64,000 nucleotides of DNA from Chiloscyllium plagiosum (taxonomy: Eukaryota): positions 102,540,124-102,604,123 of the forward strand of contig NC_057713.1 in NCBI RefSeq assembly GCF_004010195.1, in the 5' to 3' direction. Under the pieces are notes generated by a model, which saw only the letters and a program-made list of their open reading frames with translations, searched no databases and was not told the DNA's origin. The translations under genes were made by a program, and so were the position numbers. Positions 1 through 64,000 of this stretch are shown here, in pieces (the stretch's first letter is position 1; each line of letters begins with the position of its first letter).

Positions 1-1219
1 GCCAAACATATACACCTTTATATAAAAGCATGGGCCAATGAATATTCACAGCAACAAACAAGGATGTAAGGGTAATGAAATACAGAACAAAAATACATCT
101 GTAAATCAAAACATATATTTGCATAGGCTAATGAATTAGTTACACATAGAATTATAGAAATAACCTTTGAAATATGTAAATTAACAATGACAGACAAGTA
201 TGGGGCTGTAATATAAATGCACATAAATCAATTCAGCATAAAGGACCAAAAGTGATCAGTGATACTTTACCTAGTGATGCTTTATCAGTCTCCTGGGCAG
301 GTCTCTTACTGTCACTTGACCAGCCAAGGCAAAACTGTGTTCATCTCTTAGCAGCGTAAATTTCAATATGTTACCTTACAGCCACACGTTAAGAGTGAAA
401 AGCAGCTGATTTGGTTGGAGGGTGGTGTTGAGGTATTGGGTGACCTCAATGGCACTTGAGCCAATGTTCCAGTTGCAGTATAACTCTATAATCTATTGGG
501 TGTACCCAGCATTTCACAGGTTATGCATTTTAGACTAGTGGCTACTTTCCAAATCAAAGGTTTCCGCTGACATCATGATTGGCATGATTAAATTATAACC
601 ATGTATATTTTCCAGGGAATTTTTAAAAATTATTTGTAAGAGGTAGCATTTATGCTTGAAATTAGCATTCATTTGCTGGTGCTGATTGCTGCTATCTTGG
701 CAGTGTTTCCCTTCAGCAATTGGGCATAACTTTATAACTAATTTACTACAAATCAATTGTATGCCAGAACATTGTTCAAGTAAGGGAATAGTGTGCACAA
801 ACACATTACAACATTATACTAAGATATAGTCCAGCTCAATAGTAACATTAACTTGCAGGACATTACTGTGAGATTCATTGATGGTGCCTGTCTTGGTTAA
901 TAGAGATGTTCATCAGGGAATGGTCTGCAAATATGAGACCACTGTATTTCCACAGATGCTTTTTGATCTGCTGAGTATTCTCAACTTTCTTGATCTATGC
1001 TATCAGATCAAAGGATAGAGAGGGACAATAGTTGCATTCCCAAATATCCAGCCATATTGTCATCCACAACTGAATAAGACTCAGCATTGAGAGCAGACTC
1101 CCTACTTTGAGGTTTCCATGTCAAATATGCCCAAAGAATTCACTTCCTCTGCAAGTTTATTTTTATATTTTATGTCCATGTTGTTTGTATTAACTCTCAG
1201 GTTAAATAAATACAGAACG

Positions 1220-1375
1220 ATTTATTTATATCACATCTCTTGCAGCTGCAGAATATCTTAAAGCACCTTACAGCCAATGAAGTACTTCTGAATTGTAATG
1301 TTGGAAACATACGGCCAATTCGTGCAAACAAGATTCTACATCTAATGACAGAGTGACGAAATAATTGTGAAGTTG
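1220..1375 (-). mobile_element. Deu-domain SINE (SacSINE1/AmnSINE-like), 3' part; remainder probably at about 2580-2740
   Basis: tttatat...acagccaatgaagtactt...tgtaatgttggaaac...gccaatt resembles the reverse complement of the Deu-SINE 3' region; interrupted by a Penelope insertion. Confidence 0.55.
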
Positions 1376-1399
1376 ACACAAAAAAAAGTTGCCCTATTC

Positions 1400-2578
1400 T
1401 TCCAATCATGTCTTAGGGTCTACTACAAACCTTCAGACTCCCATAACTATCTGGGCAACACATCATCCCATCCAGTATCCTGCAAGAATTCCATCCCATT
1501 CTCCCAATTCCTCGGCCTCCATCACATCTGCTCAGATGAGGAGACATACCACTTGCAAGCATCCCAGATGTCACCTATTTTGAACAATGCACTTCTCTTC
1601 CCTCCGTCATCCAGTCAGTCCTCCGCTGCACCACCTCATTCCCTGTTCCACTGCTCTAAACCCCCTCCCCCTCACAACGTGATAATGACAGAGTCCCCTT
1701 ATCCTCACGTACCACCCCATTAGTCTTCACAGCCAATGCACCATCCTCAAATACCTTCGCCAACTTCAACTAGATCCCACCACCAAGAACATCTTCCCCT
1801 CCCATCCCTCTCAGCCTTCCACAAGGACCATTCTCTCCGTCAGTCTTTGGTTCACGCCACCCCAACCACCGAACCCCCAGCTACCTTTCCCCTGCAACCA
1901 GAAGAGATGCTCAACCTGCTGGTACACAACCCCCTCACCTCCACCCACGGCCCCAAACAGTCCTTCCAAGTGAGATGGAGGTTCACCTGCCCCTCTGTCA
2001 ACCAGTTTACTGCATCAGGTGCTCCCAATATGGTCTTCTCTACATCAGGGAGACTGAACGAAAACGTAGGGAATGGCTCACTTGGCATTGCAGCTGGGCC
2101 TACAGGAGCCGACCGGACCTCCCAGTCACTGCCCATTTCAATTCCCCCAACCACTTCTTTTCTGACATGACCATCCTTGGCCTCCTCCATTGCCAACACA
2201 AAGCACAGGACCTATTGGAGGAACAATGCCTTAACTTCCGTGTTGGCACCCTACAGCCCAGAAGACTCAACACTGAGTTCTCCAATTTCAAATAACCTCC
2301 ATCCCCATTTCCCGACTCCCTTTCCAGCCCCTCCCCCTCCCTGCCACTGCTCACTGTCACCAACCAGATTCATTCCTCCCATTGACCAACCAGGTTGTAC
2401 TCTCTCCCTGTCTTCACCTATCCCCATTTCACCATCCTGACCCCCCCACCCCCCACTTTATCTGCAGCACCCCACACACCCATCCTCTGAAGAAGGGTTA
2501 CTCCTGAAACATTGACTTCTGCACCTCCTGGTGCTGCCTTGCTTGCTGTGTTCTTCTAGCCTCCTACCTGTTTACTTA
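1400..2578 (+). mobile_element. Penelope-like retroelement, 3' fragment
   Basis: Degenerate YYKPSDSHNYL...HP.SCKNSIPFSQF and GIY-YIG-type VYCIRCSQYGLLYIRETERK...HFN; terminal repeat with CTGAAGA...GAAAC at 2487-2510. Confidence 0.85.
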
Positions 2579-5500
2579 GGATCAGTTACATCCATGTAAT
2601 AACACAGATGGAGCCTTGGTTTAACAACTTCTCCAAAAAACTGCACATCTAACATAGCAGCAATCGTTTAATACTGCAATGGGGAACGTCAACCTATATT
2701 ATGTGCTTGTGTGTGAGATGGAATACAGACCCAGAATGTACATACTTTATTGCTTGATCAAAGTAACAGTTCAACTTGGGAGTGTTGGGAAGAAAAAGTG
2801 TTCAGAAAGTTTGTGAAGCTTTTAAAATATTTTTAAGAATTATTACCTTGTTTGTTGGCTGGATGCAATGCTGGAGGTTATTTCTGCTTCAGGAGGTTAT
2901 TTCAGAGACCATTATTCCCAACGTCAATGTTAAACAGTACTAAGAGGTAATAGGTGTATTGGATATAATCTTCCAAAATTTGATTCTGTTAAATGAAGCT
3001 GATTTATTGTACAATTGAGCTTTAAGAATTTTACCAGAACAGAACCTGATACCATATTAAATGGTACCACAATCTAACATGCAGGCAGCTTGACCAAGGT
3101 TCAAAAAGATAATTAAATAGCATTGCAGCTTCATTTAACAAATTTTAAAATTTAATATAAAACAAGGCCAATTTTAAATAGCTAATTCCCCAATTGATTT
3201 CAATCCTAAATTTTTAAAATAAGGTATTATCACTTCAACATTTAACCATCTCCTCAGAATATCTAACAAGTTCATAGGTGAGCTACCACGGGAACAACCA
3301 TTTTGTTTTAAAATGTATGGAAATAAATAAAATAAAATTATTTTGTGAATCTTATGAAATAAACAAATGGGAATGGACAAAGGATTCGCTAGTTAATTGG
3401 TGCTTGTTATAACATGGTTTATTGAGATGTTCCTATGATTTAACGCTTGCATCATTAACCAGAGATTAGCCAAAAATAGACAAAAACTACTCCTAGTTGA
3501 ATCCACACAGAATCTATATAATTGCAGCCCATCCTATGCAATCAATCTCTGCATACAGTGTGTCCCTGGACATCCTATTATTCAACAGGAGTTGCCTATT
3601 ACCTGCAATATACCAGGGCAACCAACAAATCACAGCTCTTTCCTACAGCCAAACAGTCATATCTAGCTTTTTCAATATAAGTGCAACCAGCAGCTCAACA
3701 CGTTCAAACACTGTGACAACCACAACTGTCCAGAAAATATTACTCGCATAATCACATCACATAATGGCAAACCTTTACAAAATAAAGTATTAACAGTGAC
3801 TTTAAAGCAGGTTTTCAGAATGGTTACACATAACAAATATTTACAAAATGTCCCCAGGTACTTAGAACCATGTATTAAACCAGAATTTAACCCAGAGCTA
3901 CATAAAGCACTGTTATGGCAGATGGTGCAAAGCTCAATGAAGTAGATTTCTAAAGAGCATCTTAAAGTAGGAAAGCAAGGACTAGAGGCAAAGAGTTTTC
4001 AGGAGGGAATTCCAGAGTTTGGAACCCTGGCAGTTGAAGGTGCAGCCACCAATGGTGGACTGCATAAAATCAGGGAGGGAGTTGGAGAAGAGACTTATGA
4101 CAGTAATGAAATGTTGTTTGAATGGCTTTTAAAATCTGAATCTGAGCCTGCATAATCTAGACAATAGTGCCTTTCATGTTGTCAATTCCCCATTAAACTG
4201 TTGTCACATTCAACCATTGGCAAAGCACTGTTCTCTATTATCAGGACTGGTACTTGGAAATTAAAATTCGATCATTAAAATTACACTTTAATAACAGGTA
4301 AACACAATTACAGCTGTCCTACACACAATGGATCAGCAGAGGAATAAATGGTCCATAATACTGAACCAAAAAACAATCAGTTTCAATCACTGACTTGTAC
4401 TGCATTAATATATATTATCCAGTATAATGGTCTACATTCCTGCAGAATCCCTGGACCAGAGAGGAGAAGTATTGGCAATAATCCCTGATCCTAAACATTG
4501 TTCTGTGAATCCTCCACCAAAAGATACAGATGAGTGAGAACACAGGCCAGGGTTTTAACACTTAGTGAGTCCTGCCTGACCATCAAAATGTAGGATCACA
4601 CAGAAGGAAAAGATTTGGGATCTATTGAGTTGCATCCAAGCATTGAAAGACAAAGTACTGGAGGAGGGGGATATCATTCAAAGTATTCTCAAATAAGTTT
4701 ACTTTGGCTGAATCTCAGGGTTTCTTTGGTAAGTGCAAGTTTTATTAAGTATTTTGAAGGAATTCTCACTGAGAAACCCAGCGCAACTTCTTGCTGTACA
4801 TTACATAACCTCACTTTATTAACTACTTACAGTTCTGCAACGTCATCCCTCATATTCCATTCTAGCCCCATCTGAACCATTGCCATTCCGACAACAACTC
4901 ACTATTCACCAGATATCTGCTCAATGATCAGCACACCGTGACATCTTTGAAAGGCCTCTGTGCACCCGGCCAAGCATTGGCAAACAGCATTCTTAATAGC
5001 AATGTAATGGCACAACAGTGGCAAAGCCACACTACTCATGGCAGACAGACAGCATGGCTGACTCTCCCAAGACTATTCTCTCATCCTAGTCACTGTTTAA
5101 CCACCATGCCACACAATCTGTCATTAGTTACATCCTGTCTAATCACCCTCTCTAAGTCACTGTTTTTCTGTCCCTAATTCACTGTCATTGTCCGAGAAGG
5201 GATTAGGCAAGCAATCGGGCAATTTGAAACATTGGCTTTTATTGACAGGTAGAGCAAACACAAATGAAACAAATAAAGGCTGCATTTTATCCCTGAAATG
5301 AGACCCAAATGCTGGCATCTGTACCCAGCTCTGATTTGCTGGAACCGAGTGTCAACAAGGTTATATATCTGACTTATAGCCCCCATTGGAACTGAGCACT
5401 GATAGTGCCCATTCCCACCTTGCACCCTTCCTGACAATTGATGGATGGATCCCCAGGATGTATTGGCCCCAGAACACTGACCAACTTTGACGAGCAAACC

Positions 5501-5995
5501 CTTGACATGACTGACCAGCCCTGACCAATGTGTTTGCAGCTCCCTGACTGGAGATACACAATTGCCCACATTGCTGGTCCTGGCTATACAGGGCAGAATG
5601 CTGCTCGCTCCCTGGACTGCAGTGAGACATGACTCCTGACTGTGAGCATCCCAAGTGGATGACAGACGATGGCCCCTACACTGTTTACAGACTGTGTCAT
5701 TGATGACACCATGCTTCCCTGATCGGCAGTGCCTACCTCCATTTGGCTGGCTGAGAACTAGTCCATTTCTGTTATGGCATTTTGGTTGAATAAACATATA
5801 GCATATTTGTCAGTGCAGACATCTGGTACTTGATATAGGTGTTAGATTGATGTCTCAGTTTGCAAGGTATACTCCCAGATAGGTCCTGGCTAACAAGCAT
5901 CACAACCAGCCGGACTACAGCTGCACAAGAGAGGACATTAAAATTTGTCAGTTATGGTAGCCCTTGTCTCTGGCTAAAATGCCAATGCACTAACA

Positions 5996-6043
5996 GGCAT
6001 GGCACAGCAAGACAAGGCATGGCACAGCAAGACAAGGCATGGA
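5996..6043. repeat. Short tandem repeat of 20-mer GGCATGGCACAGCAAGACAA, about 2.3 copies
   Basis: Direct reading. Confidence 0.85.
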
Positions 6044-6079
6044 TGTTACCAGCATGCAGGTAGGCACTAAGTAAGTTCA

Positions 6080-6288
6080 GGAGAAAGTGAGGACTGCAGA
6101 TGCTGGAGATCAGAGCTGAAAATGTGTTGCTGGAAAAGTGCAGCAGGTCAGGCAGCATCCAGGGAACAGGAGAATCGACATTTCGGGCATCGACGTTCCT
6201 GAAGAAGGGCTTATGCCCGAAACGTCGATTCTCCTGTTCCCTGGATGCTGCCTGACCTGCTGCGCTTTTCCAGCAAAACATTTTCAGC
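6080..6288. mobile_element. Hairpin mini-element of two inverted Penelope terminal repeats, with TSD
   Basis: 76-bp inverted arms 6115-6190 and 6213-6288; duplication (GC)ACTAAGTAAGTTCA at 6064-6079 and 6287-6302. Confidence 0.88.
6199..6226 (+). ncRNA. Minimal hammerhead ribozyme motif (Penelope type)
   Basis: CTGAAGA-A-GGGC-TTAT-GCCC-GAAAC-GTC: both conserved core boxes, 4-bp stem II, palindromic ACGT stem III, GUC triplet. Stem I is weak. Confidence 0.6.
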
Positions 6289-7138
6289 ACTAAGTAAGTT
6301 CATGCTAACAGAGCTAGCAAGCAGCCCTGAGAAAGGGCATTCTTGATCCTGGCCCTAAACAGCCTGGCTCTAATTTTAACTGTGCTCCTTGGGTTTTTAA
6401 TTTCTTCACAAGAGGATTTTTTTTATCTAACCTATCACAGTCTTAACATTTTAAGCACATTGATCAGATTATTCTTCAATAGAAAAATGGAATCCAAGCC
6501 AAGTTTATGAAGCTTGTCCTCAAACTTTATCCCTCTCCTTGATAACATTTGAGTGACTATATACTGCACCCTCTCCACTTCCTCAGATGATCTGCCTACA
6601 ACTGAAAGCAGTTGTGCCAGATGATCTTTAACCAAGGCTCCATTTTCAATAGGTCATGGAGTTTAATTTTCCTTAGAGCTTTACTGAAAAAAAGTGTGTT
6701 ACATCCAAAGTAAAATTAAAGCTGAGTATATTTTACAGAATGCTCATGGCTGACAGGACTGTATTGACAGTTGTTTCTATAAAAATAAAAGCAAATTTCA
6801 CTAAATTGGATTCTTACTCAAATTACTCCCTTCCTTGTCAGACTGACTTGGTCAACCTCAGGCTAGGAAAATTGATTAACTGAACCCCAATCCTAAGCCA
6901 GTGGAAGTCCTGCCTTTCAACCTTCTTCAAAGTCTTTGCACATATGTTTCCCTCCTCTTTATCTCACTTCAGTTCACAGCACAAATCTTAAATCTGTGCA
7001 ACTTTACTTCCATTTAAAATACACCGCGTCAGTATAACTAATTTCCAAATTGTCTGTGTAAATATCCCAAAATATAAAAGACATTGTTACCCATTTAAAT
7101 GATTAACATTTGCCTATGTGAATTGATGCAGCACTAAC

Positions 7139-7254
7139 CTTGATCTTTAATGCAGAATGAATCATATGGACCAGGTGAAGAAGCTGCTTCAGTTTTTACT
7201 CGAATGGTTTGAAGGCCCTGTTGGCTAAATCCCATGTTATTGCACATGGTTATC
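7139..7254 (-). CDS. SUSD5: SUSD5 coding exon 3 (Link module, C-terminal part); later exons lie beyond base 1
   Basis: Acceptor ttcacacag, then G-ITMCNNMGFSQQGLQTIRVKTEAASSPGPYDSFCIKDQ, then phase-1 donor G|GTTAGT. Entry phase matches exon 2; resembles SUSD5 TTVCSK...PGGTYSALCIKDE. Confidence 0.88.
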
Positions 7255-8619
7255 CTGTGTGTGAATAAAACACATTTGATTACTTCTAATCTAGATTGTG
7301 AACTACTTGTTAATTTACATTCAATTTTTTCTTCACCTTCTTTCATTAGCAATTTAATTCCCAAATCCCCAAGTCCAGCCCTTTATTCTGCACCATTCTC
7401 AGAATAAGAACTCAAACAGGTAAGCTGTTTCAGTACTATACTGTACAATTGTAATTGTGAGAGACTACGCAATTGTTGACACTTTAAAGTGGATAAATGT
7501 CTTGCTGATTGTTGGGCTGAGATTCTGCAGGAGTATGGGCAGTGAAAGAGTGACATAATTCTTGCAGAAATAGGGATAAATGACTTTGTCCCTCCAGAAT
7601 CCTGCCAATTTCTATCAGGTTTGTGATTGGAAATTGGGACAAACCTGTGGAAATTCAGGATGCAGGAATTTAACATGAGCCTGCTGTTCGATTTTGGTCA
7701 GGTCCAGGAGAAGGTCTGATAAAGATTAACAGAGTCTTTGTTGTTGGCAAAATTACCTTTACTTAAACATTACAAGATTCAGGATGTGTACAACACCAGA
7801 CTTAATCTTCACCACAAGGCTGCTAAAGAGAAGTTTTGTAGCTGTCATGTGACAAAACATCACTTCCCATTGATGATGTAGACCACCTTAGTTACATATT
7901 TGCATGAACCATTTACACTGTAACAAGGATCTGCAAGTTGGAATCAGAGGGCACTGGCTAACATCACCTCCTGCTGAATATGTTTTTGGATATTTCATCA
8001 GATGACCTCCTAACTTCAGAATCTCAATGCCACACTACAGTCATTAGTGAACCATTGTCAAAGCGTCCTGCCCCCACTCACCAGCTGGAATGCCAACTGA
8101 CATGGCTTTGTTACTGAATAGCTTAATTTTTGATTTTCAGTGACAAATCCTACATCTCCATCATCAGGTTTTTAAAACTAAGAAAATAAATTGCAAAACA
8201 AAATTGAAGAACACCATTTTTATTTCTCTATGATGGCCATCTCTCATTTCCCCTAAAATAAGTAGCTCCCCGACAGATATTTGAGAGAGTTTAACAATCA
8301 ACGAGGGTTTCATGATCACCGTTACTGAGATTTTCTTTATATTTTGGAATTATTAATGAATTAAAATTCTACCTGATGACATAGTATGATTTAAAGTCAA
8401 ATCATCATACATTAGCCTGGATTTCAGCATGAATAAAATTATTGTGAGGCTACTGTCTCCTTTGAAACTAATTTGCCTTGAAAATTTGCTATAATTCTGG
8501 TCAGAACAGACCTGAGCTATCTGGCCAACTCAAAAGGTGCTTTAAGGAAAGATTTAAGAATTGCAACATTGGTGCAGTAAACAAAAGTACTTGAGAGAGA
8601 GAAAAGCAAACTCCCAGGG

Positions 8620-9500
8620 GACACCTAGGTCTCATTGCACCTCCCTCTTTCTCAATCTATCACCATTGAGATAATAATCTGGCTGCCTGTTTTTGCTACC
8701 AAAATGGTTAACTTCACATTTATCCACAATAAACTTCATCTGCCATACTAATGTCCATTTACTCAACTTATCGAAATCACACTGAAGAATTGCTGCATCC
8801 TCCTCACAGTATACCCTCCTACAAAGCTTTGTGTCATCTGCAAATTTGGAGATAGTACATTTAGTTCCCTCATCTACATCTTTACTGTATATTGTGAATC
8901 GCTGGGATCCAAGCACTGATCATTGGCAGCTCCTCAGAAAATGACCAGTTTATTCATATACTTTGTTTGCTGCCTGCCAGCCAGTTCTCTATGTATGTCA
9001 GTACACTAACCCCAATCACATGCCCTTTAATTTTACATGTTAAGTTCTTATGTGGGACCTTTTGAATGCCTTCTGAAAGTCCAAGTAAACCACATCCACT
9101 GGTTCCCCCGATCAATTCAACTGGTTATATCCTTGAACAATTCCAAATAATTTGTCAAGCATGATTTTTGTTTCATAACTTACATGTGATTCTGTCAAAT
9201 CCTGTCACTGTTATCCAAGTGGTTGGCTCTGCTGCTTCACAATGCCAGGGACGCAGGTTTGATTCCAGCCTCCCTTTGTAAGTAGTGGGGTTACATTAAC
9301 TAAATTTCAATCAGTAGGGAATGTTTCAGAGTCTATAGAATCTTGAAAGGTGACCACCAATGCATTCACTATTTCTAGAGTCACTTCTTTATGTATTTTG
9401 GTGCTAGATTGTCAAAACCTGGGGATTTGTTAGCCTTTAATCCCATCAATTTCTCCAACACCATTTCCCTACTAAAACTGATTTCCTTCAGTTCCTCTCT
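8620..9500 (-). mobile_element. Old CR1 LINE reverse-transcriptase fragment
   Basis: ISKFADDTKL...LQCDFDKLSKW...WQMKFIVDKCEVNHFG. Confidence 0.85.
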
Positions 9501-11023
9501 CTCACTTCACTCTCTCTGTTCACATAAAACTCATTTTGCGACTATCAGTCTGAGTTGAATTTGACTTGCCCGGATCAGAAGTGAATACATCTGTTAACTG
9601 ACTATGACACTCAGTTATCTACATTCCTATCATTATAAATCTTGTAATTTCTAGCTTTGTTCAACTCAAATCAAAATTATGAGAGGCATTGATGAAATGA
9701 TTAGGGAGAGGTTACTTCCATTAGCAGGGACATTGGTAACCAAAGAGCACAGATTTAAGTGAGTTAGCATAGAAATGAGAGAACTTGGAGAGGTATAAAA
9801 GTTGGCTGTGGGTTAGACTCGCAAGATGGAAACCTCCTTTCCCTTCATTTCGTAACAGTTTTTATTATGATGCGTTTCAGTGGTCACAGTTCAGTTCAGG
9901 CTGAGCACGTGGTGCAAAACTGCTCACATTCTGACACACGGAAACTACAAAACATCCAGAGAGTATCTGATTGTAAGCTATTCCAGTGAAAAAGGGATGG
10001 GATGTCATTAAGAGATTAGGGTTGAAGAAGGCGTCTTTGTTCAGTTTCTAACTCTGTTATCCTGGCAATATTTGATACTCAATGGCAAAAACTAAAAGAT
10101 AATATATCTTGCGTCTTTAACGTTCATAAATTTAAGTAAATAACATTCTTGTTTTTAAGCTAAAGATGACCAATGCACATGAGTTAATAGGAATGCACAA
10201 TTGTTATTGCCAAAATTTAAGAGTAATCCCTGATTCAGATGTGGTCACAATTTATAATAATTTTTTAGGACATATTTGTTCACTCATGGAATTTATTCCA
10301 TTTGAAGCCCAATTCCATTTGAGGACAAAGCCGTTAAAATGTCATTTCATCTCATTTGGATGGGTTATAAATCTAAAAATAAGCTCATTTCTCACTATTT
10401 AAACAACATTCCGAGTTTGTTTCCTGAATCAATGAAGAACAGACACAACATAGTGAGTTAGAATTGACTATTGCACGCAGTGTTCATGAGTCATTATTAT
10501 AGACATTCTAGGGTAATAAAAATGTCAGTGATGATTTGTACTGCTCTGAGAGAACATCATCAGATAGTTCTAATTGCTGATTACGACATTGACACTTTTC
10601 TGATATTCACCCAACAATGTGAAGACTGACTCATTAAAATGTAAATTATTCGGTTGCATGCTACATAACCATCTCTCCAAAATTTCTCTGCACTTACTGA
10701 AGCATAACCAGTTCTGTCCACTGAGCATTTATGAAAGTTAAACTGTTTCCCCTCATTTTATAAGATTCATGTTCAGTTTTGCTTCTCCTACACAGAAAAA
10801 AATGTTAACGGTTCAAAGCCGTTGCATGCTGCCGGGGAGGAGTTGATATCTGGGCAATAGATTCTTGTCTAACCATTCCACACCATTCATTTCTTCCCCC
10901 GTTACTTAAGAAAGACAGTGGGGGAAGGTTTCCTCTGTCATTCAAACGTCTGTAAATTAGCAGGTTCTAAAAATACTTCAGAAAAGTAAGTTATTCTCTG
11001 GATAGAAGCGCAATTAGACAGAA

Positions 11024-11310
11024 GCACGGTGGCTCCGTGGTTAGCACTGCTGCCTCACAGCACCACTGCCTCGGGGCGACTGTCTGCGTGGAGTTTGCAC
11101 ATTCTCCCCGTGTCTGCGTGGGTTTCCTCCGGTTGCTCCGGTTTCCTCCCACAGTCCAAAGATGTGCTGGTTAGGGTGGATTGGCCATGCTAAATTGCCC
11201 ATAATGATAGGTGCATTAGTCAGAGAGGGGTGGGTTACTCTTCGGAGGGTCGGTGTGGACTGGTTGGGCCGAAGGGCCTGTTTTCACACTGTAGGGAATC
11301 TAATCTAATC
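11024..11310 (+). mobile_element. HE1-type tRNA-derived V-SINE
   Basis: GCACGGTGGCTCCGTGGTTAGCACTGCTGCCTCACAGC head, V-core TGGAGTTTGCACATTCTCCCCGTGTCTGCGTGGGTTTCC, LINE-derived tail. Confidence 0.9.
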
Positions 11311-11647
11311 AAAAAGATCACAATCCTTGCCAAAAGTAGAGGAAACGGGTGATGAAATAATTTGGAATGGAAACAGATAAATGATTGAAGGTCAGACTGC
11401 GAGGAAAGTGGCGTTATAGGAACTGGTGCTTAGAATCAGCATTAATGATATATTTTAATTATAGTCTAGTGAATACAGATATCGCCTGGGATTGAGTTTT
11501 TGATGCTGGGCTAAGCGGTTTCAGGGATCTTGGATGGAAATCAATCACGTTATTGCAGGCTGTCATCGGGAAAGCCAAAGTTTTCAGGAAAATTATTCCC
11601 CATCCTTTGGGGTGGGATAGGAGTGAGGGGAGATGAGGGAACTTTAC

Positions 11648-11825
11648 CCGATTTGGTTGCCTGCGATCCAGCCAGTGGTACACTCTGTGAAGGCGCACTC
11701 CTCCACCGCTCGCCGCAGCTCGTCAGCTGTAGCCAGGCGCGCCCCCTGCTCTCTGCACAATCCTTGGGCCGCGGCCGGGTCCCACTGCGCGCTCCTATTC
11801 ATTGGCCGGAGAACGAACATTTTCC
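11648..11825 (-). CDS. SUSD5: SUSD5 coding exon 2 (Link module, N-terminal part)
   Basis: Acceptor ttcttatcccag, then GKMFVLRPMNRSAQWDPAAAQGLCREQGARLATADELRRAVEECAFTECTTGWIAGNQIG, then phase-2 donor GG|GTAAAG. Matches recalled SUSD5 (GKFFVL...C..[29 protein letters not shown]). Confidence 0.92.
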
Positions 11826-12648
11826 CTGGGATAAGAAAAAATACAATAAGACACTGCCTCGAATTTCCACTCCCAGATGGTCTGGATGTAAAGTGACCGA
11901 ACTCCATCACGGCTGTTCATTCACAATTATTTTTATTGACTTTGATTTTCTTGGTTCAGCACTGGAACCACCTCTAATGTAGCCCCAAAGAACATAAACC
12001 TAGGTTTCATTAAACTTCTCTTTTAACAATATTCCGAACTTAACATTGAATGTAATCATTTTAGATTATAATCCTGGCTTCTATTTCCTCAGACAGCGTC
12101 TTCTGATAAAGTTTGTTCTATTAGCACTTTCTTTAGGCTCGTCTTTTCTTTACACGTGTCTCATTATCTTCCCTCGTTTACCTCGTACATCGTAAATGTC
12201 ATCATTTCAGTTCTCCTGCCTTCCACTCTTTCGTTGGCCCTTCCTTTTTGATCTCTCCCCCTTCCTTCTTGCCGGTGTGTTTGTAAAAAACCTGACTTCT
12301 CCAACTTTTTCCAGCTATAACGAAAAGCTATGACCTGAAACATTAACGCTAAATCTCGCCATAGATGCTGCCTGACCTGATTTTTCCCCATCGTTTCTTA
12401 TGTTTCAGATTTCCATCATCCACAGTAATTTCATTTTGAGCTCACTATGATCCTTGTAGTTCAGTGTCGCCAATTCTAACCCGGACAGTCCTTCCCTACA
12501 CAACCTTATTAGAAATGTCCAGCTTTTATCGACTGAGGTTTTTTTTAATTCTCCCCACCCTTCTCTTTCTGGATCTACAGTGATGGATTCCACTTATGAA
12601 AGAATCAGAAACCTACAAATTCGCAGCGATTTATTAAACAAGTGATCA

Positions 12649-12911
12649 TGGTTAGCACTGGTTAGCACTGCTGCCTCACAGCGCCATAGACCCGGGTTCA
12701 ATTCCCACCTCAGACAACTGTGTGGAGTTTGCACATTCTCCCCGTGTCTGCGTGAGTTTCCTCCCACAGTACAAAAGTGTGCAGGTTAGGTGAATTGGCC
12801 ATGCTAAATTGCCCGTAGTGTTAGGTGTAGGGGAATGGGTCTGGGTGGGTCGCTCTTCGGAGGATTGGTTGGTGCCGAAGGGCCTGTTTCCACACTGTAA
12901 GTAATTTAAAT
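12649..12911 (+). mobile_element. HE1-type V-SINE
   Basis: Same head, core and tail as the copy at 11024. Confidence 0.88.
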
Positions 12912-14187
12912 CGTCCATGTTAGTGTTTATGATTCATCTGAATTACATCCAAATCCCACATACCAGGTCTACTTCCACCTCTGTTCTTTCTTTGTTCCAC
13001 CACATCTCTCTTCTCAAATACTGACATGGTTCTTGTTTAAAATCAATGACTCTGATAGTGATTCTAGAGTCATACTCAATGTGTAAGAAAGTCTCTGCTC
13101 GTATCTCTCCCCCAAATCGTTATTTAATCTAACCTCTCATTTCTACCATGCTTCCCTCTACAAATGGAATGACTTAAACATAAAGAATTTTTAAAAGCTG
13201 CCCTTTTCAATGTTTTTGAAATAATGCTTTCACCATTAATAACGCTTCCCGTTCTTTACAAAATAATGTGTTATAGGAGTCATGACGCCTCGCTTCAAAG
13301 ACTTTAGTGTATAATAATCTAGCCTGAGACTGCAATGCAGCAGTGAGGCAGTACTGCACAGACATGCCGTGTTCGGTTAAGACTTTGGAGACTCGAACCC
13401 ATGATTTTGTTTACACACAATTAGGTCATGAAACTTTATCCACCTCATTGGTCTATTTTGCCCTCAAACATTTCGAAATGCAATAGAAACTTAGCAATAC
13501 GATTTGGTTGTGCTCAGAAGGATGCACAAATCTTCGGTACATCGCTATGAAAGCAAATCAAACGCTGATGTTAAAGTGCAGCGATTTTATTGCAGCATAA
13601 ATTCTTCATAAATTTAGGCCTTACATTCTATGATGTCTGGGATAAAAAGGTTTAAATGATGTGGGTATGTAGTATTACCTTGAATAAAGACTATTAAGAC
13701 GACATCTAATTAAGATGGTTAAGATGATTTAAGGATTCGGTCAGGTCAATAGAAGGAAATTATTACCTCCGGTGGGGAAGTCCAGAACAAGGGGGCGGCA
13801 TTTCTTTAAAACTGGAGACATACTCGTTCAGGGGTGATGTCAGGAAGCACTTCTCCACAGATAGGGAAGTGGAAATCTAGAGATTGTCTTCCCGAAATTG
13901 AAGTTATGAACCAATTGAAAAATTTAAAACATGTTGATAGTTTGTTTTGGTAGGGAAGGCTACTCACGATTATAAAACCAAAGCAGGTAGTTGGCGATAA
14001 AATGTAGCCAATACCTAACTGGTTGGGTGGAACAGGCTCCCGGGAATAGATAGCCTCCCCCAGTTCCAATGATCTAAACTGTGTTCAGGGACAGACTCCT
14101 CTTCCATCGCCACAGGACTTGGAGAAGGTGCAGTGGCTGCGGAATTTCAGTGATCGTTCTCCTTAGAGCAGGGAATGTTTAAATTCG

Positions 14188-14391
14188 ATACAGTGTGGAA
14201 ACAGGCCCAAGGGCCAACAATTCACCTGACCTGCACATTTTTGGACTGTGGGAGGAAACCGGAGCACCCGGAGGAAACCCACGCAGACACGGGGAGAATG
14301 TGCAAACTCCACACAGAGAGTTGCCTGAGGCGAGAATTGAACCCGGGTCTCTGGCACTGTGAGGCAGCAGTGCTAACCACCGTGCCGCCCT
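14188..14391 (-). mobile_element. HE1-type V-SINE
   Basis: Reverse-complement head and V-core. Confidence 0.88.
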
Positions 14392-14844
14392 TTTAAAGGA
14401 GAATTTATTACGGGTGTAAAAACAAACGATCTAGAGAATTCGAATATTAAATGAAGGGAAATGGTTTCCACTGACAAGATGGTCAGCGACGACCAGCGCA
14501 CACCGATTTGAGCTCATTGGCAGAAGACCCAAAGAGAAGATGGGAGAATTCATTTTATGCAGTGCGCTGCTTCAATCTGGAAGCAGTTTCAAGAATAAAT
14601 TTCAAAAAGGAATTGAACAAATACTTCAAGATAAAAAAAGAAAACACGTGGCGTTCTACACATCTATCCCTTAAAAGTCTTCCAATGTTATCAGACATTA
14701 TTCTGCATTCGCCTGCGTAACTGATCAGAAATTACATTAGAAAGCAACTTTATTTGATGCAAGTCCCATCTTTAAAAAAAGCGTTTCCACCGGCGCAGTC
14801 TGTTTGCAAACTCCCATTGGCAGAGGTTCTGAGAGTGGACTGAC

Positions 14845-14932
14845 CGTGTGCTCGAACCTGGACGCCGGTGACCAGGAGCAGACAAGCGATCCTCAGGACG
14901 GCGGGGATCTGTGGGCGAGAGCTTGGAGCCAT
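14845..14932 (-). CDS. SUSD5: SUSD5 coding exon 1 (signal peptide)
   Basis: MAPSSRPQIPAVLRIACLLLVTGVQVRAH plus 1 nt, ending at a phase-1 donor G|GTCAGT. Hydrophobic signal peptide in a CpG-rich context; splices in frame to the next exon. Confidence 0.85.
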
Positions 14933-15300
14933 CGCTGGGAGAATGGCAAGACGGAGAGCGACAGAGAGTAGACCAAACTGGGCTCAACAGGATAGATCCG
15001 TTCACGCACACCCCGGGGCAGAGAGAGAGAGAGCAATGAGCAGGTGAATACTGCACCGAAACCACACCGAAGTCCGGCGAGCAGGAGACACAGCGAGCAC
15101 TGGAAGTGGCTGGGAAGTTCCGCAGCGGCTTTATCCACACGATATGTTACAGGGAGGGTAAATGTTGGGATGATGTGAAAACTAACACCGCTCCGACAAT
15201 AAACAGGCGGCCGATAGTATGAAGCTCGGGTGGAAGCGAGGAAAAGTAAGCGAAGAGAGAGAGACTTTTTAAAAGTCCCCAGGCTTGTAATGCCGTTCGA
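14933..15300 (-). promoter_or_regulatory. SUSD5 5'UTR/promoter region (CpG-rich, short GA repeat)
   Basis: High CpG density directly upstream of the SUSD5 ATG; (GA)n at about 15021-15032. Confidence 0.55.
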
Positions 15301-17317
15301 TGAGCAAACCCCAACTCAGGAACAACCAGTGCTGAGAGTCTGATCCAACTCATTCCAAGCGTCATTTGATTTCCGTTTTGTTCTCGTGTTTTTCTTCCCC
15401 TGCGGTCTCTCAGAGTTCAGTATACACTTGGAAACTTGAGGTTCAGGCTCGGAATGCAGAGATGTCCAAAAAATGTCTGACCCCAAGGGATTATGGAGAG
15501 CCTGTTACAAAGGCAGTACCTTACATTTATGTAGCACCTTTAATATGGTAACATACCCCAATGCCCCGGGTTGGAACATCCATACTGCCGGCCCGCTCTG
15601 GGTTCTTATAAAGTGAACAGCGGCCTCTAAGCTATAAGGAATAAGCAAACTCCTTACAGATGACCAGATCTTTACTGACAAATCGTTTGATTCTGATAAG
15701 TAAATGCAGTAAAATAATAAACGCAACAACAGAAATTGCTGGAGAAACTCAAGTCTGGCAGAATCTGTGCAGAGAAAACAGTAATTTTTCGAGTGCAGTG
15801 ACCCTTCAGAACTTTTTAAGTTGGTTGTTTATTTAACAGTCTAAAAATCATATACCCCGAGACACTCTCCCTTTGCGGATGTGTAATTTACATTCATGGA
15901 AAAGCAAGCGAGTTTCTGAATACTTTCAGCTTTGCTGATTCTGGCTCTCGAGCCCATTGCAAGAAACAGAAATTGTCAGAAACTGACAAAGAAGCCAGCC
16001 ATGTTGGAAAAGTTCGTTTTTAGTCCCTGTAGCCCTTTTGATAGGGACTGCGCTGCATGGTTGCCGCTGTCTGAGCAGCCAACTTCAGCAAGAACCCAAA
16101 TATCTGAGTAGGCTAATGGAATAGGCCGTGCTTTATCACCAATCGGGGAATAGGCAGAAGTTGAACAATACAAGGCACAACTCTGGGAGTTCAGGTTTAG
16201 TGACACCACTCAAAGTAAGTGAAATGACTCAGAATCAATCCTAATGTTTACGCTTTATTGATAATGACGATGTCACTCTCGGTAATTGTCCACAGATAAA
16301 TAAAATACCAGTTAAACTGATTTACAGTCACGGACTTCTCGACCTGGCTGTGTTCTCTAGCTAGACTGAATACAATGAGGCCCCTATTTGCAGATCGATC
16401 GCTCGTCAGCAAATCGCTGTGAGACTGACAGTCACTAGGGTAAAGGAGCTTGTCCCCGTTTCTGTCGCATTTTATGAAACGAGATTCTATAATCTTGAGA
16501 TTTCAGGACTGGGAGGACTGAAACGTCTGCTACTTTCTGCAACGAGCTCAGAACGGACTTCTCACACAATAGCCAAATATTCGAAACAAAAACAAAACAG
16601 ACAAAAACTCAGCAGGTCTGGCAGCATCTGTGGCGAAAAAGCAAAATTAACGTTTCTTCAGAACTTCAGAAGAGTCATTACACCCGAAACATTCATTTTG
16701 CGTTCTCTCCACAGATGCTGCCAGACCTGCTGAGTTTTTCCTGCAATTTCCGTTTTGCGTCTGATTTCCACATTTTTTTTGGTTTTCAGCTAAATATTCC
16801 GCCTTTAGATTCCAGATTCAGTTCATTCTCCGGCTCGGTCACAGGCTTTCAACTCTTCTGTCTCGGGGAGTGGGGAGGATTAGGTAGAACCGGTTGGAAT
16901 TACTATTGATGCTGCAACCAAATATTTGAAATATTGAAAAAAATCAAATATTTATGTTCGCTATTTTCATCTTTCTATTCTCTCCCGTGTCCTGGGACCT
17001 ATATCTATCTCTTAACCAACACTACACGAGCAGATTCCCTGTCTGAGAACTTGCTGCGCCAAACAGCCGGGCGTGTTTCCTTTTGGAACAGTCACCATCC
17101 TTTCACAGTACTGCACAGTCTCTGAAGCTTATGGAAAGTGCTGTAGCAGTACAAGTTCTAAGTGATCATTTACAAACCATTCTACAGGTTCTTCCTGCCA
17201 ATGTCTCACACATTTGCCAGCTTCGTTGCTGTTGGTTTTTGAACCGGTCTATTATATCAGAGCAACTCATTGTACAGTGTTGGTCAGCCCATTTTGTCGA
17301 ATGTAACTATAGCCGAA

Positions 17318-17567
17318 TCATAGAAACAGGCCATTTGGCCCAACAAGTCCACACCAACCCTCCAGAGAGTAGCCCTCCCAGACCGATGGCCCTACTACTC
17401 GACATTTACCCCTGATTATGAACCTAAACCACACATCCCTGAACAGTTTTGGCAATTTAGCATGGCCAGTTCACCTAACCTGTACAACCTTGGATTATGG
17501 GAGGAAACCAACGTAGACACGGGGAGAATGTGCAAACAGACAGTTGCCTGAGGCTGGAACGGAACCA
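17318..17567 (-). mobile_element. HE1-type V-SINE (partial)
   Basis: Reverse-complement core gacacggggagaatgtgcaaac. Confidence 0.8.
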
Positions 17568-18773
17568 GTCGGATTAAATTGCAGTGGAACCAAGGCTACT
17601 GATGATTTAATTCAGAGCCATGGTAAAGATTTTTCCTTGTTGAATGTGAAATAGTTGCCAGAGATATATGTAAGCAAACAATGGATAGTGCTCTGAAAAT
17701 ATTATTCCCAATAAAGGATTTGCGTTGATGATCCTTTTTTACAGAGCATTTGAGCTGACTAAACATGCACAGGACGCAGAAAATATGACATTATTGACAT
17801 AATTGAAAGACTGCCTCTACATCTATCTGTTGCATTGCTTCCATATGAAGTCATGTTTTGTTCTGATAAACACTTGATTCAGGAGTTCTACAATATGATT
17901 ATATCATCCAGCGATGAAGAAGTCTGGAGTTCCTCCAATCCTCATCACCCTGATATAGCTCACTAAACACATACCTAAATTTGACATCCACCCACCATAA
18001 TTCCTGTCTTTAATGAAACATAAGCAATAGGAGCAGGAGTAAACTGTACAGTATATAGATGCTGCACCACTGTTCAATACTATTATGACTGATCTTTGGC
18101 ATCAACTTCAACTTCTGTATGAAGTGGATAAGTATTTATACAAACATTAAAAAAGAAGCAAAAGTACACCATTTGGCCCCTCATGCTTTCTCCGTCAATG
18201 AATGAGATCATGGTTAATCTGTTCATGTTTCAAATTCCACGTTCTGATCTATCCTCAATAATCTTTATTATAGAATCATATTAGACAAAAGAGGATCTTT
18301 GGCCAATTGAGTCTGCACTGACAAAATAAACTATTCTAAATCTCCACTAGTTCCACTTTCCAGCACTTGGCCCATCACCTTGAATATTATGACATTACAT
18401 TTCACTCAATCCCATCTTAATTTATAAACCTTTTCCGTTAAAAAATTTAATGACTTAGCTTCCACTGCTTTTTCAGGCTGAGAATTCAAAAGTGATTTTC
18501 TCACAAGTGGGTCAATAATTTGAACAAGCCATTCCAACTGACAGTTAACATTTTCATGATTTGAACAAGCTCAGCACGTGAACTCAATAAATTAAACTCA
18601 ACTGCTCAGTTTAATATTCCTCACAAAATCAGCTACCCAGTTAACATATGTGGATCACAAAGGAATGGAAAAATCATACTTATCCATTCTACTGATCTCA
18701 AAGGTCATGCAGTTTACACTCTATTTTTGCCCTGCATCCTTCAAAAACAGTCTAACAAAAACATTGATCACTT

Positions 18774-21700
18774 TAGAGTCATAGAGTCATAGAGATGTAG
18801 AGCATGGAAACAGACCCTTCAGTTCAACATGTCCATGCTGACCAGATATCCCAACCCAATCTAGTCCCACCTGCCAGCACCTGGCCCAAATCCCTCCAAA
18901 CCCTTCCTATTCATATACCCATTCAGATACCTTTTAAATGTTGCAATTATACTAGCCTCCACCACTTCCTCTGGCAGTTCATTCCATACACATACCTCTG
19001 CATGAAAAAGATGCCCCTTAGGTCTATTTTATATCTTTCCCCTCTCACCCTAAACGTATGCCTCCTAGTTCTGAACTCCCCCACTCCAGGGAAAAGACTT
19101 TGTCTATTCATCCTATGCATTGCCCCTCATAACTTTGTAAACCTCGATAAGGTCGCCCCTCAGCCTCCGACGCTCCAGGGAAAACAACCCTAGCCTGTTC
19201 AACCTCTCCCTATAGCTCAAATCCTCCAACCCTGGCAACATTCTTTAAATCTTTTTGGAACCCTTTCAGGTTTCACAACATCTTTCCAATAGGAAGGAGA
19301 CTGGAATTGCACGCAATATTCCAACAGTAGCCCAACCAACGTCCTGACCAGCTGCAACATGACCTCCCAACTCCTGTATTCAATACTCTGACCAATAAAG
19401 GAAAGCATACCAAATGCCTTCTTCACTCTCCTTTCAAGGAGCTCTACTTTCAAGGAGCTATGAACCTGCACTCCAAGGTCTCTTTGTTCAGCAACACTCC
19501 CTAGGACCTCACCATTAAGTGTATAAGTCCTGCTAAGATTTGCTTTCCCAAAATTCAGTACCTCGCATTTATCTGAATTAAACTCCATCTGCCACTTCTC
19601 AGCTCATTGACCCATCTGTTCAAGATCCTGTTGTAATCTGAGGTAACCTTCTTCGCTGTCCAATTTTTGGTTTCAGCTGCAAAATTTCTAACTATACCTC
19701 TTGTGTTCACATCCAAATCATTTATATACATGATGAAAAGTAGAGGGCCCAGCACTGATCCTTGTGGCACTCCACTGGTCACAGGCCTCCAGCCTGAAAA
19801 ACAACCCTCCACCACCACCCTCTGTCTTCTACCTTTGAGCCACTTCTGTATCCAAATGGATTGTTCTCCCCGTATTCCATGAGATCTAACTTTGCTAACC
19901 AGTCTCCAATGGGGAACATTGTCGAATGCCTTACTGAAGTCCACACAAATTACATCTACCACTCTGCCCTCATCAATCCTCTTTGTTACTTCTTCAAAAA
20001 ATTCAATCAAGTTTGTGAGACATGATTTCCTACACATAAAACCATGTTGACTATCCCTAATCAGTCCTTGCCTTTCCAAATACACGTATATCCTTTACCA
20101 GGATGTTGCCAGGGTTGAAGAACTTGAGCTATAGGGAGAGGTTGAATAGGCTAGGGCTCTTTTCCCTGGAGCAACAGAGGCTGAGGGGTGACCTTATAGA
20201 GTTTTATAAAATCATGAGGGGCATCGATAGGATAAATAGACAACGTCTTTTCCCTGGAGTAAGGGAGTCCAGAACTCGAGGGCATAGGTTTAGCGTGAGA
20301 GGGGAAAGACATAAAAGGGGCAACTTCTTCACTCAGAGGATGGTATGTGTATGGAATGAGCAGCCAGAGGAAGTGGTGGAAGCTAGTACAATTGCAACAT
20401 TTAAAAGGCATCTGGATGAGTATATGAATAGAAAGGGTTTGGGGAGATATGGGCCAGCTGCTGGCAGATGGGACTAGATTGGGTTGGAATATCTGGTCAG
20501 CATGGATAAGTTGGACCGAAGGGTCTGTTTCCATGCTGTACATCTCTATGATTCTATAACTTGCCCACCACCGACATCAGGCTCACTGGTTTTTAGTTCT
20601 CTGGCTTGTCCTTACCACATTTCTTAAACAGTGGCACCACATTATCCAATCTCCAGTCTTCTGGCACCTCACCTGTGATTATCGATGTTACAAGTATCTC
20701 AGTAAGAGGCCCAGCAATCACTTCCCTAGCTTCCCACAGAGTTCTAGGGTACACCTAATCAGGTCCTGGGGATTTATCCACTTTTATGCATTTCAAGACA
20801 TCCAGCACTTCCTCCTCTGTAATATGGACATTTTTCAAGATGTCACTATCTACTTCCCTACATTCTATATCTTCCATGTCCTTTTCCACAGTAAATACTA
20901 ATGCAAAATACTCGTTTAGTATCTCCCCCATCTCTTGCGGCTCCACACAAAGGCTGCCTTGCTGATCTTTGAGGGGCCCTTTTCTCTCCCTAGTTACCCT
21001 TTTGTTGTTAATGTATTTTTAAAAACCCTTTTGATTCTCCTTAATTCTATTTTCCAAAGCTATCTCATGTCCCTTTTTTGCCCTCCTGATTTCTCTCTTA
21101 AGTATACTCCTACTGTCTTCTAAGGATTCACTCGATCTATCCTGTCTACACCTGACATATGCTTTCGTTTTCTTACTCAAACTCTCAATATCTTTCGTCG
21201 TCCAGCATTCCCTATACATACCAACCTTTCTTTTCACCCTAATAGAAATATACTTTCTCTAGACTCTCGTTATCTAATTTATGAAGGATTGCCATATTCC
21301 AGCTGTCCCTTTACCTGCGAACATCTGCCCCCATCAGCTTTTGAAAGTTCTTGCCTAATACCGTCAAAATTGGCCTTTCTCCAATTTAGAGCTTCAACTT
21401 TTCGATCTGGTCTATCTTTTTCCATCACTATTTTAAAACTAATAGAATTATGATCGCTGGCCCCAAAGTGCTCCCCCACTGACATTCAGTCACCTGCCCT
21501 GCCTTATTTCCCAAGAGTAGGTCAAGTTTTGCACCTTCTCTAGTAGGTACATCCACATACTGAATCAGAAAAATTTATTGTACATGCTTAACAAATTCCT
21601 CTCCATCTAAACCCTTAACATTATGGCAGTCTGAGTCTATGTTTGGGAAGTGAAAATCCCCTACCATAACCACCCTATTATTCTTACATATAACTGAGAT

Positions 21701-21972
21701 CTCCTTACAAATTTGTTTCTCAATTCACCTCTGACTATTCGGGGGTCTATAATACAATCCCAATATCATCCCTTTCTTATTTCTCAGTTCCACCCAAATA
21801 ACTTCCCTGGATGCATTTCCAGGAATATCCTCCCTCAGTACATCTGTAATGCAATCCCTTATCAAAAATGCCACTCCCCCTCCTCTCTCACCTCCCTTTC
21901 TGTCCTTCCTGTAGCATTTGCATCCTGGCACATTAAGCTGCCATTCCTGTCCATCCCTCAGCCATGTTTCTA
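18774..21972 (-). mobile_element. CR1 (HER1-like) LINE, 5'-truncated, ORF2 broken by stops and frameshifts
   Basis: EN-to-RT fragments (SDHNSISF, DKSPGPD, SQHGF...[23 protein letters not shown]); (GACTCTAT)n tail near 18775. Confidence 0.95.
20094..20557 (+). mobile_element. CR1 3' fragment nested in opposite orientation inside the host CR1
   Basis: MLPGLKNLSYRERLNRLGLFSLE...GRWD plus 3'UTR and tail, interrupting the host between ...YMYLE and VVGK. Confidence 0.92.
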
Positions 21973-22901
21973 CTTTCTTGACTTGGAGAACTTGCTCCAT
22001 TTCCACTGCTGGATTAAGGTTCATATTCACCATCCCATTTTTGCTAAGCTCCCATCAAATCACAAATGCTAAATCAGATTTACTAACTTAATTGCCTTTC
22101 TTTCTACTCCTTTCAAGACCTGAACAATCCCTTCCGTATAGTTTAGTGTTTCATATTGCTCACAATACTCAAGATAGTTGGGATCCACATTACTCTTTCC
22201 CTGCCTTAAAACCGATTTTTAATCAAAGACCACTTATTGCATCGTCATCTCACAACGTGATTCCAATATCTCCCCTCATAGTTCTACCATTCATGGAGAA
22301 CACCCTGGATGAAGATAAAGATGACCACCAACCAATCATCTCCCTCTAATGAATGAACAGCCCTCTGTTCTGGTAAGAGTATAACAATTTTGCCTTTTTA
22401 TGGAAAATTAAGGGTCAGTAAAAAGTAATAATAAAAAGAAGACTCATATAGGTGAGTTCAACATTGAAGAGAGGTTTATAGAATTCAAGAGAATTCAACT
22501 TACATAGCTGAAAATGTAGTTACCGTTGGTAGGTCTAAGAGAGGGCAATGCACAAGTGGCCAGAATGATCCTGTGGTCAGGTGAATCCCACAAAGGATAT
22601 GTTCCACTCCAGTGAGTGTGTGAATAAGATCAGTGTGAGTTAGCATGATACACTGATATCATTGGATAGACCCTTCTGAACCTGACTAGAAAAGTTTGAA
22701 TAATAGCTGATAACACACGGAGCTTTTTTTTTGGAAGGAATCACTGAATCAGTAATTTAGAAATTCACTCAGACGAGAGATTTACAATCAGTGGAATCTA
22801 GTGTTATCATGATATTCTAAGGCTAAAGCTAACATACCTTCTATAATTGTGGACCAAATTAAAGTCATTTGTTCAATTGTACCCATATCAGCTTCTTATT
22901 T

Positions 22902-24422
22902 ACCTGATGAAGGGCTTATGCCCAAGACGTTGACTTTCCTGCTCCTCAGATGCTGCCTGACTTGCTGTGCTTTTCCAGCGCCACCCTTTTTGACTCTGGC
23001 TCACCAATATCTGCAGTCCTCACTTTCTCATAGGTGCTGTAACATTACTGCGAAGCCTCTTCCAAGGATGCCCACCTTGAAGAAGTTCTCCTCCTCCCTT
23101 CACAAGGATCACAATGAGCCTCTCTCCCAGTGAAGCCCCCATTTTATCTCCTCTGCCCTGAAGCTCTTCAACCACGTCCCGAAGCAGCCATGCTACAACA
23201 GCCATGTGTCCTTCATCAGTATCTGCCTACACAATCAACTTATTTCCCCATTGGACTCCAGACCACATGCAGACCATCACAATTTGGACTAACCAGGATT
23301 ACTGTTAGCTACAGCAAATCGAAAGCCTCCAGAAATGGTTCTCCCTCTGGATTCTCCACTCCATGCTTGCAGCCATGGATTGCTACCTACTCCCCTTGCA
23401 GTCAACTCCACCCAGCTCGGGACAACATTCACCCAGACTTGTAAAGGACCTCTGTTGTTCTTCATCCTGAGAAGGATCCACACATTCAACAAATGCTTTT
23501 TCTCCAACTCATCAGACATTAAGGAATGTAAATACACCAACTCTCATGTGCTTACCTCCAAACCGGGAATCCTCAACAACTCCAGACCCTAACCCCGTCC
23601 TCTGGAACCCAGTTGGACGTCACTATCCACGTGGGTGCTACTGCCACCACTACTGCAAAACATTACATCACTTCTGCTCCCATTGCTGAACTCACAGCAG
23701 CCACTGCCGACCATACTGCCTCTGCGATCGCTACCAAAACTGCCACCTCTGTGAATGCAGCCAGTTTTTCCGTGAACACTGCCCACCACATCACTTCCAC
23801 CACCGTGGTTGATACTACCAATGCTACATCATTGACCAGAACACCAACGACAATCATGCCATCCCTATTGACAGCACTGCTTACACGAATGCCACCAAGG
23901 TCTTCACTTTCACCCCCATGGTTGATACTGCCAATGCTACTTCCACCTCCATTGATGTCACTCACCAGAACATCAACGACAGCCATGCCGTCCCTATTGA
24001 CAGCAATGCTTACGCGAACACCACCAAGGACTTCACTTCTGCCCCATGGTTGCTGCTGAACACGCTACTTCCAACCCTGCAAACACCACCACTGGTGTCA
24101 CTTACCTAAGCACTGCTGACCCTGTCGCCTCTGCAGCCATCGCTGAGGACACCGTTTCAGTGAATGCCACCAAGAACATCACTTCTGCCCCTGCTGCAGA
24201 CCTCACCGCAGCTTCTGCCAGCCATACTGCTTCTACAATCACTGCCAGAACTACCATCACGTCTACAATCATTGCCAGAACTATCATCTCTACATTCACC
24301 GCTAGAACACCAACCTCTATGGTAAACACATTCCTGATGAAGGTCTCATGCCCGAAGTATCGATTCCCCTGGTCCTTGGACGCTGCCTGAACGGTTGTGC
24401 TTTTCCAGTGCCATCCGTTTTG
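22902..24422 (+). mobile_element. Penelope-derived element: terminal repeat, degenerate ORF start, Thr/Ala-rich repeats, second terminal repeat
   Basis: Direct repeats starting CCTGATGAAGG at 22903 and 24333; flanking GCTTCTTAyTT at 22891 and 24423 (candidate TSD); internal tandem units of about 120 bp and 30 bp. Confidence 0.75.
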
Positions 24423-25117
24423 GCTTCTTACTTTCTTTGCCCAGAACACTGCCCTCCATGTTCAGTGCTAAGGAGGGTAGTGCCAAGTACTGAATGAGCA
24501 ACTAATTTAGAAATTTCTACTTGCATTTGTTGGATAAACAGTTTTGAAAAGAAAAATACGTTCAATTTGAAACTTATTTTGTATTAAGTTCACATTAAGT
24601 GATGCATGATTATTTTGCATCATTTTACATATAATCTCAACTGAAAACATGTGTCTAATATTCTCTTTAATAAAAGGCTCTTGTATGTTCAAACTAAGCT
24701 GTTAATACTCTCTTGTTCTCCAGGAAAGTGAGTGCTGGGCTAGATTTCAACTTTAAATGGAAATTAAATGATCCTCTGTGCTGCCTATTCAGAGTTTTGA
24801 TCACTCATTTCTTGCAGTTAACTAAAGTAGAAAGTATAGAAGGGAGTACATTTATTCTAAACAGTCAATATATCAAGAACTTTCTCTGTGCTACCAGTTA
24901 AATAAAGTGAGTAATGATACTAGGCAGCTTCCTGACACATGTCCAGTCATACTTATATTTAGTGTTAGTGCAGTGCAATATTTTCCACTCCATGATACCA
25001 AAATGGCTTGAGTTTTTGCATTACCTTTGTGTTTCAATTGAATCACAACCAAATATGAAACCTTTGTTAATGCAAGTTTTTTTTATTTTAAAAATGCCTC
25101 CGATCTCCCACCTTTAA

Positions 25118-25282
25118 GGAGAAAGTGAGGACTGCAGATACTGGAGATCAGAGTCGAGAGTGTAGTGCTGGAATGCACAGCATTCCTCATTCCTGATGAA
25201 GGGCTTTTGCCTGAAATGTCGATTCTCCTGCTCCTTGGATGTGCCTGAACTGCTGTGCTTTTCCAGCACCACACTTTTCACT
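25118..25282. mobile_element. Inverted Penelope-terminal mini-element with TSD
   Basis: Reverse then forward terminal pieces; duplication TCTCCCAyCTTTAAG at 25104-25118 and 25282-25296; core CTGATGA...GAAATGTC at 25193. Confidence 0.82.
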
Positions 25283-28089
25283 CTCCCATCTTTAAGCTTT
25301 GGGATGAATGAGGATAAGTTGAAAAACCTGCCTTATCTAGTTTCCTTGAGAGTAGGAAGTCATGACCATTTTCATAACTATGTAAAAAATTTTTTAAAAA
25401 ATTACTTTGATGGCTGAATGGCCTCTATCTGTCTTGTAATTACTCAATGCGATTTCTTAGTAACAAAATTATAGTTACCTTTTCAGTCCAAAGTAATTGG
25501 TCAGCTGAAAGAAAAAGCCTGAGTAAACCTGAAGAGCTGGATTTAGATAGCAATGAGGGTAATATTGAATGACAATCCCTGTTGGTAGGCTTTTCACCAC
25601 TTATTAGTGAGAATCATATCCTAATGTCTGGAATTTAGTTGGAAAATTTGACTTGTTGCTCCTGATGTTGAAAATGGCTTTGCAGGACTTCTCATGGGAC
25701 TTTTCAAAACTTCACATTATAGCCCACATCATTCAGGACCTGAGAAGATTCTACCCAGAATTTTGCTGTTGAAAATGTATTTGGGAAGCCCAAACAGAGG
25801 CTTGGTTGAAATTTTAAACATTCATTTAGTTAGTGTTATGAGCTCAAGCATCAAATAACATTTCTTTTAAGTTGAAGAAATCTAAAATTCTCATGATTTA
25901 TTAGCGGAATGATGCCACACAATTCAATGGGTTAAAATAACAGAGTTTTACTTATGTAAGAGTCAAAAAAAAGCAAACAGTAAATACTAACTTAGTTAAT
26001 CACTGAATCCCTTAAACCCAAAGTCAGGAGTAGTTGAACATGATTTGTCTGGCAAATGGCACTTGATTACAAAGTATAAATAGGTAATTAAGTAGTAGAC
26101 ACAACTAAGGCTGATCTTATGAATTGACTAAGTAGTTTACCCAGTGTATAGATATTCAAACTCAGTTAGAAAGTCCTTCAAAACCCTCTCTTTTTGACAA
26201 AGAATTTTAGCTACTCTTCTTCTAGCATAACTCTCAGCCAGTAGCAGGGCAATACTAATCTGAGTTCCATGGGTATGTCCTTCATCAAAAATGGTCCCCC
26301 TTTTGCAGAACCTCCTTGTCTTCATTGTAGGTCTTGAATGCTATCTTCAAGTCATGGAAACAGATGTAGCAACAGTGTATTTGCTTGTTTTAATCTGGAT
26401 CTGGCCTTTGAATTCTTTGACTTGCCTATACTACATCACTGGACTCATCAACTTCTGAGCTTACAGTTAACTATTTTCTTTTACATATTTCACTGAGTTT
26501 TAGTCTCCCTGGACACTTTGGATCCCATTCAGTTTCTTATAAGGAAACTGGTTAAGTGGAGTCAATTTCCTTTATTGAAATTCCTTTTTAAAATTATGTT
26601 GTCTAAAAAAATACACATTTTGAAACTACAGATTCCATCACAAGGAAAAAATAGAATTTGATATGTGAGCATGTATTCATAATGATGTAAATTTCCTGTA
26701 AGTTGTGGATGTAAGCATATATTGCAATAAATAAATCATATCTGAATACATACAGAAAATTAAATAAATCAAACCCACGGAATACATAAATACATGAATC
26801 AGATCTTGGTGTTCAAGATAACCAAATAAATCAGATCTGGGAGTGTTGTGATACAAAAATAGACATGCTCTTTCAGAACGATTAACTTTGTCATTTTAAT
26901 ATTTGCTGTGAGATAGTCACAGTCTCAAACACCTCTGACTATGCAGCTATTTAATATGGATATTTAATAAAGCAACAAGCTTTACAAGTGAAAAGAGAGG
27001 CTAATATTTTGTTTCTATCTTTTGATCAAGTGTTTTTTTTTCTGATACACAAAGTTTTATCTTGTGTTCACATACATTTCTACGTAGAAAACCGAGTCCC
27101 CTTGTAGGAAAACAAGATATAGCAGATGTTGGAAATTGGAAATAAAAAAAATAATACTTTTAAAATACTCAGAAACTGGAAGCTGTGAAAAATGAAACAG
27201 AGTTAAAGTTTCCGATCAATGATTTTTCATTAGGACTGTTGAGTACAGTACTTCCAGCATTTTCTATTTAGTTCTTCCTTCCACAAATGATCCATAAGTT
27301 AATGCACCCAGGCTTAACAACTGACCCCAAATCACTGGAGATGCTGATCAAATTTTCGCATCCCCTTCTACAGAAGAAAAACACTGCAATCCTTGACCAA
27401 TGTTTATAGATTAAAGCTTCTCAGTCCAATTTATTGACGGGTTAGATTTTAGAGATGGCAAAAAATTCAGCAAGACACAAATGTTCAAAATTCAACAGAG
27501 CTTGAATTTGACTATGCAGCATTGAAATAACTATCTTAGAAAAGCCTCCCTAATTAAGCCAAAAAATAATAGAACAATTTAATGTAACAGTTAAGTTTGG
27601 TTCTCAAAACAAACCTAGAGGATAAGACATTGCAGTGATTTTCATAGCTGCCAATGATCAGAAAGTAGTGAAAGGGATAGGGTGAGAGGAAGGACATTGT
27701 TTTACCCAACCAATGACATTGGCAGAAATCAGATTGATATTCCTTGTTTGTCTCTGTAAAGCTGGCCTCATGCATCACCTGAGCTAAGTCTCACAACAAG
27801 TCATGTGAGATGGCAGGAAACACAATACAGCAACATTTTAAAAGTGAGAGTGGAAATGAGAGAGTAATGACTCAAAAGTTGAGAAGTTTGTGCAGCATTC
27901 ATAGCAGCAAGCAGATGAAATAATGGAATCCCCAAAAACTCTTTTTGGTTTCCTCCAATAAATAAGCAAATTAGAATCCAGCAGTTCCTGCACCTTTTGA
28001 GGCTTTTTTTTTAACGTGGAAAGCAGTAATTATTTTATGCAATACCCAAATTGTTCAAATTAATACTTGTTTTCAATGTTGAATTAATA

Positions 28090-28480
28090 TAATTCCTGTT
28101 ACATCCTCAGGACATCCAGAGCTTTTTACAAACGAGTAAGTATTTGAAGTGAAATCTCTGCTGTGACGTAGGGAAACAGGACAGCCATTTTTATTCACAG
28201 CAAATCACTATAAATGGTAATGATGTAAGTGATCAAATCATCCATTTTAGATGTTGGTTGAGGGATAATATTCACCCACAAAGAACATGTTTTTCTTCCT
28301 GTAAAAATGTCATTGGATAGTTTTATGTCTGAGAGGGCATACCTTATCTGACAGAGGGCACCCCTGTTAGGCTGCATTCCCTTGATACTATAACAAAAAT
28401 TCAGCCTTAAAGCCTGCAGTAGGTCTTGTAAAAACAGCCTTCTGACTCAGAATCATGGGAGCCATACATTAAATCAGAAT
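28090..28480 (-). mobile_element. Deu-domain SINE (SacSINE1/AmnSINE-like)
   Basis: gatgttggttgagggataatatt... and ctgagagggca... match the reverse complement of the Deu core. Confidence 0.65.
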
Positions 28481-29304
28481 GAGATCACAGAAGATATACA
28501 ATAAATTTTACATTCTCAATCTAATGTCACCTTTTTTGATGTTAGTGCACAGACTGGAACTTTTTTTATAGAGCTAAACCTTCTTCCATTTATTGGATGG
28601 AAAATTCAAATTTGGAAGAACTAATGGTGTCCATTCCCATTACAGGCATATTCATCCTTCACCCAAAGTTTCTCATGACAAAAGATTTTGCAGAAAATTT
28701 ATCTTCATTTTAAATTTTGCTTTAGTCTCTGAATCAGTGGTCAAGAAATTAAAGACACCTGACGAAATCCACTAAATACATTATATTTTCTCTTATTAGA
28801 ATTAAGTCAACAATAAATAAAAATGTTCTGCTGTTTTGAGTACTCGGTTTGGGCTTCAAGCTCGTAAGCATCTGTGGTGTTTAATCAGACATGCAGAGAA
28901 ACACAAGCAGGCAGTCTGTCAAAGAAGCTTGCAGCTGACTTGACAGAAAGAGGTTGTGATGAAGTCTGGAGCTTGTAGTGGTTAAAAACAATGCTCTGCT
29001 CTTATTGCCTTTCAAGAACCACACTTTGCCCAGAGCTCGCTGTACAATCATTGCTGTGTCCTTGCTAATAGTGTCAAGCACGATCTTTCACTGAGTACAG
29101 TAGCATAGTGATTATGCTACTGCACTGTAAGTCACTGACAGGAAGTTCAAATCTCACCTTGGCAACAGGGTGGAGGAAGGGTGAGTGAATGGGAAATATA
29201 AATTCAAGTAATTAAATAAATCTTAAATAAAACAGCATCATCATTATAACGACTATGAAAACATCAGACTGTTGTAAAAACACATGTAATTCATTAATGT
29301 ACTC

Positions 29305-31781
29305 TAGAACTCTGTAGGAAGCTAGAGAAGTGATTGCTGGGCCTCTTGCTGAGATATTTGTATCATCGATAGTCACAGGTGAAGTGCGGAAGACTGGAGG
29401 TTGGTTAATGTGGTGCCACTGTTGAAGAAGGGTGGTAAGGAGAAGCTAGGGAACTATAGACCAGTGAGCCTTACGTCGGTGGTGGGCAGGTTGTTGGAGG
29501 GAATCCTGAGGGACAGGATGTGGAAAGGCAAGGACTGATTGGGGATAGTCAACATGGATTTGTGCATGGGAAATCATAAACTCAAATCAAACTTGATTGA
29601 GTTTTTTGAGGAAGTAACAAAGAGGATTGATGAAGGCAGAGCGGTAGATGTCATCTATATGGACTTCAGTAAGGCGTTCGACAAGGTTCCCCATGGGAGA
29701 CTGATTAGCAAGGTTAGATCTCACAGAATACAGGGAGAACTAGCCATTTGGATACAGAACTGGCTGAAAGGTAGAAGACAGAGGGTGGTGGTGGAGGGTT
29801 GTTTTTCAGACTGGAGACCTGTGACCATTGGAGTGCCACAAGACTCGGTACTGGGTCCTCTACTTTTTGTCATTTACATAAATGATTTGGATGCGAGCAT
29901 AAGAGGTACAGTTAGTAAGTTTGCAGATGACACCAAAGTTGGAGGTGTCATGGACAGCGAAGAGGGTTATCTCAGATTACAACAGGATCTTGACCAGATG
30001 GTGGATTAGTGGTGCTGGAAGAGCACAGCATCCGCCGACATTTCCGCCACCTCCAAACAGACCTCACCACCAGGGATATATTTCCCTTCCCACCCCTTTC
30101 CGCCTTCCGCAAAGACCGTTCCCTCCGTGACTACCTGGTCAGGTCCACGCCCCCCTACAACCCACCCTCCCATCCTGGCACTTTCTCCTGCCACCGCAGG
30201 AACTGTAAAACCTGCGCCCTCACCTCTATCCAAGGCCCTAAACGAGCCTTCCACATCCATCAATGTTTTAACTGCACATCCACTAATATCATTTATTGTA
30301 TCCGTTTCTCCCGATGCGGTCTCCTCTACATTGGGGAGACTGGGCGCCTCCTAGCAGAGTGCTTTAGGGAACATCTCCGGGACACCCGCACCAATCAATC
30401 ACACCGCCCCGTGGCCCAACATTTCAACTCCCCCTCCCACTCTGCCGAGGACATGGAGGTTCCTCACCACCAGACGCCTGGAGGAAGAACATCTCATCTT
30501 CCGCCTCGGAACACTTCAACCCCAGGGCATCAATGTGGACTTCAACAGTTTCCTCATTTCCCCTTCCCCCACCTCACCCTAGTTCTAAACTTGCAGGTCA
30601 GCACTGTCCCCATGACATGTCCGGACCTGTCCTACCTGCCTATCTCCTTTTCCACCGATCCAATCCACCCTCTCTTCCCTGACCTATCACCTTCATCCCC
30701 TCCCCCACTCACCCATTGTACTCTATGTTACTTTCTCCCCACCCCCACCCTTCTCTAGCTTATCTCTCCACACTACAGGCTCACTGCCTTTATTCCTGAT
30801 GAAGGGCTTTTGCCCAAAACGTCGATTTCAAAGCTCCTTGGATGCTGCCTGAACTGCTGTGCTCTTCCAGCACCACTAATCCAGAATCTGGTTTCCAGCA
30901 TCTGCAGTCATTGTTTTTACCTCTTGACCAGATGGGCCAATGGGCTGAGAAGTGGCACATGAAGTTTAATTCAGATAAATGCAAGGTGCTGCATTTTTGG
31001 GAAAGCAAATCTTAGCAGGACTTATACACTTAATGGTAAGGTCCTAGGAAGTGTTGCTGAACAAAGAGACCTTGGAGTGCAGGTTCATAGCTCATTGAAA
31101 GTGTTGTCGCAGGTAGATAGGATAGTGAAGAAGGTGTTTGGTATGCTTTACTTTATTGGTCAGAATATTGAGTACAGGGGTTGGGAGGTCATGTTGCGGC
31201 TAGACAGGACATTGGTTAAGCCACTGTTGGAATATTGCATGCAATTCTGGTCTCCTTCATATTGGAAAGATGTTGTGAAACTTGAAATGATTCAGAACAT
31301 ATTTACAAGGATGCTGCCTGGTTTGGAGGATTTGAGCTAAAGAGAGATGCTGAACAGGCTGGGGCTGTTTTCCCTGGAGCGTCAGAAGCTGAGGGGTGAC
31401 CTTATAGAGGTTTACAAAATTATGAGGGGCATGGATAGGGTAAATAGGCAAAGTCTTTTCCGTGGGATCGGGGAGTCCAGAACTAGAGGGCATAAGTTTA
31501 GGGGAAGAGGGGAAAGATATAAAAGAGACCTAAGGGGCAACCTCTTCACACAGAGGGTGATACGTATATGGAAGGTGCTGCCAGAGGAAGTAGTGGAGGC
31601 TGGTACAATTGCAACATTTAAGAGGCATTTGGATGGGTATATGAATAGGAAGGGTTTGGAGGGATATGGGCCGGGTGCTGGCAGGTGGGACTAGATTGAG
31701 TTGGGATATCTGGTCGGCATGGACAAGTTGGACCAAAGGGTCTGTTTTCATGCTGTACATCTCTATGACTCTATGACTCTA
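29305..31781 (+). mobile_element. CR1 LINE, 5'-truncated, interrupted by a Penelope element
   Basis: RT motifs (DFSKAFDKVPH, FADDTK); 3' end GRWD plus (GACTCTAT)n. Confidence 0.95.
30002..30921 (+). mobile_element. Penelope-like element with inverted 5' terminal piece and 14-bp TSD
   Basis: GIY-YIG IIYCIRFSRCGLLYIGETGRLLAECFREH; TSD TCTTGACCAGATGG at 29988-30001 and 30922-30935; 30002-30030 is the exact reverse complement of 30855-30883. Confidence 0.93.
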
Positions 31782-33229
31782 ATGTACTTTAGGAAAAGGA
31801 TTCTGCTGTCACTACATATTAGTGACACCAGCCTCAAAGCAATGTGATTGACTTTCAACGAGACATTCAGTTGTTCAAGAAGGTTGAAAATCACACAACA
31901 CCAGATTATATTCCAACAGGTTTATTTGGAAGCACTAGCTTTTGGAGCACTGCTCCTTCATCATAGGCTGTGGAATGGCAGCCTAAACAAGGCCCATAGT
32001 ACCCCACTAGTCCTTGCCATTGTGTATGAAGCCTCCAGCCCCTCTTCATTTCACCCCATCAACATGTCATCCTATTCCTTTCTTTCTCATGTTTATAAGA
32101 ATATTTTCCTTTAAATGCACCCCCTCATACATTTCCTATAGCAGCACATTTCACATTCTCATCACTCAAGTTTCTCCTGAATTTCTGATTGAATTTATGA
32201 TCACATTCATTACCTGTATTTTGGTGTCTTTCTCACCCCACCTTCCACAAATTTAAGTATCTTTATGCCTATATATGAATGTAAGGCACATGTCAGTGGG
32301 AGCTCATCTGCATTGGTCTTTTTATTGCTTGCTTCCCACACCTTTCTTAAAATATTAACAAGTGAAATCCATTTCTTTCTTCAACAAAAACATGGTGTGC
32401 TTGGTTGCAAATTATCTATTTAGTCTTCTCTCCCTTCCCTGTTAAAATTTCTTCTAAATAATAGTTCTTTCCCTGCTTTAAGAGCATCCCAAGGCTCATC
32501 TGGATGTTATCATTTCTAACTCATACTTACTATGTAATCTGGTTGTCCTCTCTAAACACCATTGGTAGACACTATTTTGCGATGCAAACTGCCTCAGCTT
32601 CATTGAGCGTTGGAGCTTCAGATCCAGTGGTTTGGTCAGCTTTACATTTCATTGAAATATGAAATATGAGCAGCAGAGGTCATTACCTCAGACTATTTGG
32701 TAAATCTGTGGAGAGATGAATTGAATTAATGTTTCCTGAAGAAGATTCATATCAGAAATTAAACATTAACTGCTTCTTTCTAATTGGATGGGTAACAAAA
32801 GCAAAATACCATGGCTGCTGGAAATCATCAATTAGATAATTATTTAAATAATAATAATCTGTAGGGTTATGGGGAACAGGCAGAACAGTGACATTATACC
32901 AAAGTGGTCAGAGAACTGGTGCAGACACAATGGACCAAATGATCTTCTGCTGCATCATGACAATTCTGTGCTTCTGAAATCTCTGCAGAAAAGGAATGAA
33001 ACCAATGAATCACCCACTTTTGGCTTAGGCACCAGACATGACAACAGTAAATTTGGCCCGTTCACAATGACATAGGAACAGGTGTATGCTGCTCTGCTAT
33101 TTAATACAATTATGGCTGGTCGAATATTTCAATGCATTGATAACAGACAATACATTATCCCCATGACCTTTTACATCAAAGATAGTCAAATGTATATCAA
33201 CATCAAAAATGCTGAAGAAATAAGCTTCC

Positions 33230-33620
33230 ATAACTTTCTAGGGTAGAGAATGCCAAAGCTTCACCAATTTCTGAGTCAAATAAAAATTCACCTCAGTCCT
33301 AAATGCTATCCTCCCCTTATTTTTAAATTGTCACTGCTGAATCCAGACTCCCCAGCCAGGGAAAACATCTTACCTCTATCTACCCTTTTTATCCCTTTAA
33401 CTATTTTGTAGGTTTCAATGAGAGCATCTTTAGAGAGTACAAGTACAGTTTGTGCAATTTCTTTTCGTAGACAGTCCCACCATCCTGGTAACAAGTAATG
33501 GTGAACATTCATTGCACACTCTCTATGGCAAAAATATCTTTTCTGAGATGAGGAGACCAAAACACAGTTCTCCAGGTGCAGTATGACTAAGCTCATATAC
33601 TATTGAAGCAATTTGCAAAA
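33230..33620 (-). mobile_element. Old CR1 3' fragment
   Basis: SLVILHLENCV...LIETYKIVKGIKRVDRGKMFSLAGES...LKIRG. Confidence 0.75.
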
Positions 33621-33995
33621 TCTTCCTTACTGACATTTGGCAATTTGTGCTAAATTTGGGAGAACTGGCCAATGGACTAGTAAAGAACAGCCTAACACTG
33701 TCATATATACTCACAGAATCATAACTTATAGATAACGTCCTGATACAAATATCACCATCCCTGGATATGTTCTGCCTTACTATCAGTGCAGAGTTACTAT
33801 AAGTGTCAGTACAGTGATATGTGGTCAGGAAGGAATTTTATGGGAGTCTCCAATATTGATTTGGGAACCAAAGATGTCTCATGGCATCAGGACAAACATG
33901 ACCAAGGAAACCTCATGCTAGTTTCACTTACTGGTCCCCACAGTTGATGAAGCAGTTTTCCTTCCTCCATGTTAAAAAACACTTGGAAGAAATAG

Positions 33996-34355
33996 GGGCA
34001 GCATGTTGGTTCAGTGGTTAGCATGTTGCCTCACAGCACTAGGAACCTGAGTTCTATTCCAGCCTTGGGTGACTGTCGGTGGAGTTTGGAGTTTGAACAT
34101 TCTCCCCTGTCTGCATGGGCTTCTGCTGGGTGTTCCAGTTTCTTCCCACAGTCTAAAGATTGACAGGTCATGTGGACTGGCTGTGCTAAATTGACCCATA
34201 GTATCCAGAGAGTGGCAGGCTAGGTGGGTTAGCCATGGGAAATGTGGGGCGATGGAGTTTGGGTGTGGGGGGTCAAGATGTCCGAGGGTTGGTACAGACT
34301 TGATGGGCTGACTGGCCTGTTTCCACACTGTAGGTGTTTTCTGATTCTATGATTC
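33996..34355 (+). mobile_element. HE1-type V-SINE (diverged)
   Basis: tRNA-like head, V-core and (GATTCTAT) tail. Confidence 0.8.
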
Positions 34356-36079
34356 TCTGTTCACTTCAATCTACATGTTTCCGAAACATCTGTCTATGGC
34401 TGTACTGACAATGTAACGGAGAATCATAGAATCAGAGAATTCCCTACAGTATGGAAAGAGACCCATTGAGTCTGCACCAACCCTTTGACACCCTGACCCA
34501 GGTTTAAGGTGAGAGAGGAAAGATTTAAAAAGGACCTAAGGGGCAATGTTTTTGCACAGATTGTAGTGCTAGTACGGACGATCTGCCAGAGGAGGTGGTG
34601 GAGGTTGGCACAACTTCAAAATTTAAAAGGCCTTCTGAAGGGTATACAAATAGGAAGGGTTTAGAGGGATATGAGCCAAGTGTTGGCAAATGGTACTAGA
34701 TTAATTTAGGACATCTGGTTGTTTAATAAAAAGTACAGGAAGGCATGCTAAGGGCAGCTCTGGGCATATCGAAAATTATTCATCAACCTGGTGAAACTAG
34801 GTCTATTCGCATGTCAAATGCAAAAGCAACATACAATCAACAGAGAGATATGATATCATGACCAGTTGGTCAAATGTAAGCTCTGCAGGCCTGACAAATC
34901 CAGTTGTGAATGGTGATTGAAAACTAGTTAACTGGTGGAAGAAACTCCTCAAAGAAGATGGGGAGATCAGCACATCAATGCAAAACACAAAAGCTTCCAC
35001 CAGGTAGATGATTTATCTCAGCCTCTTCCTGTGGTCCCCAGCATCAGTGATGCCAGCCTTCAGCTAATTTGATTTATTTCAAAAGGTATCATGAAATGGC
35101 TGAAGGCTCCGAATACAGTAAAGGCGACAAGCAACAACGTTCCAGTTATTTTTTTGAAGATGTGTTGCATATCTAGTCAACTCACCACCACTCAAGAACA
35201 GTTAGTGATCAGCAATAAATGATGCCTAGCCAGTGACTGCCTCAATCTGTGAAAAGAGCAAAACAAATTTGACAACAATGCTTTAAGATACAAATTCCTT
35301 ATTAAATTCAAATTAAACATTACTTAGCTTGAATCTTATCAATAAGATTAACTTTCTTTAGTTAAAATTATTTTTCTGTACAATTCACTTAATTTGTTAT
35401 CTTCATTCTTTTTGCATATAATTACAATTCAACCAGTATAACCATACATCTGATATTCATCAGAGCAGTCCAAAGCATGGTTGAAAGATGACTTACTCAT
35501 AAGGTTTTAATGGAAGTGGAGAGACACAAGGTATTTTAGGGAGGAACCCCTAGAGTTGAAACCCAAGGTGATCTAATGGTGCTTGTGAACTAGCATGAGA
35601 GAATTTGCAGGAAATTATAATAAGTACTCTACCAAGGCACATATTGTTGCCAGTACTGGCATAGTAGACCTATCTGAGCGATGCACCATTCTCTTTTCTG
35701 AATTGCTCAAACATCTTTTCTATAGAAATTTCAATTAAAACAGATGATGAGTCAAATGTTTACATCGAGAAACAAATAGCTTTTCCTGTGTTATTTTTGT
35801 GTTAAAGTTCACTCATGTACAAAATCAATATGCAGTATCATATCTCTGGACTATGTTTACTAAACTGACAATTGCATTAAAGATCAGTTTTAGATTGCCA
35901 GTTCAGTGCTTGCTGTATTTGAACTGGTTTATATTTCCCTGTTCACTGTTTAATAGGTAAAGACTAAAGGCTATATCTACATGAGGCATCACTAGCAAAG
36001 AAACATTTGCAGACTTCAGAGCTGTCGGATTACCTCTTTCCTTACAATATCAGACATTTATTTACTCACCCTTTGTTTT

Positions 36080-36982
36080 TATTCATTTGTGGGACTTTGG
36101 TGTCATTGGCTGGACAGCATTGATAGTCCACCCCTATTTGCCCTTGAGAAGGTGATGGTGACCTGCCTTCTTGAATCGCTGCAGTCCACTTGCTGTGGGT
36201 TGACCCACAATGCCGACAGGGAGGAAATTCCAGGATTTTGACCCAACAATTGTGAAGGAACAGCGGTATATTTCCAAGTCAGGTTGGTGAGTGGCTTGAA
36301 GGGGAGCTTGCAGATGATGGTGTTCCCAAGCACCTGCTGCCCTTGTCCTTGTAGGTGGAAGTGGTTGTGGGTTTTGAAGGCACTGTTTAAGGATCTTTGG
36401 TGAATTTCTGCAGTGCATCTTGTAGATAGTGCACGCTGCTGCTACTGAGCACCAGTGGTGGAGGGATAGAATGTTTGTAGGTGTGGTGCAAATCAAGCGG
36501 GTTGCTTTGTCCTGGATGGTGTCAAGCTTCTTGAGTGTTTTTAGAGCTGCACCCATCCAGGCAAGTGGAGAGTATTCCATCACACTCCTGTCTTCTGCCT
36601 TGTAGCTTGTAGGTCAAATTTGGGATGTCAGGAGGTGAGTTACTCGCTACTGTATCCCTTGTCTCTGACCTGCTCTTGTAGCCACTGTGTTTATGTGGTG
36701 AGTACAGTTGAGTTTCTGGTCAATGATAACCGCAAGGATGTTGACAGTGGGGGATTCAGTGATGGTAACACTGTCAAGGGGCAGTGGTTAGAGTTCTCTT
36801 ATCAGTGATGGTCATTGTCTGGCATTTGTGTGGCATAAATGTTACTTGCCACTTGTCAGCCCAAGCCTGGATATTATCCAGATATTCTTGCATTTGAGCT
36901 CAGATTGCTTCAGTATCTGAGGAGTCACAAATGGTGCTGAGCACAGTGCAATCATCGGTGAACATTCCACTTCTAACCCTAT
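36080..36982 (-). mobile_element. Older CR1/L2-clade LINE 3' fragment (second family)
   Basis: MEYSPLAWMGAALKTLKKLDTIQDKATRLI...; related copies at about 39560-40030, 51790-52043 and 55705-57000. Confidence 0.82.
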
Positions 36983-37799
36983 TCATTTACTTAAAAACAA
37001 TTTGCATTTATATCACACCTTTAATGTAATCAAGTCCTCCAAGATGCTGAACTAGAATATTATCAAACAAACTTGTCACTACCATATGAGAAAACTTGCG
37101 AATACCTGACCAAAGTTTTGGTCAAATAGGTAGGTTTTAAGAAGCGTCATAAAAGGAATGGTGGAATAGAGAAATGGAGGGGCACAGACATTTAGGGAGG
37201 AATTCCAGATCTCAGGGCATTGGTAGCTAATAGCTGCACAATTTAAAATTAGGGATGTGCAAGAGGCTAGAGGTGAAGAAGACCTTAGATCTTGAAAGAT
37301 TAGAAGGCTGGAAGAGTCAGAGTTGAGTTAATGCCATTGGAAGAATTTGAAAGAAAAATATGAGTTTTAAAATGAGATAAGGAATATTTTACAATTTCTG
37401 TCACAACTTAGTATCATCAATAATCTTCAATATTATTCCTCCAATTTCTAAGGTTAAATTTGTCTTTGGCAAACTGTGAATTGTTTTGATAAATCTGATC
37501 ATTTATGGGACTTGAAAGAAAACATACAATCTAATAGATGTTGTTAAAACTCAACTGGGATCACTAATGTCCTACAAGGAAGGATATTATTCAACCGGAC
37601 CTGGGGTGGCCTATACAGTGTGTGCAATTACCAGCATAATAGAAAGATAATTAGATCAACATAAGTAAAAACAGAAATTGCTGGAGAAACCGTGGCAGTC
37701 TGGTCTGGCAGCAACTGTGGAGAAAAGGCCAAATTAATGTTTGCAGTCCAGCGACCCTTCTTCAGAACTGAAGTCCTAATTAATAAAGCAGTGATTTCC

Positions 37800-38035
37800 C
37801 TGTGAACTGTGCCAGAGGATTCTTCTTCACCAGGTGCAAAGAGTTTCCCCTGGTACATGGAGGTCAATATTTATTTTCAATCAACATAACAAAAAGGTTA
37901 TCTGATCATTATCACAACGCTGTTTGGGGGAGTTTGCTGCCGTAATATTGGCTGCCACGTTTTCTGCAGAATTGACTGCAAAGTGCTGGCCACAAATAGT
38001 GATTGTGAAAAGTGGTACATAAATGCAAAGCTTCA
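37800..38035 (+). mobile_element. Deu-domain SINE fragment
   Basis: caatatttat...ttatctgatcattatcacaacgctgtttgggggagtttgctg...ttggctgccacgttt...taaatgcaa. Confidence 0.65.
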
Positions 38036-38426
38036 TTTTAGTTTTCATTCAAAGCACAGCTTAAAGTTGTGTAATGCTGGTCTTGTCCTTGTAGTTAACT
38101 CGAGACCACACTCCCTGTTGGTGAGGTGGGGTGTGTAATTGTGGACTCATAACTATGTAAATCAGGTGGACAAAGGGATCCTGGTCCCCAGCTCCATTGC
38201 TCCGTGATATTTTTATTTGTTTCTGCCCATTTCAGGGTCAGCCTGAGAGGGGTCTCAGATCCCATGTTCGGCAATTCTCCAATCACAGAAAGGGTCATAA
38301 CTTCTTTCTGATAGCACAAAATTTCTGAGCTTGTTTGGGTGCGCATACAGAAATGTTTTATATATACACATACATACTAATTTAGTATGTATATATCTAA
38401 GTGCCCATTGGAGACTGATAAAGATA

Positions 38427-38444
38427 TAGTGCCATCTAGTGGCT
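38427..38444 (-). promoter_or_regulatory. CTCF-like binding motif (reverse orientation)
   Basis: Minus strand reads AGCCACTAGATGGCACTA, a close match to the CCACNAGRKGGCRCTA consensus, in non-repeat sequence. Confidence 0.6.
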
Positions 38445-39135
38445 ACAATAGCATAAGTTCCAGAATCCATCCTGACCCTGATTCTGAGCCTTCAGCTTCT
38501 CAAATGCAAGTGCATCAAATTCTGAGAGAGTCAACCTTTTATGAAATAGTTGGTTTCTCAGAGACCCTACCCAAGGTTCTGACCTCTCAGGTTTGCACTC
38601 CACAACTGTTTAATAGCAACTCGTCTTGAAAAAGAACAGAGTGAATTCTTTAGGCCAAACCAGAGGGATGTTGAATTGGCAATGCACATTTCCAGTTGTC
38701 ACTTACTCTCAGTTTGAAAGGAATGTTTGATCAAAATACAATCTAATATTTAAAGAAATGGAGCCCAACTGCTTGATAGGGTTTTGGTATAATGTTGGCA
38801 AAATAATAATAAGTTAATACTATGATTCAAAATGCTCTTGAAATCTCAATTCATTGTGTTGACTGTATCTTTCTCAGGCAACAGTTAACTCATTGAAGCT
38901 GAGTTTATAAGACACAGAGTATTAACTTAATAAATTCACTCTTTTATTCTCAAAAGTTGCTAAAATATCAAGTGTCAAAGTATCCAAGTATCAAATTATT
39001 CCCAAATAGAAATTGTGAACAGTCAAAGGAAATCATACTAGTTACTCTTCTGCTAATCTAATACTGCACTTCAGTTGAAAAACATTACCCAAGAATGCAT
39101 AACTGGCCAGGCTTCACAGTTCCTTTGTTCTCCTT

Positions 39136-39176
39136 CACCTCACCTTACCTCACCTTACCTCACATTACCTCACCTT
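39136..39176. repeat. (CCTCACCTTA)n minisatellite, about 4 copies
   Basis: Direct reading. Confidence 0.8.
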
Positions 39177-40203
39177 TGCCCAGTGCCAGTCCACACCTCC
39201 AGTCTTCCGCGACTCCTGTCAGTCCCCAGTCTCAGGCACACACCTGTGAAGAGGCGTGTTGCAATGCCTGGGCATCTGGCCAATAGGAGTAAAGCCAATT
39301 CATCCAGCCAAATACCTAACAGCCACAAAACAATCAAATAACAGTAAACACTGTGGATGCTGGAGATCTGAAAGAAAAACAGAAAATTTTGTTTCTCTCT
39401 CCAAAGATGCTGCCAGACCTGCCAAGTTTCTTCCACGTTTTCTGTTTTTAATTTAAGTATAAAGCAGTACTGGAAGATGCAGTGCTGGAAGATGGTGTCT
39501 TCTGATATACTGCATGAGAGTAGGATAGAGTGAAAAATAAGTAATTTTTAAAAACATTCTCTCATGGTGCACTGCTAAGGCCAATATTTAATGGTCATTT
39601 CCAGTTGCCCTTGAAAAGGTACTGATGAGTTATCTTTATGAATCACTTAGACCATTTGGTGTAGATGCACCCACAATAGTTTTAGAAAAGGAATTCCAGG
39701 TGTTTTTGTTACTGAAGGAATAAGACAAATTAGTTCTAAGTCAGAATGATGTTTGGCTCAAAGGAAACTTGCAGTTGGGAGCATTCCTATGTCCCTTCTG
39801 AGTGTAGAGGTCGTGGTTTGGAAAATGCTGGTGAAGGAGTCTTGATAAGTTGCTGCTGTGAATCTTATAGATGATACACAATATTGTGGCTGTTCATCAG
39901 TGATGAAGGGAATGAATGCTGAAGCTAACGGAAGGAGTGGCTTTTAACTGGGCTGCTTTGTTCAGGATGGTGTCAAGTTTTCTTGAGTGTTGTTGGAGCC
40001 TCCTTCATCCAAGCAAGTGGATGGTATTCAGTTACTTTTGGTCCTATAATAAGAACTGATCTAACAGTAGCCCTGAGTTAGGATTCCTGATGAAGGGCTT
40101 ATGCCTGAAATGTCAATTCTCCCGCCCCTCGGATGCTACCTGATCCGCTGTGCTTTTCCAGCACTACACTCTCGACTCTGATCTGTAACAACTGCACTTT
40201 TTC

Positions 40204-40299
40204 CTAATAGAAAGTTAGTTATGTTGAGAGTTGTATGGTTATAGCATTCTAACATTAGGTATAACCATACAACTCTCAGCATAGCTAACTTTCTATTAG
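40204..40299. repeat. 40-bp inverted repeat (hairpin) with a 16-nt loop
   Basis: Arms 40204-40243 and 40260-40299, two differences. Confidence 0.9.
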
Positions 40300-40922
40300 A
40301 ATGATATAATGAATTTAATAGGAACTAGTAGGAATTAGCACTATTTTGTATCTCATGATTAGTAGAGTAGGAAATATAAGATGAATAGTATGAAAGGTCA
40401 GGTAAACACTGCCCCTCTATCTTGTAGCTGCACAATAACTCATGTTAGTCACATGCTTTTAAGATGAAATCTACTGACCCGACTCTAAATATTTCACACT
40501 TACTTTTCACCTAATAAGATAATATCTACTCCATTAATAAGACTGAAATGCAACCACTTGTCTGAACTCCTAGGTTTTTACAAGGCATTATCTTATCATT
40601 CTTTTAATTTATCATTTGTCTCTGTTATTGTGGGATCATACTTTGCTTTTTAATTCTTGCAACAAACTTCAGGCTGTCTGTTCCCATACAATTCTTATAT
40701 TAGACTGCTTTTAACAGACATCTGCAGCTGTGATTTATACAGAACTCCCTGTATATTCATTTGTAGGAATCTTTATTCAAAATAGACCCGGTTACTTTCA
40801 ATTTATCTCCTTCTCAAAGCTACCATTGTGCTCAGTTTAATGCTGGACCAGGCAAGCTAATATCCTGTTATTGCAGCTAAAAGTCTCCATCATGTTTATG
40901 CCAAAAGGCAGCCATTTTGTGC

Positions 40923-42120
40923 CACATGAAATAGCTTTGGCAAATAGAATGAAGGAGAATCCAAAGGGTTTTTACAAATACATTAAGGACAAAAGGGTAA
41001 CTAGGGAGAGAATAGGGCCCTTTAAAGATCAGCAAGGCAGCCTTTGTGTTGAGCCACAGAAAATGGGGGACATAATAAATGAGTATTTTGCATCAGTATT
41101 TACTGTGGAAAAGGATATGGAAGATATAGACTGTAGGGAAATAGATGGTGACTTCTTGCAAAATGTCCAGATTACAGAGGAGGAAGTGCTGGATGTCTTG
41201 AACCGGTTAAAGGTGGATAAATCCCCAGGACCTGATCCTGGACCAACCAACCCAACCACCCCGTAGCCCAACACTTTAACTCCCCCTCCCACTCCACCAA
41301 GGACATGCAGGTCCTTGGACTCCTCCATCGCCAGACCATGGCAACACGATGGTTGGAGGAAGAGCGCCTCATCCTCCGCCTGGGAACCCTCCAACCACAA
41401 GGGATGAACTCAGATTTCTCCAGTTTCCTCATTTACCCTCCCCCCACCATGTCTCAGTCAAATCCCTTGAACTCAGCANNNNNNNNNNNNNNNNNNNNNN
41501 NNNNNNNNNNNNNNNNNNNNNNNNNNNNNNNNNNNNNNNNNNTGTACAGGACATTGGTTAGGCCACTGTTGGAATATTGCGTGCAATTCTGGTCTCCTTC
41601 CTATCGGAAAGATGTTGTGAAACTTGAAAGGGTTCAGAAAAGATTTACAAGGATGTTGCCAGGGTTGGAGGATCTGAGCTACAGGGAGAGGCTGAACAAG
41701 CTGGGGCTATTTTCCCTGGGGCGTCGGAGGCTGAGGGGTGACCTTATAAAGGTTTACAAAATTATGAGGGACATGGATAGGATAAATAGACAAAATCTTT
41801 TCCCTGGGTTCGGGGAGTCCAGAACAAGAGGGCATAGGTTTAGGGTGAGAGGGGAAAGATATAAAAGAGACCTAAGGGGCAACGTTTTCTTGCAGAGGGT
41901 GGTACATGTTATGGAATGAGCTGCCAGAGGATGTGGTGGAGGCTGGTACAATTGCAACATTTAAGAGGCATTTGGATAGGTATATGAATAGGAAGGGTTT
42001 GGAGCGATATGGGCCGGATGCTGGCAGGTGGGACTAGATTGGTTTGGGATATCTGGTCGGCATGGACGGGTTGCACTGAAGGGTCTGTTTCCATGCTGTA
42101 CATCTCTATGACTCTATGAC
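40923..42120 (+). mobile_element. CR1 LINE fragments with a Penelope insert (about 41238-41478) and an assembly gap
   Basis: ENPKGFYKYIKDKR...DKSPGPD, then Penelope HFNSPSH/LEEERLILRLGTLQPQGMN, then Ns, then the CR1 3' end. Confidence 0.9.
41479..41542. other. Assembly gap (64 N)
   Basis: Run of n. Confidence 1.
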
Positions 42121-43939
42121 CCAGAAATATCCTTCTCTTTATACATTAGTGAGTCAATACCTATGTCTTCTCAATTAAATAAAGGAATTAATAAAAATTT
42201 GACTACTCTCAGTTGTTGTTTGATAAGAACAGGACAGAGCACATTCCCCATTGCCGGAAAGATTCATCAAATTCCACCAGGATTCCTTCCAGGAATACAT
42301 ATTGTAAATAAGTTTAATAGGATGAAATATTTTTCTGAAGGTTGCATTTAACAAATGATCAATTGGTAAATTTGGGCTTTTTTGTGTGCAACCTGAAGGA
42401 TTTAATTATCTAATTTAATCCCAGAAATGTGAATTGAATCCTTTCCCCCACCACTGCTCTGATTTTGAGATGGTGCTGATCCAGTTATCAGTTGATATTT
42501 TTAATAGTTTCTGACAGCCTCACAGTTTATACAATCTGGGAGTTAATGAATGATAAGATTGTGTGAAGTCTATTTCCCTTTTCAAGTGTCTTTTGTGATA
42601 TGATGGCCATATCCCTGCCTGGGATCAAGTCCCACCTGCTCCAGAGATGTGCCATAATACATTTGAATAGTATGATTGAAAATAAGCTTAAGATCAATGG
42701 GTCTGAAATTCAGCTTGGAACTAGCTACAGGAAACTTGGTATAGATTCAGTAGTGGGAAAGTTGGAACTATTACAGCTACTTCACCGATAGGATTGTTTT
42801 AAACTCACATTTATTGAGTGTTTAATAGCAATGTGAAACCCTGTTTCATTATCATTGCAATGATTTCCTTCCTGTGCCAATGTGAATGTCTAAAAATGGT
42901 TATTTCTATTGTATTACTGTTCACAGAACTATATGGTAATTGTCACCAGAGACGGGTCTATCAATAAATCCATGACAAAATAGTCTTATTCATTCAAATT
43001 GATAGATACTATAATGTTTACTTATAAAGGTGAATGACTTTTAATGGAATACCTGACACCAAGAATCATGGTGTCTACTCTGCACATAAAGGTAGCAGAA
43101 TGGTTCCTGTGGTGCAGTGATAGTGTCCCTCCCTCTGAGCCAGGTAGTCCAGATTCAGATCCTACATGCTGTTAAGGTATTTTACAGCATATCTGAACAA
43201 GTAGATTAAAAGTACCTCTGGATTTATGCATTCTGTGTTTTAAGCTTACAACTTGTATAATGGTGGTTTACACACATGAATTTTAGTTAAAAGGTATTGA
43301 GACAATCAATCTGAATCAGTCGAGGTGGTTTATATTGGGATGTTTTATTATGTGTTTTGTACTTCAACACTAACAGAGATGGTGAAAAGTTGCATTGCCT
43401 TCCAGTACGACAGCAGTGTCTTGTTCAAACTGTTTACACACAAATCACAAAGGCAATGTTGAGATTGCCGTTGATGATATCAAGCCACATTTTATTTTTT
43501 AAATAAAGAAACAAATACAGGAGGCTACCGTATAGGATCATTTAGTAAATGTTAAGGACTTTAGGAGTCCCAGGACTTTGGGTCTTAGGGGACATGATAG
43601 TGAAGCTAGTTATTTTATTTACTTCAGTTTTTGTTGCCCATCCCCAATACTCTTGATAAGGAGACAGTGAGCTGCTTCTTTGAATTGTGACAATAATTAT
43701 ATAGTTCAAGGATGGTAAGTGGCTTTGAGGAGAACTTGCAGGTGGGGTGCTTTTTTGCATCAGCTGCCATTGTCTTTCAGAATGGTAGTGGTAGTTTGTG
43801 AGAACCTGCCATTCCCTACCATGGCCAAAAACCAAATGAAGTCTTGAATCTAGAATAAAGCTGATGCCTTATGATAACTGAGCTAATCTAACTTGGAGGG
43901 TGAGGGCACATGTTATCATTAAAATCAGTGCATTGATAA

Positions 43940-45300
43940 CATCATTAATGTTGTTTCCTTGTCTCACCTGGAATTGGAAAAACTTATCAATTTGTTTCCA
44001 ATTTTCAACTCTCACCTTAACCTAGTCCATTTCTGACTCTCTCCTTTCCAGTCTCAACATCTTTGTTTCCTGTTCCTAGGGATAGGCTGGCTACTAACAT
44101 CCACTACAAACCCAGCAACTCTCACAGTTACCTTGACTATATATCCTCACACCTTGCTTTCTGTAAGGACTCTACCCCATTTCTCCCAGTTCCTCCCTCT
44201 CTGTCACATCTGTTTTGATGATGCCACCTTCCACAGAGGTCCTCAGAAATATCCACCTTTTTTCCTCAAATGATAATTCCCCATCATTGTGGTTGACAGG
44301 CCCCTCAGTCATGTTCAAACTATCTTCCCCTCTTCTGCATTCAGCCCTTCTTTTCCTCTCCCTCAACACCAATAGGGTCCCCTGGTCCTCACTTTCCAGC
44401 TCACCAGCCTCCATATCCGAGGGATCATTAGCTGTGTGAATTCCAATACCTCCAATGGGATGCCATCACCAGATGCATATCCCCTCCCAATAAGGGACTG
44501 TTCCATCCAGGACACCTGATCCACTTCTCCTCCACTCTCAACACATCCCAACATTCACAGGTCACCTGGCTGTGTAACCACAGAAGGTATAAAACCTGCC
44601 TGTTTACTTCCTTCCTACTCGCTATCCAAGATGCACCTTCCAGGTGAAGCGGCAATTTACCGACACTCGACTCAATCTAGTCTACTGCATTCACTGTTCA
44701 CAATGTGGTATTCCCTACAATGGGGAGATGAAATGCAGACTGGGCAACTGCTTTGCAGAATACTTATGTTCTCTCCGTAAGAATGAATCTGAGCTTCTGG
44801 TTGATTGTCACTTCAACACACCACTGCGTTCCGTGGCAAATATTTCCATCCCAGACCTGTTGTGCTTTAGTGAAGGTCAGAGCAAGCTGGAAGAACAGCA
44901 TTTCATTTTCTACTTGGGGTCACTGCAGTCTCAGGACTCAGTATTGAGTTGAATCATTTTAGGGCTCAAGTACCTTCTTCCAAGTCCTTACCCCAACTTC
45001 CACACACCAATCTGTGTCATCACATCCCTTCACCACAGTCAACCCATTTTCACCCACTAATGGTCTCCATTAGCAACTTTTCTTTCTCCCTGGCTCGCCA
45101 TTATCCATTTCTTTCTCTGTTATTCACTCTCTCTGGGTTCCACCACCACTTACCTTTGTCTTCATCATATATGCCAACCTTTTCCTAGTCATTATCACTT
45201 CTGAAGAAGGGTCCATGGACTCAAAATGTTAACTCTGTTTCTCTCTCCACAGATGCTGCCGGATCTTGAGTTTCTACAACAATTTCTGTTTTTTGTTTCA
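43940..45300 (+). mobile_element. Old Penelope-like element, 3' fragment
   Basis: NLVYCIHCSQCGIPYNGEMKCRLGNCFAEYL...HFN; terminal repeat with CTGAAGAAGGGTC at 45201. Confidence 0.82.
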
Positions 45301-45829
45301 GAACTCGTGATTGTCCATGATCCTGGTCTTTATCTCAACAGCCTCCAGTGATTAATACACCTTGCTCCAAATAACTAATATATATGTGTAACTTACCAGC
45401 TCCTGTCTGTGGTAAAATGGTCAAAAAGGCCCAACAAAAGCAATGATCACTTGCCCTTGGCCCATGCAATCAAATTTCAGAACTATTGTATCCACAACAT
45501 TTCTTAGAAGCAAAATGTTGAAAAACTGAAGGAAAATAAAATCATGTGGAAATACTCAGACCGCTCAGCATAAACTCTTTCTCTTACCAATATATCCTGC
45601 TTTCCCTTATTATTTCCAACTTTTTCTATTTAGAGAGAGAAAAACAGAACGTGCTTTATGCAGGAATCACAAATTTGCCATTGATGATGGGAGTATGCAA
45701 ACATTAATTGTGTGGGTTTTTTTGTATAAATGGGTACACATCAAAATAACGGCAAAACAACGGCAACAATGAAGGTCAAAACAACGGCACTTTTAAAAGG
45801 AGGAAGACAGACAAAGGCAGCAACCACAT

Positions 45830-48363
45830 GGTCAGTGAGGGGGAGAGAGAAAGAATGGACAGGACTGGCAGCTTAATGTTCCAGGATACAAATGCTATAG
45901 GAAGGATAGCAAGGAGGGAAAAGAGGAGTGGGAGAGGTATTTCTGATAAGCAATAGCATTATTGCTGTGCTTAGGGAGGAGATTCTTGGGAATGCATCCA
46001 GGGAACTGAGAAATAACAAAGGGATGATTATCTTATTGAGTTTGTATTATAGACACCCCCCCCCCCCCCCCCCTCCCCAATAGGCAGCGGGAAATTGAGA
46101 AGCAATTTTGTAAGGAGATTTCAGTTATCTGTAAGAATGATAGGGTAGTTGAGCTCGGGGGTTTTAATGTCCAAACATAGACCGGATCTAAAAGTTGAAA
46201 TTCTAAATTGGAGGAAGGCCAATTTTGATGGTATTGGGCAAGAACTTTCAAAAGCTGATTGGGGGCAGATATTCTCAATAAAGCGATGGCTGGAAAGTGG
46301 GAAGCCTTCAAAAATAAGATAGCAAGAGTACAGAGAATGTATATTCCTGTTAGGGTGAAAGGAAAGGCTGGTAGGAGTAGGGAATATTGGATGACTAGAG
46401 AAATTGAGGTTTTGGTTAAGAAATAGAAGGAAGCAAATGTCAGGTATAGACAACAGAGATTGAGTGAATCCTTAGAAGAGTATAAAGGCAATAGGAGTGT
46501 ACTTAAGGGGGAAATCAGGCAGGTAAAAAGGGGACATGAGATAGATTTGGCAAATAGGGTTCAGGAGAATCCAAAGGGATTTTATAAATATATTAAGGAC
46601 AAAAGGGTAACTAGGGAGAGAATAGGGCCTCTCAAATATCAGCAAGAAAGCCTGTGTGTGGAACCACAGGAGATGGGGGAGATACTAAACGAGCATTTTG
46701 CATTTATATTTACTGTGGAAAAGGACATGGAAGATATTGGATGTGGGTAAACAGATGGTGACATCTTGCAAAATATCCATATAACAGAGGAGGATGTGCT
46801 GGATGTCTAGAAATACATAACAGTGGATAAATCCCCAGGACCTGATCAGGTGTACCCGACAACTCTGTGGGAAGCTAGGGAAGTGATCGCTGAGATATTT
46901 GTATCATCGATAGTAACAGGTGAGGTGCTGGAAGACTGGAGGTTGGCTAACTTGGTGCCAATGTTTAAGAACGGTGGTAAGGATAAACCAGGGAACTATA
47001 GACCAGTGAGCCTGATGTCGGTGGTGGGCAAGTTGTTGGAGGGAATCCTGAGGGACAGGATGTACATGTATTTGGAAAGGCAAGGACTGATTAGGGATAG
47101 TCAAAATGGCTTTGTGCATGGGAAATCATGTCTCACAAACTTGATTGAGTTTTTTGAATTAGGAACAAAGAGGATTGATGAGGGCAGAATGGTGGACGTG
47201 ATCTATTTGGACTTCAGTAAGGCATTTGACAAGGTTCCTCATGTGAGCCTAGTTCACAAGTTTACATCTTATGGAATACAGGGAGAACTAGCCATCTGGA
47301 TACAGAACTGGCTTGAAAGTAGAAGACAGAGGGTGGTGGTGGTGGTGGACAGTTGTCTTTCAGACTGGAGGCCTGTCCAGTGATGTGCCACAAGGATCGG
47401 TGCTGGTTCTACTGATTTTCATCATTTATATAAATGATTTGGATTTGAATATAGGAGATGTAGTTAGTAAATTTGCAGATGACACCAAAATTGGAAGTGT
47501 AGTGGACAGCAAAGAAGGTTACCTCAGAGTACAATGGAATCTTGATCAGATGGGCCAATGGGCTGAGGAGTGGCAGATGTAGTTTAATCTAGATAAATGA
47601 GAGGTACTGCATTTTGGAAAGGCAAATCAAAGCAGAACTTATACACTTAATAGTAAGGTCCTGGGAGTGTTGCTGAACAAAGAGACCCTGGAGTGCAGGT
47701 TCATAGTTTCTTGAAAGTGGTGTCACAGGTAGACAGGATAGTGAAGAAGACATTTGGTATGCTTTCCTTTATTGGTCAGAGCATTGAGTATTGGAACTGG
47801 GAGGTCATGTTGCAGCTATACAGAACATTGGTTAGGCCATTTGTCGAATATTGCATGCAATTCTGGTCTCCCTCCCATCAGAAGGATATTATGAAACTTG
47901 AAAGGGTTTAGAAAAGGATGTTGCCAGGGTTGGAGGATTTGGGGTGTGGAGACAGGTTGGGATTGTTTTCCCTGGAGTATTGGAGGCTGAGGGGTGACCT
48001 TATTGAGGTTTATAAAATCATAAGGGGCACAGATAGATATTTTCCCTGAGGTGGGGGAGTTCTGAACTAGAGGGCATAGATTTAGGGTGAGAGGGGAAAA
48101 ATTTAAATGGGACCTAAGGAGCAACCTTTTCATGCAGAGGGTGGTGTGTGTATGGAATGAGCTGCCAGAGGGAGTGGTGGAGGATGGTATAATTACAAAG
48201 TTTAAAAGGCATCTGGATGGGTATATGAATAGGAAGGGTTTGGAGGGATATGGGCCAGGTGCTGGCAGGTTGGACTAGATTGTGTTGGAATATCTGGTCG
48301 GCATGGACGAGTTGGACCAAAGGGTCTGTTTCCTTGCTGTACATCTCTATGACTCTCTGACTC
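45830..48363 (+). mobile_element. CR1 LINE, 5'-truncated, degenerate ORF2
   Basis: NYRPVSLMSVVGKLLE, DFSKAFDKVPH, FADDTK, tail. Confidence 0.95.
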
Positions 48364-48689
48364 TTTAGTGCACCCTCAATTAATGAATACTCTAACATGA
48401 CAAACTTCATGGTACAACATGTTTAGGACTTGATTAATTGGAACTGGCTCAGAGCTGAGAAAGTGGATCAGATTTTGTGATGAGACTTTAAATCAAGCTT
48501 TCCTCTTCCCTCAGAAGGTTTAGCAGCACCACTAGAAGATGATTCCTCAATCAATACCTGGTTGTTTTTGGATCCTGGTGTACACAAATACTGCAGTGAT
48601 TTCTGTTGGAGGTATTCTGGGGCTGCTGCATAATGCAGTGCATCTGTACATTTCATTCAGAATGGGCAAATGCTATAGTTTATTGCAGG

Positions 48690-49645
48690 GGAATTCTGGC
48701 GAAGTTCGATGATGATAGAAAGTTAGGTGGAAAGACAGGTAGTTCTGAGGAGGTGGGGAGGCTACAGAAAGATTTAGACAGCTTAGGAGAATGGTCCAAG
48801 AAATGGCTGATGAAATTCAATGTGAGTAAATGCGAGGTTTTGCGCTTCAGAAAAAAAGAACACAGACATGGACTATTTTAAAAATGGTGAGAAAATTCAT
48901 AAAGCCAAAGTACAAAGGGATCTGGGAGTGCTAGTACAGGATTCTCTAAAGGTTGTCTTGCAGTTTGAGTTTGTGGTTAAGAAAGCAAATGTAATGTTGT
49001 CATTTATTTCAAGAGGGTTGACATGTAAAAGCAGCGAGGAGCTACTAAGACTTTATAAAGCTCTGGTTAGGCCCCATTTAGAATACTGTGTCCAGTTTTG
49101 GGCCCCACACCTCAGGAAGGACATACTGAAGAACGTCTAGTGGAGATTCACACAGATGATCCCTGGAATGGTAGGCCTAACATAAGATGAATGGCTGAAG
49201 ATCTTGGGATTGTATTTGTTAAGAGTATAGGAGGTTGAGGGGAGGTCTAATAGAAACTTACAAGATAATGCATGGCTTTCCCAGGGTGGACGCTGGGAAA
49301 TTGTTTCTGTCAGGTGGGGATACTAGGACCGTTGGGCACGGCCTTTGAATTAGAGGAGGTCAATTTAGAATGGAAATGAGGTGACATTTCTTCAGCCAGA
49401 GAGTGGTGGGCCTGTGAAATTCATTGCATTGGAGTGCAGTGGAGGCCGGGATGTTAAATGTCCTCAAGGCAGAGATTGATAAATTCTTAATCTCCCAAGA
49501 AATAAAGGATATGGGGGTGGGGGGGGGGGGGTGGGGGGAGTGCGGGTCAGTGGCATTGAAATGCCCATCAGTCATGGCTGAATGGCGGCGTTGGCTCGAT
49601 GGGCCGAATGGCCTTACTTCCACTCCTATTTCTTATGGTCTTATG
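48690..49645 (+). mobile_element. CR1 LINE 3' part (different, older subfamily)
   Basis: AKFDDDRKLGG...LQKDLDSLGEW...LYKALVRPHLEYCVQFWAPH; tail tcttatggtcttatg. Confidence 0.88.
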
Positions 49646-49814
49646 GGCAGGGAGGAATCATTTCGGTGAATGCGGATTCTCAGCAGCTTCTGCTTAAGTA
49701 AGGAATTCGATATTGCGTGAGCTCACTGGTTGTGATGGAGATGACAAGTGTCATTAGAACAAAGAGCTGCGGGTGCTGAAGATCTGAAACAAAGAAAAGA
49801 GATACAGACATTGC

Positions 49815-49954
49815 TGGTGAAACTGAGCAGACCTGGCAGCACCTGTAGGAAAAAAGCAGACTTAACCTTTCGAGTCCGTCGTCGTCAGCAGTTTGTGTTT
49901 TTGTCATCCGTGTCATTTCCTGTCGCAATATATTTCACCCACTTCTCAGACCAG
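49815..49954 (+). repeat. Left arm of inverted duplication (contains the V-A promoter)
   Basis: Reverse complement of 50769-50906 with a few substitutions and a 2-nt indel. Confidence 0.93.
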
Positions 49955-49969
49955 CCAACAGCCAGAGAC

Positions 49970-50015
49970 ATGCAGATCCAGTTAACGCTCATCGTGTCTG
50001 TAATGTATTTCTCCT
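49970..50015 (+). CDS. TRGV: TRGV segment A, leader exon
   Basis: MQIQLTLIVSVMYFS+T|GTAGGT, phase 1, 81-nt intron to the V exon. Confidence 0.85.
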
Positions 50016-50096
50016 GTAGGTACTTCAGGTTTCATTCGTTTTAAACAACACATTCTCCTGCAATATTGATAATTGTCATCTTTCTTTTTCAAACAG

Positions 50097-50407
50097 GTGG
50101 TGGCTTAGCTCAATCCTTGACTCAGGCCAAGCTCTCGGTCAGCAGGGCTCGCACAAAAGTCGCCCGTTTTCGGTGCATCTTGGAGAATGTGGATCTGGTG
50201 AGTGGAACCGTGCACTGGTACCGCCACACTCCGAGCCAGGGTTTCCACCGCATTCTCTACGTGACAGGAGCCCGACCAATTTACGACGGCGATTTCGCCG
50301 ACAGATTCACATCCGAAAACGTGCCGAAAGAGAAAAGCAGTCTGCTTGACCTAACAAACATTGCGGATAGCGACGCTGGAGTTTATTACTGTGCCGTCTG
50401 GAGTGAA
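50097..50407 (+). CDS. TRGV: TRGV segment A, V exon (intact)
   Basis: Acceptor tttctttttcaaacag, then (C)GGLAQSLTQ...RFRCILENVDLVSGTVHWY...RILY...DAGVYYCAVWSE. IgV C-W-C triad, TRGV-type HWY and YYCAxW motifs, followed by an RSS. Confidence 0.92.
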
Positions 50408-50446
50408 CACGGTGACATATGACCGTAGAACAGCTCTACAAATACT
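50408..50446 (+). other. Recombination signal sequence, 23-bp spacer (V-A)
   Basis: CACGGTG - 23 nt - ACAAATACT. Confidence 0.92.
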
Positions 50447-50768
50447 CCGCACGTCGAGAGCTCTCCTCCCAGACGAGGGAACAGGGTCCAGTGAACAGTG
50501 TTCAGTTGAGAATAAATTACTAAATCGTCTTAAACCTGCCTTCTAACAATATGGGTTTAAACGCACGTTTGAGTCCCCTAATTCTTTCACTAAAATATCC
50601 CAAACACGAGAGTGATAAACGGTCTATGGCGGAGCAAGGATTTAGAGTCGGAATGGCCGGAAACAAGTATTTTAATAGTTAATCCTGTAAACTCCTCAGT
50701 TTGTCCAGAAATACACTGCAGTCCGCACTCATCATGTTTTAGCAGATTTTCATATTGAAATCTTCATT

Positions 50769-50906
50769 CTGGTCTGAGAAGTGGGTGAAATATATTGCGA
50801 CAGGAAATGACACGGATGACAAAAACACAAACTGCTGACGACGGCGGACTCGAAAGGTGAACTGCTTTTTTCCTACAGGTGCTGCCAGGTCTGCTCAGTT
50901 TCGCCA
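50769..50906 (-). repeat. Right arm of inverted duplication (antisense copy of the V-A promoter)
   Basis: ctggtctgagaagtgggtgaaatatattgcgacaggaaatgacacgg... is the reverse complement of 49815-49954. Confidence 0.93.
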
Positions 50907-51252
50907 TTCCCTGTCGGCAACTCTCTCCAGGGTTTCCCCACCATCCTGCGACTTGGTTCCCGCACCTTTAGTGGCGTAAACCGCTTCTCCCAATAAAACA
51001 CGCAGCCGAAACTTTTGTCCCTGAAAGTTTTCGGGAACTCGTCTCGTTCTTGTTTCACGCGGTTTACTATCTGTCCCCTAATCTCGGTGTTACCGACATT
51101 TCATGTTAATATTTTATTGCAATTTGTTAATCCCCCAACACTGTATTCTCGACTATCGTGACAATGCAATGCAAACCAGTGGTTTGTTGGCTCTCCATTC
51201 ATGCTCCGTTTCCTGAGGCTGATCCCAAACTGAGTATCAGAACAAATCCTGA

Positions 51253-51271
51253 CGCCGCCAGGGGGAGCCAC
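51253..51271 (+). promoter_or_regulatory. CTCF-like binding motif (forward orientation)
   Basis: CGCCGCCAGGGGGAGCCAC, about 0.8 kb 3' of the V-A RSS. Confidence 0.5.
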
Positions 51272-51589
51272 TATCACGCCGCTTAAAGTCGAAATTACAT
51301 AACTAAATCTCGTGCAGAATCAGATTGCGTTTAACAAATAAAAAATAGTCCATTTAAAATGTTTAATTCAAAATTCTAGTTGAAAAGTGCAGAGATTTCT
51401 GCGTTCTAATCAACGGCCCAAAATCACAACTGCTGATTAGGAGCTCCACAAATAGGCAGCCCTCCTGAGGTATCTCTCGGACTGGAGGATCACTTAACAT
51501 TTCAGCAGCGGACCCGCACACCCTGTGTGGATCAGGCGATGTTTGAAAATGATGAGTGGAGTTTCTGCATGCTCCTTCTGCTACTTGCG

Positions 51590-51780
51590 TTTGGCGGAAT
51601 CGGCGGGAGATGCTATAAATACGGGTTGACTACGTCTTCTCCAGCATGGGAGGAGTGGGCGAAGGATTTCTACAAGTCGGCAGGATCTTGAATTTTTCAG
51701 GGAGGATGTGAGGGCATCCTTGAAGAGTTTTCTCTGCCTTCTAGTAGGTGCTTGCCAAGATGGAGCTTGGGCTAGCAACT
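51590..51780 (-). mobile_element. RTE-clade LINE C-terminal remnant
   Basis: RRQRKLFKDALTSSLK resembles the RTE motif GGQRKRFKDTLKASLK. Confidence 0.55.
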
Positions 51781-52044
51781 TCTTTGTCTGTGTATTCATT
51801 CGTGCGATCTGGGCATCGCTGGTTAGCCAGCATTTATTGCCCATCCCGAGTTACTTTGAGAAAATGGTGATGAGCTGCATTCTTGAACTGCTGCGGTCCA
51901 CATGCAGCGAATTGACCCACAATGTCATTCGAAAGGGAATGACAGGATTTTGACCCAGTGACAGTGAAGGAAGGGCGGTATATTTCAAGCTCAGGATGGG
52001 GAGTGGTTTGGAGGTGAGTTTGCAGGTGGTGATGTTCCCATTTA

Positions 52045-55000
52045 TCATAGAGTCATAGAGCCATAGAGATGTACCGCACAGAAACAGACCCTTCGGTCCA
52101 ATTCGTCCATGCCAACCAGATATCCCAACCCAATATAGTCCCACCTGCCAGCACCTGGCCCATATCCCACCAAACCCTTCCTATTCATATACCCATCCAG
52201 ATGCCTTTTACATGTTGCAATTGTACCAGCCTTCACCACTTCTTCTGGCAGCTCATTCCATACATGTACCATCCTCTGCGTGCAAACGTTGCCCCTTAGG
52301 TCTCTTTTATATCTTTCCACTCTCACCCTAAACCTATGTCCTATAGTTCTGGACTCCCCAACCCCAGGGAAAAGACTTTGTCTATTTATCCTATCCATGC
52401 CCCTCATGATTTTATATACCTCTATAATGTCACTCCTCAGCCTCTGATTCTCCAGGGAAAACAGCCCCAGCCTATTCAACCTCTCCCTATAGCTCAAATC
52501 CTCCAACTTTGGCAACATCCTTGTAAATACTTTCTGAACCCTTTCAAGTTTCATAACTTTCTGATAGGAAGGAGACCAGAATTGCATGCAATATTCCGAA
52601 AGTGGCCCAACCAATGTCCTGTGCAGTCGCAACATGACCTCCCAACACCTGTACTCAATACTCTGACCAGTAAAGGAAAGCATACCAAATGCCTTCTTCA
52701 CTATACTATCTACCTGCAACTCTGCTTTCAATGAGCTATGAACCTGCACTCCATGGTCTCTTTGTTCAGCAACATTCCCTAGGACCTTACCATTAAGTCT
52801 ATAAGTCCTGCTAAGATTTGCTTTCCCAAGATGCAGCACCTCTCATTTATCTGAATTAAACTCCACCTGCCACTTCTCAGCTCATTGGCCTATCTGATCA
52901 AAATCCCATTGTAAACAGAGGTAACCTTCACTGTCCACTATACCTCCAACTTTAGTGTCATCTGCAAACGTATTAATTATACTTCTTATGCTCAGATCCT
53001 AATTATTTATATAAATGATGAAAAGTAGTGTACCCAGCACCAATTCTTGTGGCACTCCACTGGTCACAGGTCTCCAGTCTGAAAAACAACCCTCCACCAT
53101 GACCCTCTATCTTCTACCTTTGAAACAGTTCTATATCCAAATGGCTAGTTCTTCCTGTATTCCATGAGATCTAACCTTTCTAACCACACTCCCACGGGGA
53201 ACCGTGTTGAACGCCTTAATGAAGACCATATAGATCACTCCTACTGCTCTGCCCTCATCAATCCTCTTTGTTACTTGTACAAAAAAATGCAATCAAGTTT
53301 GTGAGACATGATTTCCCACACACAAAGCCATGATGACTATCCCGAATCAGTCCTTGCCTTTCCAAATACATCCTGCCCCTCAGGATTCCCTCCAACAACA
53401 TGCCCACCACCGATGTCAGGCTCACTGGTCAATAGTTCCCTGTCTTGTCCTTACCAGGTAAAAACAAAGACTGCAGATGCTGGAAACCCGAGTCTGAACT
53501 GGAGTGGTGCTGGAAAAGCACAGCAAGTCAGGCAGCATCCAAGGAGCAGAAAAATTGACATTTTGGGCAAAAGTCCTTCATCAGGAATAGAGGCAGGAAG
53601 CCTGCAGGGTTAAGAGATGTCCTTACCACTCTTCTTAAACAGTGACACCACGTTAGCTAACCTCCAGTCTTCCAATACCTCACCTGTGACTATCGATGAT
53701 ACAAGTATCTCAGCAAGAGGCGCAGCAATCATTTGCCTCACTTTCCTCAGAATTCTAGGGTACACCTGATCAGGTCCTGGGGATTTACCCACTTTTATGC
53801 ATTTCAAGACATCCAGCACTTTCTCCTCTGTAATGTGGACATTTTTCAAGATGTCACAATCTATTTCCTTACATTCCAAATCTTCCAAGTCCTTTTCCAC
53901 AGTAAATACTGATGCAAAATACTTGTTTAGTATCTCCCCCATCTCCTGCAGCTCCACACAAAGGCTGCCTTGCTGATCTTTGAGGGGCCCTATTCTCTCC
54001 CTAGTTACCCTTTTGTCCTGAATGTATTTTTAAAAACCCTTTGGACTCTCCTTAACTCTATTTGCCAAAGCTATCTCATGTCCCCTTTTTGCCCTCCTGA
54101 TTTCTCTCTTAAGTATACTCCTACTGCCTTTATACGCTTCTAAGGATTCACTCGATCTATCCTGTCTATACCTGACGTATGCTTCCTTCTTTTTCTTAAC
54201 TAAACCCTCAATTTCTTTAGTCATCCCCTATACCTATATATAGGTATATATAGATATTTCCTATACCTACCAGTCTTTCCTTTCACCCTAAGAGGAATAT
54301 ACTGTCTCTGGACTCCTGTTATCTCATTTCTGAAGGCTTACCATGTTCCAGCTTTCCCTTTACCTGTGAACATCTGCCCCCAATCAGCTTTTGAAAGTTC
54401 TTGCCTAAAACCATCAAAATTGTCCTTTCTCCAATTTAGAACTTCAACTTTTAGATCTGGTCTATCCTTTTCCATCACTATTTTAAATCTAATAGAATTA
54501 TGGTCACTGGCCCCAAAGTGCTCCCCCACTGACACCTCAGTCACCTGCCCTGCCTTATTTCCCAAGAGGAAGTCAAGTTTTGCTCCTTCTCTAGTAGGTA
54601 CATCCACATACTGAATCAGAAAATTTTCTTGGAGACACTTAACAAATTCCTCTCCATCTAAACCTTTAACACTATGGCAGTCCCAGTTTATGCTTGGAAA
54701 ATGAAAATATCCTCACTTAATTATTCTTACAGATAACTAAAATCTCCTTACAAATTTGTTTCTCAATTCACCTCTGACTATTAGGGGATATATAATACAA
54801 TTCCTATAAGGTGATCATCCCTTTCTTATTTCTCAGTTCCACCCAAATAACTTCCCTGGATGTATTTCTGGAAATATCCTCCCTCAGTACCTCTGTAATG
54901 CTATCCATTATCAAAAATGCCACTCCCCCTCACGTCTTGCCTCCTTTTCTTTCCTTCCTATAGCATTTATATCCTGGAACATTAAGCTGCCAGTTCTGTC

Positions 55001-55706
55001 CATCCCTGAGCCATGTTTCTGTAACTGCTCTGATATCCCAGTCCCACAATCCTAACCATGACCTGAGTTCATCTGCCTTCACTGTTAGGCCCCTTGCATT
55101 GAAATAAATGCAATTTAATTGGTCAGTCCTACCTTGTTCTTTGCTTTGTCCCTGACTACCCTGACTGTTTGACCTGCTTCTGTTCTCAACACTACCAGTC
55201 TTAGATTGATCTCTTTCCTCACTATTTCCTGGGTCCCACCCTTACTACACACACATTCCCTCTCCCCTACCTTACTAGTTTAAGTCCTCCTGAGCAGCTC
55301 TAGAAAATCTCCCTGCCAGTATACTAGTACCCTTCCAATTTAGGTGCAATCGGTCTTTCTTGTACAGGTCACGTCTACCCCAAAAGAGATTCCAATGATC
55401 CAAAAATGTAAATACTTCTCGCATATACCAGCTCCTCAGCAATGCATTCATCTGCTCTATCCTCCTATTCCTGCCTTCACTAGCTCATAGTACTGGGAGC
55501 AATCCAGATATTACTACTCTCGAGGACACCCTTTACACTTCCTGCCTAACTCTCTGTAATCTCCCTTCAGAATCTCAACCTTTTCTCTTCCTATGTCATT
55601 GGTTCCAATGTGTACAATGACCCCCTGCTGTCCCCTCTCTCCCTTGAGAAGATTCTGCACTCTCTCTGAGACATCCTTGATCCTGGCAGCAGGGAAGTGA
55701 CACACC
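52045..55706 (-). mobile_element. Long CR1 LINE including the ORF1 esterase end and degenerate ORF2
   Basis: ORF1 VCHFPAARIKDVSERV...VIVHIGTNDIG (SGNH esterase); ORF2 EN and RT fragments; tail at 52045; inserted into the older LINE family. Confidence 0.95.
53457..53617 (-). mobile_element. Solo Penelope terminal repeat inserted in CR1, 11-bp TSD
   Basis: TGTCCTTACCA at 53446-53456 and 53618-53628; degenerate hammerhead core on the minus strand. Confidence 0.88.
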
Positions 55707-57269
55707 ATTCTGAATGCCCTTGTCTTTCAGATGAAAATAGTAATGGGTTTGGAAGTTGTTATCTGAGGTTCTTTGGTGAATTTTTGCAGTGCATCATGTA
55801 CATCACACACACTGCTGCCACAGAATATCAGTGGTGGAGGGAATGGATGTTTGTGGATGTGGAATTAATCAAGAGGGCTGCTTTGTCCTGGATGGTACCA
55901 AGCTTCTTGAGTGTTGTTGGAGCTGCACGCATCCAGGCAAGTGGAAAATATTCCATCATACTCCTAACTTGTGCCTTGTAGATGGTGGACAGGCTTTGGG
56001 GAGTCAGGACGTGAGTTAATTACCACAGTATTCCTCACCTCTGACCTGCTCTTGAAGCTATTGTGCTTATGTGGTGGGTCCCTATTGAGTTTCTAGTCAA
56101 TGCCAAACCCAAGGATGTCGATAGGGGCATTCAATGATTGTAACACCATTCAATTTCAAGGAGCAGTAGTTTGATTGTTTCTTATTGGTGATAGTCATAG
56201 CCTAGCATTTGTTGGCATGAATGTTACTGGCCACTTGTCAGCCCAAGGCTGGATAATGTCCAGATCTTGTTACATTTGAAGATAGGCTGGTTCAGCACCT
56301 GAGGAATTCTGAATGGTGATGAACATTGTGCAATCATCAGCAAACATCCTCACTTCTAACCTTATGATGGAGGGAAGGTCCTTCATGAAGCAGCTGAAAA
56401 TGATTGGGCCTAGGACATTACCTGAGGAGCTCCTGCAGCAATATCCTGGAGGTAAGATGACTGACCTCCAATAACCACAACCATCATTCAATGCGCCAAG
56501 TATGACTTTAACCAGGGGTGGGATTGCCCCCACCCCAGTACCCGTTGATACTGGTTTTGCCAGCGCTTCCTAATGCCACACTCAGTTGAATTCAGCCTTG
56601 ATTTCAGGGGCGGTCACTTTCACCTCACCTCTGGAATTCTGCTCTTTTGCCCAATTTGAACCATTGCTGTTCATGAGTTCATTAGCTCAGTGGCCCTGGT
56701 GGAACCCAAACTGGGCATCACTGAACAGGTTATGGCTGAGCAGCTGCTGCTTGATAGCACTATCGCAGACACCCTGCATCACTTTATTGATAATCAAGAG
56801 TACACTAATGGGGCAGTTCGGATTTGTCCTGCTTTGTATGCACAAAACATATCTGGGCAATTATCCATATTGTCAGGTAGATGCTGGTGTTGGAGCTCGA
56901 AAGCAAGAGCTTGGCTAGGGCAGCGGCAAGTTCTGGAGCACAAGTCTTTCGTACTATTATCAGAATGTTGTCAGAACTCATAGACTTTGCAGGATCCAGT
57001 GCTGCCACTTTGGAAGTCTTGTGTCAGGCAGGTGGATGGCGGCCAATCTAACACAGCTGATTGACCATAACCAGTGCCTCTGTATTTTAAAGGTATAGAT
57101 GGCTTCCAAATAATTTAAATTCGTCCAGCAGACATTGGAGCCAGGGTGAAATGAGTTTCCCATGCATTTGCATATATGTAAGTTTAAGAAGAAAACCAAT
57201 TAAAATGTTGAGTGAAACAAATGACTCTTTATGATCTCACATGACTACAATCTGGCTCCACTGGGTCAA

Positions 57270-57437
57270 GGCAAGAGTGAGGATGCAGATGCTGGCAATC
57301 AGAGTCTAGATTAGAGTGGTGCTGGAAAAGCACAGCCGGTCAGGCAGCCCCGCTCCTCGGATACTACCTGACCTGCTGTGCTTTTCCAGCACCACTCTAG
57401 ACTCTGATTTTCAGCATCTGTAGTCCTCACTTTTGCC
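57270..57437. mobile_element. Hairpin mini-element of inverted Penelope termini
   Basis: gcaagagtgaggatgcagatgctgg...gcagc paired with ...cagcatctgtagtcctcacttttgcc; CAyTGGGTC repeated on both flanks. Confidence 0.8.
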
Positions 57438-58875
57438 TACATTGGGTCTGTCTAGGTGATGTCCAGGTCGTGTCTAATATGATGGTTCTTTCAAATGGCT
57501 GCAATAGGCAGCATGAGCTAAATGCCCTGTGTTTGTGATGCAAGAATCTATGATTCGTTCAAGTGTCAAAACTTGGAATAAATGCACCCTGTACATTCCA
57601 ATCAATAGTTTTCAAATCTCTTGAGGTGGAACAGTAACATGCAGTGTCAATCCACACTCCAGAAATCACTACTCCAGTAGTTAATCTACTTTCAACGCAA
57701 TGAGTAGTATTGGATCCCGGTCAAATCTAAATACAACGCATCATCGGAAGAAAGATTCCTACAGTTCTCTCACAAACGTTTATAACACACACAAAGATTT
57801 TTAAAATAGTTTGACTGTTCGAAAATGTGCAGAAGCATTATCAAATCCTCTGACATGTTTACTTTCCAGAACTCAGAAACCCAACCAATTGGGATTTCAT
57901 ATTTTGTAATCTCAGTCAAACTGATGAGGTTCTCTCTATTGTCCAGCGGAAAGTGGTGATGATGAATCTTGAAGGGGGCGGTGTGCGGTGCAAGTACACT
58001 CAGTGCAATGCTGTAGTGTTTTATTTTGAGTAGAGGTTGGGATTTTCATTGAACAGCGATTGCTGTGGATCCGAAATCACATGTAGGTCAGACTCAGTAA
58101 TGACGGCAGACTTCCTCCTGGGAAGGGCACTTGTTTTAATGACAATCTCGTCGTTTACTTGACATCATTGTTGATTCTGTTTTTGTTTTCCTTTAAATTG
58201 GGTTAATTGCTTGAATTTAAAACACCAGATTCCGTGATTGAATTTCATCTCATATCTTCAGACCATTGATCCTTTAGATCATGAGTCCAGTAAATCCAGT
58301 AAGATAACCACTTGTACTCCGACTGTAGATCTGGGATGATCGCCGGAGATTTCTTATCGGGATCAGCAGGATCATAAACTTGTGTTCCGATAATTAGGAG
58401 TTCAGAACACCTATTTCTTTGCCAGCACAGCTAACTTCGAGCGTGTGGATCGAACTCATTTTTAAGTATGATCGTTTTTCCACTGTTATTTCTGCTTTCC
58501 CCACACATCTACACCGCCCACTCCACTCATTTCCGACCCTCCCGAGTCTGCCTGCACACACCTCCGAGCCTGGGGCAAGCGAGCAGGTTAACTCGGATCA
58601 ACTTTAAAAGTTTCAATCCCTAAACTGAATCTTGAATTAACACTTCTCGGGTCTGTGAACCCAAAGGAAACAAATGAGAAACGATTAAACAGACGAAAAG
58701 GAGACTCTCGGTCTCGCATTTTATATGGAGGCATTAAATCGGGCGCGTTCAATTTGTGCAGCGAGAGAGGAATTTCCAGCTGTTTGGGGGAGGGAAACGG
58801 AAGAGACTTCACTTCCTTTATAAACATAACCCTGAGCAGCAGTAACCCACTACAGAGCGAGCCGGTCACTGCACA

Positions 58876-58909
58876 ATGTTCTGGGTGATTGTGACGCTAG
58901 TTTTATCCT
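58876..58909 (+). CDS. TRGV: TRGV segment B, leader exon
   Basis: MFWVIVTLVLS+T|GTAGGT, phase 1, 79-nt intron; TATAAA at 58819. Confidence 0.87.
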
Positions 58910-58988
58910 GTAGGTACTTGTGTTTATCTAGGTGTCATATCAGTCTAACATTCATAATCGTTTTCAATATAATTTTCTTTTTTTCCAG

Positions 58989-59280
58989 ATGGGGATTTGG
59001 CTGGGTCTTTAACACAGGCACCAATATCATCTGTAACCAAACTCGGTAAAAGTGTCAGATTTAAGTGTACCGTAGACAGCAAGGACACTGTAGTCCATTG
59101 GTACCAGCACCGAGAGGGTCAGGCGCCCTCCAGAATACTTTATTATGACAGCAGCGTCATTCGGGATCCAGAATTCGGCAACAAGTTTAAAGCGGATAAG
59201 CAGAACGCTTTGTGCACTTTGATCATCAATGACATCGTGAAGGAAGATTCTGCCACTTATTACTGCGCCTATTGGGACAG
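58989..59280 (+). CDS. TRGV: TRGV segment B, V exon (intact)
   Basis: (Y)GDLAGSLTQAPISSVTKLGKSVRFKCTVDSKDTVVHWYQHREGQAPSRILYY...EDSATYYCAYWDS. Confidence 0.94.
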
Positions 59281-59319
59281 CACAGTGTTCAACAGAGACA
59301 GAAATGCTGAACAAAAACG
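59281..59319 (+). other. Recombination signal sequence, 23-bp spacer (V-B)
   Basis: CACAGTG - 23 nt - ACAAAAACG, near consensus. Confidence 0.95.
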
Positions 59320-59484
59320 CTCGCTCCTCCCTCAGCCACCACACAATCATCAACTCCCATTTATAAAGCGCCGTTAACGTAGGCAATCCTCGAGGAATAC
59401 ATGATGAAACAAAATTTAATACGAGTGTATATATAAATAAAAATCGGCAGATGGGAATTTGAGGCTGGCGTTTTGTTTTGAATT

Positions 59485-59758
59485 GTGAGGAGCAAATCCA
59501 CACCGACCCTCCGAAGAGTAACTCACCCAGACTCATCCCCCCATACATTTTACCTTGACTGATGCACCAGGCACTATGGGCAATTTAACACGGCCAATTC
59601 ACCTGATTGGCGCACCTTTGAATTGTGGGAAGAAACCGACGCAGACATGGGGAGAATGTATAAAACTCCATACATACAGTCGCGCGATGCGGGAACCGAA
59701 CCCGGGTTCCTGTCGCTGTGAGGCGGCAGTGATAACCAGTGAGCCACCCTACCGCCCC
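59485..59758 (-). mobile_element. HE1-type V-SINE just downstream of V-B
   Basis: Reverse-complement head ...gtgaggcggcagtgataaccagtgagccacc and V-core. Confidence 0.82.
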
Positions 59759-60992
59759 TGAGCTAGTCTGTAAATTCACATTGAGTTCCGGCTCGGATTA
59801 GAATAAGATTAGGAAACTTCATAAATCATTTAAGACCAGTTTTCATATATCCTCATTTTTTAAAAAGTGGGCTAAAAGAACAGTGATTTAAACTGCATAA
59901 ACACTATCAGATGCAGCAGTTTCAGTGAAAATGCAAAGGGCTGAACCAGCATTAACCGTGAGGCTTTGTTTGAAAAATGGAATGAGGATGACCAGGAACT
60001 AAACCAAGCAAGGGGGTATAGTCAAGGATGGGAATGAAACAGAGGCTTCGGACAGGAGATAGGAGTGGGGAGACCAGGGGTGGAATGTACAAAACACGTG
60101 CTTGTCTAAAACTGAATTCAAGTAATGTACTGTCTACATGTCATGCCCGTTGAGTTGGACTGCGACCTCGGAATCTTTTCTGGGATAGACTCAACCGGAG
60201 TTGGCCCTGATATGATTTCGTGCAATAATCTACCACAACAGCGTGAAAATGACGCAAATTCTGGCAAAGTCTCATTCATCCTGTTGAAAGAGTTAAATAA
60301 TGAAGACAATTTCAATAATCCTGCCGTGCATTCCCTTGAGCTTAAATGTTCATGAACCAGTCTATTTGAGCTACTTGAAATGAGAAAGATCTGGGAGATG
60401 TTATATAAAGAATAATAAATATCTGTGGTGGGGAAGATCCGGAAAGATTGGACAAAATCTTAAAATTAGAGCCGGTCACTCAGGGATGATTTCAGAAAGC
60501 GCCGAGGAGTGGAGTTCCAACCCCTAAAAAGCTCAGATGTTCAGGATCCAATTAAACCTCATAGTTCTGCTGTTACTTGGTACCACATTCTCTGGACCCA
60601 CCTTTTGTTTCTGTTCACTTCCCATTACTATCACTGTTTCCCTTGCACCGCTATCTCTTGAGATATCTAACTCTCCCATCCTCCACCCGGTCACAGATTT
60701 CCCTTGTGTTGATACCTTGCCTATTTCCCTGCCTTCTCTCTGGGTTAAAACCCTGTCGACATCTCAGCGTTTTCCAGCTCAGGTTTCTGAAACATTAGCT
60801 CGGTTTCTCTCTCCACAGCTGCTGCTGGAGTATTTCCAACATTTTCTGTTTATATTGCAAATAACCGACCTGGAGGGCAGGGTGCGGGGTTCAACCCTGA
60901 CCAATGTCTCACTGATTGGTTTGAAAGAGGTGATTCATTTCTTTTTAGTTTCTATACAGCTGCTTGAGAGAACAGTTGAAGATCGAGTGAAC

Positions 60993-61035
60993 ATGTCGCT
61001 GTATTACTGGCTCATTGTGGTAACCACTTTGCCCT
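60993..61035 (+). CDS. TRGV: TRGV segment C, leader exon
   Basis: MSLYYWLIVVTTLP+T|GTATGT, phase 1, 91-nt intron. Confidence 0.87.
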
Positions 61036-61126
61036 GTATGTGTTTCTGACGCTATTATTCAGATATCGTTGTTCATTCGCAACCATCAAGCGGTTATTTG
61101 TAACCCTGGATATATTGTTTCCTCAG

Positions 61127-61435
61127 GCGGATATTTTACACAAACATTGAAACAGACTTTCCCATTTATTACCAAAACTGTGGATAAACCCACTCGATTC
61201 AAATGCGAAGTCGAAGGGATAACTATTAGTAACAGAAATCCCCTTCACTGGTACCAGCAAAAACCCGATCAGGTACCCACTCAAATCCTCGATTATGGAT
61301 CAGGCATATCAAGGGATTCGGGATTTGGTGATCGGTTCAAAGCTGAGAAATCTAACAACAACGAATTCTCCCTCACAATCGGCAAAGTGAAGGAAGAGGA
61401 CACGGCCACCTATTACTGTGCGTGCTGGATAGATA
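61127..61435 (+). CDS. TRGV: TRGV segment C, V exon (intact)
   Basis: (C)GYFTQTLKQTFPFITKTVDKPTRFKCEVEGITISNRNPLHWYQQKP...EEDTATYYCACWID. Confidence 0.93.
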
Positions 61436-61474
61436 CACGCTGCGAGATATCAATGCAATGTTTGTACAAAAACA
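61436..61474 (+). other. Recombination signal sequence, 23-bp spacer (V-C)
   Basis: CACGCTG - 23 nt - ACAAAAACA. Confidence 0.92.
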
Positions 61475-61536
61475 CTGAACCATTCGAAGCTAAGCTATCA
61501 GAGAAACCCACGCACCCCTCCCCTAGTTGGGTAAAG

Positions 61537-61706
61537 TAGCAATTAAAAGGCATTTGGATGGGTATATGAATAGGAAGGGTTTGGATGGATATGGGCCGGA
61601 TGCTGGCAGGTGGGACGAGATTGGGTTGGGATATCTGGTCGGCATGGACGGGTTGGACCGAATGGTCTGTTTCCATGCTGTACATCTCTATGACTCTATA
61701 ACTCTA
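61537..61706 (+). mobile_element. CR1 extreme 3' fragment about 60 bp after the V-C RSS
   Basis: KRHLDGYMNRKGLDGYGPDAGRWD plus 3'UTR and tail. Confidence 0.9.
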
Positions 61707-62259
61707 CGACACCACAGCTAGATCTGTGTCTGAGCTTCTTCCGCCTGAATCCGTGAATTGGCGAGTGATGTGACGCCAATCAGGTCGCGGCCGTTTTGGT
61801 CAATTTGTTCCTGATCTTGGAGTGAAAGCACCGAGAGGCGACTCACTGTGGAGTTCAAGGGCTTTGGTCGAGTAGAAGTTGCAGTGAAGGTCTCCCTGAG
61901 CCGGCGGGTGCAGTTACACTGTGGATTTCTTCCTTCAGTCATCGAATTTCAGAGTGTAGGCATACACGCCAGCGGCTGGAGCAGTGTAACCCCGCCAAAT
62001 GTCAATGGTGCACAGGAGTGCAGCGGGGGTGCCTGACTGTGTTCGTCAGCTCTGGTCCCAGTGCAGGAGTAAATGGGGCATCGACACGTAACTTCCCATG
62101 AAATCACTTCCAGCCTCCTGGCCTGAGTAAACAGCGATACAAAATAACGTTTCTGCTTTATTAGGAGTAAGTTGTGATCTGGGATGTTCTGCCTGAAAAG
62201 ATGGTGGAAACAGATCCAGGAGTCACTTTCGAAAGCGAACTGGATAAAGATTTGAAATT

Positions 62260-62660
62260 ATACAGGGCATTGGTGAGGACACACCCTGAATTTTGTGTGT
62301 ACTTTTGATCTCAGGGTGCAGAGAAGGTTTACGGAATTGATTCCTGGAATGGTAGGACTGACGTATGAACAGAGAGTGACTCGGCGAGGACTATACTCAG
62401 TAGAATTTAGAAGAATGAGTGAGTATGTCATAGAAAACTATAAAATCCTAACAGGAAGAGTGCTTCGGGAAGTACAGATCCAGGAGTTACAACAAAGATT
62501 AAGACAAGGTAAGGATCTTTTCGACTGACATGAGGTGAACTAGCTTCAGTCAGAAAGTGGTGAATCTGTGGTATTCATTTTTAACAGAAAGTGAGGCCAA
62601 AGATTGAATGTTTTGAAGAAGGATGTAGGTTCTTGTGGTTAAAGGGATCAAGGAATATGG
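62260..62660 (+). mobile_element. Old CR1 3' fragment
   Basis: VQRRFTELIPGMVGLTYEQR...GLYSVEFRRM...IENYKIL. Confidence 0.75.
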
Positions 62661-62871
62661 GCTGCGGGGTGAGGGAGGAAGAGATTAGAATATCATCAGC
62701 CATTTGAGGGAACACAAAATGAGAGACATGGCAGATAAACTGCATCAAGACAATTCATCACGAGCCCCTAGCGGTATTGTTTTGCGTTGTCTATATTCAG
62801 GATGCGAATCATTTCCTGTTTAATTATCCGGTTTAACACAGTGAATGCAGCCTTCTCATCATTGCTGCACC

Positions 62872-62914
62872 ATGTCGTTCCATTGTCTGGTTTGTCTGTT
62901 GATGCTTTCCCCCA
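62872..62914 (+). pseudogene. TRGV-type leader exon (orphan of a deleted V, or alternative leader for V-D)
   Basis: MSFHCLVCLLMLSP+A|GTGAGT, same length and phase as the V-C leader, preceded by the shared promoter motif. An acceptor 84 nt downstream (ctctccag, 62998) is followed by non-V sequence. Confidence 0.65.
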
Positions 62915-63138
62915 GTGAGTGCGACACCGAGCCGTTCGAACCATCAAGTTATAGAGGGACACCATTCAGCTCGTTCTTTTTGTGTTGGGTCTCTCCAGAA
63001 ATCTTCAGCTTGCTCCAACACCCCCTCCCCGCCCCCAGCTGTCCCCCCGCCGCCTTTTCCACGAGCCATCATTTCTTTCCTTTTCTCGAGTTTCTACTAT
63101 TCTCTTCAAAAAGCCAGCAATGAACCTGCCCACAGCCA

Positions 63139-63187
63139 ATGCAGTCGACATTCTCAACACTTGCTGTGTGAATTTTTCTTCCCTCAC
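63139..63187 (+). pseudogene. Degenerate leader exon of V-D
   Basis: MQSTFSTLAV*IFLPS+C|GTTTAT: in-frame TGA and weak donor; shared promoter motif 70 nt upstream. Confidence 0.45.
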
Positions 63188-63333
63188 GTTTATTTTTTTT
63201 AACGATAATTATAAAATTGTGTCTTCTGCATTTGGCCGTTGTATTAATGGGAACTGTTCCTTCCTATCCGCTTTCTTTGTGATTTCTGAATGTCTCCTCA
63301 GCTATGTGACTTTTCGATATTTTATATTTGCAG

Positions 63334-63625
63334 GTGAACATTTTGCCGAGGTCTTGAGACAGTCACCAATATCGATCACTAGGCCCAAGACATCAACAGT
63401 CAAAATACGATGTGTCACACAACACGCGGTAACTATCCACTGGTACTAACAACAGTCCGACCAGGCGCCTCGAAGGATAATTTATTTCAGCAAAAGCGGC
63501 GTTCTGCTGGATCCGGGAATCCCCTCTAAGTTCTCAATTGAGAAAAGTGTTTCTTCATTCTTCCTTGTAGTTGATAACATTGAACGGTCTGATGCTGCCA
63601 TCTATTACTGTGCCTATTGGATCCC
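63334..63625 (+). pseudogene. TRGV: TRGV segment D, V exon pseudogene
   Basis: EHFAEVLRQSPISITRPKTSTVKIRCVTQHAVTIHWY*QQSDQAPRRIIYFSKSGVLLDPGIPSKFSIEKSVSSFFLVVDNIERSDAAIYYCAYWI; single TAA at 63447-63449 where Gln (CAA) is expected. Confidence 0.9.
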
Positions 63626-63665
63626 CACAGTGAGAAACAACGGAAAGAAGCTCATGGCAAAAACC
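63626..63665 (+). other. RSS of V-D with a 24-bp spacer
   Basis: CACAGTG - 24 nt - GCAAAAACC. Confidence 0.85.
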
Positions 63666-64000
63666 CCAAGGCTGCCTTCTACTCAGCGCAGTCGCATAAG
63701 TTTCCAGGCCACAGGTGGATTCCTTGTTACTAAAATACCAAATTGCAAAATCAAACTCAGGATTAACTTCAATTTTAATAATAAAAGCAGAGATAAATAT
63801 GACTGGAGTTTTGAATTCAAGGACAGATGTGGAAATAGGAACAGAGCAGTTCCATGCACGGCTTCAGTATCGCTGATGCCTTATTAGGGTGACACATCTT
63901 GAAGAAATACGTTCAGTTATTCACTTAGTTCGCCTGGCTTTTTTTTCCGCAGTAGATGAATCGGACAATCTTTGCCACACACGTCATTTTGGTTTTGGCC

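What the first reader, a model, noticed from the sequence alone, without database searches (positions are those of the whole stretch)
49815..50906. First TRGV segment is bracketed by a ~140-bp inverted copy of its own promoter
Seen: 49815-49954 ends 15 nt before the leader ATG and contains the TCATTTCCTGT motif and an AT-rich TATA-like stretch. It recurs in reverse at 50769-50906, about 320 bp after the RSS, with only a few substitutions and a 2-nt indel. The copy spans both a repeat-derived part and unique promoter sequence, so it is a local duplication rather than two independent insertions. Inference: (a) an antisense promoter aimed back through the RSS and V exon (convergent germline transcription that could affect accessibility or AID targeting), which would be deleted once V-A rearranges; (b) the scar of a staggered-break inversion; or (c) a cassette that could flip by recombination between the arms.
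Basis: partly seen in the sequence, partly recalled or inferred. Interest (0 to 1): 0.8.

Follow-up and report, generated by a model that had tools for sequence, protein, structure and literature searches.

The report
Inverted promoter copy beside V segment
A T-cell-receptor V gene segment really is bracketed by an upside-down 138-base copy of its own upstream region, but this looks most like a small DNA-repair scar and there is no sign yet that it acts as a backwards promoter.

Summary
Arms 49815-49954 and 50769-50906 are inverted copies: 3 substitutions plus one 2-nt indel, with the inner 75 nt identical.

The right arm is not an assembly artefact. Contigs from another DNA run of the same organism and from a related organism carry it in the same context.

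The left arm is the original:
- It continues a dispersed hairpin-repeat copy across its outer edge.
- It keeps the V-promoter motif at the usual distance from the leader ATG.

The right arm starts in mid-repeat and carries about 62 nt that are unique in the window. It is therefore a secondary, locally templated inverted insertion. It is neither a second transposon insertion nor the footprint of a staggered-break inversion.

RNA contigs show a spliced germline sense transcript. It begins inside the left arm, reads through the RSS and mostly ends about 65 nt before the right arm. Nothing points to an antisense start, but there were no stranded data. Between organisms A and C the right arm diverges like its flanks.

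Verdict: a real, probably neutral scar. The antisense-promoter idea is untested, not refuted. The scan's notes hold nothing like it on other DNA.

The parts
49815..49954 (+). Left arm: the original 5' flank of V1, made of the outer part of a hairpin-family repeat plus unique promoter-proximal sequence
   Evidence: repeat continuity across 49815
50769..50906 (-). Right arm: 138-nt inverted secondary copy of the left arm, 322 nt after the RSS
   Evidence: X5 record 23 (50769-51400, 0 differences) and X17 record 15 (50687-51312) carry it in context
49758..49892 (+). Copy of a dispersed hairpin-type repeat family (approximate limits). The arm starts 57 nt into it
   Evidence: nhmmer family model positions 2-77 = 49804-49879. 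Alignment with other copies extends to about 49892. 44 contigs of X5 begin to fit at 49758 (table 7)
49913..49923 (+). TCATTTCCTGT motif, shared TCAYTTCYT V-promoter motif (GGAA core on the opposite strand), 57 nt before the ATG
50800..50810 (-). Inverted copy of the same motif inside the right arm
49925..49939 (+). AT-rich TATA-like stretch. The RNA contig of organism C already begins at 49933, inside it
49970..50015 (+). Leader exon of V1
   Evidence: spliced contig X17 record 14
50016..50096 (+). Leader intron, 81 nt, GT..AG
   Evidence: table 5 (joint 50015>50097)
50097..50407 (+). V exon (V-set domain, ends ...YYCAVWSE)
50408..50446 (+). RSS with 23-nt spacer (heptamer CACGGTG, nonamer ACAAATACT)
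   Evidence: read

Best explanation
The right arm (50769-50906) is a secondary, inverted, locally templated copy of 140 nt of V1's own 5' flank (49815-49954). It was inserted 322 nt downstream of the V1 RSS. The most likely cause (inferred) is a DNA break or stalled fork at the right-hand site that was repaired by copying a short stretch of nearby DNA in the opposite orientation, by template switching or a templated insertion. V1 itself was not inverted. The event predates the split of organisms A and C. Since then the copy appears to drift like the surrounding non-coding DNA. It still carries the shared V-promoter motif and the region where sense transcripts begin, so weak antisense initiation is conceivable. 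Nothing seen here shows it, so the feature is best read as a neutral scar. Shown: the repeat, its reality in other data sets, the left-to-right direction of copying, and single-copy status of the inner part. Inferred: the repair mechanism and neutrality.
For: (1) The repeat is real: 140 columns, 96.4% identity, E = 3e-62. (2) It is not an artefact. X5 record 23 covers 50769-51400 with 0 differences at depth 28.9, the same as flanking unique DNA. X17 record 15, from organism C, spans 50687-51312 across both right-arm junctions. (3) It is not a dispersed repeat. The inner part has no other match in the window. Depth in X5 falls from about 2,700 over 49735-49868 to single-copy values over the inner part. 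(4) Direction of copying. A repeat-family model built without the arms matches the left copy at model positions 2-77 (49804-49879) but the right copy only at 13-75 (50906-50846). Similarity of the outer flanks is not above chance: 62, 393 and 992 of 2000 shuffles reach the observed score. The 2-nt gap lies in the right arm, while the left arm keeps the family's length. (5) The left inner junction is ancestral: TCAYTTCYT lies 57, 67 and 58 nt before the leader ATGs of V1, V2 and V3. (6) No sign of function. In organism C the right arm shows at least 8 substitutions in 138 nt against 34 in the other 488 nt of the same contig (Fisher p = 0.70). The X15 RNA contigs stop at 50676 with depth 0 over the arm. 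In X17, depth drops from 23.6 to 4.5 at about 50700, before the arm rather than at the mirrored start near 50790. (7) Templated insertions by template switching, and inverted ones at breaks, are known repair products (PMC8421209 and PMC11724301, search listing and start of abstracts only).
Against: No allele or species without the insertion was available, so junction microhomology and the repair pathway are untested. At 138 nt the copy is longer than the ~5-34 bp inverted insertions named in the PMC11724301 abstract. All 4 differences between the arms lie in the outer 65 nt and the inner 75 nt, which hold the promoter motif, are identical (p about 0.05-0.10). The arms differ less (3 of 138) than the right arms of A and C do (at least 8 of 138), although the copy is older than that split (p = 0.22). 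This could hint at gene conversion or constraint. The motif copy shows no listed change in organism C. RNA evidence came from contigs only, with no strand, no true ends and unknown tissue. The one raw-read RNA run laid 0 reads. Organism C's contig has depth 4.5, so some differences may be errors.
Confidence: 0.6

Rival explanations
1. The right arm is a working antisense promoter. It fires back through the RSS and V exon of the unrearranged V1, giving convergent germline transcription that tunes RSS accessibility, and it is lost when V1 rearranges by deletion.
For: The copy contains the shared TCAYTTCYT motif intact. It also contains the mirror of 49933, where the sense RNA contig begins, so it spans roughly -118 to +22 of that point. 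The inner 75 nt are identical between the arms. Region 50687-51312 is present in an RNA run that shows no intron coverage. Antisense promoters inside a V region are known in mouse Igh as the PAIR elements (PMC3920468, passages read).
Against: X15 has depth 0-0.21 over 50673-50940 while the sense 3' part has 3.5-5.7. In X17 the contig over the arm continues 400 nt to its right, so transcripts run through the arm rather than visibly starting there. The depth step is at about 50700, not about 50790. The arm diverges between A and C like its flanks. None of the other three V-like segments found in the window has such a copy.
Confidence: 0.15
2. It is the scar of an inversion made by staggered breaks. 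The 814-nt interior, V1 included, was flipped and the sequence between the staggered nicks was duplicated at both ends in opposite orientation.
For: Inverted duplications of ancestrally unique sequence at both ends of a segment are the signature of that model (PMC1885836, abstract and passages read). The geometry fits.
Against: That model makes one arm-interior junction new. The left outer junction is ancestral, because repeat-family homology runs across 49815. The left inner junction keeps the promoter motif at the family-typical 57 nt from the ATG, against 67 and 58 nt in V2 and V3. Both junctions of one arm being ancestral leaves an insertion, not an inversion. V1 has the same orientation as the other three V-like segments in the window.
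Confidence: 0.07
3. The arms are transposon-derived: two insertions of one repeat, or one native hairpin or foldback element whose loop came to hold V1.
For: The outer ~78 nt of each arm belong to a hairpin-type family with 21 model hits at E up to 10 in the window, the two arms included. Native copies have the same plus-arm, loop, minus-arm topology, for example 16604-16656/16681-16754.
Against: The inner ~62 nt are found nowhere else in the window and sit at single-copy depth in X5. The right copy is cut in mid-element. Other inverted pairs in the window, hairpin copies included, are 69-90% identical, against 96% here. Native loops are about 25 nt, not 814-966 nt. No target-site duplication flanks the arms (read).
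Confidence: 0.05
4. The arms make V1 an invertible cassette that flips by homologous recombination, in the germline or somatically.
For: Inverted arms share 75 nt of perfect identity around an 814-nt interior.
Against: No evidence for a second orientation. The contigs used break inside the arms (X5 record 22 ends 30 nt into each arm), so orientation cannot be read. From recall, such short homology supports recombination poorly in vertebrates.
Confidence: 0.03
5. The second arm is an assembly artefact.
For: Inverted chimeras occur in long-read assemblies (general knowledge).
Against: The arms are not identical. The right arm with its private variants is joined to its right flank in X5, and to both flanks in organism C.
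Confidence: 0.01

Closest known systems
Templated insertions / template-switch (MMBIR-type) repair products
   Same: A short stretch copied from nearby DNA, in inverted orientation, inserted at a second site, with the donor left intact in its own context (PMC8421209 and PMC11724301, listing and abstract starts only).
   Different: Junction microhomology cannot be read without an empty site. At 138 nt it is longer than the very short foldback insertions described for yeast breaks in the PMC11724301 abstract.
Inverted duplications at inversion breakpoints from staggered breaks (Drosophila; PMC1885836)
   Same: Inverted copies of formerly unique sequence at the two ends of a segment.
   Different: Here both junctions of the left arm look ancestral, so the bracketed V1 was apparently not inverted.
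PAIR elements and antisense intergenic transcription in the mouse Igh V region (PMC3920468)
   Same: It would work like these if active: a promoter inside a V cluster pointing antisense.
   Different: PAIR elements number 14 repeated units with Pax5, E2A and CTCF sites and proven antisense RNA. This is a single copy of one V segment's own promoter, with no antisense RNA shown.
Sense germline (sterile) V transcripts
   Same: [quoted passage not shown] The contigs here run 49933-50705 in organism C and 50102-50676 in organism B, through the RSS.
   Different: This concerns the left arm's normal role, not the inverted copy.
Native hairpin repeat family of this genome
   Same: The outer part of both arms belongs to it and the plus-arm/minus-arm topology is the same.
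   Different: The arms extend 62 nt into unique sequence, the right copy is truncated, and the spacer is 814 nt rather than about 25 nt.

Membership tests
Local templated inverted duplication | Near-identical copy of nearby sequence in opposite orientation | tested here: met
   140 columns at 96.4% identity, 814 nt apart
Local templated inverted duplication | Donor copy keeps its ancestral context on both sides; the other copy is an insertion | tested here: met
   Repeat-family model runs across 49815 on the left only. Motif-to-ATG spacing is as in V2 and V3. Outer-flank similarity is not significant
Local templated inverted duplication | Copied segment is not itself a dispersed repeat | tested here: met
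   The inner ~62 nt have no other window match and sit at single-copy contig depth in X5
Local templated inverted duplication | Microhomology or filler at the junctions relative to an empty site | not testable with these tools
Staggered-break inversion scar | Inverted duplicates of unique sequence at both ends of a segment | tested here: met
Staggered-break inversion scar | The bracketed segment is inverted, so one arm-interior junction is new | tested here: not met
   Indirect, with no outgroup: the left outer and left inner junctions both look ancestral, and V1 is co-oriented with the other V segments
Antisense germline promoter of a V region (PAIR-like) | Antisense transcripts that start at the element | tested here: inconclusive
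   Unstranded contigs only, with no excess coverage left of the mirrored start. The raw-read RNA run laid 0 reads
Antisense germline promoter of a V region (PAIR-like) | Repeated element scattered through the V cluster | tested here: not met
   Single copy in the window, and none beside the other V-like segments
Antisense germline promoter of a V region (PAIR-like) | Pax5/E2A/CTCF binding | not tested
   No binding data or validated motif models were to hand
Transposon with terminal inverted repeats / foldback element | Target-site duplication and arms that are element termini present in many copies | tested here: not met
   No direct repeat flanks the arms. The left edge lies inside another repeat. 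The inner part is single-copy
TCR gamma V gene segment (V1) | Leader, short spliced intron, V-set exon, 23-spacer RSS | tested here: met
   V-set E = 3e-07. The 81-nt GT..AG intron is spliced in the RNA contig. The RSS was read
TCR gamma V gene segment (V1) | Gamma chain rather than another antigen-receptor chain | tested here: inconclusive
   The best single-V-domain PDB matches are TCR gamma chains, such as 1ypz_F at 9.6e-12 and 6mwr_C and 8dfw_G at about 5e-11, but antibody scFvs score as well or better. An Atlas cluster named for a TCR gamma V region ranks 4th. Linkage to gamma J and C was not examined

The most novel reading that the evidence does not exclude
The inverted copy is a lymphocyte-specific antisense promoter. 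It was born by duplication of V1's own promoter and is kept similar to it by gene conversion. It drives convergent transcription across the RSS of the 5'-most V segment and so sets how often that segment rearranges. This would be a one-off, self-derived analogue of the mouse PAIR elements in a cartilaginous fish.
Probability: 0.12. Interest if true: 0.6.

Novelty: new member of a known kind. Interest (0 to 1): 0.3.

Why it matters
If neutral, it is an ordinary small structural scar. Its main use is as a clean example in which the direction and relative age of a templated inverted insertion can be read from the sequence. If the copy is active, it is a natural experiment: a V promoter placed 322 nt beyond its own RSS and pointing back at it. 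A few stranded RNA or CAGE libraries from thymus could then test directly whether convergent germline transcription changes RSS accessibility or V usage.

Tried and rejected
- **Larger palindrome around V1.** Self-BLAST found inverted matches 45855-48364 against 52049-55003 at 71-83% identity. These carry reverse-transcriptase ORFs (RVT_1 E = 2.9e-14 for 1 of 4 ORFs tested, the other 3 without a Pfam hit). No homology links 48365-49785 with 50937-52048 apart from LINE-to-LINE matches. They are therefore separate LINE insertions and not part of the feature.
- **Arm extended to 49786/50936.** Relaxed scoring gave 170 nt at 90%. The extra flank similarity is not above shuffles and is not recognised by the repeat-family model. 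Rejected.
- **Structured RNA or hammerhead in the arms.** Rfam gave 3 chance-level matches at E of 2.8 or more in 49-52 kb, and 0 matches at gathering score in the whole window.
- **Joint 49860>50875 in X17.** This was 1 contig with side 27. I read it as another, native hairpin-family copy from elsewhere, not as a deletion of V1.
- **Raw single-cell RNA reads (X22).** 0 reads were laid, so this is no test.
- **Notes of this scan.** There is no similar finding elsewhere.
- **Literature searches.** Searches listed no paper describing an inverted promoter copy beside a V segment in a cartilaginous-fish TRG locus. This covers only the held library and those search terms. One preprint on stem-loop pairs in human antigen-receptor genes (10.1101/2023.09.25.559221) was seen in the listing only. 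No supplements were consulted.
- **Spliced model.** The leader and V exons were never joined. Only the V exon was searched.

Full report
**Observation**

- The repeat finder reports two adjoining inverted pairs: 49862-49954/50769-50861 and 49815-49859/50862-50906.
- blastn joins them into one 140-column alignment at 96.4% identity, E = 3e-62 in the 64-kb window.
- A global alignment lists every difference: 49818 T/C, 49860-61 AC/deleted in the right arm, 49864 A/C and 49879 T/C. Positions 49880-49954 are identical to 50769-50843.
- A self-comparison of the window gave 111 minus-strand matches. Fourteen are inverted pairs of at least 60 nt lying under 5 kb apart, and only this pair reaches 90% identity.

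**The gene between the arms**
- The leader runs from ATG 49970 to 50015.
- An 81-nt GT..AG intron covers 50016-50096.
- The V exon covers 50097-50407 and ends ...YYCAVWSE.
- The RSS consists of heptamer 50408-50414, a 23-nt spacer and nonamer 50438-50446.
- The exon is a V-set domain.
- Its best single-domain matches among solved structures are TCR gamma chains, although antibody fragments score similarly. An Atlas cluster named for a TCR gamma V region ranks fourth.
- I accept 'TRGV-like' but did not examine J or C segments.
- Three further V-like segments lie downstream on the same strand, at about 58997, 61135 and 63342. The last has an in-frame stop.
- I searched the V exon alone and never joined it to the leader.

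**Is the second arm real?**

Reads data were limited to one call.
- In X5, a DNA-like run of the same organism, record 23 covers 50769-51400 with no differences at depth 28.9. That equals the depth of neighbouring unique sequence, so the right arm with its private variants is joined to its right flank.
- X5 record 22 covers 49925-50798 with no substitutions. It reaches 30 nt into each arm, one short of the tool's 31-letter bridging rule.
- In X17, from the related organism C, record 15 spans 50687-51312. It crosses both right-arm junctions, with 42 substitutions and 8 gaps.
- The arm is therefore not an assembly artefact, and it predates the split of organisms A and C.
- The left outer junction is bridged by only 14 letters (X5 record 21), so that junction rests on the assembly itself.

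**What the arms are made of**
- The outer part belongs to a dispersed hairpin-type repeat. I built a model from five window copies with both arms masked out. It finds 21 places in the window at E up to 10.
- The left copy matches model positions 2-77 (49804-49879). The right copy matches only positions 13-75 (50906-50846).
- An alignment with other copies carries family homology to about 49892.
- In X5, 44 contigs begin to fit at 49758.
- The arm therefore starts about 57 nt into a repeat copy that is continuous on the left but cut short on the right.
- The remaining ~62 nt (49893-49954) match nothing else in the window. In X5 they lie at single-copy depth, whereas 49735-49868 shows about 2,700.
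- Similarity of the outer flanks beyond the arms is not above chance: 62, 393 and 992 of 2000 shuffles reach the observed score at flank lengths of 30, 60 and 90 nt.

**Direction and mechanism**
- The motif TCAYTTCYT has 10 matches in the window against 4.98 expected; 4 of 100 shuffles reach 10.
- It lies 57, 67 and 58 nt before the leader ATGs of V1, V2 and V3.
- The left arm therefore sits in ancestral context at both ends: the repeat continues outward, and the promoter spacing holds inward.
- A staggered-break inversion (PMC1885836, abstract and passages read) requires one arm-interior junction to be new, so that model fits poorly.
- What remains is an insertion of an inverted copy of 49815-49954 between 50768 and 50907.
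- I infer template switching or a templated insertion during break repair. That class of event is known (PMC8421209 and PMC11724301, listing and abstract starts only).
- Without an empty site the junction microhomology cannot be read, so the mechanism is an inference.

**Function**

The RNA evidence comes from contigs, which carry no strand information and no true ends.
- In organism C, record 14 runs 49933-50015, splices out the intron, and continues 50097-50705 at depth 23.6. This is a germline transcript reading through the RSS. No intron coverage is present, so genomic contamination is negligible.
- Depth then falls to 4.5 in record 15 (50687-51312).
- In organism B, contigs identical to the window cover 50102-50676 at depth 3.5-5.7 and nothing over the arm.
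- The mirrored position of 49933 is 50790. No step in coverage is seen there, and in organism C the contig runs through the arm to 51312.
- The right arm of organism C shows at least 8 substitutions in 138 nt, against 34 in the other 488 nt of the same contig (p = 0.70). The V1 transcript contig diverges less, 21 in 692 against 42 in 626 (p = 0.002).
- The copy therefore shows no sign of constraint between A and C.

Some points count against a purely neutral reading.
- The four arm differences all lie in the outer 65 nt (p about 0.05-0.10).
- The arms differ less (3 of 138) than the A-C right arms do (at least 8 of 138; p = 0.22).
- The motif copy has no listed change in organism C.
- The list of differences was truncated (28 not shown), and the depth of 4.5 allows for errors.
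- The single-cell raw-read run laid no reads at all.

**Comparison with known systems**
- It most resembles a small templated inverted duplication.
- If active, it would work like the antisense promoters of the mouse Igh V region (the PAIR elements). It is not a member of that family, because it is single-copy, derives from V1's own promoter and has no demonstrated antisense RNA.
- It is not a transposon with terminal inverted repeats. There is no target-site duplication, the inner part is single-copy, and the left edge lies inside another repeat.

**Verdict**

The inverted repeat is real and correctly described. Its origin is a local inverted copy of the V1 promoter region, made from left to right. 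It is probably a neutral scar (confidence 0.6 for the whole statement). The antisense-promoter reading keeps roughly 0.12-0.15 and is cheaply testable. The scan's notes hold no similar case elsewhere.

Noticed in passing
window 45855-48364 (+) and 52049-55003 (-): V1 is also bracketed by a much larger inverted pair, two LINE copies at 71-83% identity with their 3' ends facing V1. A third partial LINE copy lies at about 48600-49650. Reverse-transcriptase ORFs are present (RVT_1 E = 2.9e-14 for 46823-47380).
   Followed up: partly
window 16604-16754, 6127-6276, 15728-15798, 37670-37752, 45214-45290 and others: A hairpin-type repeat family with a ~78-nt core, often as plus arm, ~25-nt loop, minus arm. 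It gives 21 model hits at E up to 10 in the window, the two arms included, and no Rfam match at gathering score. It appears expressed in organism C's RNA run (contig giving the joint 49860>50875).
   Followed up: partly
window 49933-50705: RNA contigs from related organisms show a spliced but unrearranged V1 transcript that reads through the RSS and mostly ends about 260-300 nt after it. In X15, depth near 50383 (13.4) exceeds that of the listed contigs, which suggests extra contigs that diverge near the V end, possibly from rearranged transcripts.
   Followed up: partly
window 49645-49757: In X5 the unique stretch 49668-49734 has depth 4.7 against about 29 nearby. One contig at depth 23.4 replaces 49645-49757 with 40 other letters (side only 22). 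This is either a structural polymorphism just upstream of V1 or a look-alike locus. It is unexplained.
   Followed up: no
window 50617 and 50697: All three contig runs lack one base at 50617, and X5 lacks two at 50697. These are likely small indel errors or private variants in the assembly behind the window.
   Followed up: no
window 63342-63620: The fourth V-like segment has an in-frame stop in the tblastn alignment and is probably a pseudogene. A leader-like ATG and motif also occur at 62809-62872 without a V exon detected by tblastn.
   Followed up: no
window 49504-49547: A long G run inside the LINE 3' region. The reads tool skipped it as a repeat, and contigs seem to be cut there.
   Followed up: no
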